Positions 1 to 64,000 of a DNA stretch of 64,000 bases are shown one piece after another (the stretch's first letter is position 1; every line of letters begins with the position of its first letter). Where the stretch lies: contig NC_042998.1 of the NCBI RefSeq assembly GCF_006345805.1, positions 87,606,001 to 87,670,000 of the forward strand, written 5' to 3'. Source of the stretch: Octopus sinensis (Eukaryota). The notes beneath the pieces are model-generated. The model made no database searches, was not told the origin of the DNA, and worked only from the letters and a program-made list of their open reading frames with translations. The translations under genes and the position numbers were made by a program.

Positions 1-1159
1 TAGATGTATGTGCTCGGACTCCTTGTCTTCAGTTTGCTGCAGATTCGAATCATTTCACGCCCCTTTTCGACTAAACAATCATGTCATCGTATTTGTCGTT
101 TTCATGTTGATGCAAAATTTTGATTAATTTTGTCTCGGTTTCCTATTTAGCATAATGAAAAATAAATAAAATGCTTAATGAAAGATGATTAATATAATGC
201 CGTGAGGTGGTTCTACATAGTGGGCACAACAGTAATTATACAGTACACCTATTAGGATCTGAGCGATAAACAATATTCTGAATATAATATATCATTGATC
301 GCTATTTGTAAAGAAGTAGAGAATTACGAGCAGCAGAAATGTCAGCTGATTATTTAAGGTAATCACGTGAAAAAGTGTCCTTCGAGCTATCAGTCAGTAA
401 TGATTTTAGAATGACATATACATAATATTATATCCTTTTCTACTCTAGGCACAAAGCCCGAAAGTTTTGGGGGAAGGGGCCTCTAAACAAAAGGCAAGAT
501 GATACATAAATTACTTAAAACGCAAACATTAACATTCTGTAAATGTGTCAGCGATATTGGTGTGTAGTTCATAAATACTTTATATAATGTTGTGAAACTA
601 ACAAAATGTAAGGAAAATATTCTTCATCGCGAGCGAAAATAAATCACTGAAACTTAAATCTACTACAGATATTGCACTAAAATGCTACGTCAGTACTGTG
701 GACGAAATTATAAAAGAATTCCTTATGACATTCGTCATCTGCCAAAGGTATTACATATTCACGAATATAAACATTTTTTCGTGGTTACTGAATCTGCTTC
801 AAATTTAAGTCAATTCTCCTTTAATCAGCCAGAAAGACATCGAAATGATGAAAACAGAATCTTGATGTGTATAAAATAAAGTGAAACTATGTAAAATATT
901 ATCTTAATTTAGCATTAAATGTGTATGTAGTTATAAGAATAATAAGTAAAATAACGAGAAAGTAATTTTTGTCATATGTATGACACGAAATAAAAAATGA
1001 AGACCGTATCATTGATACGTGCGAACAAAAATGCAAGACAAGGGATTTTCATAATTTTTCTGTCTCTCTCTGTTGAAATTGCAGTTTTTTTAAACATTTT
1101 ATTCAGCGACAGACGAAATCTGAATGACCAATAATAAAAGTCCCTCAGAGAAGCAGCAA

Positions 1160-1530
1160 AATATGGTAGCAAAGTGAAGAGACAATGAGTGAACGAAGCA
1201 AAACTTGAAAATTGAAGACAAGCAAATGCCGCTCGAAGTCAGGCACGAAAATAGCATTTTCAACAGCAGCGAGAACAATTTTGGTTCAAAATGCTGAGTA
1301 GATCGGAGCTGAATACCAACAATCTTCTCGAGAGCAGCGAGAACGTATGTTGACAATAAATGCTAAACAACTTACAGCAGCATGACAATAACTTTCTCCA
1401 GAATAATGTGAACAGATTTTCGCACTAAAAACTGAACAGCATCATCAAGTACACCAACAATCTTCTCAGAATAGAATTAATCGTCAAAACAAAACAAAAA
1501 CAAAAAATGTTTATGTTGCAAGACAGCATG
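1160..1530 (+). mobile_element. Degenerate low-complexity Q/R/E-repeat coding relic, similar to the N-terminal repeats of Helitron Rep-Hel proteins
   Basis: Manual translation across stops and frameshifts gives RQANAARSQAR...QSSREQRERMLTINAKQLTAA*Q*LSPE*CEQ..., a repeated 'SxEQRE..' motif. No Rep or helicase motif was seen. Confidence 0.35.
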
Positions 1531-1749
1531 CCATAGATTCAGAGCTAGAACTAGTTGTAAATGTAAGCTATATATAGTGGACATGAGATGCTATTATAGT
1601 AAACGTTAATGTTCATCGGAGAGAGCTCTGGACAAAAATTGGCTTGTCCTGATTTTGATACACGTTGAAAATGTGGTTGAACTCGTATTCCAGAAGGAAG
1701 ATTCACCAGTGCTATGACTATGTTTAGCCTGAAAGCAAATGATGTTATT

Positions 1750-3006
1750 TAGAGTGTCCCCCCAAAATTTCTTACATTTTGACCCCCCATAATTCGAAGT
1801 ACACTGAAGTATTAACGAAAAGAAAAAAAATTATCATAAAGTGCTACTGGAAGCACGAAAACATTATGGAAGTGCAAAAACAATTTAGAAGAAATTTTCT
1901 TAAAAATCCACCAATGCGAAGCACCATTTCTCGCACCCGAGACAAGTTTGAATCAAGTGGAACAGTGCATGATGCCCATAGGGAGCGTTCAGGAAAACCA
2001 CGGTCGTCAACAAGCCCCCAAAGGAAAAGAAATTGTATGACGCCCATGACTGTTCAAGAAGACTACGGTCATCAACCAGCCTCCAATGGAAAAACAATTA
2101 CTGGAACCCTCTACAGAAATCTGTACAACAAATGGTACGAGAGACAGGGAATCCACAACTAAGCGCCTATCATATTTTGAAGCGAGTTCATTAGAAATGT
2201 TACATCCCAGCATTTATACATGCCCTAAACGAAGACGACCATAACCGGAGAGCTGAATTTTGTGAGTGGTATCTGGGTAAATGTGAGGGAGATGCAACTT
2301 TTCCATCCCAAATTGTTTGGAGCAATGAGGCAAGCTTTAAGTTAATTGGCTCAATTAAATAACACTATTGCTCCTACTGGGCTCCTGAAAATCTGCACGT
2401 TCCTATGGAACATCATTCGAACTTAGCGGAGATTACAGTGTGGTATGGGATATCAGTACTGAGTATCCTAAGGCCATTATACTTTTTTCTTTTACTAAAC
2501 TGGCACTGGGGATGTTTATGTAAACTTGCTGCAGAAATCCGTTGTTCTATGTGTCAAAGAGTTGTTTGGTGACGAAGAGATTAGCTTTCAGCCAGATCAA
2601 GCATTTTCCACTACCATCGTGATGTAAGGACCTTTCTCAATGCAACTTTTCCGAATGGGCGAAGGAGTGTTGAATTCCCTACGCGTTCCCCAGACCTCAC
2701 TCCAATGGACTTCTTTTAAAGAAGCTACCTCAAACGTAAGGTTTACGGCACAGAATCAGCAACAGGCAATCGATGAGTTGAAAGATGAAATTGAAAGTAT
2801 CGCTGTTCTAAATGAAATGATTTGTAGCACTTTTGAATCCATTATTCTGAGTTATCGGCTGTGTTTAGTAAGTGGTTGTCGGCAGTTTGAACATTTGAAA
2901 TTCACATTTATCCATTGATGCATTTAACCATTAATCTTAATTCTAAGCCAATAAAGAATGCATTTATTATCATTTAAAGAGTGAGTACATTTTTTGAGAC
3001 ACTCTG
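1750..3006 (+). mobile_element. Degenerate Tc1/mariner-superfamily DNA transposon, probably DD41D (rosa-like), with pseudogenised transposase
   Basis: ORF 1779-2162 encodes a DUF4817-like HTH (KCYWKHENIMEVQKQFRRNF..PPMRSTI). Downstream frames give VWSNEASFKL, ITVWYGIS, FQPDQA and FPTRSPDLTPMDFF; reconstructed D-to-D spacing is about 41 aa. Imperfect TIRs: agagtgtccccccaaaa at 1751 and gtacattttttgagacactctg ending at 3006. Confidence 0.8.
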
Positions 3007-3524
3007 CTGATGCGTGAGATCTTTCCGCGTACAGAATTCACGAAGCTGCTTATAGATTGTTTTTAAAGTCCAATAAATGCTATTACTGATATATTATCGT
3101 ATTTGAAAACTTGGTTTTACGATTCTGGAATACAAAACCGATATCGTATAGTGGATGCAGATAATGAAAGAGAAAAAAGTATTAACGCTGTTATTTTCTG
3201 AATGCTTCTTCAGGTTCAACGTTGCCTTCCATTCTTTGAAGGTTGATGAAAATCAAGGACGCAAGTCAATATACTTGATTGTTCTATCCACCAAAATAAA
3301 TAGCCTCGGGCCTAAGATTTTTTCCTAAACAGTACTCTTCCGGCAACGTTGGATAGTAGTTCGATTTCGGCTCTATTCGAAGTCTGTTTACTTCTCTTCA
3401 GTGCTAGTATTCTAGTATTCTTGATGACAACATGTATGTTATAGCCTTCCATTTCACCATTCTTTTGCATCACTGTGGAATGAAAAGCTACACACACACA
3501 CACACGCAAACACACACAGAGTTA

Positions 3525-3525
<1 letters not shown>

Positions 3526-3623
<98 letters not shown>
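3526..3623. repeat. (ATCT)n microsatellite, 5' flank of the Tx1-like LINE
   Basis: Direct reading of the sequence. Confidence 0.98.
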
Positions 3624-6600
3624 AGGAATAGACGGGGATGCAAATGCCTCAGGGACCTGCTCAGACGCTTTCAACTGTCTGACAGGTTCCGACTAGACCA
3701 CCCGAATGCGCCAACGTGGACATGGAGCAACCGCATCGGGTCGTCGAGATCGTATCTAGATAGGATACTGTGTAGGACAGTAGACAGAGGTAGCATAGGA
3801 TGTCCACAATTCCACATAGTCAGCTACACGGATCACAAACTTGTGACATGTACGCTAGACTTAGGTAAGACACTTAGGCAGGGTTCCGGATACTGGAAAC
3901 TAAACGCGTCTTTCCCATCGAGACAGGTTTTCAGAGACCGGATTAGCACACTAGTAAAGAGGGCTTTGACGGGAGCCATCATCAACAACAAATGGTGGTT
4001 TGCCCTCAAGAGAGCAGTAAAAGCAGAAGCGATTAGGTACAGCAAAGCACTAGCCATAGATAGAAATAGAGTAGAGGGTGAGCTAGTTAAGAAGCTAGAA
4101 GAGGCAATTAGAAGCGGCATCGCATCCGACGTTTTGGCGGCGAGGTTGGCCCTCGACCAACACTTCAACGCCAAACACGAAGATGTGCTGTCAGAGCTAG
4201 GATGCGTGCTCTAAGGAACGAAGGTGTTGGAGCCGCGAGAGAGGCCCGGGTGGCAGAGGCGCAACAGGGCAACAAAGCCACCATTCGGTCCCTGGTAGAT
4301 GAACAGGGGCGCGAATTGCTCGAGCCAAGTAAAATGTGTGAGGCCTTTCAGCAGCATTTTGCCCGACTGTTCGGAACGAGTGGAGGGCAAGAACGTAGGG
4401 TGGACTTCAGTGCCTACCTACATAGCCTACCACGACTCTCGACAAGAAAGGCAGGGTGCTGCGAAGGTGCCATCACGGCGGCGGAAGTGCAGGAAGCGAT
4501 GGCAGAATGCTCGAGGGACAAATCACCGGGTTTGGATGGTCTACCCTACGAGCTTTACAATTGTATGCCAAACTTGTTTGGAGATCTCTTGGCGGCGGTG
4601 TACTGCAACTGGCAGCAAAACGGGAGCATTCCTGGTTTTGTGAGCCGAGGAGCCGTAACACTGCTGAAGAAAGATCTAAACAAGGGAAATGTAATAGATA
4701 ACTTTAGGCCCATCACTCTGCTTAATGCAGACTTTAAAATTTTGGCCAAGGTGCTAGCCAAGAGGTTGGCGCTTGTCATCGAGAAACTGGTCGACAGGGC
4801 GCAAACATGCGCCGTGCCAGGCCGGACCATCCATGACAACCTCCACCTGATGCGCTACATCATAGACAGGGTAGTTAACGAACCTGGCATGGGTGGGGCG
4901 CTGATCAATTTGGATCAATCGAAAGCTTTCGATAGGGTGGACCATCGATACTTGGAGGCGGTCCTCGGAGCGGCTGGCTTCGGTCCCGTCTTCCGCGGCT
5001 GGATAGCCGCTTTGTACAGAGGCATCCGTTCGGTAATTCGCGTGAATGACATCTATCGAGACCCTTCGACATCGCACGTTCGGTCCGTCAGGGATGCCCC
5101 CTCTCGTCGCTTGTATACGTATTGACTCTCGAGCCATTATTGCGGAAGCTGGCAACCTTGAGAGGCATCCCGCGAGAACTGGGATGCGGGACGAGCGTGT
5201 CTGCATACGCGGACGACGTCACCGTCATAGTGTCTAGCCACGAGCACATCGAGCAGGTCGGCTAGACACTGAAAAACTACGAAGCGGTGACATGAGCGAA
5301 AATCAACCGGGAAAAGTCAGTGGGCTTGCGACTAGGCACCTGGAGAAGCAAGCCCATGCCGTCCACCAGCGCCTCCGTCGTGGGACGCTGGACCGACGGC
5401 CCGGTTGAGTTGCTCGGGGTCTGGTTTGGTCCGGACCTCCAAGTGGAGAAACTGGAACGAGATAACGAGTAGGGTGGTCACTCTCGCCCGGCAATGGGCC
5501 GAGAGGAAACTGTCCCTAAAAGGTCGGGCGGAGGTGGCGAACACGTACATCGCGTCCGTCATCTACTACCGCCTGACCGTCGTACCTTGTCCCGACCCTA
5601 CCATCACCAAACTACAACTCATTCTCTTTCGCTTCTTGTGGAAAGGATGCGTCCCGATGGTCAGGCGATCCATTTGCTGTCAACACCCGTTAAAAGGAGG
5701 GCTGGGCATGCCGTGGTTGATGATGCGCAGACACGCGCTGAGACTGCGACATCTCTGGCTCTATGTAGACGACGGTGAACAGGTGTGGTCGCCGTTTGTG
5801 AGGCACGCTTTCCCGCAGCCCGTCTCCATGACCGAACTGCAGTCGTAGATCAAAAAGAGGCCGAAGAAGGGCGAATGGCACCGCGAGTGTCGCGTTGCTC
5901 TCAAGCAACTCTGCCGTCCTGGGTCGACCTTGAGTGACTTCAACACAACCAAAGCATTCTATAGGGGTTTAGTGGAGGGGAGGTACGACGACGAGCTCGG
6001 GGCGAACCTGGACGTCGACGAGGAGTACCTGACCCGCCTGTTCAGGACGACTTTCGGGCCAGGGCCCATGGACAACTTCCAGAGATCCCTGGCCTGGCAG
6101 TGCTACCGAGAAGCGCTACCCGTTCGGGATAAGCTCTACAGACACGGCTCGAGAAACACGGGGCCGACCTGCCCGAGATGCGGTCAGAGCGACGAAACCG
6201 TTCTGCACGCACTCGTGCAGTGTCCAACAATTTCCGACCTGTGGGCTTGTGTCGAACAACTGCTGCCACGTGTGGGACGAGTCGGTTTATCAGCTGAGTC
6301 TATCGTCAATATTGTCACGCCTCCCTCCTTCAAACGGGAAGGAAGAGCTATTTTCATCATCCTTGTGGCTATGGCGAAAGAATGTATCTGGTGGACGCGT
6401 CTGAAAGGATTGGAGACAACACTTTCCTCTCTGGTCAATCTCTCATCAACTTCTTCAAGTACCACTTGAAAAGGAAAGTGAGAGTAGAGAGGCAAGTTTT
6501 GTCTAGCGAATGTTTTAAAAAAAGATGGGTGAATGTAGCAAGAATGGCACGTATGAATGACGAAGCCACCTTGAGCATGATCCTATGAACCCAGAAATTG

Positions 6601-6965
6601 AAAACAGAGAGTTCCTTATTTGCAAAAAAAAAAAAAAAAGAAATATAACATGTGACTCCATTGACCGAGGTTACCGTGGTCTTTTCCGTAGGCTTTTATT
6701 TCCACGGGTAAACCTCACCTGTCCTCCCCTTTACACTTCATATTGACATTTCTGTGATAACGATCCCTATTGATCAATTTTTTTTTTTTTTCAGCTCCCC
6801 CTTTTTTTTAACCCCCCTTTTTTTTCCTCTTTCTCTCCTTTTACGATCCCTTTTGATCGAAACTCCCCCTTCCTTTTTTTTTTTTTTTTAAACCTTCAAA
6901 AGAAAAGCTCCACCTTGTAATTTGTTCTATCTGTGTTCAGCCCTGTGTGGCTAATAAAGAAACAT
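3624..6965 (+). mobile_element. 5'-truncated L1/Tx1-clade non-LTR retrotransposon (APE C-terminus, RT, zf-RVT), disrupted ORF2, with 3' UTR
   Basis: APE C-terminus (RSYLDRIL, YTDHKLV, GSGYWKLNAS); RT motifs (KSPGLDGLPYELY, FRPITLLNADFKILAKVLA, LDQSKAFDRVDH, YADD at ~5205); CPRCGQSDETVLHALVQC zinc finger. Stop at 6586-6588 and AATAAA at 6953. Several frameshifts and stops. Confidence 0.93.
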
Positions 6966-7098
<133 letters not shown>

Positions 7099-7499
7099 CT
7101 GAAACATACACAATTGCATGTGTGTGTGAGTGTGTGTGTGTGTGTTAATGCAAAAGATGTTTCTAATTAGGACTGCAATTAGAATGAAATTAAGCAGAAA
7201 TGGCCGTTTGTGTTATGTATATCGATAACATTAAATATTATTCCTTTTAATGAGAGTCAAAGCCGTCGTAAATATACAATTCCAAGTTTTGTCAATACGA
7301 GTAAGTGTTTATAATAAAAACAGCAATAATATTGAAACGTGAGCAAGAATGGTTATTTATGATAAAATATCCATAACATTAAATATTATTCCTTTCAATA
7401 AAAACTTAAACTACCATCAATAAACAGTTTCTAGTTCATTTTTATTGAAATATAATTTCCCAGCACTAAAGAGAGAGCTGAGGAAAGGTGGTGTATGTT

Positions 7500-8575
7500 A
7501 TTGTAGTTGTAAATCACTGTAAACAATATCCTTCCAATTCTATTGGAATTTCTGGGTCGAGATAACAAATACGCGATCGGCAGGAGTAGAAAAACATTTC
7601 AAATCTATCCAGTGTGTAACGAAATAAAAAAAAATATATAAAGTCAAGATACAATATACATCTGTTTGCTACCAAGCAAGAGCAATAAGAGCAATAAGAG
7701 AACAAAGGTGGTTAACAGACATCGAAATTAAAGAAATAAAAAAGGAAAGTAAAAAATAGGAATAATACTTCACCAACAGATAACGTGACCAGTGAGAACA
7801 GAGAATTGAATGGTGGCAGCAAAGACGTAGAGCAAAGTGTAAATGTAAATGGATTCTCAGTAAATGAAGCAGAAGTAATAGGAAGAGCTGTACCACAAGA
7901 ATACGATGATGACCAACAGCTGAATGCAAGAAACATAATTTCGGTAATAAACTCGTGCGCTGTCGCAGTAGTTCGGTATGGTGCTGGAATCATGATGCGA
8001 ACAAAGAAGGAGCTAAAGAAGGTGGATAGGAAGTCAACAAATATTTTAACGATGCATGGAGCCCATCATCCACATGCCGACACTGATCGCCTATACATGA
8101 AGAGAACTGATGAAAGGAACACTAAAAATAGAGGCCGAGAGCACTATACTGGCAGCGCAAGACCAAGCTTTGCCTACGAATTGGAGGTTCAACGTTTGGA
8201 ATGAGCAAATGTCTCCGCTGTGCCGCATCTCCACTAGTGTGGACGAAACTATTGCCTATATCACAAGCGAAGCCATAGACTTACTCAAAACCATTACAAG
8301 TTGTGGCGACACGACCATGTAGTGAAAGTGCTACATTGGAAACTGCAAAAAGTGGAGGCTAGAGAGAGGCAAGATGTGGTATAATCGCAAAGTGCACAGA
8401 ATGGCAAAGTCGGAGACTACCAAAATCCTCTGGGATTTCCTAATCCAAACAAACCAAGTGCTAGAGCATAACAGGCATGACAAGGTAGTGGACAAGGTGC
8501 ACCACGTATGCTATATAGCATACGAATAGTCAAGAAGGAAGACGAAAAGATAGATAGATACAACCCTCTTAAGTG
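7500..8575 (+). mobile_element. Internally deleted, degenerate R4/Dong-clade LINE
   Basis: N-terminal-like YQARAIREQRWLTDIEIKEIKK is joined to C-terminal LNARNIISVINSCAVAVVRYGAG, HHPHADTDRLY, ESTILAAQDQAL and KILWDF..Q motifs. The RT core is missing. Confidence 0.75.
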
Positions 8576-8614
8576 GGCGACATGACATGAACAAAAGGCA
8601 ATCTACGACAGAAT

Positions 8615-8815
8615 AAAGGCAAGCCTATCATCTCTTTGGCTCCATTAAAGAGGGTTTGAGAGGCAAACATTATTCCAGTGTCGAGGAAGAGAAAAATGTA
8701 GTGAAGAAGTGGCTCAAAGAACAGTCAACAGAATTTTTCGGGGCAAGGATACATGCTCTCATTCGATGGTGGAACATTGCTATTGAGAGAAACAATGAGT
8801 ATGTTGAGAAGTAGG
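8615..8815 (+). mobile_element. mariner transposase C-terminal fragment
   Basis: Translates as YHLFGSIKEGLRGKHYSSVEEEKNVVKKWLKEQSTEFF...NIAIERNNEYVEK*. Confidence 0.75.
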
Positions 8816-8919
8816 GATGTGATTCACAGAGGACCAGCTTCCTTTTGATGTATGATACATGTTCCTGTGTTGGTAATTATACCTGTCCTAAACAAAATGG
8901 TATTACATTTTGACTCACA

Positions 8920-8982
<63 letters not shown>

Positions 8983-10425
8983 CACACACACACACACACA
9001 CACATACATGATAGATCATGATTCGAGTGAATCAGGCACTTAAATGGTTAGGTACCGGGCCGGGTCGAAATAAAATGTTTACACTACAAAAATAGAGGAA
9101 TGCATACGCGTGTACCGTACAGTCAGAAAGATATTCAGGTTGTGTATACGATGAACTGTACTTGACTGAATATATTATGAGCCTGTGACAAATTAGGGAA
9201 CACACATTGCACTAAATGTACGGTCCATAATATACTTCTGATCTAAGTAATGAGCAGGTTCTGAGTGAAGTGAATATTAAATAAATAAATAAATGAATAA
9301 ATAACAGCAGATGGATCATGTGTCAATCCACTACAGCTGTTTCCAATAAATGTTTAATTGATTAATGGAGACATTATATCATTAGGAAAAACTGTTTTCA
9401 TCAGGTGAATATGTGAGTTACAACAATCAAAAATCAACGACATGTGCCACATCATGATTCTATGACCCTTGTCTGTCATATACAAATATATATGCATTAC
9501 GTGTGATTCTTGGGCCAGTAAAAAGATGACTGGGGGACTTAAATGGGGATGTGGTTGGAGTGTCGCGATGAAACACAGGTCTTCGATGTGATTGCATGTG
9601 GTTTGGTTTCATTGGTTGCGTTTGATCAGATGATATGACTGGTTAATGCTGAAATTTTGCGAGCGATACAATCATGATTTTACGAATACAAAAAGTGCTT
9701 CAAATGTTGTAGATCTGAATGCATTCAATGAAACATAACTGAAACAAATATGTTGAGTAAAGAGGAAAAATAAATTAACAAGAGAAAATAATTGGAATTA
9801 TAAGTTTTTAAGTAAATTAGATAAATAAAAGTATAATCCAAATAAATAACCAAATTACAAGTAAAATTAAATATACGTACTGTGTTATTCCATAAACGCA
9901 TCTAAGGTTAGGTATTATCTGTTGCTAATATAACAAGATATATTCCTTTGATTTATATTTGGTATGAGAATTGATAACAGTAGCAAATACCGATTATATT
10001 ACAACTTAATAAGTTTGTTAGATTATATCATAATTCTATATAAATTTTGTTAACATATATAAGTTATATTAGCACGGAACGAATATTTTCAATTTTGTCT
10101 TCGAATGAATGAAGAATTCTAGAAGAGATTATTTATTTATGTTGTTATAATTCTTGGGAACATCATGAACCTTACAATTGAATGAATGAGAGCATAGGTA
10201 ATTTGCGATTTTATAGAGAAGTTTTTGAAAATATAAGTTTTAGTTTTGCTTATGTCATGTGTGAAATCCTCGTGATACGTAACTTATTGCATTTCATTCA
10301 ATTAGACACCACACTCTATAGTTCACTTTGTTAAGTAATACAACAATTATAAACTTTATAGTGGCTTTCTGTCAGTATCTAACTCTTAAACCTTTCAAAC
10401 TTGAAACAGAGCGTTCATAATCTCT

Positions 10426-10463
<38 letters not shown>

Positions 10464-11175
10464 GGATGAGAGAGAGAGAGAGAGAGGGAGAGAGAGTAGG
10501 GAGAGAGAGTAGGGAGAGAGAGTGTGGTGTGATCGTGTGTGCAGAAGCTGGAGAAAAGCTTTTAAGCAGTTATTGATTTGCCTGTAGAGAGAAACAGATA
10601 AAAAACCCACAACATATGTGGTGATATTTGGAGGAGCTTTTAAAATCGAGACTGAAAAGTGTATTGTTATATTAGATGTAGTTATTTTATTCGTGGAACA
10701 AGTACACAATGACAAGAACAAGTCTTGAAATAAAATGAAATGAAAATAGAAGAAAGAAAGAAGAAAGAGAGGAAAGAGAGAGAGACATATAAACTAAAAA
10801 ATACTATAATGTTAAAAGATCAAAATGCAGATTTATATAAAATTGGCTTCTGAATAGCTTTAGCACTTGTTAAACTGGCGTATAACTAATCGGAATGGTT
10901 TCACGTTAGGTTGGCTGAGTCTACTTACATTTACATTCGTAATACTGTCTATTGATGTGTCTATAAATGTAAATAAATGCAACCGACATAATGTTCAATC
11001 ATTCCGATAAGTTAATATCTACTAGTAAATATAATTCTGAATCTATACAGAAACCAATTTTACATAAATCTGCATTTTGTTCCTTTAATTTTTACTTTTT
11101 TCTATATTGTTGTACTCGTCGGCATTTATTGGTTCTGATATTAATACTGGTTTATATTTCTCTACTTCTCTATAT

Positions 11176-11242
<67 letters not shown>

Positions 11243-11364
11243 ATCTATCTATCTATCATAGAACGTAACTAAATGTAACTAATACTGTAACACATTTGTT
11301 GTGCTCTTTACTGATTCTGTATACATGTATTAAGGCCTTGGGCCTAAAAATATCCATTACCACT

Positions 11365-11475
11365 AACCTTAGCATCATACTCGTTTTTAGATGACACCAT
11401 AAAATCAATCATAAATGTATAGAAAGTGCATAGCAAAGGGAATGAGAAACTAGGATTCATCAGTATCTTTCTGTA
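11365..11475 (+). mobile_element. Short CR1/L2-like RT C-terminal fragment
   Basis: Frameshifted KCIESA..KGNEKLGFIS resembles the CR1 motif 'QC..A.KKAN..LG.I'. Confidence 0.35.
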
Positions 11476-11908
11476 GTTTTTGAAAACACATATCTAATCA
11501 ATAATACTAATGGAAGATCTCAAAGTTGTTATAGAGGGAAAAAAAGAGAAAACAATGTGTTTACAGATAGTGGCTGTATGACGAAGTGAAACGTTAAGAC
11601 AAAATCGCTCGAGAGAGAATTTGAACTCAGAACGTGTAGACAGACGAAATGCTGCTAAATGTTTTACCCGGCGTGCTAATGATTCTGCCAATATGTACGT
11701 ACGTGTGTGTGTGTGTGAAGATTTAGTTGCCTTTTAAAAGATATTTTAATATAATTTATAATTATTTTTCATTTAAGAAAATCTGAAATATTGTGATTGT
11801 ATCAAGAGATTTTTCTAAAAACATATATAGATGTAAGAGAATGTATATAAACTATTGTGTGTGACTATATACACATACCTACAAATATACGTACCATATA
11901 CTCACAAC

Positions 11909-11972
<64 letters not shown>

Positions 11973-12100
11973 ATATATATATATTATATATGTATATATG
12001 TATATATATATATATATATTTTAATCACCTTACTTTGAAATTGTATGGATAACACCGTACTAATATCTGGTGCCTCAATTTAAGTACCATATTCATCTGA

Positions 12101-12188
<88 letters not shown>

Positions 12189-12204
12189 GTCTATCTATCT
12201 ATCT

Positions 12205-12338
12205 ATACAGTTGAAATTTACAGAAAAATAAAAGGCAAAGATAGATGTATGAACAACAAGCAGTTGTATTAGTTTGACGCTCGGGAAAGTGAGAAAGTCG
12301 TTTACGTTTCGAGCCTTCGCTCTTCAAATCAAAGAAAT
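12205..12338 (-). mobile_element. Penelope pseudo-LTR (pLTR) fragment with a degenerate hammerhead-like motif
   Basis: Homologous to 13115-13215, next to the PLE. Minus strand reads TTGAAGAGC-GAAG-GCTC-GAAACGT. Confidence 0.55.
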
Positions 12339-12761
12339 ATTATTTCCGTTATTAATTATGATAACGATAACAATAATGTGGCTAGTAAGTTTACACCTTT
12401 ACAAGTAAAATATAAATTAAATTCAGGTGCAGCAGGGTATTTAAACACCATTTGCTATAAACAGAGTCATCGCTCCAAAACCACCATTAACTCACTATTA
12501 AAATAGGTGCATGGGCAATGCAACTAATATAGCAGAAATAGGTTTACCTTGCGTGGAATACAGAAGTAAGGAATTGATTTCGCCCTCTGTATGAAGACCA
12601 TACTTTGAGCCCATCAGTTAAAAATAACACGTTTAACATCTATTTCTGAAATATTCATCACATTACCTCGTGTGTGTTCTTTACTTTAAACATCCCCGCG
12701 ACATTCAAAACAAAAAATATCGTGAGCCAGTAAAAATTTAAAACAAAGAAGTAATATTACC

Positions 12762-12834
<73 letters not shown>

Positions 12835-13041
12835 TAATAATAATAATTAATAAGGTGGTTAACCAGTTTACGACTTTACAGGTAAAACATAATTCAAATT
12901 CAGATACAGTAGGGTATTTAGATACCACTTGCTATAAACAGTGTTATCGCTCCAAAGCCAACAATAACTCAATATATAGATATATATAGATAGATAAATA
13001 TACACATACATACATACATACAAAACATACATACATACATA

Positions 13042-13072
<31 letters not shown>

Positions 13073-13114
13073 CATACATACATACATACATACATACACA
13101 CATACATACATATA

Positions 13115-16100
13115 TAGTTAAAATTTATAGAAAAACAAAAGATGAAGGCCGGTGTATGAACAAGCAGGTGTATTATTTTGACGCTCGGCGAAGTGAAAAA
13201 GTCTTTTACGTTACAGAAAGGAATAAGAGAAAATAAATAGAGAGAATAAAAAGATACCATATGGTATCAATGAAGAGAGAATGTTGGTAGGAGTGAAAAG
13301 CGGAAGTAAGTGTCACAGCACGAGAGGAGAGGCGTGGAGTCCGATAAAGGGAGGAGGGGAGTTGAGCCCATGTGACGCAAAAAAGCGAAGAGGGGAGGTG
13401 AGCCCATGTGACGCAAAAAATCGAAGAGGGAAGATTAATTTCAGTTCATGGCAAAGGTGGGAGTCCGGATGACCCCTGTGCAAAAACAGTCCGAACACAG
13501 AGACCGGTGTGTCATTGCCGAGTCTGATGTCTCGGAGGTGCTCTGCGAACCGGTTAGCCAAGCGACGTCCCGTTTGACCGATGTATAGAGAAGGGCAGAA
13601 AGAGCAGGAGATGCAATAAATGACGCTGCTAGAAGTGCAGGTAAAGGAGTCGGTGATATGATAGTGACGATGATGTGTGCCAGTGAGGATGGTGGCGATG
13701 GAGGGTCGGGGCAAGTACAACAGCATGGGTGGGAGCAGGGAAACGAGCCAGGCTGGGAGGTGGGGTTAGATAAGAAACTGTGACCAGGAGGTCACGCAGG
13801 TTGTGGGGTCATTTGAAGGAGGGAAGGGTAGGTTGGGGAAGATATGCGAGGTGGAGAGGTCGGACTGGAGTCGCTGGAAGTGCGTTTTGGAAGGGCAGGG
13901 TGGAGGGGTGGTAGGTCGGGGAAAATGAGAGACGGGCAATGGCGGGCGGATGCGGGAAGAGAGAGCAGCGGCACGGTCCACTGAAGTATTCTGGGAAGGG
14001 CCGTGTGGATAGTGGGGAGGGTACATCCACAAAGGATGAAGTGGCGAGCTATTAGTTGAAACTGTGTCTCAAAGTCTTGGTTGTCACTACAGAGCTTGCG
14101 CAGACGGGGGATTTGGGAGTAGGGAATAGAGAGCTTGGTGTAGGCAGTGTAGGAGGAGAAGTTAATGTAGGAGTATGAGTCGGTGTGTTTGTAGTAGATG
14201 GAGGTAGTGAGAGCGGAGTGGTGTATGCTGACAGAAATGTTGAAAAATGCGAGGGAAGTGTAGGAAATAGTCAAGAGAATTCGATGCCAGGATGGAAGGA
14301 TTGGACAAAAGGAAGGAAGGAGTCTAGCTGTTCGCGGGAGAGTGAGGTCGCATCAATACAGTCGACAATATAACGACTGTATAGTTCGGGAGTGGAACCA
14401 GTGAATCGTGAGAAAATTTGGGCTTCAACGTAGCCAACGAACAGGTTCACATAGTTGAGGCCCATTCTCGTTCCTATGACCACGCCTAAGTACTGTTGGT
14501 AAAAATCACTCGCGAACGAGAAGCAGTTGAAGGAGAGAACAAGTTCGGCCAGACGAATAAGTGTGGAGATTGGGAGTTGGACCGAAGGTCCAGAAAGTAC
14601 TTAAGTGCAAGAAGTCCTTCGTTGTGTGCGATCACCGTATATAAACTCTTGATATCTGGAGTGAAGAGAAGTTTAGAGAAGCCAGAAGGGAAGTAGAAAG
14701 AGCTAAAGTGACAGAGCGCATGGTTAGTGTCGTGGATGTGGAAGGGGGAAGCCACTAGTGGGGCAAAGATACGGTTGAGGTATTTAGAGATCAATTCCGT
14801 GGGGTAGTTACAGGAGGAGACGATGGGGCGGCCAGAGTTGTTGCGCTTGCGGATTTTGGGAAGGGAGTAAATGGTTGGGGTGCGTTGAGTGCGGACAATG
14901 AGATTTAGAGACGGGAGGAGGAGACGGAAGGATGAGATGAGGTCATGGATCGTGGAGAACACAGTCTGTTAGTAGTTAGACGTGGGGTTGGAAGGCAGAG
15001 GGCAATAGAAAGAGGTGTCTTGAAGTTGGCGGAGAGCTTCAGCCTTGTTGAGTTCTATGCGCCAAACCACCACGGCTCCACCTTTGTCGACCGGTTTTAT
15101 GATGATGTCTTTGCAGCGTCGGAGACATCGAAGGGCCGAGAGTTCGGCCGGGGAGATGTTAAAATGTCGGAGACGCATGCGAAATTTGAACCGGTCCACA
15201 ACACGTTGGCAGATGATTGCAAAATGATCAACTGCTAGGGACTGGCCAGGAGCTGGCGTCCAGTGAGATGGTCGGCAGCCCAGGTCAGTGAAGCAGTCCT
15301 CTTCATTTGATGCAGGTGGAGAGTTGTGGAATACTGCATATAGTCTGACGTGGCGCACAAAGCTATGAATATCAGCGCGGGTCTGAAATTCGTTACTGGA
15401 TAGAGTGAGGGGGGTGAAGCGCAGACACTTACCGAGAAGAGAGCGTTCTACCTCAGAGAAGGAGAGATCATAGGAAATGGTGACAACAGACTGAAGTGGA
15501 GAGGGGTGGTGGGGCAGTGGAAGGCTGGGAAGAGACAGAGGAGGAGTAATGGAAGGATGGGGTGAGGATGAGGGGAGTTGATCGGAGACGGAGAAGTATG
15601 GGGGAAGGGTGGATGTAGTGGCATCGGGTTTGACAAAATGAAGGAATGAGTGGAGTTTATGTTGTTTAGTGCGAGCGAGGAACTGGTGGAAACTATGATT
15701 TAAATGGATTATGAAGCGTAGAATGGAATGTGCTACGGATGGTGAAAGACAGGATAAAAAGGTGGAATAAGCGAGAGTGAGAAGGTGAACGATGGTGTGT
15801 ATTTTGGAGAGATTAGAACGAATGGTGGAACGCCTAAGGCGGTAGAAGTTGTACGGAGTATAGGTAGGATGGCAAAAGCAGAGTGGAAAGTGGGGTAGAA
15901 ATAGAGGTGGAAACATTTGAAGATGAGGTGGTGGTGAAGCAGCGACTGAGAAAGAAAACATGACTACAGAAGCGTGTCTTTTTGAAATCAGTTGGGAAAG
16001 ATTAATAGAAGGTTGAAAGCAACGGAAAGGAAGCGTGGAAAGGTGTGTCTTTAGGCGGTGGTGAAGGTGGAGTAGGAAGGATTTATAATCGGGCATGCTG

Positions 16101-16200
16101 GAAAAAGAATAAAAAAGAAAAAAAAGAAAAAAGAAAAAGAGAGAGAAAGGCAAAGCATGAAAAATCAGAAAGTTCAAGAAGTTCATATATATATATTGAG
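13115..16200 (-). mobile_element. Penelope-like retroelement (RT plus GIY-YIG endonuclease), pseudogenised
   Basis: RT motifs IYSLPKIRK..GRPIVSSC, DIKSLYTVI, GTRMGLNYVNLFVG and YIVD (catalytic YIDD mutated). GIY-YIG motif SVIYCISCSFCPSLYIGQTGRRLANRFAEH. Multiple frameshifts. Confidence 0.92.
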
Positions 16201-16216
16201 ACGCATCTGTTTCTGG

Positions 16217-16283
<67 letters not shown>

Positions 16284-16514
16284 TCTTTTAAGTCTTTTAT
16301 TATAGATAAGGGCATTACAAGAAATTCTGGAGTTGTAGTTTCTCCTCTGTAGAAAAATATGATTATGATAAAATATGAACAAAGTAGACAGCTTTTTGTG
16401 AATGATCATAATGAACATGATGACTAATCTCAATATGAATGCTGGTAAGTTTTCGAAAATGCATTAATCCTTATGCATCAAAATGACTAGATAATATACT
16501 TTATACAAAGCAAC

Positions 16515-16822
16515 GCGGAGGCACATGGGCTCGTGGTTAGAGCAGTGGACTCGCAGAGAGGTCACGGGTTCGAATCTCAGACCGAGCGATGTATGCGTTT
16601 ATGAGCGAAACACCTAAGCTCTACACGGCTCCAGCAGAAGGTAATGGCGAACTTCTGCAGACTCTTTCGCCACAACTTTCTCTCACTCTTTCCTCCAGCA
16701 TTTAGCAGCTCACCTCCGATGGACCGGCGTCCCGTCCGGGTGGAGAACATATACGCAAATGAAACTGGGAAACCGGCCCTTATGAGCCAGGCATAGCTCG
16801 AGAAGGAACAAACAAAAACATA
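16515..16822 (+). mobile_element. tRNA-derived SINE
   Basis: Box A-like tgggctcgtggttagagc and box B ggttcgaatc, followed by a non-tRNA body and an A-rich end. Confidence 0.8.
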
Positions 16823-16984
16823 CAAGTCAGCAATAAGCCATATCAGCTGATGAAGTTCCCTTCTGCTATTTTCATTTGCAGAAGTTTTAACAACATTAGA
16901 AAACCAGTACTTTCCAAGACATAGTCTTGATAAATCAACAATTTAAGTTCGAGATATATGGGATCTAAAAGTTTGACATGCTTG

Positions 16985-17135
16985 AGATTCGGTTCTATAT
17001 TAAGTGATGAGGAATTATGTACATTATTTACATTATTTACAATTAACGATTCGACTGATATACCCTCCAGCCTTCATCAGGTGTCTTGGGAAAATTTCGA
17101 ACCTGGGTTCTCATTCCTAAGGTACTTTTCGATGT
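16985..17135 (-). mobile_element. PLE pLTR-like relic with a degenerate hammerhead core
   Basis: Minus strand reads acacCTGATGAA-GGCTG-gagggtatat-CAGTC-GAATCGTT. Confidence 0.5.
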
Positions 17136-17173
17136 TGCTGCTGCTGCTGCTGCTGCTGTTGTTGTTGTTGTTT

Positions 17174-17208
<35 letters not shown>

Positions 17209-17229
17209 CTTCTTCTTCTTCTTCTTCTT

Positions 17230-17260
<31 letters not shown>

Positions 17261-17283
17261 TTATTATTATTATTATTATTATT

Positions 17284-17520
17284 GAGTGAGAGAGCAGTGC
17301 ATGCCATCAAAGTGACACTGGGGTAAAATATACGAAGCCCAATATACCCATCATGACTACCCGTCTGATAAAGGTACACCAGGCACATGCATCACAACCA
17401 TATGTGCGCGACATGGTGATCTCATATCAAGAGAAACAGCACATGACCTTGCAGGTGGGGCCCAGTTAGAATTTTCTTCAGGTTCAGTAGCCCATCCCGC
17501 TCAAAAGGTCCCTGAATAAG
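17284..17520 (-). mobile_element. Truncated copy of the ~550-bp (TAA)n-associated non-coding element
   Basis: Near-identical to 36435-36670, 58365-58600 and 61962-62200. Starts at gagtgagagagcag beside (TTA)n. Confidence 0.9.
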
Positions 17521-20373
17521 AATACGTTTTGATTTATTAATACTTTATATTTTAACAATAAATGTTGCAAATATTCATCGTTGGTGTCTGTAGGATGTTG
17601 GCGTGCTATTCCTTTTACACTTTTCTTGCCCACTTTAAAACACTGTGGAATATTTATTTTCACTGGAAATCAAATACTGTTAAGCCAGCTGCTTAACAGT
17701 ACTTGATATTTGAAACATAGTCAATCTTGCAATATTATCGATCAGAATATAAAATTCAGTTTTCTAAAGTAATTTTGGCTTACGTAATTGTGTCTACGCG
17801 TACGCATCTTCTTCCACGTCTTAAGTTTAGTTCCCATCACATGATCTTACGTTACATCTTTGACTCCATTCCACATATTTCCCCATTTCTCGCATAACTT
17901 CCTCATATAATCATATGAGATTTTCTATGCTAGATACCTCCACATCTAATATACTATCTCAGGCTTGAATGGCTATGTTGCAAGTGTCGTGGTTAATATT
18001 TTATACCAAGCGGCTGACATTTTAGGTATGTAAATAGCCCATTCACTCTGTTTCCTGTGTTTGCTGTTAAACTCTAAGATTTTGCTATGCCTGTAATGTG
18101 AGATGCAAGAGTTTAATTCTTTCAAGTATATCTGAGGTTTAATTCTTTCAAGTATTCTGTTCTGCTGTGTAGAGGAATCCTATGTGATTTTTAAGTAGTT
18201 TCTATTACTTAGAGGAGAAATAAAATTACAAGTTGTTTGAAATGGTCCAAAATATGTAGCAGCTTCCAAGATTCACTCAAGTGTGTGGTTTCCTTACAAA
18301 TTGAAAGTATGGAAACCAAATGAGATGAAGCAGTTGATGATTGTCATTAGACATTGTTGTAGTGTATTCACTTAGGAACCAGTGTACTTTCATACAGCGT
18401 TTTACTGTCGTATACAGAGAAAGTACTTTTCTAATAAGTTCATACTTAACAGAAATTTCTCTTTTTATTGCTGCAATTTATAAACATAAGAAATCTTTCT
18501 TTAGAAGACAAACTAATGTCGTGTCAATGTGATTGCATTTACTAGGGCTGCTTCCGCAATAACTGAAATACTTTGAAGACCTTATTCACAGCGAAAATAT
18601 GTTGATTTAAAAGGTTAGAACAATCTGAGATAAGCTCGTTGTGTGACTCTGAAGATAAGAAGTGGACTTCAAGACATTAAAAATTTTTCAATTATTCCAG
18701 TAGTTGTAGCATGATAAGATTTTCGATTATAAAGCACATTTAAATTTAATTAAACACTTTAAAAGTACGATTCTGAGACAGAAAAAAAGTAGTGAATAAA
18801 AGCGCTCACGAGAATCCAGCTATACATTTGTCGTAATCCAAACCATCGTGCTAAATATACACCAAAGCCTTTAGGTTGTATTGATATATTCGTGGGTGGA
18901 TATTTGTATTATTTATAATTTAACTAAGTAGAAATTATATTTAATGAAAATAAAATTGAAAAATGAAACATGAAACGATCTGTCTAAAGCCTTAGGTAAG
19001 TCAGCTGCGAAAATATCGAGGATTCTCGTGTGAATAACGAGATAGATCAGTAGCTTGTTTAGTGACACTTTAGAAGAGAGCAGACGGAATACTGTGGTTG
19101 TTTAGTACAAGATCGACTAAATTGCGACACAGATATGGTTCAATTCCCCTTGGTGGTCATGTGCACGTTGCTTCTGTCTTGGTCTCATGATAGTAAGGTA
19201 TTTAAGTCTTTTTAAAGTTTATTTTACAAAAGATAATGTTAACCGTTTACTTTATCATCTTGTATTCTAGTACGTTGATGCTTGTTTTAAAATATCGGCA
19301 TGGAAAATTTCAGAAACAGAAACCATGACAAATTTGAAATGTTTTCTAATTCAAAGTTTATTTTATATATTATTCCTTGTGACTATTTCTCTTTTACTGT
19401 TGTGAGATACTAACAATTGGTTTTCGCCAATTTATACAAGAAAGATATCAAACAGTCAAGGGATGAGAAAAGTTCACATGACAAATAGCAACGCGTCTTT
19501 CTTTCGATTCCAACCAAACTATTCTGTCTTCTTACAGTCCTCTATTAGTGCTTTGGAAATAAGGTTGTGTATTTATGCTCTTTGGAAAATATTGTAAAAT
19601 GCAGTCACTTGGTGATCTACCGATCAAACACAGCAGTAAAATGTTTAAAACGTTTAATTTTAATGTTCCTTTCACTTCTGTATTTTCAGTATCATGTTTG
19701 AAATCAGATTTGTGTTTATACAGTTGCTAGTATCCTTCTTTATGCTTTAGACAGTTCTCTTGATCAGTTATGATGAATTTATGCATGTTTCATTGCATAA
19801 AGTTACATTACCGTCATATTATACTGTCGCATGAGTCACATCACATGAGTTGCTCAATCATTGTTAAACTATCTTCCATCATGAGTATTCTACTCTTTCC
19901 TTGGGAGGAGTTGTAAATTAGATTATGTAAAAGTTTACAATCGAAAGGATATCGCCATTACTTTAGATGGAGAAAGATATTTTTTTTTTACCTAACTGGA
20001 GAATAGAATTCCTTAAACATCAGTATTTAAGTATTAAAAAATCAAATATAATTAACTCTACAGAAAACTTCCTTTCACTTTTTCAACTAAATTTAATGCA
20101 AATGAGAGAAAGAGTAAAGAGGTTTTTAAACGTTTCTATTCACCTTCAGGAAAAATACTTGCATTAATTTAATAAAAATTCAATCCTTTATTACTCAAGT
20201 AATTTGCGATGGGATTTGAACTCAGAACGCAGACTTTATTCGGAACAAAATTTTTGCTGCTTCACTAATACACAGCTTAAGATTGGAACTTTCATATTTA
20301 CTTCGAAACGATGAAAAAGTAAAGATGGCCTCAGTGGCATTTCGACTCAGTCAAAAACAGATAACGTGAAGTA

Positions 20374-22352
20374 GGATCTTTTCCTTTTGAAAGCCAGATT
20401 TTCCTAGTTAACTAAACAATTTGAAACTTCGTATACTGGTAGAATGTGTCAAAAGAAAACATAATTGTAAACCAAAATGAAAACGGAATTGTAATTTCTA
20501 AGTTGAACGTTGTTTAAAAATTCGAATTTTGACCAATGATATTCTTTCTTTCGGCCTCATATTATTTACTGCTTCTCAAAATATTGTTACTGTGACGTAA
20601 ACAGCTATTTTGTGACGTAGTTAACATAGCTAAAATGTAAACATCACCGTCCCATATAACCAAGTCCTAAACAGACAGAATAATAATAAAAATACGGCGG
20701 GCTTTCGAAATAGCTGTCGAGAATAAAATGAAATTTCGATGGTAAATTTTTGGAGGGGTTTGGGTAATTTTCGTCACTCTAAAATACATGTAATTCGCAT
20801 TAAATCTTATTTTTCTGAAAAATCCACGTTTTAAAACAGTTTAACTGCCCACCACTTCATCGTGCCTTTGGAGTAGGTGTCACACTTGGGATGGTCAAAC
20901 CTAGAATACCTTTCATCATAGGTAATTGCTTGGAGTTCACCTTGAGAGCTAAAACTATATATTTAGTTTCGATATAAAAATAAAATTGCACAAAATTTTG
21001 GCACAAGACCAACAATTTGGGAGGAGGGGTTAATCGATTACATTGACTGGTACTTAATTGATCATGAAAGGTAAAGTCGACGACGACGGTAACGTGAGGA
21101 GTCGGAAGAAATGCCACAAGGTATTTTGTCCGACGCACGAACGATTTTGCCATCTTGCCCCACCCCCTTCCTTAATAATATTTCTTTCCCCAGTAAGTAC
21201 AAGGCCTGAAGCTGATGGGAAGAACTAGTCGATTGTATTCAACTGGTACTTATTCTATAAGCGCCGCCCGAAAGAAGGAAAGCTCAGCAATATTCGAACA
21301 CGGAACGTAAAGATTCGTAAGAAATGACGCTAGGCATTTTATCCGATGCACTACCGATTCTGCCAGCCTTACATTATATTTTTCGTCGAAGTTTAACTAT
21401 GTCACCTTGATGATATTTTTTACGCGTGGACAAATAATAGATAGATAATGTGGATCAGATGATATTACATGCTGACAAGGGCTTGGTAAAGGACTGTTAG
21501 AATGTTTAGGGATACGGTCCTATACATTAAACGTTTCAACCCTCACCGAAATTCAAAACAAGCCGTCTGTTCTTCCACGGTCGAGAAAATACATCGATCA
21601 AGTATTGGAGATCGATATAAATGATTATACCCTCCACTCACCCCAAAATATATGCTTTGTGTCTATAATCAATATTACAAATATATTGTTATTGCTATTT
21701 AACTCAGGTCATCCTGATAAACCCGGTTGAGGATCAAAAGGTTCCAACTATGACCAACCCGTATTTTTGCGCCCCCCCTTTTTTTTCGGATATAGCATCT
21801 ATGATTATATTATTCCTTTAACCCAGTAGTATATGGTTTTAAGGGGATTTGGGTGTTATTCCTAGCACATTGACGAGCGAAAACGCAGAGGGGTCCTGAT
21901 TATGTGCGAGTATGCGTATGGATGGGTACGTGTGTATGTGGGTGCATACAAGCCAAATAACCGGTTCAAGGCGTGTGTCAAACTGAAGAATCAAAGCGTG
22001 TGCACAAGTTTATAGTAATTATATACATTGTATAGAGAAAACACCCGAAGCCTATACAAAAACACTGAATATGTGTTTATTATTCATCCAAAGTAAACAG
22101 TATGTGTGTGCTGTTTACGTCACAGTAACAATATGTTTAGACTGAGCAAATAATTTCAACTCAATACAGAGAATACGATTGGTTAAAATTCGCAGATTTA
22201 AACTACGTTTAAACTTATAAAATACATTTTTGTCAAAAAAACTAGTTGAAATTATTGTTTTCTTTTGACACATTCTACCAGTATACGAAGTTTCAAATTA
22301 TTTAGTTAACTAGAAAAATCTGAAAAATCTGGCTTTCAAAAAGAAAAGATCC
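20374..22352. mobile_element. Putative non-autonomous DNA transposon with ~230-bp imperfect terminal inverted repeats (unclassified)
   Basis: 20374-20605 is the imperfect reverse complement of 22110-22352, including an exact 25-mer atattgttactgtgacgtaaacagc. Confidence 0.6.
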
Positions 22353-23320
22353 CGTGAAGTATTCTGTCCGATGCTTTAATGACTCTATCAATTAGGCGCT
22401 ATAATTTCTAACCTACATTGTTACTGTTAATCTTTTCTTCTGTCTCTCGATGGAATCTGACTATAATTGCTTTCGAACTCATCACTGCTACAAAACGATG
22501 TCTTAATTACTCAACCAGATCACCCTAATGTGTTATCGTGCTTTGTTTATATACAAAAGAAAGGGTGAAATGAATATAGGAATGAAGAAAGTTTACGTAG
22601 TAAATATGATAGCTTTCACACTGGATTAAATATAAACATTACGTATACATAACTGAAATTCAAGTGATTTATTTGCATTGAGTTAGAATAAGTTATAGAG
22701 AAAATTAGTTTTCATAACACACACACACATGCCACCTATCTAACCATACATACATTCATGCATACATACACTTATGCATTAATGCATTTCCTATTTGCTG
22801 TATTAGTATAGAGCGAGAGTTATGAATAAATGAATAACTATGCGGATTCATAAATCTGGTTGAGAAATTACGCCTACAAGGAGTTTTGTTTACAGTTTGA
22901 TAAGTAGATTTATGCTACAGTCGCTGACGGCTCATGAAGAGGAGAGGATGTGAGCGAACGCATAAGCGTCGTTAAATGATAATAAAGCCAGTAAATTGCA
23001 TTATTATTATTTCACAGGCATATACACGCCCTCACAAGTATACAGAGAGACATATACGGACGCACATATGTTTACATTAGGATACACACGCAAGGGTGCA
23101 CACGCAAAAAATACACTGCCAATGGCCAGCATGTAAACTAGCTAACCTGAGTTACATCTTTTCTCCGGTTTTGTTCATCTTTTCTCCTCTCTTCACAATT
23201 TAAATTCTATTCCGATGAATGAGAATGTTCGAAACGTCGCAGCGATTAATTTTTTCAATTTCTTTCAGAATGAAACTAATATTTTAATTGTCAACTTATC
23301 CCATTTTTTTTGTTCTATGC

Positions 23321-23429
<109 letters not shown>

Positions 23430-23699
23430 TGTACACACACACACATATATATATATACATACATACAAATTTACATATATATATATATATATATCTATTA
23501 TACATACATAAATACATACATATATGTATGCATACACACATACATGCATGGTGGTTATCTAATCTTTATGCAAAATCTGACCACCTCCTGTATCTACAAC
23601 TTAGATCCATCATGGCGTCTGTTGAGAAGTTTTAAACCAAACAATGTATTGAAAAGACACCCACATAGATTGCATATCCAATTTGGACCACCAAGAACT

Positions 23700-24130
23700 G
23701 CAGTTAAGTTCTGATCTTCGTGGATCTTAAAATGTCTTTAGAGGTCTCCGTTAGATTTGCAGACCTTATGGCATACACAGCATTGAAAGGTGTACACAGA
23801 TATACACGCAGAATAGTTATTGGAGGTTCGTTTTTCATGGGTCCGCAAATGAGATTTGAGCCCAGCAAAAGAAAGGCATGGTCTGTCACAAACTTTACAC
23901 ACAGAAAGATCATTGTGGTTCACCTCGATTGTAACTTTTTTCTTTAAATCTCTCTTGAGTCTTACATGCGTTATCCTGGCTTCTTCAAACGCTTGTTCAC
24001 CATCCAGCTCGATCCGAAGCAAGATTCTCTGGATCCATTCTAATTCACTTCATAGTAGTCCTTATGCCGTCCTTAAACCTCTTTTTAGGTTTACACCGAT
24101 AGCGTTACCCCTCTGCAAGCTCACCATAAA
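23700..24130 (-). mobile_element. RTE-clade LINE 3' fragment with C2H2 zinc-finger motifs
   Basis: ORF 23738-24022 contains CKVCDRPCLSFAGLKSHLRTH and CCVCHKVCKS; upstream RFKDGIRTT-like RTE tail. Confidence 0.65.
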
Positions 24131-24149
24131 ACAGCTGTTTGGGTGTGCG

Positions 24150-24392
24150 TTCAACCGCATTCGATCATGCATACATATTGAGAAATCTGCAGTTACTCTA
24201 TCCAGATTACAAGTTCAGGATTATAACTGTAATTATTGGGGCCCTGAGATATGTAACACACTGCCTAAATACCAATCTTGAGAAATTAGGCTTCTCAAGA
24301 CCAGTAGAGAGAGAAAGCTAATTCGAAGTCTACTGATCCAATCCACCACTGGAACTAAAAATCTGTAAAACTTTCCAGAAGTTTATCATTTA
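24150..24392 (+). mobile_element. 3' end of an REL-endonuclease non-LTR retrotransposon
   Basis: LRNLQLLYPDYKFRIITVIIGALRYV...LGF..., then TKICKTFQKF* after a frameshift. Confidence 0.6.
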
Positions 24393-24962
24393 AATATATC
24401 TGAGCATGTCTAGATATGCAACTACATGCATGAGAATATATACATAAAGCAAAACGTACAAATCTGCATATATACATACATACACACACACACACATACA
24501 TACATACATATATACATACATACATACATACATACATACATACATACATACATACATACATACATACATACATGCGTACAAACAAGAATACCCTGTTGCT
24601 GATGTTGAAAATCCAATGAAGGAAGCTTGGATCTAGGGTAGGAAACGGCTCTTTATTGGCAAGAAATCTTGAAATAAAACTGAACAATGACATAGGTAGA
24701 TAGATAACTAGATAGACACATACATACATACATATGACGGCGTGGCCAAACGAAAGAAAAATGTAGATTACAGAATGTAAGCCTGAAAGACAGGTTTTAG
24801 TCGCTTAGAGCCTAATGAAACCGTTTTAAGTAATAAAACAGTTTGATATTATTACTTTTTGAGTACCTTTTTCTTTCATTCGTCCACACCCTCGTATGTA
24901 TGTATGTATGTATGTATGTATGTATGTATGTATGTATGTATGTATGTATGTATGTATGTATG

Positions 24963-25105
24963 CAGGCGTGGCTGTGTTGTAAGAAATTTGCTTCCCAACC
25001 ACATGGTTCAGAGTTCAGTCCCACTGCAAGGCACCTTGGCTGACCAAAATCTTGTGAGTGGATCTGATAGACGGAAATTGAAAGAAGCCCGTTGTACGTA
25101 CATAC
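24963..25105 (+). mobile_element. tRNA/CORE-type SINE, partial and internally deleted
   Basis: Homologous to 46838-47000. Confidence 0.85.
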
Positions 25106-25107
25106 AG

Positions 25108-25143
<36 letters not shown>

Positions 25144-25159
25144 TAGACTGAATGAGATA

Positions 25160-25900
25160 ACAAAGCCAAGGCTGTGAGGAGCTTTCATGACATGTATAAT
25201 GAAATAGTCTTACAGCTGTTTCTGGGATATTTTGGATATTCCTTCATCAGAGAAGTTGTGAGAAAATATTTGAGTTCGAATTATTGTAGAAGAGGAAGAG
25301 ATAGGAAATATAGAGGGAAATAACAGAATGAAAGTAGAAACAAGATATATAAAGATATTGTAGTTGCAGTTCCACTATTCGTGGAAAATGGTGTATAGAA
25401 GTGGAAAAAAGTTTCCTGTACATGGTATGTAAGTTCTAACGGCAGTTCATGTTAAGCCATTTCAAAATATAGAGCTGTGGAATCAGTGTTGCTCGTTCGA
25501 AAAAGTTTTGTGGTGTGAACGAAAATTGAGAATGTAGTATTTGTGGATAGAAGCAGGGAAGAGAGATGTATATAATTAGAAAGAGGAGATATGAGAGGAA
25601 GAAAGAGATAAAAAGAAAAAAAGAAAGTGAAAAAACAAAAAGTGAAAAGAGTGAAAAAGGTGATAAAAAGGAGTGATAGTTGGTGGTCAAGATAATGTGA
25701 TGGGAAGTGTCGGGGAGGGATAGGAAGAGCTGAGAAGGTAAGGTGTAAAAGAATGTGATATGTGAGTAGGGGTGATATGGCAGAGCTATATTAATGGATG
25801 GGTAAAGAAAAAGTAGTAGTGAGTAGTTGTTTTAGAAGTAAAATTTGAACTGAAGGGAAGAGAAAAAATGCACAGAAAATGTATGTGTTGGGTGGCTGTC
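25160..25900 (-). mobile_element. Degenerate PLE 3' end with pyrimidine-rich tail and minimal hammerhead motif
   Basis: ERATLIPQLYILKWLN resembles a GIY-YIG C-terminus (E..LI..L.TL.P.GLN). Hammerhead-like motif at 25207-25254. Confidence 0.5.
25207..25254 (-). ncRNA. Minimal type I hammerhead ribozyme-like motif
   Basis: Minus strand reads tct-CTGATGA-AGGAATAT-ccaaa-ATATCCCA-GAAAC-AGCT-GTA^AGA, with palindromic stem III (ACAGCTGT) and a 3-bp stem I. Confidence 0.55.
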
Positions 25901-26046
25901 TAATACATATAGATGCATGCTAATACAAGACTCACATTAGACTCCTCACTCGTATCATTATAGAACCAAGAGTTTAACTACGATCTGTCCGTAGCACTTA
26001 CTTAGCGTTACCCGACACTCTTTGGGTCTTCTAGATACCAATACCA

Positions 26047-26110
<64 letters not shown>

Positions 26111-26218
26111 CATAGATACAGAGAATAAGTCCTGGGGTCCATTTGTTCGATTAAAGGCGCTGCTCCAGCATGGCTGCAGTCAAATGACTGAAACAAGTAA
26201 AAGAATAAAAGAATAAAA

Positions 26219-26271
<53 letters not shown>

Positions 26272-26272
<1 letters not shown>

Positions 26273-27250
26273 GAAGGAGAGTCAAAAATTATACGCATTC
26301 TTGCTTTTTCAATGCATTTACACAAAAACAGGGGATAAACAAATACGTCATTATATAGTATATATATCTCCTATAGTGTATATATCTCCTTCCTTTTCGA
26401 TGCACTTGGTCCAGCGATCTTCAAGCTTGCGTATTCCCTCCAAGAAAAAGGTTTTCGGTTGGTCGTGCAACCATTTATAGACCCCTTCCTTCACATCTTC
26501 ATCCGCAGGAAATCGACGACCTCGTAAACCATGTTTGAGCGGTTCAAAGATATGATATTCGGAAGGGGAAAGATCTGGGTTGTAAGCAAGGTGTTCCAGA
26601 ACCTCAAAACCCAATTGGTGAATGGTTTCAACGGACTGGGTGGCCGTATGTTGGCCTGCATTGTCATGCAATAGCAAAACTTTCTTCGACAATAGGTGCA
26701 GGAATGACTGTGTGGTAAGAACTAGCTTATCAGTCACATCGTTCCGGGCCCAGTCCCACTGCGTGGAACCTTGGGCAAGTGTCTTCTACTATAGCCTCGG
26801 GACGACCAAAGCCTTGTGAGTGGATTTGGTAGGCAGAAACTGAAAAGAAGCCCGTCGTATATATATATATATTATATATATATAATATATATATATATAT
26901 ATAGTTCGGTATTCATTCATTTACTGCTGATTGAAACTGCGATTGCGCGTTGAATTTGAAAAATTATAATGTATAACGATGAGACACGTGTAATTTGTCT
27001 CTTAATTATATGTTAGTGTTATGGCGTGATCACTGAGGAGAATTTCGCCTAGCAAATTACTTTATTTGCTAAAAAAATTTGGAATCTAGGTATGACCATA
27101 ACAAAAATAACAAGGTAAAAGTTTATATTTTTAATTCCTTTCAAAACTGCTCTTAAATGTGGTTTTGGTCGTTTTGACTACTTCTTCTAGCGTGTAAAGC
27201 TGCCTCTTGAAGACAGTTTCCCTTGTGTTTAAATGCACCACTATTTTATA

Positions 27251-27324
<74 letters not shown>

Positions 27325-27325
27325 G

Positions 27326-27366
<41 letters not shown>

Positions 27367-28075
27367 CAGTGTTTGTACACCACCATCGTTTGACGACGAT
27401 GTCGGTGTGTTTACGTCCCCGTAAATAAGCGGTTCAGCAAAAGAGACCGATAGTATAAGTACTAGGCTTACTAAGAATTACATTGACTGACCTCATGACA
27501 TTTGCGTTTGCGCTCTGCGGTAAGCACTCTTAGAACCCATCTTGCACAGACATTATGGAAGCCGAGCTTATCGTGGGTAATTTGATTGGCAGAACCATGT
27601 CTAATCTGTAGAGAACGAGCTACCTCATCATGATAACTCGCCGTTTCACCATTACCATCTCTCGAGCTTGCTGAATCTTCTCACCAGTGGTGGAGGTTGA
27701 TGGACGTCCTGCTCCCTCTTAATGCGTGACGCATGTCCGGCCACTTTTAAACTTCTCGATCCTCTCATACACATTTCCATGCGATAGTGCACTCTCCCCG
27801 TATTGAGCTGAAGGTTTGAAATGAATTTCAGCACCTGACATCTTCCGACCAGAGATATCGGATCACTGCTCTTGTTCTTCTTTGGTGCACATTGCTAGTG
27901 GAGCGGCAATGCTTACGCTGTAGAGCTAGAAAGAAAAAAAATTGCGCGATCAGGATCAAACTTCGATCACGTGACCACAATAGTACCAACTATAAGTATG
28001 CATGCACAGGACGAAGTGTGACAACAATAAATATATTTTATGGCGAAAGTGCCGATGATTTTTGACTTCCTCTCG
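26272..28075 (-). mobile_element. mariner (DD34D) element, interrupted by SINE and microsatellite insertions, with the central part deleted
   Basis: N-terminus 27490-27920: AAPLAMCTKEEQRAVIRYLWSE..GRPSTSTT..VCARWV. C-terminus ORF 26351-26737: LLHDNA..YNPDLSPSEYHIF. TIRs cgagaggaagtcaaaaat at 28075 and cgaaggagagtcaaaaatt at 26272. Confidence 0.85.
26745..26858 (+). mobile_element. CORE-type SINE fragment nested in the mariner element
   Basis: ccttgggcaagtgtcttctactatagcctcggg...gaaagaagcccgtcg; further pieces at 26115-26222 and 27365-27478. Confidence 0.8.
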
Positions 28076-28164
28076 TATATAATTATATATATCCATGTAT
28101 ATATTATATATAATATATATATAATATATATATATATAGTATATATATATATATATATATATAT

Positions 28165-28206
<42 letters not shown>

Positions 28207-28302
28207 CATATATATTAATATTATATATAGATTAATATATATATATATAATATATATATATATATATCTAAGGTATATATATACATATATATATAATATA
28301 TA

Positions 28303-28415
<113 letters not shown>

Positions 28416-28433
28416 GGATATATATATTATATA

Positions 28434-28488
28434 CGAGAGGAAGTCAAAAATCATCGGCACTTTCGCCATAAAATATATTTATTGTTGT

Positions 28489-28547
<59 letters not shown>

Positions 28548-28612
28548 ATATATATATCCATTTATCCATATATATTATGGTGAAAGTGTAGATAATTTTT
28601 GACTTCCTCTCG
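28434..28612. mobile_element. mariner-derived MITE-like unit (TIR, microsatellite, TIR) with TA flanks
   Basis: ta|cgagaggaagtcaaaaat ... atttttgacttcctctcg|ta. Confidence 0.6.
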
Positions 28613-28768
28613 TATATGATATCATTCGGCACTCTACTCTTGAAGTGGTTGGGGTATTGTAGAACACGGTCGAATAACTCCAGAGAGTAACAGAAAAGGT
28701 CGAGCACTTTATTTATCAAATATGTATACATATCTCTCTGTTTGTCTGTTTGTCTCTCTCTCTTTCTC

Positions 28769-28814
<46 letters not shown>

Positions 28815-29125
28815 CAGAAAGAAAGAATATGTATGCACATCTCACTGTTTGCTTGGCCTTTTCTGTTACCCTCTGGAGTTATTCAACCGTGTTCTACAAT
28901 ACTCCAACCACTTCAAGAGCAGAGTGCCGAATGATATCATATACGAGAGGAAGTCAAAAATTATCCGCACTTTCGCCATAATATGCACACATACGCATAA
29001 AACACACACATATATATACATCTACATATATGTATATAAACGTAAATACATATAAAATAAGTATATATCTATAAATATACGTATGAATATACATATATAT
29101 ATATAAATATACGTATGAATATATA

Positions 29126-29167
<42 letters not shown>

Positions 29168-29198
29168 GTATATGTATATGTATATATATATATATATA

Positions 29199-29244
<46 letters not shown>

Positions 29245-29269
29245 TATATATATATATATATGTATATGC

Positions 29270-32200
29270 GAAACAATTAGAACATTTTTCTCTAACAACG
29301 CTAACCAAGGACCTCCAAACGCGTCATTATATGGGATCAATACTCTAACAACATACCAAATGAAACAACACATAATCCCACAATGGAACAAATCACTCAG
29401 AGATAGAAAGTTCGCCTTTTAGAAGATGATCCAAAACAACAACAAAGCGGATATATACGAAAAATGTCTCAACCGGACCCCGTTAATCCTCCCACGTAAA
29501 TTCCAGTTCAAAGCTATTACAGAGGAACCTGAAACACAAAGACACCTCAGGGAGAGAATGGCACTGGAAAAAATGAAAATGGAAATAGAACTTCTGAAAT
29601 TGAGGGCCCAAACGAATGAGGATAAAATAAAATCCACCGATGAAGATATCAACGAAGAAATTCGCAAAATTGCCCAAGGCCCAGATCAAGAGAAGGTCTC
29701 CAAACTATGGAAAGAGGACTGTGAAAAAGAAGAACTAAAATCTCTCCAACGCTGGGAGAAAAACGCCATTTGGTTCTCAGACTATGAAGCCGTCTTTCAA
29801 ACAGAGCACGCCTCCAACAACTCTTTCCAGAAAATAAGAAAACCAAAACAACACCCAAACACCGATACACACCTGTCTAAAAATCGGAACCTTCACTACT
29901 TTCAAAAAAAGAATACAGGACCTAACCCTAACTCTGTAAGTAGCCAGCGTTACAATATCAGGAATACCCCCACTTCAAGCAGAGAAAGGATAAATCAAAC
30001 ACCCCAGCATAGACACTGCAACCTTATCCCCACCCAAAAGAGTTACCAACGAAATCTCCGCCCCATAAACCGTTAAACAACCATGCACAACAAACCCACT
30101 CCACTTACAATGATTACCAACGAAGGCCTCCTAGAACACCACACCCGAATATGGGATATCGGGATGCTCTCCTCAATACTGCTCCAAGAACACACACCAT
30201 AAATCACAACAGGAGACCCCACATCAACAAAGAACAACTATATAATAGCTACCGTCCCAACCACCGCATTCATTTTTTAGACCCAATACGCAAACACAGA
30301 GGCACAAGATAGCACCAAACAAGCAGGAGGAACCAAAAGTAATAAAAAATCAATCTAACTCACAAGGAACTAACATCAAACCAAATTAACATACTTTCCA
30401 AAGGACTCAAGTTTACACCCACCCCACAACACCCCAACTACAACGAAATGAAAGAAGACATCGCAGAATTCTGCAGAAAATAAGACTTACTGAGGAGCTA
30501 TACGATAAATACAACGAGGACGAATCGTTAGCCAGAAATAGGAGTAACTACACCCCCTCGAAAGGTAAGAACAAAACACTTGATGATTTCTGTGACCACA
30601 TATCTAATTACCCATATCAACATATGCACAAACAAAAAACACAAACCAAACTTCAGCAAAAAAGAATGGGCTGAGTTGAACAAATTAACACGATAAAACA
30701 ATAACAATCAAAGAGGCCGATAAAGGGAGTGCTGTTGTCTTAATGGATACGACATTTTACATAACTTTGGTACTTTCTATGCTGGAAGACACAACATACT
30801 ATGAAAAGGCAAAAACTACAGTCAACAAAAAATAATGAGGGAACTAAAATCCATATTAAACCCATACAAAGCAGGGCTCACCGACAAGAATATGATTATA
30901 TGACCAATTTCACAAGTAAAACTAGCCAATTCTACGGTATACCTAAGATCCACAAAAGTGAAAAAATAAGCAACGCATGCAAGATAGCTACAGACAAAAT
31001 AATTAAAGTCCCTAATCCTAATGACCTCAAATTGAGACCCATAATAGCAGGTCCCGCATGCGAAACCCACCGCCTCAGTAACTTTTTAGACACCCTGTTA
31101 AAACCACTCCTCAAACATGTCAAAAGCTATATAAGGGACGACTTAGATATGCTCAATCACCTACCGAATACTATAAACAAAAACACCATACTGGTATCCT
31201 TCGATGTAGTCAACATCTACTCCAATATCCCCCACAACCTAGGACTAGAGGCAATCCAATTCTGGCTAGAGAATCACGCCAACGAACTACCACACCGCAT
31301 CAAAAAAGAATTTGTGATAGAAGGGGTAAATTCATCCTGGAAAATAACTTCTTCGCCTTCAATGACAACTTCTACCGACAAAAATCGGGGACTGCGATGG
31401 GTACACGAATGGCCCCCTCCTTTGCCAACCTAGTCATAGGATACCTAGAGATCAGTCTGTATCGTAAGGTTCTAGAAAGATATGGCAGCCCTTTCTCCAT
31501 CTACATAGAAAACAACTGGAAGAGATATCTAGATGACTGTTTCATCCTTTGGCATAAAAATATAGAAAAACTCATAGAATTCCAGAAAATTTTAAACGGA
31601 CTGGACGTAAACATCCAATTCACGATGGAATATAGCCAACAACAACTCCCCTTCCTCGATATCCTCATTAAGAAAGCTAATAATATAATAGAAACAGACA
31701 TATACTATAAGCCTACAGACTCTAAGCAATATCTTCCATTCAATTCATGCCACCCCAGACACACCAGGATGAATATCCCCTTCAATCTAGCAAAAAGGAT
31801 ATGCACTATAGTCTCTAACGCAAACACCAGAGACACACGACTACAAGAACTAAAAGATACCCTTATCACCAGGAACTATCCACCTTCACTTATTGACAAG
31901 TGCATTCAACGTGCCCTTCAACTTAACATCAAGGAACTGAGACATCCCAAATCAAAGAAAAACTTACAACCAAAAGCCTTACCATACATCTCCACACACA
32001 ACCTCTCAATAACGAAGCCTTCGACACCATCCTCCACAACATACCCCTCCTAAAAAAGACCACAGAATGAACACAATCCTCCAAACACACACGATCATAA
32101 AAGCAAAAGACAGCCTAGATCCATGAAAGTCTCCTTACACAAGCCCGAATTCACTCTTCAACACAGAAGCCGACAGTAAAAAAATGTGGAAGACCCAATT

Positions 32201-32313
32201 GCGGGATATGCGACTATCTAATTGAGGGATCAGAGTTCTCCTTCAAACAGGGACAACGGTTTACAGTGAAAAGCAACTTCACATGTGCTTCGGAGAACCT
32301 AATATACTCACTA
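29270..32313 (+). mobile_element. Penelope-like element (Neptune-like, Cys-rich linker before GIY-YIG), 3'-truncated and frameshifted
   Basis: RT motifs FYGIPKIHK, LRPIIAGP, SFDVVNIYSNIPH, GTRMAPSFANL, YLDD, LPFLDI and YYKPTDS. Linker KCGRPNCGICDYL, then FTCASENLIY, which ends abruptly at ~32313. Confidence 0.92.
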
Positions 32314-32386
32314 TGTGACAATCATAGTTGTCGCCGAGAATTAGATTTCCTTCACAAATACTTATACTTTTTCCAACTATGATTGT

Positions 32387-32431
32387 CACACGCTGACGAG
32401 AGGTCAATACCTCGAAACTCGAGTCCGTGTG
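32387..32431 (+). ncRNA. Type I hammerhead ribozyme, copy 1 (predicted cleavage GUC^ after 32425)
   Basis: CACACG-CTGACGA-GAGG-tcaata-CCTC-GAAA-C-tcga-GTC^-CGTGTG. Complete canonical core, 6-bp stem I, 4-bp stem II, palindromic short stem III. Confidence 0.92.
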
Positions 32432-32730
32432 TATCATAAGTTGAAGACGGGAAGGATGACTTCCCTTTGCAAATACTGACAGGACACAGATAGTGTGTCT
32501 ATGGCCAGCTGGAGGAGTGTGTCCTCCTGGGGCTAAAAACTACGTAGCATCCACCCTTAGGGGTTAGCCAATTGAAATGCAAAAATACGTCACGATGTGT
32601 TACCGCTACAGTATAAACTACTTTGATTTTATCATTGTTTGATTCACTTTTTCAATATCAGCGACAGGGCGCTGGAAAAAGTATAAGTATTTGTGAAGGA
32701 AATCTAATTCTCGGCGACAACTATGATTGT

Positions 32731-32775
32731 CACACGCTGACGAGAGGTCAATACCTCGAAACTCGAGTCCGTGTG
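32731..32775 (+). ncRNA. Type I hammerhead ribozyme, copy 2 (cleavage after 32769)
   Basis: Identical to copy 1. Confidence 0.92.
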
Positions 32776-33079
32776 TATCATAAGTTGAAGACGGGAAGGA
32801 TGACTTCCCTTTGCAAATACTGACAGGACACAGATAGTGTGTCTATGGCCAGCTGGAGGAGTGTTCCTCCTGGAGCTAAAAACTACAGTAGCATTCACCC
32901 TTAGGGGTTAGCCATATTGAAATGGAAAAATACGTCACGATGTGTTACCGCTACAGTATAAACTCACTTTGATATTTATCATTGTTTGATTTCACTTTTT
33001 CAATATCAGCGACAGTGGGCGCTGGAAAAAGTATAGTATTTGTGAAGGAAATCTAATTCTCGGCGACAACTATGGTTGT

Positions 33080-33124
33080 CACACGCTGACGAGAGGTCAA
33101 TACCTCGAAACTCGAGTCCGTGTG
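33080..33124 (+). ncRNA. Type I hammerhead ribozyme, copy 3 (cleavage after 33118)
   Basis: Identical to copy 1. Confidence 0.92.
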
Positions 33125-33431
33125 TATCATAAGTTGAAGACGGGAAGGATGACTTCCCTTTGCAAATACTGACAGGACACAGATAGTGTGTCTATGGCCA
33201 GCTGGAGGAGTGTGTCCTCCTGGGGCTAAAAACTACAGTAGCATCCACCCTTAGGGGTTAGCCATATTGAAATGGCAAAAATACGTCACGATGTGTTACC
33301 GCTACAGTATATAACTCACTTTGATATTTATCATTGTTGATTTCACTTTTTCAATATCAGCGACAGTGGGCGCTGGTAAAAGTATAAGTATTTGTGAAGG
33401 AAATCTAATTCTCGGCGACAACTATGATTGT

Positions 33432-33475
33432 CACACGCTGACGAGAGGTCATACCTCGAAACTCGAGTCCGTGTG
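33432..33475 (+). ncRNA. Type I hammerhead ribozyme, copy 4 (cleavage after 33469)
   Basis: Same as copy 1 except loop II is 1 nt shorter (tcata). Confidence 0.9.
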
Positions 33476-33684
33476 TATCATAAGTTGAAGACGGAAGGAT
33501 GACTTCCCTTTGCAAATACTGACAGGACACAGATAGTGGTCTATGGCCAGCTGGAGGAGTGTGTCCTCCTGGAGCTAAAAACTACAGTAGCATTCACCCT
33601 TAGGGTTAGCCATATTGAAATGGCAAAAATACGTCACGATGTGTTACCGCTACAGTATATAACTCACTTTGATATTTATCATTG

Positions 33685-33722
<38 letters not shown>

Positions 33723-33726
33723 GTAT

Positions 33727-34030
33727 GTATTATGTGTTATCCTGCACTGCCAGTATAGTGCTTCTGGTCTCTTTTCTTTTGGGTTCCTTTCGTCAGGCAT
33801 TCCCACCTGTTTCCTCCAGCAAATTCTGTTGTGGCTACAAGGAATTGATTATGTAATCCCTTGTTGCGTAATTCTTCTTCATGTCTTCTTTGTACTTCTA
33901 TCTTCGTTTTCCTTTTTTTCTCTGCTTTCAATACTCCTTCGTTTCTAACTATCACTAGCAAGGTTTCCTTACTTTGGGCTGTGTATCTCATTAAGCTCTC
34001 GTGTTCAGCACGCATGCAGTCTTCCACATG
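33727..34030 (-). mobile_element. R4/Dong-clade LINE fragment (same subfamily as 7500-8575 and 59410-60845)
   Basis: EDCMRAEHESLMRYTAQSKETLLVIVRNEG matches ORF 59979-60407. Confidence 0.75.
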
Positions 34031-34049
34031 GGCGTGATGGAAAGTGTCA

Positions 34050-34930
34050 TCTGTCCATAGCCAGCAGATTAAGGTGACGCTTGTTTACTGGTCACGTTTT
34101 AAGAACTCTACGAAGAATTCTTGCAGTTCCAAGAAATGCTGATTTTTTTAGGTGTTCTATTTTCACACTTGCACCAATCTTTTTCAGCCATGTTGGTAGT
34201 TGAGTGCTGATACTTCCAAGTGCACCAGTTACTATTGGTATCGCGTCCACTCTCTTCATTGACCACAACCTTCGTATTTCCCACTTCAAATCTTCATAGT
34301 TTTGTATTTTTCTTCTTCTTTCACATTGACCCTGTTGGCTCCAGGGCATGCTATGTCGATTATCATACATGTTCTTTCATTTTTATTCACCACAACAATG
34401 TCTGGTTTCTGATGTCTGGTCTGCTGATCGCATTGGATCATTGCATCCTACAGGATTTTACAATTCTCAGTTTGGTGACTCATTCTGGAGTTTTCTCATA
34501 CCACGTCTTTGCTCTTTGTAAGCCGTGATTTCTACAGAACTCCCAAGTGTTTTCTATATAATTGGTCCTTAACGCTTGTTCCTGAGCTGCCCATATGAGT
34601 GCCTTTGTCTCTCTCTTCAGGTCACTCCTTCTAACCCATAGCCACCAGTCCTCTGTATCTGTCTTGGTATTCACATCTCTTGCAAACTGACCGTACATTT
34701 TCTTTTCCTTGCTTTTTCTGTTTTTTTTTGTTCATTTCTTGTTTAAATTTTTCTCCACGACAGTTTTATATACCATTCTAGGCTGTTTTTCTCTGCTTCG
34801 ATATAGTCATGACAACTGATCGAACCTCTCCCACCCTTTCTTCTGGACAAGTACAGCCTATCAGTATCACTCATAGGGTGGGAAGCTCCGTGTACTGTCG
34901 ACATTTATCTGGTCTTGGTATCCATTTTCT
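34050..34930 (-). mobile_element. R4/Dong-clade LINE 3' fragment with REL domain
   Basis: SDLKRETKALIWAAQEQALRTNYI, KIQNYEDLKWEIRRLW, IPIVTGALG and LGTARILRRVL. Confidence 0.8.
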
Positions 34931-35139
34931 TCATTTCTCTCTTTTGCCATTTTATATTTCTCACTCCATACCGAAGTGATGCTATCGCCCACGTATTAAC
35001 TGCTTGGATTTTATTCTTATTTTCTTGTTATAATTTTCATATACACTTAACAAATTAGAACGTTGGAAAAGAAAAGAATCTGAACATTGGGCGTCGACAA
35101 GTAGGCTTATATGCTAAGAACCCTCCTAAGTATCCTAGC

Positions 35140-35374
35140 TGTCCCTAATAACAGTTTTCTGCAGCTGTACTAAACTGGGTTTTATGCCTATTTCTTTATC
35201 CATCTCTTCAGACCTTTAGAGATAGTTCCCAATGCACCTATAACTACTGGGATACATTTTCACCGCACTTTCCATAGTCTCTGTAATTCAATGGCTAACA
35301 CCTGGTACTTTGCTATTTTTCCTATACCTCTCATATTTTTTTCAATTACCTGGCACTTTCTATTATTCTTTATT

Positions 35375-35450
<76 letters not shown>

Positions 35451-35790
35451 GCTACTACTACCACCAAATCAGGCCTTCTAGCTTCTGTTACTCTGTCAGT
35501 CTTACTTTCTAGTACTTCACAAGGTTCATAACATTTATCAGTATGTTCAAAGCCTAGCTTTCTACATAGTTCCTAGTGGATTACTCTCCCTAGATTGTCA
35601 TGTCTTTTCTTGTATTCTTTCTGTGCCAGTATGCTACATTCACTTACTAAAAGCTTTCCGCTTTTATTTTTCATAATATACATTGGGAGCCTACTTGGTT
35701 TTTGTGTATGTTGGCTTTTATTCAATTAGTCCTTAATTCTTGATCTTGTGCAGCTACTAACAAACTTTCTGTCTCCTTCTTTAGCTCTCC
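35140..35790 (-). mobile_element. Degenerate R4/Dong 3' fragments split by a (CTA)n tract
   Basis: GELKKETESLLVAAQDQELRTN and IPVVIGALGTI-like motifs. Confidence 0.55.
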
Positions 35791-35799
35791 TATACAAAA

Positions 35800-36287
35800 C
35801 TCAGTATACCCATCGTGACTACCCGTTTGATAAGGGTACACCAGATACATGCATCAGAGCCATATACGCACGATATAGTGATCTCATATCAAGATAAACA
35901 GCGCATTTCCTTGCTGGTGGGTCCCAGCTAGAATTTTCTTCGGGTTGAGTAGCCCATCCTGCTCAAAAGATCCCAGAATAAGGGTTGTTTAAGGATGTTG
36001 AACAAAGCACCCATGTTTCCAAAGGTGGATTATCCAAACAACAAAGAATCCCTCTCAACACATGGCTATGATGCTCCCCCTCTACTTCTGCTCGTGATCA
36101 GAGATGCATATATTGCCAGCCACTAAGGGACATGCTCAAATGGTTAAGTTTATGCAACTGACAAGCAAATCTGTGGTACTGAGCAGAATATTTGGTGTGG
36201 CCCATCATCTATACCAAGACAAAACTATGTACATGATAACACTTCCAATCAGTTAAGATCAGAAGCCATTAGAGCCACTGTCTGGTA
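35800..36287 (-). mobile_element. Diverged copy of the ~550-bp (TAA)n-associated element
   Basis: Colinear with 36435-36971. Confidence 0.85.
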
Positions 36288-36387
36288 ATTGCTATTATTA
36301 TTATTATTATAATTATTATTATTATTATTATTATCATCATCATCATCATTATCATCCACTTCCTCCTCCTCCTCCTCCTCATCATCA

Positions 36388-36434
<47 letters not shown>

Positions 36435-36971
36435 GAGTGAGAGAGCAGTTCATGCCATCAAAGTGACACTGGGGTAAAATATTCGAAGCCCAATATACCC
36501 ATCATGACTACCCGTCTGATAAGGGTACACCAGGCACATGCATCACAACCATATGTGCGCGACATGGTAATCTCATATCAAGATAAACAGCACATGACCT
36601 TGCAGGTGGGGCCCAGTTAGAAATTTCTTCAGGTTGAGTAGCCTATCCCACTCAAAAAGTCCCTGAATAAGGGTTGTTTAAGGATGTTGAAAGAACCACC
36701 CATGTTTCCAGAGGTGAATTATTCAAACTCCAAAGAATCCCTCTCAACACATGGCTATGATGCTCCCCCACTACTTCTGCTCGTGATCAGAGATGCACAT
36801 ATCGTCAGCCACTAAGGGACATGCTCAACTGGTTACGGTCAAACAACTGACAAGCAAATCTGTGGTATTGAGCAGAGTATTTGATGTAGCCCATCTTTTA
36901 TACCAAGACAAAACAATGTACATGATAACTCTTCCAATCAGTTAAGATCAGAAGCCATGAGAGCCACTGCC
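36435..36971 (-). mobile_element. ~550-bp (TAA)n-associated non-coding element, near full length
   Basis: Flanked on both sides by (TTA)n. Confidence 0.9.
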
Positions 36972-37097
<126 letters not shown>

Positions 37098-37873
37098 TGT
37101 TGTTGTTGTTGTTGTTGTTATTATTACCCCTTTTATCTCTCGACACCCTATTATCTCATTACTTTTACCATTTGCATATAGGACCCAGTAGTTTCAGAGT
37201 GAAAGTGAAATTGATTATTATACAGCATTGGTGATGTTTTTTTCCTAATTTTAATGTTTATAGCATTAGACAGATGATTTACTTGCATTTCTTGGATAGT
37301 GGCTGCTGTTCCTTATTGTTATTGCCGTTGTTGTTATTATTGCTATTGCTGCTGTTGCTGTTGTTGCTTTTATCTGTGTTTAATAGCTTTTAAATGCAAC
37401 AGCAATTTATAAAAGAGTTATATTCCTGCTGTCCTTGCTGTTTGTAATCATCGTCGTCATAGGCATCGTCGTTGTCACCGTGAACGCTGCTATTATTTGT
37501 ATTGTTATTTTATTGAGCTAGCTTTATTTACGATTGTATTTTTTAGAGTGAATATTGTTGTTGTGATGTCGCTGTTGTTGTTTAATGTTGATATGTTGTG
37601 ATGACACAGTTGCTGATATTTTAAAAGTTTGTTGATATTAAAATTATGATGTATATTATCAATTTTCTATCGCAGTCTCTCAGATAGATTTTTTACTTCT
37701 GTTACCGCTTCTAGTTTTTACTATCTGCTTAGATGTAAGGATTCATAGTAATCATCTCAGCAGGGATACTTTTAAATCGCTTGTCCTATATTAGCTATTC
37801 TCTGTTTGTTGTTGCTGTTATTCTTTGCGTTCAGTGTGTTTGTGTGTGTGTCATACATACATACATACATACA

Positions 37874-37905
<32 letters not shown>

Positions 37906-37917
37906 CATATACATATT

Positions 37918-38275
37918 TGCGTGGCTGTGTGGTAAGAAGCTTGCTTTTGAAGCACATACCTCCGGGCTTAGGTCCACTGTGAGACACCTTGGACAGCTAT
38001 CTTCTACCATAGTCCTCGGGCTGAGCAAAGTCTTGTTAGTGGATTTGGTGGACGGAAACTGAAAGAAGTCCGTCGTATATGTATGTATATATGTCTTTGT
38101 GCCTCTGTTTGTCCCACATCACTGCATGACAACAGTTGTTGGTGTGTTTATGCTCTGTAACCTAGCGGTTCGACAAACGTGACCGATATGGTAAGTTCTG
38201 GGGCCGATTCATTCGACTAGAAATACTTCAGGACTCGAGCGTAGCTGCTATCTCATGACCGGAACAACTAAAAGA
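37918..38275 (+). mobile_element. Diverged tRNA/CORE SINE
   Basis: Homologous to 46838-47245. Confidence 0.8.
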
Positions 38276-38288
38276 TGTGCATTTATAT

Positions 38289-38334
<46 letters not shown>

Positions 38335-38377
38335 TTTAAGAGACAGAACCACCTTCTCTTAAACCTATCTATAAATA

Positions 38378-38612
38378 CAGGGTGGCCCAAAATGATGTAC
38401 TCACTCTTTAACTTCCCAGTACTCATGCATTTTGTGTTCAAGTAGATGTTTTTTGATATACATACAATTCTAAAAAGTTAAATTAAATTCAGGTAATAAA
38501 TTGTTGTAGAAACGATTATTTATTGTCATTTAGAATTATTTAATGTTCTCTCTCATTCCTGCGAATTAGTAATCGTTGTCAAAGAGTGAGTACATCTTTT
38601 TGGGACACCCTG
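38378..38612. mobile_element. Tc1/mariner MITE (235 bp) with ~32-bp TIRs and TA target duplication
   Basis: ta|cagggtggcccaaaatgatgtactcactcttt ... aaagagtgagtacatctttttgggacaccctg|ta. Confidence 0.88.
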
Positions 38613-38699
38613 TATGTATATAATACAGCGAGAAATTCATTTTAGTACTACTAAATTGAATTTTTCTCCCTTGTGAACTCGGAAATAACTTCCCTAATA

Positions 38700-38780
<81 letters not shown>

Positions 38781-38918
38781 GTGTGTATGTATATATATAT
38801 ATGCATGTATGTATGTATGTATTTATGCGCTTGCATACATATATATATATATGTTTATATATATATGTGTGTATGTATATGTTGTATGTACGCGTGTATA
38901 TGCATACATATATATACA

Positions 38919-38958
<40 letters not shown>

Positions 38959-39044
38959 CATACATACATACATGTATTTAACACAACACTGGTTTTCGTA
39001 CAGAGACACACATGTGCATACACGCGCACACAAACGCACACAGA

Positions 39045-39121
<77 letters not shown>

Positions 39122-42100
39122 GTATATTACCAGAGCTATGCATAGCGGAAATCGTTCGCTAAAATATTGCAATCAATGAATTCTGAATGAAGTGCTGAAT
39201 TTTTTTTTATGTATTTCCAAACTCAAACATATTTATTGGTTGCATATCTTCTTATTTTTTCTAAACGACATTGTGTGATATTAAATTTTATTTTATTCGT
39301 TTAATAAATTAGAGGACGATGTTATGAACACTTAGCAATGTTGGCTTCGCTGAAGGAAAAACAACAACAACATCCTAAATGATTGCAATAGCAACAATAA
39401 TATGTTCAATGAAATAAAAAAAAAATGCTACGGAAATAACAACAATGGTGCTCCCATTATAAATAGGCAGCGCTAACGATATGGAAGCAACATCAACAAC
39501 AGCAGAATGAAAAATATTCCAAAGTTCCCACGGTGGAAATGTGTAGAAAAGCACTTATAAAAATAAGCACTAAAGAGTTAACACGAATGCGTATAGAAGT
39601 AGTGAGTTGAGCCATTCAGAAATAAATGAGCGTTCATTTGAAGTGTGAAAATATTCGAGTGAATCCAAACCATTCTGCTTCACGCCAGTACTTTTCCAAC
39701 ACAAACATATTGAACACCCACACAGCCTCATCTGTTCTTATACACCGCATTAGTCTACACTGCATTAAAATTACTAGTTATTTCACTAATATTTTCTCGC
39801 AATACTACGTCAAACTGCATTATATTACTTCAGTATTCTAAATTACATTATTACCATTACTCACTATACTTAACTGCCGATGTTCAAACTATATATTGCG
39901 CTATCTCGCGGTTACCATGACTTCAATATTTAATCTACGCTACATAAAAATATGTTTAGTATCACCGTCATCATTTTGACGGTCATCCCCGAAACAGAGT
40001 TGCATTGCATTGTATTAAATCGATTCAAATTGGCTACAGGTGGATGCATAAATCGGGGTAAATCGATAAGTTTGCCGCTCAGTATCTGGTGAGGCAAGTA
40101 AATGTTGACCATAGTTTATCACTGGACTGAAGGACTGCTTCAAAGATGCTCCACTTCTATGTGTAGAAGGGGCATGTTCAGTATATCAGAATGTCAATAT
40201 ACTGCCATGAACCTCTACGTGAAGTCCTTTGGTACAATAACGGATGATTGATTGGCATGCGCCGAGGCTACGATATCTGCAGACCAGTGTTTGCATCTTC
40301 TTTTTTTAGTTGCACGCTTGTGCGCGCGCACACACATTTTACAACTAGCAGACGGAGTGGAAAGATATGCCACACAATGTTTTCGAGATAAGACAACATT
40401 TTTAATTGAAGAAATGTGAGTGATCGTTATTCGCATTGCTACGCACATACTTTGCAAATATAGACAATATTTTCATACAAGCAAATTTATGCATATACCC
40501 ACAACAAAAAATTTGAGGGAATATTGTTGCAGACATTCCTAGGTAGTGAGCAGTTGTGGTCACCCTTCACAGCAATGTCTTTCCAAAGATCTGGTATTTA
40601 AAAGAACCGCAACCTTCTATCAAGCTTAAGCCAAAGTTGAGAATCTTATTCTGGAATGTTCTCAGGCGTTTGCGATCCTCTACCAGTTTAGTTATTCAGT
40701 CTAGAGTCTGCCGACATTACTGGAATTATTTCATTGCAAATATTTTATTGAGATGTGTTTTACTTTATTGCCTTTTCATACTCGATGTAATATCCGCCAC
40801 TATTTTGTATATGGTGATCTTTTGTGAAGTACCGAATAGCTTTTCGTAAAGCAGTTCGAACTGGCTAGCTTGGTGCATATAGAGTAGTCTAACTACGTTA
40901 TTATATCTCCAAATATATCATATCAGAGCTAGTGAAAGTCATCTAGATTTAATGTGATATATTGTTTCAGAAAATACACTGTGTCATCTATGTTGTAGAA
41001 ACTGATATTCCTTTCAGTGTATCGAATTGTGATGGCCTGCTTCTGTATCACGAATGTTGCTGTTACTTTATTGATGTCGGATTTGTTCATCTAAACATAT
41101 ATATGGTTATATAAGCATATATAATTATGTTTATATCAGCATATGTTTATATGAATATAAACTTATTTATATATGTGTTACCCATTTTGCAGAAATATTT
41201 AGCATGCACTAGAAATGTCTTTATGATTGTTCTCCTCGACTGACTTACTGTCAGTTCGTTTTTGCTGATGCTGGAGATTTAAACTTTAGTCCTTCGAAGT
41301 GTAATCCAATTTCCTTTGAGAATTTTGTTGCCGCAGTTATAAACAACTGCAATCATCGTCAACAAGGCTATTAAGTGTTCAAAAGGTTATAGACAGCACA
41401 AATAATTGCTGTCGTATGTTTTTTCTTCTTTCTCATATATTTCTTCCTCTTACTCATTAATCCTATTCCACCTTCTCTGTGAGCGTGCAGTCGTTGGTTG
41501 ATTGGCTTATTGCATCGTATGTAGTGCTTTTTAGTAAATTTCTGGCATTGTTGTTCATTGAATGATACAACCGTTAGAGCGTCGTGAATAGTGCCTTGTG
41601 ATATTTCCTTCGGTTCTGTTCTTTCTGAGTTCAAACCCCACCGAATAAAACTTTTCCTTTGTTGTATTTAAAATGGTGCTGCCCTTCCCACATGACAAGG
41701 TGATATGTTTAACCACTATAAAGTCAGACAGTCAGTCATTGTAGAAGGTCAGCAGTAGTAGAGTCGTTGTACGAGTTCTCACTTGGAGTCAGAGTCAGTT
41801 ACGTGCTATATACGGCTTCGAGTTACCGTCAAGGTAGATGTTTCAAAGTCATTGTCTTGTGGAACTATCAGCGATAGCACTATAGACGATTCAAAGACAA
41901 TAGGACTCGGAATAGTGGCGGCTAGAATAATACAGCACTGACAATAACATACAAGTGAACTTGGATTCATATTCTATCACTTTTTCATCCCTCGGGGGTT
42001 GAAAAGTGAAATACTAGTGAAATTTTGGGGGTTGATATAATCGATTAACCTGAAACTCTCAAAATGGTTGACCTTATGCCTTATTTAGAAACAATTGTTG

Positions 42101-42939
42101 TAGCTGATGTTGCTGTTGTACTTTGGTGTATGTGAACGTCTCTTGTGGCAGCAGTAAGGATATTGATTTATTACCAAGTTTTTACTGGATGCATTTTATA
42201 AAAAAATATGTTGCAGAATGTTTATCTTTTAGATAACATTTTTATTTTAATTTCATGCTTAAAATAACCCTATGAGAGGAGAGGTAAAAATTATGTTAAA
42301 AATGGAATGAAACTGGAGAGATTTCTGCAAGTTAAAACGTAGACGAGCTTTGAATACACGAATGTGGAAAAGAAGAAAAAAAATTGACAAAATTTCAAAA
42401 AAAAGTGTAGGTGTGATAGGGAAAAATGATAATAAATCAAACAAATGCATCCGAAAGCATAAATAATTAAAAATTAATATCTCAAAATTCAAATTCTAAT
42501 GACGTAAACAAAATGAACAACAATAACTCATCTATGATCTCACATATGTTGAATGAAGAAATCAACGAAAAAGAGAGCATGTTTAGCAATTACAGCGTAG
42601 AAGACACATTATAGATATTCGAAACCACACCAAAAAGCTTTATTTAGTCGCATTGTCTTTTTACTGATAATTCCATGCAACTGTTTTGTGGTGAGGCTTA
42701 TTTATATATAATGGCCAGGAGCCTAATCTCTTATCGGTTGCTGTAGAACTGAGTCAATGGACAGGTCACAGGTCACATACTATAATTGCTTTAGTTTCAA
42801 TACAGGGACTCAGATCAAATCACTTTCCAGATGAGTAATTCTTTGCGGCAGCAGATTTAATTTTGTTTAAGAGGCCAGTCCCAGATGTTGTGAGAACTTA
42901 CACATGGCGGGGGCAACGACAACAACTAGAAGAACAACA

Positions 42940-43130
42940 TCCTCCACCTCCTCCTCCTTCTCATTATCATCATCATCATTATCATCATCACTACCACTAC
43001 CACCACCGCCGCCGCCGCCGCCACTGCAACCGCCTCCGCCACCGTCACCGCCGCCGCCACTGCCACCGCCTCCGCCACCGTCACCGCCGCCGCTACCTCT
43101 AACACCACTGTCGCCGCTGTCACGGCCGCC
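42940..43130. repeat. Compound CAT/CAC/CCG trinucleotide low-complexity tract
   Basis: Direct reading of the sequence. Confidence 0.9.
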
Positions 43131-43325
43131 AGAAATTGCAGTGCATTTGTGTTGTGATCCTGAATTGTGTAGGACACGCGCGCGCATGCACACACACATA
43201 CATATAACTTAGATAACTTAGATATGTTTCGACCAAAGATTGGAGAAGACTGCATATAGGTATACAGATATATACATATATGTATGTGTATATATATATA
43301 TATATATAATATATATATATATATG

Positions 43326-43389
<64 letters not shown>

Positions 43390-43492
43390 GTATATGCATA
43401 TATATATGTGTATATATATATATATATGTATATACATATATATATATATATATGTATATACATATATATATATATGCATATATGTATGTATG

Positions 43493-43550
<58 letters not shown>

Positions 43551-44299
43551 ATATTTATATAAATGTACGTATATTTTTTCAGTGTGTACAAATAACAAGG
43601 AAAAAATAAATTGTTACCAGGATAGCAAAACATTACAAAAGTGCCAAGATAGTACAGCCTACTTATAGAGGTAGAAATTCCAGGCTTAAGTGAAATGTTT
43701 TTGTATGACATGGATAAATTAAGAAATGGAGTCAAACGCAGGTGTTATTCAAATCATTTATACTTCCAACATATGTCTCGAAAAAAACCATTATGTGTTT
43801 TGGAATGGTTAATATGTATCTTCCATGCTGTAATTGTTTTAGTTTCAACACAGGGACCTAGATCAAATCACTTTCCAGATGAGTACATCTCCGCGGAAGA
43901 GGAAAAATAGTAAAAAAATATATGAAAAGAAAGAAAATGCACACAGTTTATGTATTTTTATATATTTTATAAGATAAAATATTAATATTGCCTAACGATT
44001 TAGCGTTTTAGTAATCATGACACGGAAATTGGTGAAAATATTGCAATTTCGTAGTATCTTAAGTAGTCTTTTGTCCATGTTGCTTGCATTTATATTACTA
44101 AGTTATAAACTAATAAGTTAATATGAAAAAATATGCATAAACTTTGTTATGCGTTCGTGAATTAGAATATTTACAAAGTCCAAAATTGGTTATATATATA
44201 CGTATATATGTCCTGTACTCATATATGCATATACGTTTATGTATATATATATATGTATGTATGTATGCATATATCTATATATTAATCATACTGTTATTT

Positions 44300-44860
44300 A
44301 ATTGAACACCACGCATCCATTTCCAAGCAAGTTTATCTTAACCTTTTTTATGCTACTCTACTGTGTACTGTTTCCCCTATCCTTCTCTAATTCCCTTTTT
44401 CTCCCCTTCACCGTTTTCTACTTGTCTCTCTCTCTCCCTCTCTTGCTCTTTTTCCCCTCTCTCGTTGCTCACACGTGGCCACCGTCCCGTGACCATCTTT
44501 CTTTTCCTGCACGACCTCCTAAGGACTCCCAGCGTTTATTATTCTGCTCTAACTACCTTCCTTGTTTGTTTTCGTTCAGTTTCCTTATATGTCTCCACTG
44601 TCCTGTTTTTGTTCCCCCAAAATTTTGACCCTCCATAAATCCAAAAGTTCATTTTGGAAGTTATGCGAGCAACTGTCTTCGAAGACTCATTGTTGTTGAA
44701 TGCTTGAAACGAGGAGTGGATAGACAGCCGACAACTGACGAAGGGTCGTTCTTTTGTGTTACTTGTCCTGTTTTCCATTTCTCTCTCTCGTTGTTTGCAT
44801 GTTTAACTTGTTTGTTTTCGTATTTCATGTTGTTTACAGTTGATGACGTCCTGTATCCAT
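44300..44860 (+). mobile_element. Pyrimidine-rich PLE-tail-like repeat
   Basis: Composition resembles the other pLTR tails; possible degenerate hammerhead at 44673-44727. Confidence 0.3.
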
Positions 44861-44866
44861 ATATGC

Positions 44867-44899
<33 letters not shown>

Positions 44900-44965
44900 T
44901 GTATGTATGTATGTATGTATGTATGTATGTATGTATGTATGTATGTATGTGTGTGTGTGTGTTTG

Positions 44966-45320
44966 TGTAAGAGTGGAAGGAATGTCCTGATCAGTGATAG
45001 TTGTTGTAGTTCATAATGTTTGGGAGGGGCGAAGAAATCCAATTCAATCCAGTTCAAACGGTATTCATTAGATAAATCCATGATCAGAGACAATGGTTAA
45101 ATCAAACTATGAAATTAAGCCCGAAAATTATGTATCTATGTATGTGTGTGTATTTATATATACACACACAATTTCATAGTTTGATTTAACCATTGTCTCT
45201 GATCATGGATTTATCTAATGAATACCGTTTGAACTGGATTGAATTGGATTTCTCCGCCCCTTCTAAACATAATGAACCACAACAGCTATCACTGATCAGG
45301 ACATTCCTTCCACTCTTACA
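44966..45320. repeat. Long inverted repeat, 151-bp arms with a 53-bp spacer
   Basis: 44966-45116 is the reverse complement of 45170-45320 with only a few mismatches. Confidence 0.95.
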
Positions 45321-45539
45321 TATATCTAACCTATCTCTCTCCGATGACAGATATAGAGAGAGAGGGGGAGAGGGGGGAGAGAGGGAGAGAGAGGGAGGGA
45401 GAGAGAGTATGTGTGTGTGTATGTGTGTAATTACGTGGGACATGGGTGAAGTGATGCGCTATCGATGTTTGATCATTGGATTTGGCAACCGTGACGAGTT
45501 GCCGTTTGTTCATCTTATTGCCTAATACCTTCGGTTTCG

Positions 45540-46050
45540 AACTGTTGCATATCATTCAGGTAAAATTTTCCTTCTACCTCGCGATCTGCAGTAAGTCTTT
45601 CAAATATGCTTAGCAGGAATTGCGCAGTCAGTGAGTATATGCTTCGATCAGTCTTTGCAATCTTTCTTAAGATCACCACGTTGACAAAAGTCCTCTACTA
45701 GTTCGACACGGTGTACTGTTTTTAGCAGAAGGATTCCTCCACTCGAATTACTTGTCCGGGCCTGCAGAAAATGTGCATCTTAATCCTTGCTTCGTCGCTG
45801 ATGTATTGCATATTTTTGAGAATGTAGTGCGAGTTGTTGCGTTTCTCTAAGTTATTCTTAGGATATGTTGCAGACAGTAAATGTGGAAGTCTTCCGATGT
45901 TTTGATTTGCTTTCTGTAAAATGTCCACAATTCGCATCCACATAATAGGGTCGTAATAAAGGCTGCTTAATATGCATAAAACTTCGTAAAAAAGTGCAAG
46001 TTCCGGTTTCAGTTGCTTCTTCTGCACAGGCATCCAATCGCAGATGTTGC
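45540..46050 (-). mobile_element. RTE-clade LINE C-terminal fragment
   Basis: ITTLLCGCELWTFYRKQIKTSEDFHIYCLQHILR matches the RTE 'LLYGCETWT..R..I..LE.FH..CLR.IL' motif. Confidence 0.7.
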
Positions 46051-46837
46051 ATGTTTAATAGTTATTAACCTCCTTGATTGAGGTGGTTAATAGCAATTAA
46101 CAATTTAATGTTGTGCCACTAACGATGATGCTTGCATTACCAACAAAAGAAAAAGTGTAGCCAAAGACCTGATTTCGATAGAAGTATCGGTGGTTCCTAG
46201 AGGATTATGGAAAAGGAAAATTAAAGAACAGCAACACAGCGCTGGAGCCATTCGCTGAAAGCTGAATTCAGAGACATGATGATGATGATGATGATGAACG
46301 GACAGATACAGCCGTAGTGTATCATACTGCAGCTAAAAGGCCGTTGTGAAGTCTTAAAGTATTCAGAAAACCTACAAAAGTGGGAAAGAATTAGGACTTA
46401 GTTATGATGTCACAAGTATCTTATTTTTCTCATCTATGTCCGGGTATGGTTTGCGTCTGCGCAGAGGTTTGAAAAGTTAGGATATATAGACCGTTAGATC
46501 TACATGTGCTTCTAACAGTCTGTGCGTCTAGGATTACGAAGGCTTCCCACTGAAGAACCTGGCCTGGCAAATATATTCTGTGTGTTTGCTAAAAATAGGT
46601 AGAAACTGTTCGGTCTGGGATATAGTTGAGATGGTAAATGTTTTTAATTTTCTTTCCTTTCATGAATTTATCCCTTTTTGTGGTTCTAGCACTACGCTTC
46701 CTTATTTGGAAGCCTTTTATTATACTTCTATACGAAAAATATATAGTCTAATGACTAATTCGTCTTTTGTGCTAGGCCACTGGTAATAATAATTTATTTT
46801 ATTACCCTATTTGATTATGTTTTTATATATATATATA

Positions 46838-47245
46838 GGCGCAGGAGTGGCTGTGTGGTAAGTAGCTTGTTTACCAGCCACATGGATCCGGGTTCAGTCC
46901 CACTGCGTGGCACCTTGGGCAAGTGTCTTCTACTATAATGTCGGGCCGACCAAAGCCTTGTGAGTGGATTTGGTAGACGGAAACTGAAAGAAGCCCGTCG
47001 TATATATGTATATATATATGCGTGTGTGTGCTTGTGCGTCTGTGTTTGTCCCCCTAGCATTGCTTCACAACCGATGCTGGTGTGTTTATGTCCCCGTTAC
47101 TTAGCGGTTCGGCAAAAGAGACCGATAGAATAAGTACTGGGCTTACAAAAGAATAAGTCCCGGGGTCGAGTTGCTCGATTAAAGGCGGTGCTCCAGCATG
47201 GCCGCAGTCAAATGACTGAAACAAGTAAAAGAGTAAAAGAGAGTA
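46838..47245 (+). mobile_element. Near full-length tRNA-derived CORE-type SINE
   Basis: Box A-like tggctgtgtggtaag, box B-like ggttcagtccc, CORE-like ccttgggcaagtgtcttc, internal microsatellite and (AGTAAAAG)n-type tail. Confidence 0.88.
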
Positions 47246-47766
47246 TATGAATATGTGAGTATTTATTACTATAGACATCACTTGTGTATTTGTATTTATA
47301 TATCATTTTATATATTTGTATAATTGTTGGCACTTGTAAGTATATGTATGTATATATGTATATTTTTTGTATGTGCACTCACATGTATGAAGAACTAAGT
47401 AGGTATGTATTTAAGCCTACCTATGTATGCCTATATATATTTGTGCAGGCAATTATGTGTTATATATGTATGCATATATGTATGTGCATACATATACATA
47501 AGTTTAGATAAACATGTATATGTTTTAGTTCTTATTTCATGTCGATAATTATGTCTATGAGGATATATATGTAGGTGGGTCTGTAGGAATGTATGTGTTT
47601 GTACTTGTATGGATGTATGTATATATGTATATATAAGTGGGTATATATGTATGTGTTTGTGTATGTATATATATATATATATATGTATGTATTGTATATG
47701 TATGTATGTGTGTATATATATGTATATACATGTGTAGGTATTTGTGTATGTGTGCCTGTGTATATA

Positions 47767-48925
47767 TTAAATTGTGGAAAACTTAAATGAAATTTTAAAA
47801 ATATTTCCGTAGTTTTTAAATACAAGGGACATTTTCCTTTTTTCTGTCTGTCTCTCTTTTTTTTACTCTTGTAAAGACTTGGTAGCAGGTAGTAGGTAGT
47901 AGCAGTCCTAAAGGAATATTTGATATGAGTTCTTGGTTTTGATTGTTTAAGCTGCAGTAGTAGCCGAGGAAGTTGTTGACAAAGAAAATGAAGAAGAAGA
48001 GGGAGTAAGAAAAGAAGAGAAAGAACTGTGGTATATGCATCAAACTAATCGAGGAATCGGAGTTCTCTTTCAAGTAGGGCCAACGTTTTACAGTGGAAAG
48101 CAACTTCACATGTACTTCGGAAAACCTAATATATGTATTAACTTGCTCAGTTAATACATATATGTCGAGAGCAATACAAAGGCCAAACCAAAAACAGTCT
48201 ACGTCAAAGAATGCCTCTACATAGATCCCAGATCAAAATTTGCGGATACAGAAAAATAGCATTCAGTGAACACATCGACATTTGGACCACTAACAAACAA
48301 CCCGGCTTCAAAATTTTTTCCCTCTATAAATTCAGGGACGATATAACCTATAATCAGTGCATTAGCAAAGAGTCATATTTTATCACAAAATATAAACCCC
48401 TTTTGAATGCATTCACCGCAAATGACACTACTACAAGGGCCTTAGAATAATACCCATGCAAGTATTTAAAACGATATATTCAGAACAGTCACTAGCCATG
48501 AATTTATTCAAAACAATTCTAATCACTACTATTACAAACACAAAAGGTCACTTTTAGATCACTTGACCATTTAAGAAGATTCCACCAACATCCTACTACT
48601 GCCATACCACTCCCGTATTTTTTTTCTTCTTCTTCTTCTTCTTCTTCTTCTTCTTCTTCTTCTTCTTCTTCTTCTTCTTCTTCTTCTTCTTCTTCTTCTT
48701 CTTCTTCTTCTTCTTCTTCTTCTTCTTCTTCTTCTTCTTCTTCTTCTTCTTCCACGACTACTACTGCTGCTTAAACATTTAAAACAAAGAACTCATATCA
48801 AATATTCTTTTAGGACTTGCTTTCTGAGTAAAAAAGAGAGACAGAAAAAAAGGAAAATGTCCCTTGCATTTGAAAACTATGGAAATATTTAAAAAAACAT
48901 TTCATTCAATTTTTCCACAATTTAA
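47767..48925 (+). mobile_element. 5'-truncated Neptune-like PLE fragment (GIY-YIG part) flanked by ~170-190-bp inverted repeats
   Basis: 48060-48135 is homologous to 32235-32310; KESYFITKYKPLLNA is a GIY-YIG C-terminus; 47767-47965 is approximately the reverse complement of 48755-48925. Confidence 0.75.
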
Positions 48926-49019
48926 TTGTTTCCATACTTTACTCTAAGTTGAAAAAGTTGCAAAGTTTGAAACCGGTACTAAAATGTTCTTTATGATATA
49001 TATATTACTGACATACCGT

Positions 49020-49327
49020 TACGTTAACGAGGATTCCAGTTGATCCGATCAATGGAACAGCTTGCTCGTGAAATTAACGTGTAAGTGGCTAAGTAGTCCA
49101 CAGACATGCGTATTCTTAACGTAGTTCTGAGGCAGATTCAGCGTGATCCAAAATATGACAAGGCTGGACCTTTTGCATTACAGGAACTAGTCATTTGTTC
49201 CAGCTAAATGGACTGGAGCAACGTGAAATAAAGTGTCTTGCTCAAGGACACAACGTGCCGCCGGTTTTCGAACTCACGACCTTAAGATCGTAAGCCGAAT
49301 ATTATAACGACTAAGCCACGCGCCTTC
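49020..49327 (-). mobile_element. tRNA-derived CORE-type SINE (second family)
   Basis: Minus strand: tggcttagtcgtta (box A), gagttcgaaa (box B), gtgtccttgagcaagacactt (CORE-like). Confidence 0.8.
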
Positions 49328-50417
49328 ACACACACACACACACACACATACATATGCACACATGAATGCATACGTATACATGTATGTATGTATGTATGTA
49401 TGTATGTATGTATGTATGTATGTATGTATGTTTGTATAAATGCATGCGTATGCGTTGCTTGTATGTGTGTATATGCATACGGATGTACTTTCATTTCTTG
49501 CCCACTTTTCTATTTTTAATCTTCAACTTCTTCCCCCTCTCATATCACGTAAAAGTTGACTAAACTTTTCTATCTCCTTTCTGTAAGATTTCCTTCTTAA
49601 ATTTAAAACCACTCCTCAATTCCTTTTACATTTTTTTTTCTGACGAACTTATATTCTTTCGTTCTTCAGCCCACTCTAATCAGCTCATTCACTTTCCCTC
49701 TCCTCCCCAACATGTTTATGTGTGCGGCCATATTGTCGTATACATGTTCTTTTCCCGCTCGTCTCCTTGCCTAGGATATCTTTTTTGTTGATCTTTACAT
49801 TGATACTATATTGACCACTTCTTCCACACATTTTACCTTATCTCAGATCGTTAATTCTCCCACTATTCGTACCATCTCCTACTCTATTCACTCTGAATTT
49901 TCTCTTCCTTCTTTTTCAACATTTATTGCTCCTCTAATTTTATTCTACGCAATCAAATCGTAATAATCTAATAAATACTAATCACTAGATCACCAGTAAC
50001 TTAGTGCAAATCAGTTTTATCTCTGTTTCCAAGAAAAGACAAGCGACCGAAACGTTAGTCTTCTCTTCTTTCTGACGATGTAAAATATATTCTTCTACTT
50101 GAACTTTTTCTTTAAAAAATCCATCAAACTTCAGTAATCTTTCTTGCTGTCATTTGCGCTGTTTATTTTCTATAATCTCTGCCATATTTGCTATCATAAT
50201 CAATCTAGCGTACCGTGATTTTATCAGATTCATATCTATGTTTCGTTATGTCGACTTTTCTTTTACTTTTCTTTAATTTTTTGATGTTGGGAGGTTGTTG
50301 TCGAACAGAATACAAATGTGTATACATGCAAGTGTGTATGTATGCTTGTGTATGCGTGTGTGAGTGTACGCGTACAAATATACATGTATGTATGTATGTA
50401 TGTATATATATATGTAT

Positions 50418-50500
<83 letters not shown>

Positions 50501-51569
50501 CGTTGGCTATCAAGTCTGGTCATCAGGTTTTGATGTTTTGATAACATGGATGTTCGTATGAATGTCCCAAAGGATTATTGCTTCTGGAATCGTAACAGTT
50601 GTCAGTTTGGAATAAGTGTATGCAATTTGAGTATTTATTTTTTTCCAATAAATTTTATTTCTTACACGAACTATTTCGGCGTTCTTAATCCATTACTTTA
50701 GGAAAGCCCCTTTGATAATCCTCTAACCTGTATAACTATAATTGCATTTTTACTTGTCTTCATCTAGCCTTACTTTTGATTAGATTTTCTATCTTTGAGC
50801 CACAATAACTAGGTTATTTTTTCCTGTATAATATTGTATTTACTGGTGTCGTAATATTTTCAGACATTTCATACTGTCTATTTAATACTAAACCGGCTGA
50901 CGCTATTTGATAGTATTTTTTTTAGGTATTAGATCAAATAACTTGTGGCAAAACTTCTAGTTTTGCCATAAGTAATCTGAAGCATATAATTTGTGATCTA
51001 TTTTCCCAAAACGAGCTTACCAAATTTTTATTAACATAATTTGTGGTATTTATCATACAGCATCTAGCACTAGAAATCCAACATGATGATTCATCTTTTC
51101 AGTAAGCCGCTTCTAGATTGTAAGACATAGCCTGTAGGATGTCTTACGTTGTAATTAAATCGTAACACTTTGCTGACAGCATCCATTTGTAACACTTGCT
51201 TTAACATTTTTCGTTCTCTCTTTCGGATATTTATCCTCTTATATTATTTTCCATGCTACAGTGGTTCTCAAGGACACCAAATCGATAAATGTATGGGTAA
51301 CAACTTAACACGGAGCATAACTAGCATTAAGTTACCTTGGCTGTTTCACTTCTCATTCTGGTATCTTGTAGATTAAGGAATACTTAATATTGACAAATCA
51401 CAAACTTGTAACATTTTGTTTACTTGCAATACTCATAGAATTATAAGCCGTTATATAGCGTTTAAAGTCACTTATTGTATTCCGTGTCTGCATTGATTTG
51501 TATCATAATTGTCTCTTTATTCAGATAGTTTCGAATATGATTTATTTGTTAGGTCTCAAGGTAAGGGCA

Positions 51570-51915
51570 GGACGAATGGCATCCTTATGCTTTCCTAGCC
51601 AGGAGAGATCTATGTGAGATATGTGTCTTTAATGTCCTTCTTAAGTCTTCTTAAGTCAACACCCTTGGGAAAGATATGAGCAGAACTGGAAATTCATAAA
51701 GTAGACGTTCTGGAGATAGAGGAAGTGATGGTAGGAGTGAAGAAGGGATCGAGAATGCCTGACTTATGGTATAACAAGCCTAGCCAAATCTAAGGATTAG
51801 AGGTCATTGCAGTAGCAGTAGAAAAGGTGAAGCGAGGAGACGATGTGCTAGCGGGAAGTGACTGGAGCATGTCTATAAATGATTTAATACCAAACGGAGT
51901 AAGGTATGATCATGT
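51570..51915 (-). mobile_element. Highly degenerate PLE RT fragment
   Basis: SFIDMLQSL..PRFTFST and ..ISSSAH.. resemble the PLE RT thumb region. Confidence 0.35.
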
Positions 51916-52305
51916 ATGTATGTATGGAAAGCGGCAGCACTGATCCAGTTGTAAGAGTGATACTCCATTATGGGCTTTACTTGAGCTTTGTAGAGAACCA
52001 ATAATTGGTGGGGTGGTGGTGACGTATCTTCTGGTCCTGAAGGGACGGAACAGTCGTTGCAATGTGGTTCTACCTATGAATAAACTGTCAAATTTAAATA
52101 TGCCTCTAAAACACACATGGTTCATATTTTGCATCAAGAGTTATTGATTTAATTTATTAGATTACAATTAGCAATGGGAGCACTGCTTAGTATTTTTGCT
52201 TATTTATCATTTATTAAATTAAATTATGATTTAAAGAGATTTTCTTTTGTCAAAGACGCATTTTTCGCTGCCTCCCACGGAAAAATGTTCAGAAATATTT
52301 TTATG

Positions 52306-52524
52306 CGAGGCGGTGCTGAAAAGTTCCTGGCTTTAGGGTGAAAGAAAATACGGGAGGACCAGTTAATTATGATTTTATTCAACGTATTCCCTTCTCAGAT
52401 TCACACACTTTTTTGCAGCTGTCCTTCAGTTTTTCTATGCCCTGTAAAAGAGCTCGAAAGGTTGGGCCTCCAACCAGGTCTTCCGCAATATCCTTAATGC
52501 CAGGAATTTTTCAGCACTCCCTTG
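52306..52524. mobile_element. mariner MITE (~220 bp)
   Basis: TIRs cgaggcggtgctgaaaagttcctggc and gccaggaatttttcagcactcccttg, with tg/ta flanks. Confidence 0.8.
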
Positions 52525-53531
52525 TATATTGAAAGCCACAATGATTACAAATATATAAATAAATCATAGTGAAGTTGCAAAATTAGTTTCTTTTGTTATA
52601 ATTACCAATTTTATTGTGAATTTAGTTAAAATGAAACTGATCTATGTAATTATGAGTCATTCATGCGTAGTTTCATATGTTTTAAGAGTTTCGAATATCC
52701 ATCTTCAGTTACACTGGTTCCATATTCAAATACTACATATTTTCGAATATCACATAAAACGTTCGTTATTCTCTGCATTCAAATATTTTGCTTGGAGTGT
52801 GTATCATATGTCATTGGTCTTTCGTATTATAACTTCCATTTTCATAGTGCTTTGACGCTTCTTTAAGTAATTATAATGCTTTGTAAAATGTTCATTCATA
52901 TTTATCAACCGCCAACTTCATCAAGCCATAAAATTTCCTGTTTAATAGTCGGAGCGATAGTAGACGCATTTATATAACTAAAAATGAACATTCGTTCTTG
53001 GGAAAGAAGCAGTTGAATGTGTTTGTACTGATCATTATTACAATGAAAACCAAATAACTCATTTTTTTTGCATCATCAGAGGAAATGTGGCATAAATCAA
53101 GTAATCAACGTCGTTATAATTATTGCTTTTTGTTGTTGTCATGGCAACTAATTAAGCTGCAAAATATCAACAACAGGAAGTCGATTTGTGGAAAATGTGC
53201 AATAACCAATGGTATATTTTAAAACAACAGCTAACAATATTTTTTTATCTGCTTTATGTTAGAACTTGTATCTGTATACATGTATGAGTGTGTATCCAGT
53301 AGTAGCTGTAGTGGTGGTGGTGATAGTATCCACCTCCTCCACCTCACCACCCTCCTCCTCCTCCGCCTCCTCCTCCCCTCCTTCTTTTTCTTTTTCTTCT
53401 TTTATTAATTTTTCATTGACGCTTTTGTTCGACAGATTTTATACCAACACTATACAAAAAGAGCGACCCATATCAAATGGCCAAAGGCCCTTTGAATTAT
53501 TCCTTCCACTTTCTAACAACCTCCTTAAGAT

Positions 53532-53590
<59 letters not shown>

Positions 53591-53618
53591 GTTATTATTG
53601 TTATTATTATTATTATCC

Positions 53619-53681
<63 letters not shown>

Positions 53682-53692
53682 GTATCATTATT

Positions 53693-54229
53693 GAGTGAGA
53701 GAGCAGTGCATGCCATCAAAGTGACACTGGGGTAAAATATACGAAGTTTAGTACACCCATCATAACTACCCGTCTGATAAGGGTACACCAGGCACATGCA
53801 GCATGACCATATGTGCCCGACATAGTGATCTTATAGCAAGAAAAACAGCGTATGACCCTGTAGGCGAGGCCGAGTTAGAATTTTCTTCTGGTCGAGTAAC
53901 CCATCCCACTCGAAAGGTCCCCGAATAAGGGTTGTTTAAGGATGTTGAACGAAACAGCAATGTTTCCCTCTTAATGCCCTGATGCAATACCAGACAGTGG
54001 CTCTTGTGGCTTCTGATCTTAACTGATTGGAAGTGTTATCATGTACATTGTTTTTGTCTTGGTATAAGAGATGGGCTACAGTAAATCTTCTGCTCAATAC
54101 CAGAGATTTGCTTGTCAGTTGTTTGACCATAATCAGTTGAGCATGTCCCTTAGTGGCTGATGATTTGTGCATCTCCGATCACGAGTAGAAGTAGTGGGGG
54201 AGCATCATACACATGTTTTGCGAGGGAAT
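53693..54229 (-). mobile_element. ~550-bp element copy with its 5' half inverted
   Basis: 53693-53967 is in the normal orientation; 53973-54229 is the reverse complement of the remaining half; ~25 nt are missing at the junction. Confidence 0.9.
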
Positions 54230-54244
54230 ATTATTATTATTATT

Positions 54245-57200
54245 CAGTAGTTTTATTTTTATAGCGTGTTTTCACTTCACTACCGAGCGCAGCTCTGTGT
54301 GCCTTGGGTATGTGCTGTGATTTGTTGTGATGCTCTGATGGTTATTGTATGGAAAGTGTTCTGCGTAGGATGTGTGCAGTGCCTAGTAGTGCAATTTTCT
54401 GTATGTTATATGTGTTTGTAAGTCCTGGTGTTTTTGTTATGTATTTGTCTGAATATTTTTTTATCATGCCTAATGCACCTACTATGATAGGAATTGTTTC
54501 TGTTTTCAGGTTCCACATTCTAGTTACCTCTATTTCCAGGTCTTTGTATTTTGAGAGTTTCTCCATTTCTTTTAGAGACACGTTGTCATCAGCCGGTATT
54601 GATACATCAATTAGAAAGCAATTTTTTTCTTCATGATCTCTGACAACTATATCTGGTCTGTTGGCCTTAATTTCTCTATCTGTGTGTATCGGCATATCCC
54701 AGAGTATGGTTGCTTTCTCGTTTTCTGTGACCTTTTCTGGTGTGTGCCTATACCATCTTTTTTCTGTTGTTATTCCATAATGTTGGCATAGCTTCCAATG
54801 TATGTAGGTTCCAACTCTGTCATGTCTGTGAATATATTCCTTCTTAGCCAGGACTGGGCAGCTAGAGATAATATGATTTATTGTTTCTTGTCCATCTCCA
54901 CATATTCTGCGGTTACTTGTAATATTTCTTTTCATTACATGTTTTTGGTAATTTCTGGTGGGGAGGCTTTGGTCTTGTGCTGCAATTAAAAATCCCTCTG
55001 TTTCTGCTTTGAGTCCTGAGCTTCTCAACCATTGCTGGGATTTGTCTTTGTCTATTTCTTTTGCGTTTAGTTTAGTGCAGTATTTACCATGAAGGGGTTT
55101 TTCTTGCCATCGTTTTATCATGGCTCGTTGCTGTTCTATTTTTAGTTTGGATTTCATTTGTTTTATAGCTTTTGTTGTTTCTTCATCATCTTCTTCTTCT
55201 TCTTTGTGTTTATTAGGTGGTATGATTTCTTGTTTGTATTTGTCAGCTTCCTTAAATACTGAGAACAGTTTTTTGTTTTGCTCGTGTTTTGCTGCTATCT
55301 GGATCAGTTTTCCTTCCTTCTGAAGTAGGTATTTTTGCAGTCCTATGGTGGTTATTTTATAGTAGTTTTCCAGCTGTATAAGGCCTCTACCACCTTCTAT
55401 ACGTTGTATATATAGTCTTTCTATGTCAGATTTTGGGTGATGCATCCTAGATCCTGTCAGTATTTTTCTTGTTTTCCTATCTATTTTGGACAGTTCATTT
55501 CGTGTCCAGTTAAGGATATTGTAGCTGTAACTTATAACTGGGACAGCTAAAGTGTTGATACCTATTATCTTGTTTTTAGCATTGAGCTCTGTTTTTAGTA
55601 TTGATCTACCTCGTCTATAATATTCTTTTTTTATTTTCTCTTTCATTTGTGTGTGTTGTGTCTTATCTAGTTCATGGATTCCTAAGTATTTGTAAGTTTG
55701 GCTTGGTCTAATTCTTTTATTTCATTGGTTTTATCTAGTGTGATGTTGTTACTCTTAACTAGTTTTCCTCTTTTCATGGTTACTTTGGCGCATTTTTCTA
55801 ATCCAAATTTCATATCTATTTCTTTGGTAAATCCATGAACTGTCTTTAATAGTGTTTCCAGCTGTTTGTCATTTGCAGCGTATAGTTTTAGGTCATCCAT
55901 ATATAAAAGGTGGCTGATCGTTTTGCCGTAACATTTATATCCGCATCCAGTTCTATTTAGCATATCAGATAGAGGTGACAGTGCCAAGCAGAAAAGGAGT
56001 GGAGAGAGCGTGTCTCCCTGGAATATTCCTCTTCTAATGGGGATGTCTTTGGTTTTCATGAGTTCCTCTTTTGTTTGGAGGTCTAGGACTGTTTGCCATT
56101 TATTCATAGAGTGCTCTATGAATTTTATGATTGTTGGTGCTACTTTGTTAATGGCTAGTGTTTCGAGGATCCATGTGTGGGGGATGCTATCAAACGCCTT
56201 TTTGTAGTCAATCCAGGCTATACTGAGGCCTTTCTTCTTTCTGTGGCTGTCTTCAGTTACGGCTTTATTAATCATTAGTTGATCTTTACAGCCATATGAG
56301 CCCTTGCGGCATCCTTTCTGCTCTTCTGGGAACAGTTTGTTTTCGTCCAGGTGCTTGTTCAGCCTTTGCGATATCACTGCAGTAAATGCCTTGAACATAG
56401 TAGGGAGGCAGGTTATTGGTCTGTAGTTTTCTGGTTTTGTTGTTTCATTTGATTTGGGAATTAAGATGGTTTTCCCCTTCGTGAGCCATTCAGGCATTGT
56501 CTCTGGCTCTGCTAGTATGCTGTTAAAGTTTTCAGCCAGCTTTTTGTGCATTCCTGTTAGATATTTCAACCAGAATTTGGGGATCTTGTCATGCCCAGGT
56601 GCCTTCCAGTTGCTTAGTTTTTGCAGTGCCTGGGTGACCTCTTCAGTTGTTATGGGGGTCCAAAGTTGTTCAGATGTCGAGTTTGTTATTTTGATACTCC
56701 TTTTTTTTGGCTGTTCGTTCGCCGACCATATTTCTTTCCAGAATTCTTCCAATTCTTCTGCCGTTGGTGCTGCAGTGACTTCTATTTTATTTTTGCCCAG
56801 TTCTTGGTAGAACTTTTTGGGGTCGAAGTTGAACTTTTTGTTCTGTTCAAAGAAGCGTTGGCGTTTCTCGTACCGGCGGATCCTTTGAGCTTTGGCAAGG
56901 ATATCTTGCTTCAGCTTTTCTTTTATCTCCGGCAAATCTTTTTCTGTGATGTTATATTTGCGGAGCATTTTTGTTCTCTTTTTGTTGCTCAGTAGCGTTG
57001 CTTGTTTGCTGATTTCATTAAGAATCGACAGGTCTTTTCTAATTTTTTAAATTTTGTTTTGGATGTTATTTATCCACAGGGTTTGTCTGGGTGGTGGTAC
57101 TCCTGTTTGGGCGGGTTTGGGTGAGTATCCAGCTTCTTTTGTGGCTGCAGTGGCTGCTGCGTATATCAGGTCATTTAGTTCAGTGATATCACTTTTTTTT

Positions 57201-58209
57201 GTTTCAGTGGCTAGTTCAGTGACGGCTAGGTTTATGTTGTTTATAATTGGTGTTGTTATTGCGTTTATTTTTATTCTTGGGAGGTATGGTCGGTGGTCCA
57301 TTTTGAGCTCTGTGGTTTTTAGTTCTTTGATTATTTTATTTTTATATTATCATAATCATTAGGCTCCCCTTCGTTGTTTACATCGTGTTTGTTGGGAATG
57401 TTGCGTTTGTCTTCGTGTTTTACAGTTTCAGTGTTTATATTATTGGGCATTGTTGTGTGGCTTCTATCTACATTTTCCTGGTGTATTTTTTCTTTTAAAT
57501 GTTCTATTTCTATTTCTGATATTTTTTTGGCTTTGAGAATGTATTTTCGTACGTTAGCTAATTTATTAGGGTTCATTGCTGTATCCAAGTCTATATCTCT
57601 ATTATTTTCCTTCCATATTTTATATGTATGTGTTGTTGTATTTTCATTTTGTGGGTAGAGCATTGCTGTGAAGTATGCGTGTAAGATAGAAATGTATTCC
57701 TCACGTGTCCATTTACGTCTTTTGGGTTTTAATTGCGGGACATGAGGTATAACGTCCGGCCCATTATTTTGACGGTCGTCATTTTCGTAGGGTGCCGGTC
57801 CGTTTATTTCTGTTGTCACATTATTTCGCACGTGTAGTTTTTCGTACATTTTTTGTTGTAGGTTTAATGTACGTACCGCTCGATTGTGATTCTTGGGTTG
57901 AATAGTATCGGTGGCATTTAATTTCTTCGTAGTTCCTTTGTACATGGTGTTTGAGGTCGGGGATGATCGTGTTGTTCCACGCATGTTTACATGTGTTGTG
58001 TTAGAGGTGGAGATAATATCGAGTCAAAATACATCATTTCGTTTCGAAAATAGTAATAAATTTCAATTCGTATTACTTACTCGGATATAGTCCAATTCTT
58101 TGTTAGTAAATCTTTGGCTCCATAGGGTGTTCTTGTTTCCGATGTTTGTGGATAGATTTCGGAGCTCTGTATTTTCCTTCTTACATCTAAACGTCCCCGG
58201 TGTCTTACT
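54245..58209 (-). mobile_element. Near full-length R4/Dong-clade non-LTR retrotransposon (myb-like N-terminus, RT, zinc knuckle, REL endonuclease), ORF split by ~3 frameshifts
   Basis: ORFs 57331-57984 (KRRKWTREEY), 57047-57301, 55682-56968 (YRPITCL, DYKKAFDSIPH, GIFQGDTLSPLLF, YMDD) and 54342-55646 (ETINHIISSC, RPDIVVRD..LIDVSIP..KLSKYKDL). (TAA)n at both ends. Confidence 0.95.
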
Positions 58210-58326
58210 ATTATTATTATATTATTATTATTATTATTATTATTATTGTTGTTGTTGTTGTTGTTGTTGTTTTGTTGTTGTTGTTGTTGTTCTTCTTCTT
58301 CTTTCTTCTTCTTCTTCTTCTTCTTC

Positions 58327-58364
<38 letters not shown>

Positions 58365-58917
58365 GAGTGAGCGAGCAGAGCATGCCATCAAAGTGACACT
58401 GGGGTAAAATATACGAAGCCCAGTATACCCATCATGACTACCCGTCTGATAAGGGTACTCTAGGCACATGCATCACAACCATATGTGCGCGACTTGGTGA
58501 TCTCATATCAAGATAAACAGCACATGACCTTGCAAGTGGAGCCCAGTTAGAATTTTCTTCAGATCGAGTAACCCATCCCGCTCAAAAGGTCCCTGAATAA
58601 GGGTTGTTTAAGGACGTTGAACGAAACACCCATGTTTCCAGAGGTGAATTATTCAAACCCCAAAGAATCCTTCTCAACACATGGCTATGATGCTCCCCCA
58701 CTACTTCTGCTTGTGATCAGAGATGCACATATCGTCAGCCACTAAGGGACATGCTCAACTGGTTAAGGTCAAACAACTGACAAGCAAATCTGTGGTATTG
58801 AGCAGAATATTTGCTGTAGCCCATCTTTTATACCAAGACAAAACAATGTACATGATAACACTTCCAATCAGTTAAGATCAGAAGCCATGAGAGCCACTGC
58901 CTGGTACTGCATCAGGG

Positions 58918-58920
<3 letters not shown>
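58365..58920 (-). mobile_element. Full-length ~550-bp (TAA)n-associated non-coding element
   Basis: gagtgagcgagcag...ctggtactgcatcagggcat between trinucleotide arrays. Confidence 0.92.
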
Positions 58921-58973
<53 letters not shown>

Positions 58974-58983
58974 CCATCATCAC

Positions 58984-59058
<75 letters not shown>

Positions 59059-59071
59059 CATCATCATCATC

Positions 59072-59152
<81 letters not shown>

Positions 59153-59409
59153 TATTATTATTATTATTATTTTTTCTTTAACACAGGTTTTGTTGGAGAT
59201 CCTGAAGTCTTGCATGCGTAGCGGATTTTACTAACTGCAGCCTACGGTACCATGTTATTCGTTCTTTTTAGCTATTTAACACTTTTCTGTTTATTCTGGC
59301 CGTGCCAACGGGGCAAAACTTTTGTAAGAGTTCTACTGGACACTCTATTCAAATTTCCTTTATATTCCTCTTGATGCCTTCTGATACTGTTCCACAATAA
59401 TTAGCAGTC

Positions 59410-60845
59410 TTCATCTTCTTCATTTACCATAGCCAGGCTATTTCATACTTAACAGCGTCATATCTATCTATCTCTTTCCCTTCCTTCTTAACTATTCGTA
59501 GGGCAAAGGGGCATACAAAGTCAACTATATAGCATAAGTAGTGTACTTTGTCCACCATCACTAGCTCCGGTCTGTTATGCTCTAGTACCTGATGAGTTTG
59601 GACTGGGAAATCCCAGAGGATTTTGCTAGTCTCCGACTCAGCCACTCTCTGCTGTCTGTGTTCATACCACATGTTGCCTCTGTCTAGCCCCCACTTTACA
59701 TACAGTTTCCAGTGGATCACTTTCGCTACATGGTCGTGTCGCCACAAGTTGTAGTGGTTTTGAACAAGTCTATGGCATTCGCTCGTGATATGGGCAATGG
59801 ATTCAACCATTTTATTGCAGATGTAGCACAGCGGAGACACTTGCTCATTCAAAGTTGACCCTCCAGTTCGTGGCAAGAGCTTGGTTCTGCGTTGCCAGTA
59901 TAGTGCACTCGGTATCATTTTTTAGGGTTTCTTTCATCAGCAAATAATACCTATTATTTCCAGCAACGTCTTTTCTAGCTACATGGAATTGATTGTGTTG
60001 TCCCTACTAGCGTAATTCTTCTTCATGTCATTTTTGTACTTTTCCCTTTCTTTTCTTGTTTTCTCTGCTCTCACTCCTCCCTCGTTCCTAACTGTCACTA
60101 GCAAGGTTTCCTTATTTTGGGCTAGGTATCTCGCTAAGTTCTCGAGTTCGATACTCACGCAGTCTTCCACATTTATCAGTCCCCTTCCTCTAGTTGTTCT
60201 CTTTATGTATAGGCGATCGGTGTCTGCACGTGGATGATGGGCTCCATGCAGCGTTAGGAGCTTTCTTGATTTCCTGTCTATCTCCCTTAGCACCTCCTCT
60301 GTACACTTTAGGATTCCAGCGGCATACCGAACCAATGCGAATGCACGCGAGTTTATTGTTGAAATTATGTTTCTGGCATTCAGCTTTGAAGCTAATATTT
60401 TTCTCACTCACCGCAAGTAATCTTTTTGTCTTTTCCGTAGTGTTTGATTCCATTTGCCTCAAGTATTCCCAGGTATTTATAGCTGGATTGAGTTTCAATT
60501 GCCTTCCTCATTTCACCACTTGGTAGCCATATGCCTTCTTTCCAGGTAAGCTTTCCTCGTCTCAACCATCTTAGCACATTTTGAAATTCAAAACTCCATC
60601 TTACTATTCTTGGAGAAAATCCGCACAGACTAGGCTATCCAGTTCTGCCTCAGCTTTTGTGAATAGCTTCAAGTCGTCCATCAATAGCAAGTGGTTTATT
60701 TTTCTCTTACCTCTTCCCAAAACATACCCCAACTTTGTTTTCTGTAGTATTTCACCTAAGGGGATCATTCTCAGCACGAATATCAGTGGGGACACACTGT
60801 CCCACTGGAAGATTCCCCTCTGGATTTTTACCTCTCCTAGTACTT
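59410..60845 (-). mobile_element. 5'-truncated degenerate R4/Dong-clade LINE (RT domains 4-7 through REL)
   Basis: RGIFQ.DSVSPLIF, HLLLMDDLK, HHPRADTDRLY, CYICNKMVESIAHITSEC and KILWDFPVQ..EHNRPELV. Confidence 0.85.
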
Positions 60846-61187
60846 GCTCAAAAGTTCCCTGAATAGGGGTTGTTTAAGGATGATAAACAAATCACCCATG
60901 TTTCTAAAGGTGAATTATCCAAATCCCAAAGAATTCCTCTCAATACATGGCTATGATGCTCCCCACTACTTCTGCTCGCGATCAGAAATGCACATATCGT
61001 CAGCCCCTAAGGGACATGCTCAAATAGCTAAGTTCAAGCTACTGACAAGCAAATCTGTGGTATTGAGCAGAATATTTGCTGTAGCCCATATTTTATACCA
61101 AGATAAAACAATGTACATGATAACACCTCCAATCGATTAAGATCAGAAGCCATGAGAGCCACTGCCTGGTACTGCCTCAAGGCATTT
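60846..61187 (-). mobile_element. 5' part of the ~550-bp element, fused to the R4 fragment
   Basis: Colinear with 58580-58920. Confidence 0.85.
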
Positions 61188-61233
61188 ATTATTGTCATCA
61201 TCATCATCATCATCATCACCATTATTATTATTA

Positions 61234-61268
<35 letters not shown>

Positions 61269-61288
61269 TATTATTATTATTATTATTA

Positions 61289-61328
<40 letters not shown>

Positions 61329-61331
<3 letters not shown>

Positions 61332-61870
61332 TAGTTTTATTTTTATAGCGTGCTTTCACTTCACTACCGGGCGCAGTATGTGCTGTGATTTGTTGTGATG
61401 CTCTGATTGTTATTGTATGGAAAGAGTTCTTCGTAGGATGTGTGCAGTGCCTAGTAGTGCAATTTTCTGTATGTTATATGTGTTTGTAAGTCCTGGTGTT
61501 TTTGTTATGTATTTGTCTGAATATTTTTTATCATGCCTAATGATAGGAATTGTTTCTGTTTTTAGATTCCACATTCTGGCTACCTCTATTTCCAGGTCTT
61601 TGTATTTTGAGAGTCTCTCCATTTCTTTTAGAGACACGTTGTCATCTGCCGGTATTGATACATCAATTAGAAAGCAATTTTTTTCTTCATGATCTCTGAC
61701 AACTATATCTGGTCTGTTATTCTTAATTTCTCTATCTGTGTGTATCGGCATATCCCAGAGTATGGCTGCCTTCTCGTTTTCTGTGACCTTTTCTGGTGTG
61801 TGCCTATACCATCTTTTTTCTGTTGTTATTCCATAATGTTGGCATAGCTTCCAGTGTATGTAGGTTCCAA

Positions 61871-61871
<1 letters not shown>
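61329..61871 (-). mobile_element. 5'-truncated copy of the same Dong subfamily as 54245-58209
   Basis: Nearly identical to 54245-54815 with two short deletions; (TTA)n on both sides. Confidence 0.93.
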
Positions 61872-61961
<90 letters not shown>

Positions 61962-62645
61962 GAGTGAGAGAGCAGTTCATGCCATCAAAGTGACACTGGG
62001 GTAAAATATACGAAGCCCAATATACCCATCATGACTACCCGTCTGATAAAGGTACACCAGGCACATGCATCACAACCATATGTGCGCGACATGGTGATCT
62101 CATATCAAGATAAACAGCACATGACCTTGCAGGTGGAGCCCAGTTTGAATTTTCTTCAGGTTGAGTAGCCCATCCCGCACAAACGGTCCCCGAATAAGGG
62201 TTGTTTAAGGATGTTGAAAGAACCACCCATGTTTCCAGAGGTGAACTATTCAAACCCCAAAGCATCCCTCTCAACACATGGCTATGATGCTCCCCCACTA
62301 CTTCTGCTCGTGATCAGAGATGCACATATCGTCAGCCACTAAGGGACATGCTCAACTGGTTAAGGTCAAACAACTGACAAGCAAATCTGTGGTATTGAGC
62401 AGAATATTTGCTGTAGCCCATCTTTTATACCAAGACAAAACAATGTACATGATAACACTTCCAATCAGTTAAGATCAGAAGCCATGAGAGCCACTGCCTG
62501 GTACTGCATCAGGGCATTTATTGAGCAGAATATTTGCTGTAGCCCATCTTTTATACCAAGACAAAACAATGTACATGATAACACTTCCAATCAGTTAAGA
62601 TCAGAAGCCATGAGAGCCACTGCCTGGTACTGCATCAGGGCATTT
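61962..62645 (-). mobile_element. Full-length ~550-bp element with a 126-bp terminal tandem duplication
   Basis: 62393-62518 is repeated as 62519-62644. Confidence 0.92.
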
Positions 62646-62664
62646 ATTATTATTATCATCATCA

Positions 62665-62695
<31 letters not shown>

Positions 62696-62696
<1 letters not shown>

Positions 62697-64000
62697 TCCT
62701 GCTTTCTTCAAATTTTCTTCCGTTTCTCGCCGAGTGTTTTCCGTACACCTAGGGCGGAGAAGCTCATTTATGCATTCCCACGCAAATTCACAGGTAAAAT
62801 ATGTACTTAAAAAAAAATTAAATAAGTTCATGAATGGATGTTGTTAATGAGCGATAATGCTCTTCTGAGTACATGAGCCATTCCAGTTAACACGATTTTT
62901 TTGCACTTTCTGTAGGGATGATAAGCTTGGCATCATTTTCACATAGGTTTCAGTACCTTTTTTTATCATGCCTAGATATCCTACAATCACTGGTACTGTA
63001 GTCGCCTTGAGATGCCACATTTTTTCAATTTCTATTAGCAAGACTTTATATTTACTGATCTAGTCAAATTCTTTCGCTGCTATATTGAGATCGCAAGGAA
63101 TACTCATGTCAATTAATAAACACACCTTTTTTGTCTGATAGTTTATAATAACATCCGGTTCATTAGCTTTTTATAGTTTTGTCGGTATGTACGGGGAAGT
63201 CCCACAGAATCGACACATTTTCTCCCTCAGTCACAGCTTCAGGATGGTGTTATACCATTTGTCAGCGGTTTTGGTTTTATAATGCCGACATATTGTCCAA
63301 TGTAAATACTGGCCGACTCTGTCATGTCTTGCTTTATATTCTACAGATGCTAAGACTCTACACTCTGAGATTAGGTGGTCTATAGTTTCAATCTCATCGT
63401 TACAGAATCGGCATTTTGGGTCAGCTCCATTTTTTATCACACTGGCTTGGTAGTTCTGGGTTAATAAGCTTTGGTCTTGAGCAGCTAATATGAAACCTTC
63501 ACTCTCTACTTTTAGCCCTGAGCTTCGTAAACATTGGTGCATGTGTTTCTGGTCGACATCAGCTTGCTTGCTACGGACCACATACTTGCCATGCAGAGGT
63601 TTCTGTGCTCATCTGCTAGCTAATTTTTCATGTGCTTTTGTCTTTGCAATTAACTTTATTTTCTTTGCAGTACCAGTTGGCGCATTTCCTTCTACCTGAT
63701 CAATCTGGTAGGTACCTAAGAGATCAATAGCGAATTTTTTGCACTCTCTTTCAGAATAGAGTGAAGGTTTTTCGGTCTTTCATGTTCTTCAACAAGTTTT
63801 AGCATCCAATCGTTGGTTGCTTCAAGGTATTTGGCCAGTCCGATTGTGGTGGTTTTGTGCGTAAGTTCAACCTGGATCAAACCTCGACCTTCCTGAGCTC
63901 TGGGAGGGTAAAAACAATCCACGTCTGCCTTTGGATGGTGCATCTTATTACAAGTCAGTTGCTTGAAGATTTTTCTGTCAATTTTCATTATTTCACTGGT
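62696..64000 (-). mobile_element. Another R4/Dong subfamily, 3' portion running off the window end, with 3' UTR ending in (TAA)n
   Basis: MHHPKADVDCFY, SSGLKVESEGFILAAQDQSL, CRFCNDEIETIDHLISEC..ARHD and EIEKMWHLKATTVPVIVG. Confidence 0.88.

What the first reader, a model, noticed from the sequence alone, without database searches (positions are those of the whole stretch)
32376..33686. Tandem array of ~350-nt monomers, each with an intact hammerhead ribozyme: candidate octopus non-LTR retrozyme (circRNA-forming)
Seen: about 3.8 head-to-tail units, spaced 344, 349 and 351 bp between predicted cleavage sites. Each contains CACACG-CUGACGA-GAGG-ucaaua-CCUC-GAAA-C-ucga-GUC^CGUGUG. The core is invariant in all four copies, while the rest of the unit differs mostly by 1-nt indels. 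Stem I extends through an internal loop (caactatgat pairs with atcataagttg), as expected where loop II docks on stem I in natural hammerheads. Established: tandem 150-400-nt monomers with type I hammerheads and a short palindromic stem III define non-LTR retrozymes in other metazoans (corals, mussels, salamanders). Their multimeric transcripts self-cleave to monomers that circularise. Inference: this is an active or recent retrozyme family. I do not know of a description in cephalopods but could not search.
Basis: partly seen in the sequence, partly recalled or inferred. Interest (0 to 1): 0.93.

Follow-up and report, generated by a model that had tools for sequence, protein, structure and literature searches.

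The report
Octopus hammerhead-ribozyme retrozyme array fused to Penelope element
This is a real head-to-tail array of about 349-base repeats, each carrying an intact self-cutting hammerhead RNA motif, so it is a cephalopod example of the known animal "retrozyme" mobile elements, and it is joined directly to a broken Penelope-like retrotransposon, the kind of element suspected of copying retrozymes.

Summary
Positions 32374-33686 hold 3.8 tandem units of about 349 nt. They contain four in-phase type I hammerheads with complete cores, cutting after 32425, 32769, 33118 and 33469. Copy 4 lacks one base in loop II. Every retrozyme feature that sequence alone can test is met: monomer size, type I hammerhead per unit, 43% GC, no coding capacity and a self-paired monomer. 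A diverged relative in Octopus bimaculoides keeps all 12 hammerhead base pairs, five of them through compensatory double changes, so the ribozyme has been under selection.

- The array abuts a frameshifted Penelope-like element (about 29265-32313, + strand) that is cut off inside its GIY-YIG endonuclease.
- The two are joined through a 62-nt inverted piece of the unit (32314-32375).
- The array ends at a defined unit position against (TA)18. The O. bimaculoides relative ends at the same position against (TA)n.

The unit is not this Penelope family's terminal region. A second copy of the family's 3' end (48024-48620) has no hammerhead and no similarity to the unit. Transcription, self-cleavage, circularisation and current activity could not be tested. 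Verdict: a new member of a known kind, of moderate interest.

The parts
32374..33686 (+). Tandem array of 3.76 units of about 349 nt (non-LTR retrozyme array). Units run 32374-32717, 32718-33066 and 33067-33418, and the last is a partial unit 33419-33686.
   Evidence: TRF period 349, 3.8 copies, 96% identity. Self-BLAST and cleavage-site spacing agree. Alignment A1. GC is 42.9%.
32387..32431 (+). Hammerhead 1, type I. The extended stem I spans 32374-32443. Predicted cleavage is after C32425.
   Evidence: RF00163 32.2 bits, E 1e-5. The structure was written out and its energy evaluated.
32731..32775 (+). Hammerhead 2. Predicted cleavage is after C32769.
   Evidence: RF00163 32.2 bits.
33080..33124 (+). 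Hammerhead 3. Predicted cleavage is after C33118.
   Evidence: RF00163 32.2 bits.
33432..33475 (+). Hammerhead 4. The core is intact and loop II is one base shorter (UCAUA). Predicted cleavage is after C33469.
   Evidence: RF00163 28.7 bits. Alignment column 33.
32314..32375 (-). A 62-nt inverted copy of the unit segment just upstream of and running into the hammerhead (unit positions 254-314, counted from the cleavage site). It forms the junction between the PLE and the array.
   Evidence: BLAST gives 62/62 identity to the reverse complement of 32673-32734, and 97-98% to the other units.
29265..32313 (+). Penelope-like element copy containing an N-terminal region, the RT, a CX4CxxC linker and the start of GIY-YIG (..NLIYSL). 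It is frameshifted and lacks about the last 86 aa and its own 3' UTR. The 5' limit is approximate.
   Evidence: Three-frame translation. Weak Pfam RVT_1 hits. 679 PLE-type homologues, the best from O. bimaculoides. tblastn homology to intact PLE proteins stops at 32313, which is residue 471 of 557 in P0003.
33686..33721 (.). (TA)18 microsatellite directly abutting the defined 3' end of the array. It is the presumed insertion target.
   Evidence: TRF. The relative in O. bimaculoides L001 ends at the same unit position against (TA)n.
29100..29262 (.). The end of a large TA-rich microsatellite tract that flanks the PLE-plus-array block on the left.
   Evidence: Sequence read. Repeat families.

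Best explanation
The array is a non-LTR retrozyme, a short non-coding retroelement whose every unit encodes a type I hammerhead ribozyme.

Proposed life cycle, inferred from the family rather than shown here:
- The array is transcribed as a multimer.
- Each hammerhead cuts after GUC, either alone or as a double hammerhead formed through the palindrome ACUCGAGU in helix III.
- The monomers are strongly self-paired, and a host RNA ligase closes them into circles.
- The RNA is then copied into tandem DNA by the reverse transcriptase and GIY-YIG endonuclease of a Penelope-like element (PLE), by target-primed reverse transcription at a microsatellite.

Shown here: the array, the four intact ribozymes, selection on the ribozyme fold across two octopus lineages, a defined 3' end abutting (TA)n at two independent loci, and a direct junction with a 3'-truncated PLE through a short inverted segment.

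I read the block of PLE, inverted piece and array, flanked on both sides by (TA)n, as a complex PLE-style insertion. It may be a single event with template switching from retrozyme RNA to PLE mRNA.
For: - **Array and ribozymes:**
- **Defining features from Cervera & de la Pena 2020 (PMC7229834):** monomer of 150-450 bp (349 nt); a type I hammerhead in each unit; GC below 50% (42.9%); no LTRs and no coding capacity. The longest stop-free stretch is 74 aa, a six-frame composite query found no protein in 5.8 billion, and there is no tRNA-like part.
- **Self-paired monomer:** -108.5 kcal/mol, z -3.6.
- **Selection on the ribozyme:** the relative at O. bimaculoides L001 14137-14425(-) is 75-81% identical. 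It keeps 12 of 12 hammerhead pairs, 5 of them by changes on both sides. Slid controls give 14-53% paired and no compensatory pairs. The internal-loop bases UGU/U are also kept.
- **PLE-type insertion signature:**
  - The array's 3' end (..ATCATTGTT|(TA)18) and the L001 relative's 3' end (..ACATTGCTT|(TA)n) fall at the same unit position.
  - The two other PLE 3' ends in the window also abut microsatellites: (TTC)n at 48621 and (TATG)n near 13090.
  - Craig et al. 2021 (PMC8557442) describe microsatellite bias, partial tandems, inverted 5'-truncated copies and 30-40-bp tails as typical of PLE insertions.
- **Physical link:** PLE homology stops at 32313 and the inverted unit piece starts at 32314, with no filler. 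The whole block is flanked by (TA)n on both sides.
- **Dimer pattern:** units 1 and 3 differ from units 2 and 4 at two sites in an alternating pattern, and units 2 and 4 differ by no substitution. This fits a dimeric template or duplication of a dimer.
Against: - No transcript, cleavage or circle data could be obtained.
- Only one array lies in the 64 kb, and only one diverged relative was found in about 97 kb of O. bimaculoides DNA. Copy number and mobility are therefore unproven.
- The Rfam score is just under the gathering threshold.
- Helix III has only 2 bp. A nearest-neighbour model prefers an inactive alternative fold of the 70-nt extended motif by 6.8 kcal/mol (-23.1 against -16.3), so efficient cleavage as a single motif is uncertain.
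- The unit resembles no PLE end available here, so the mobilising PLE family is not identified.
- PLE fragments are dense in this window (three in 64 kb), so the adjacency could be a nested insertion plus deletion rather than one event.
- A defined 3' end 217 nt past the cleavage site is not what a randomly primed circle predicts.
- The excess of 1-nt indels suggests consensus errors in a long-read assembly. Fine details such as the copy 4 loop, the PLE frameshifts and perhaps the inverted junction may therefore not be real.
Confidence: 0.72

Rival explanations
1. The unit is simply the terminal repeat (pLTR or 3' UTR) of the coding Penelope-like element that lies upstream, present here in several tandem copies, and not a separate non-autonomous element.
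For: A PLE ORF lies directly upstream on the same strand. PLE pLTRs typically carry hammerheads and PLEs form partial tandems (PMC8557442). Retrozymes in Xenopus are homologous to PLE pLTRs (bioRxiv 10.64898/2026.07.22.740005).
Against: - The PLE ORF is cut inside GIY-YIG, with about 86 aa and the whole 3' UTR missing. It is joined to the array through an inverted piece, not through its own 3' end.
- A second copy of the same family's 3' end (48024-48620, 83.6% identical over the shared 110 nt) has a complete GIY-YIG C-terminus and a 3' UTR of about 170 nt ending in (TTC)n. It has no hammerhead core and no similarity to the unit above shuffled controls.
- No unit copy lies upstream of the PLE.
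- The O. bimaculoides PLE copy of this family in L001 is not followed by the unit.
Confidence: 0.08
2. This is a dead relic: a hammerhead-bearing repeat that was once mobile and now persists as a local minisatellite, amplified by unequal crossing-over. It makes no RNA circles and is not being retrotransposed.
For: There is only one array in 64 kb. The alternating variant pattern of units 1/3 against 2/4 fits duplication of a dimer in place. The neighbouring PLE is frameshifted. The O. bimaculoides relative has an inactivating U4-to-C change in the core. Li et al. 2026 propose local amplification of retrozymes after birth from PLEs.
Against: All four cores are intact, and substitutions between units are few (0-9 per roughly 340 nt). 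The structure is maintained by compensatory change across lineages. Retrozyme arrays in other animals are constitutively transcribed (PMC7229834).
Confidence: 0.15
3. The PLE-inverted piece-array junction, and many of the differences between units, are assembly or consensus artefacts of noisy long reads. The array is real, but its context is not.
For: The ratio of indels to substitutions between units is at least 1, and many indels fall in short runs. Short inverted joins are a known type of long-read artefact (my own knowledge). In the O. bimaculoides assembly the relative borders an N gap, which shows that such repeats are hard to assemble.
Against: The junction is clean to the base, and the inverted piece is only 62 nt and lies inside otherwise collinear sequence. 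Inverted truncated copies and short tails are described as genuine features of PLE insertions.
Confidence: 0.1
4. The hammerhead-like motif is a chance resemblance inside an ordinary tandem repeat.
For: The Rfam score is below the gathering threshold.
Against: The core and all three helices are complete, with E 4e-4 per copy in the whole window. Five compensatory pairs separate it from a relative that is 75-81% identical, and no pair is broken.
Confidence: 0.01

Closest known systems
Metazoan non-LTR retrozymes (Cervera & de la Pena, NAR 2020, PMC7229834), for example those of Mytilus galloprovincialis, Acropora millepora and axolotl Rtz_353
   Same: Tandem monomers of about 350 nt. One type I hammerhead per unit. 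Low GC. No coding capacity or LTRs. A strongly self-paired monomer. [quoted passage not shown] Coexistence with PLEs.
   Different: The host is a cephalopod, for which I found no retrozyme description. The array here has a defined 3' end against (TA)n that recurs at a second locus, and it is physically fused to a truncated PLE through an inverted segment. Expression as circles is not shown here.
Newt and salamander satellite 2 hammerhead repeats (about 330 bp)
   Same: Unit size, type I hammerhead, a short helix III with a palindromic loop that allows double-hammerhead formation, and multimeric arrays.
   Different: In amphibians helix III has a single base pair and cleavage depends on dimers (PMC7229834). 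Here there are two pairs, and dependence on dimers is unknown. There is no sequence similarity.
Penelope-like element pLTRs with minimal hammerheads (Cervera & de la Pena 2014; Craig et al. 2021, PMC8557442; Li et al. 2026 preprint)
   Same: Hammerhead near a 3' end, partial-tandem architecture, inverted truncated copies at the 5' side, and insertion into microsatellites. Li et al. derive retrozymes from pLTRs.
   Different: The unit shares no sequence with either end of the adjacent PLE family. The hammerhead is a canonical type I with an extended stem I and an internal loop, not the minimal PLE variant. No ORF lies between repeats.
Plant LTR retrozymes (Cervera et al. 2016, PMC4918200)
   Same: A non-autonomous retroelement that uses hammerheads to release RNA that is then circularised.
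   Different: The plant elements carry type III hammerheads in LTRs, have a PBS and PPT, are about 600-1000 nt, have higher GC and are mobilised by Gypsy elements. None of this applies here.

Membership tests
Non-LTR retrozyme (metazoan) | Head-to-tail tandem repeats with a monomer of about 150-450 bp | tested here: met
   Period 349, 3.8 copies. Spacings of 344, 349 and 351 nt.
Non-LTR retrozyme (metazoan) | A type I hammerhead with a complete catalytic core in each monomer | tested here: met
   Four in-phase RF00163 matches with all core bases present. Helices I, II and III are kept with 5 compensatory pairs against the O. bimaculoides relative.
Non-LTR retrozyme (metazoan) | Low GC content (below 50%) | tested here: met
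   42.9%.
Non-LTR retrozyme (metazoan) | No LTRs and no coding capacity (non-autonomous) | tested here: met
   No terminal long repeats. The longest stop-free stretch is 74 aa. The composite six-frame query has no homologue. There is no tRNA-like part. PBS and PPT were not searched for formally.
Non-LTR retrozyme (metazoan) | Monomer RNA highly self-paired | tested here: met
   MFE -108.5 kcal/mol for 349 nt, z -3.6. Stem I closes a long branched rod.
Non-LTR retrozyme (metazoan) | Transcribed, self-cleaved, and present as linear and circular monomer RNA | not testable with these tools
   No transcriptome could be searched by DNA. The protein-based route to assembled reads found nothing.
Non-LTR retrozyme (metazoan) | Dispersed at many genomic loci (evidence of mobility) | tested here: inconclusive
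   One array in 64 kb. One diverged relative at an unrelated O. bimaculoides locus with the same 3' end. No octopus genome could be searched as a whole, and scans of the metagenome and viral collections found nothing.
Non-LTR retrozyme (metazoan) | Coexistence with autonomous PLEs in the genome | tested here: met
   Three PLE copies or fragments in the window and PLE proteins in O. bimaculoides. None of the window copies is intact.
Hammerhead ribozyme type I (Rfam RF00163) | Core C3-U4-G5-A6-N7-G8-A9, G12-A13-A14, A15.1-U16.1, H17; helix I open, helices II and III closed | tested here: met
   Read from the cmscan alignment. The structure was written out and checked against the sequence.
Hammerhead ribozyme type I (Rfam RF00163) | Score at or above the curated gathering threshold (34 bits) | tested here: inconclusive
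   32.2 bits for three copies and 28.7 bits for one, so all are below threshold. E is 4e-4 per copy in the whole window, and these are the only hammerhead hits. The shortfall comes from helix sequences that differ from the Schistosoma-like consensus.
PLE pseudo-LTR (terminal repeat of a coding Penelope-like element) | The repeat is the terminal part of the coding element, continuous with its ORF end and 3' UTR, and recurs at the element's other end | tested here: not met
   The ORF is truncated at 32313 and joined through an inverted piece. The same-family 3' end at 48024-48620 has no similarity to the unit. No unit lies upstream of the ORF.
Penelope-like element, Neptune/Nematis-type (applies to the upstream ORF, not the array) | [quoted passage not shown] | tested here: inconclusive
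   RT homology is strong (E 1e-132 to PLE-type proteins). The linker CGRPNCGIC is present. GIY-YIG is cut after the first motif in this copy, but it is complete and above the Pfam cut-off in the sister copy at 48 kb. Assignment to a clade rests on the linker alone (PMC8557442); no phylogeny was made.

The most novel reading that the evidence does not exclude
The block 29265-33686 is the footprint of a single retrotransposition event. In it, a Penelope-like reverse transcriptase primed at a (TA)n nick on retrozyme RNA at a specific internal 3' site, copied nearly four units, and then switched template, through a short inverted stretch, onto PLE mRNA. That would be direct physical evidence that PLEs mobilise animal retrozymes. 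It would also mean that retrozymes carry their own defined 3' recognition end, like miniature PLEs, and are not randomly primed circles.
Probability: 0.3. Interest if true: 0.7.

Novelty: new member of a known kind. Interest (0 to 1): 0.48.

Why it matters
Animal retrozymes are an abundant source of small circular RNAs. Which machinery copies them back into the genome is still only inferred, from co-occurrence with PLEs and from pLTR homology in frogs. This locus extends the class to cephalopods, whose genomes are rich in PLEs. It also offers three concrete handles on mobilisation that can be tested genome-wide in existing octopus assemblies and RNA-seq:
- a base-exact retrozyme-PLE junction;
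- a recurrent defined 3' end;
- the same microsatellite targeting as the neighbouring PLEs.

The covariation between two octopus lineages also shows that the ribozyme fold, and not just the repeat, has been maintained.

Tried and rejected
- **Default Rfam scan of the window:** no hit, because the hammerheads score 1.8 bits or more under the gathering threshold. They were recovered with E-value thresholds.
- **Six-frame composite protein query of the unit:** intended to reach assembled reads or transcripts that carry it. 486 candidates, none significant.
- **Exact-pattern scans:** two scans of metagenome contigs (hammerhead pattern and the conserved GGAGGA hairpin pattern) and one of viral contigs gave 0 matches. 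The bacterial and archaeal genome collection was not scanned because it is irrelevant here.
- **Further O. bimaculoides and marine contigs fetched through PLE proteins (L002-L007):** no further unit copies and no Rfam hits.
- **Search with this PLE family's endonuclease region:** only 8 hits at 54% identity or less, apart from a short 64% match, so no intact same-family copy was obtained to inspect its 3' UTR.
- **Similarity between the unit and the PLE family's 5' or 3' untranslated ends:** local alignment scores were no better than shuffles.
- **Hammerhead cores in the 3' UTRs of the other two PLE copies in the window:** none.
- **tRNA-like or Pol III-type origin of the unit:** none found by ARAGORN.
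- **Simple snap-back of the cDNA as the origin of the inverted 62-nt piece:** rejected on geometry. The inverted piece starts 44 nt away from the array's first base rather than at it, so a switch to another template is needed.
- **The downstream minus-strand LINE-like ORFs as the cause of array truncation:** rejected, because the O. bimaculoides relative ends at the same unit position against (TA)n with a different flank.
Full report
**1. What is in the sequence**

Tandem Repeats Finder reports one array at 32374-33686 with period 349, 3.8 copies, 96% matches and 2% indels. The string that ends in the predicted cleavage triplet recurs at 32425, 32769, 33118 and 33469, which gives units of 344, 349 and 351 nt.

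Rfam's default scan of the window is empty. With E-value thresholds, four matches to RF00163 (type I hammerhead) appear on the + strand:
- 32387-32431, 32731-32775 and 33080-33124, at 32.2 bits each;
- 33432-33475, at 28.7 bits.

The gathering score is 34. E is 1e-5 in the local search and 4e-4 in the whole-window search. No other hammerhead hit exists in the 64 kb. Every other low-E hit is a microsatellite matching a miRNA model.

The motif reads CACACG-CUGACGA-GAGG-UCAAUA-CCUC-GAAA-C-UCGA-G-UC|CGUGUG.
- All core positions are present.
- Helix I has 6 bp, helix II has 4 bp, and helix III has 2 bp capped by UCGA.
- ACUCGAGU is a perfect palindrome.
- Stem I continues past an internal loop (UGU/U) into CAACUAUGAU/AUCAUAAGUUG.
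- Copy 4 has a one-base shorter loop II.

**2. Quality of the copies**

Pairwise, the units differ by 0-9 substitutions and 4-9 indel events. Such an excess of single-base indels, many of them in short runs, is unusual for natural decay. It suggests consensus errors in a long-read assembly. I therefore treat the copy 4 loop deletion and the exact number of frameshifts in the neighbouring ORF as provisional.

Two substitution sites alternate: units 1 and 3 differ from units 2 and 4. Units 2 and 4 differ by no substitution. This is a dimeric higher-order pattern.

**3. Properties of the unit**

- GC is 42.9%.
- The longest stop-free stretch is 74 aa. A composite of the six-frame stretches finds no protein among 5.8 billion clusters.
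- No tRNA-like part is present.
- The cleavage-to-cleavage monomer folds into a long branched rod closed by stem I, at -108.5 kcal/mol and z -3.6.
- The complementary strand folds equally well, but it has no ribozyme.
- A nearest-neighbour model puts the catalytic secondary structure of the 70-nt extended motif at -16.3 kcal/mol, against -23.1 for an alternative fold. Together with the 2-bp helix III, this leaves open whether the motif cuts efficiently alone or needs the palindrome-mediated double hammerhead.

**4.

*An upstream Penelope-like element (PLE).*
- Immediately upstream, on the same strand, lies a PLE. It shows LSKGLKF and IKEADKGSAVV motifs, an RT with FYGIPKIHK and YLDD, a CGRPNCGIC linker and the first GIY-YIG motif NLIYSL, spread over three frames.
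- A conceptual RT query finds 679 PLE-type proteins. The best named ones are from Octopus bimaculoides: 85% identity for P0099 and 58% for two others. This supports an octopod origin.
- tblastn with intact relatives shows that homology stops exactly at 32313, which is residue 471 of 557 in P0003. About 86 aa of the endonuclease and the whole 3' UTR are therefore missing.

*An inverted junction piece.*
- From 32314 to 32375 the sequence is the reverse complement of the unit segment that runs into the hammerhead. It is 62/62 identical to 32673-32734.
- The forward array then starts. The junction is clean, with no filler.

*Flanks.*
- The block from about 29265 to 33686 is flanked on the left by a large TA-rich microsatellite and on the right by (TA)18.

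**5. Is the unit merely this PLE's terminal repeat?**

The window holds a second copy of the same PLE family's 3' part at 48024-48620. It is 83.6% identical over the shared 110 nt.
- It has a complete GIY-YIG C-terminus (Pfam PF01541, 24.5 bits, above the cut-off).
- It has a 3' UTR of about 170 nt that ends in (TTC)n.
- That UTR has no hammerhead.
- It shows no similarity to the unit beyond shuffled controls. The same is true of the PLE's 5' end.
- No unit copy precedes the ORF.

**6. Relatives elsewhere**

The O. bimaculoides locus fetched through P0099 (L001, CM046604.1) contains a sequence at 14137-14425(-) that is 75-81% identical to the unit. It is bounded on its 5' side by an assembly gap.

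Its hammerhead differs at many positions yet keeps all 12 base pairs. Five pairs are changed on both sides: two in helix I, two in helix II and one in helix III. Slid-partner controls give 14-53% pairing and no compensatory pair. The triplet becomes AUA, which is still allowed. The internal-loop bases are kept. The only core change is U4 to C, which should inactivate that particular copy. This is good evidence that the fold has been selected across diverged octopus families.

The relative also ends at the same unit position as the window's array (..ACATTGCTT|(TA)n against ..ATCATTGTT|(TA)18), with a different flank beyond. The element therefore has a defined 3' terminus about 217 nt after the cleavage site, and it has inserted at (TA)n twice.

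The other two PLE 3' ends in the window also abut microsatellites. Craig et al. 2021 list microsatellite bias, partial tandems, inverted 5'-truncated copies and 30-40-bp tails as hallmarks of PLE insertion.

**7. Interpretation**

By every criterion that sequence can test, this is a non-LTR retrozyme as defined by Cervera and de la Pena 2020. The life cycle is taken from that family and is not shown here: multimeric transcript, hammerhead cleavage, ligation to circles, then reverse transcription into tandem DNA.

The insertion signature and the fusion point to a PLE as the copying machinery. This agrees with the 2020 proposal and with the 2026 preprint that derives retrozymes from PLE pLTRs.

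Two readings of the fusion remain open:
- It may be one event with template switching. This would explain the (TA)n on both flanks and a PLE that lacks its 3' end, which target-primed insertion should otherwise preserve.
- It may be a nested insertion followed by deletion.

A simple snap-back does not reproduce the geometry of the inverted piece. An assembly artefact at the junction cannot be excluded without reads.

**8. Novelty**

In the held library, no paper links retrozymes to cephalopods. The giant squid genome paper lists 235 Rfam hammerhead_1 hits without analysing them. A detailed Octopus vulgaris repeat annotation mentions PLEs but neither ribozymes nor retrozymes.

This is a new member of a known kind. 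Its added value lies in the PLE junction, the recurrent 3' end and the covariation.

**9. Limits**

No octopus genome or transcriptome could be searched by DNA. Copy number, activity, expression and circularisation are untested. The source species is not identified beyond being an octopod close to O. bimaculoides.

Noticed in passing
window 48024-48753: The 3' part of a PLE of the same family as the one next to the array. It has a frameshifted GIY-YIG region and a 3' UTR of about 170 nt, and it ends in a long (TTC)n tract (48621-48753). The sequences flanking it (about 47900-47965 and 48757-48820) are inverted repeats of each other, so the fragment sits at the centre of a palindromic context.
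   Followed up: partly
window 13313-16186 (- strand): A second, clearly different PLE with long RT and GIY-YIG ORFs (405, 158, 160 and 137 aa). Its 3' UTR runs into a (TATG)n microsatellite near 13090, and no hammerhead core was found in it.
   Followed up: partly
window 33737-34698 (- strand): ORF fragments that resemble the C-terminal end of a LINE-type retrotransposon protein (..IPIVTGALGSISTQLPTWLKKIG..). They point towards the (TA)18 that bounds the array. There is no Pfam hit.
   Followed up: partly
window 27200-29262: About 2 kb of TA-rich microsatellite. It contains a roughly 50-nt element (ATATCATATACGAGAGGAAGTCAAAAAT..CGCCATAA) repeated in direct and inverted orientation, including a 135-nt inverted repeat at 28572-28706 and 28850-28984.
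   Followed up: no
L001 14137-14425 (- strand), O. bimaculoides CM046604.1: A diverged relative of the unit that lies directly after an assembly gap (a run of N). A collapsed array may be hidden there. Its hammerhead has a single inactivating core change (U4 to C) but fully compensated helices.
   Followed up: yes
window 32374-33686: The excess of single-base indels over substitutions between near-identical units suggests that the assembly carries long-read consensus errors. Frameshifts in nearby ORFs should be read with that in mind.
   Followed up: partly
window 35375-35461 and 36260-37130: Long trinucleotide microsatellites, (TAC)29 and (TTA)n/(ATC)n tracts, lie downstream of the array. Together with a 300-nt direct repeat pair at 35791-36090 and 36480-36779 (87% identity), they show how repeat-dense this region is.
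   Followed up: no
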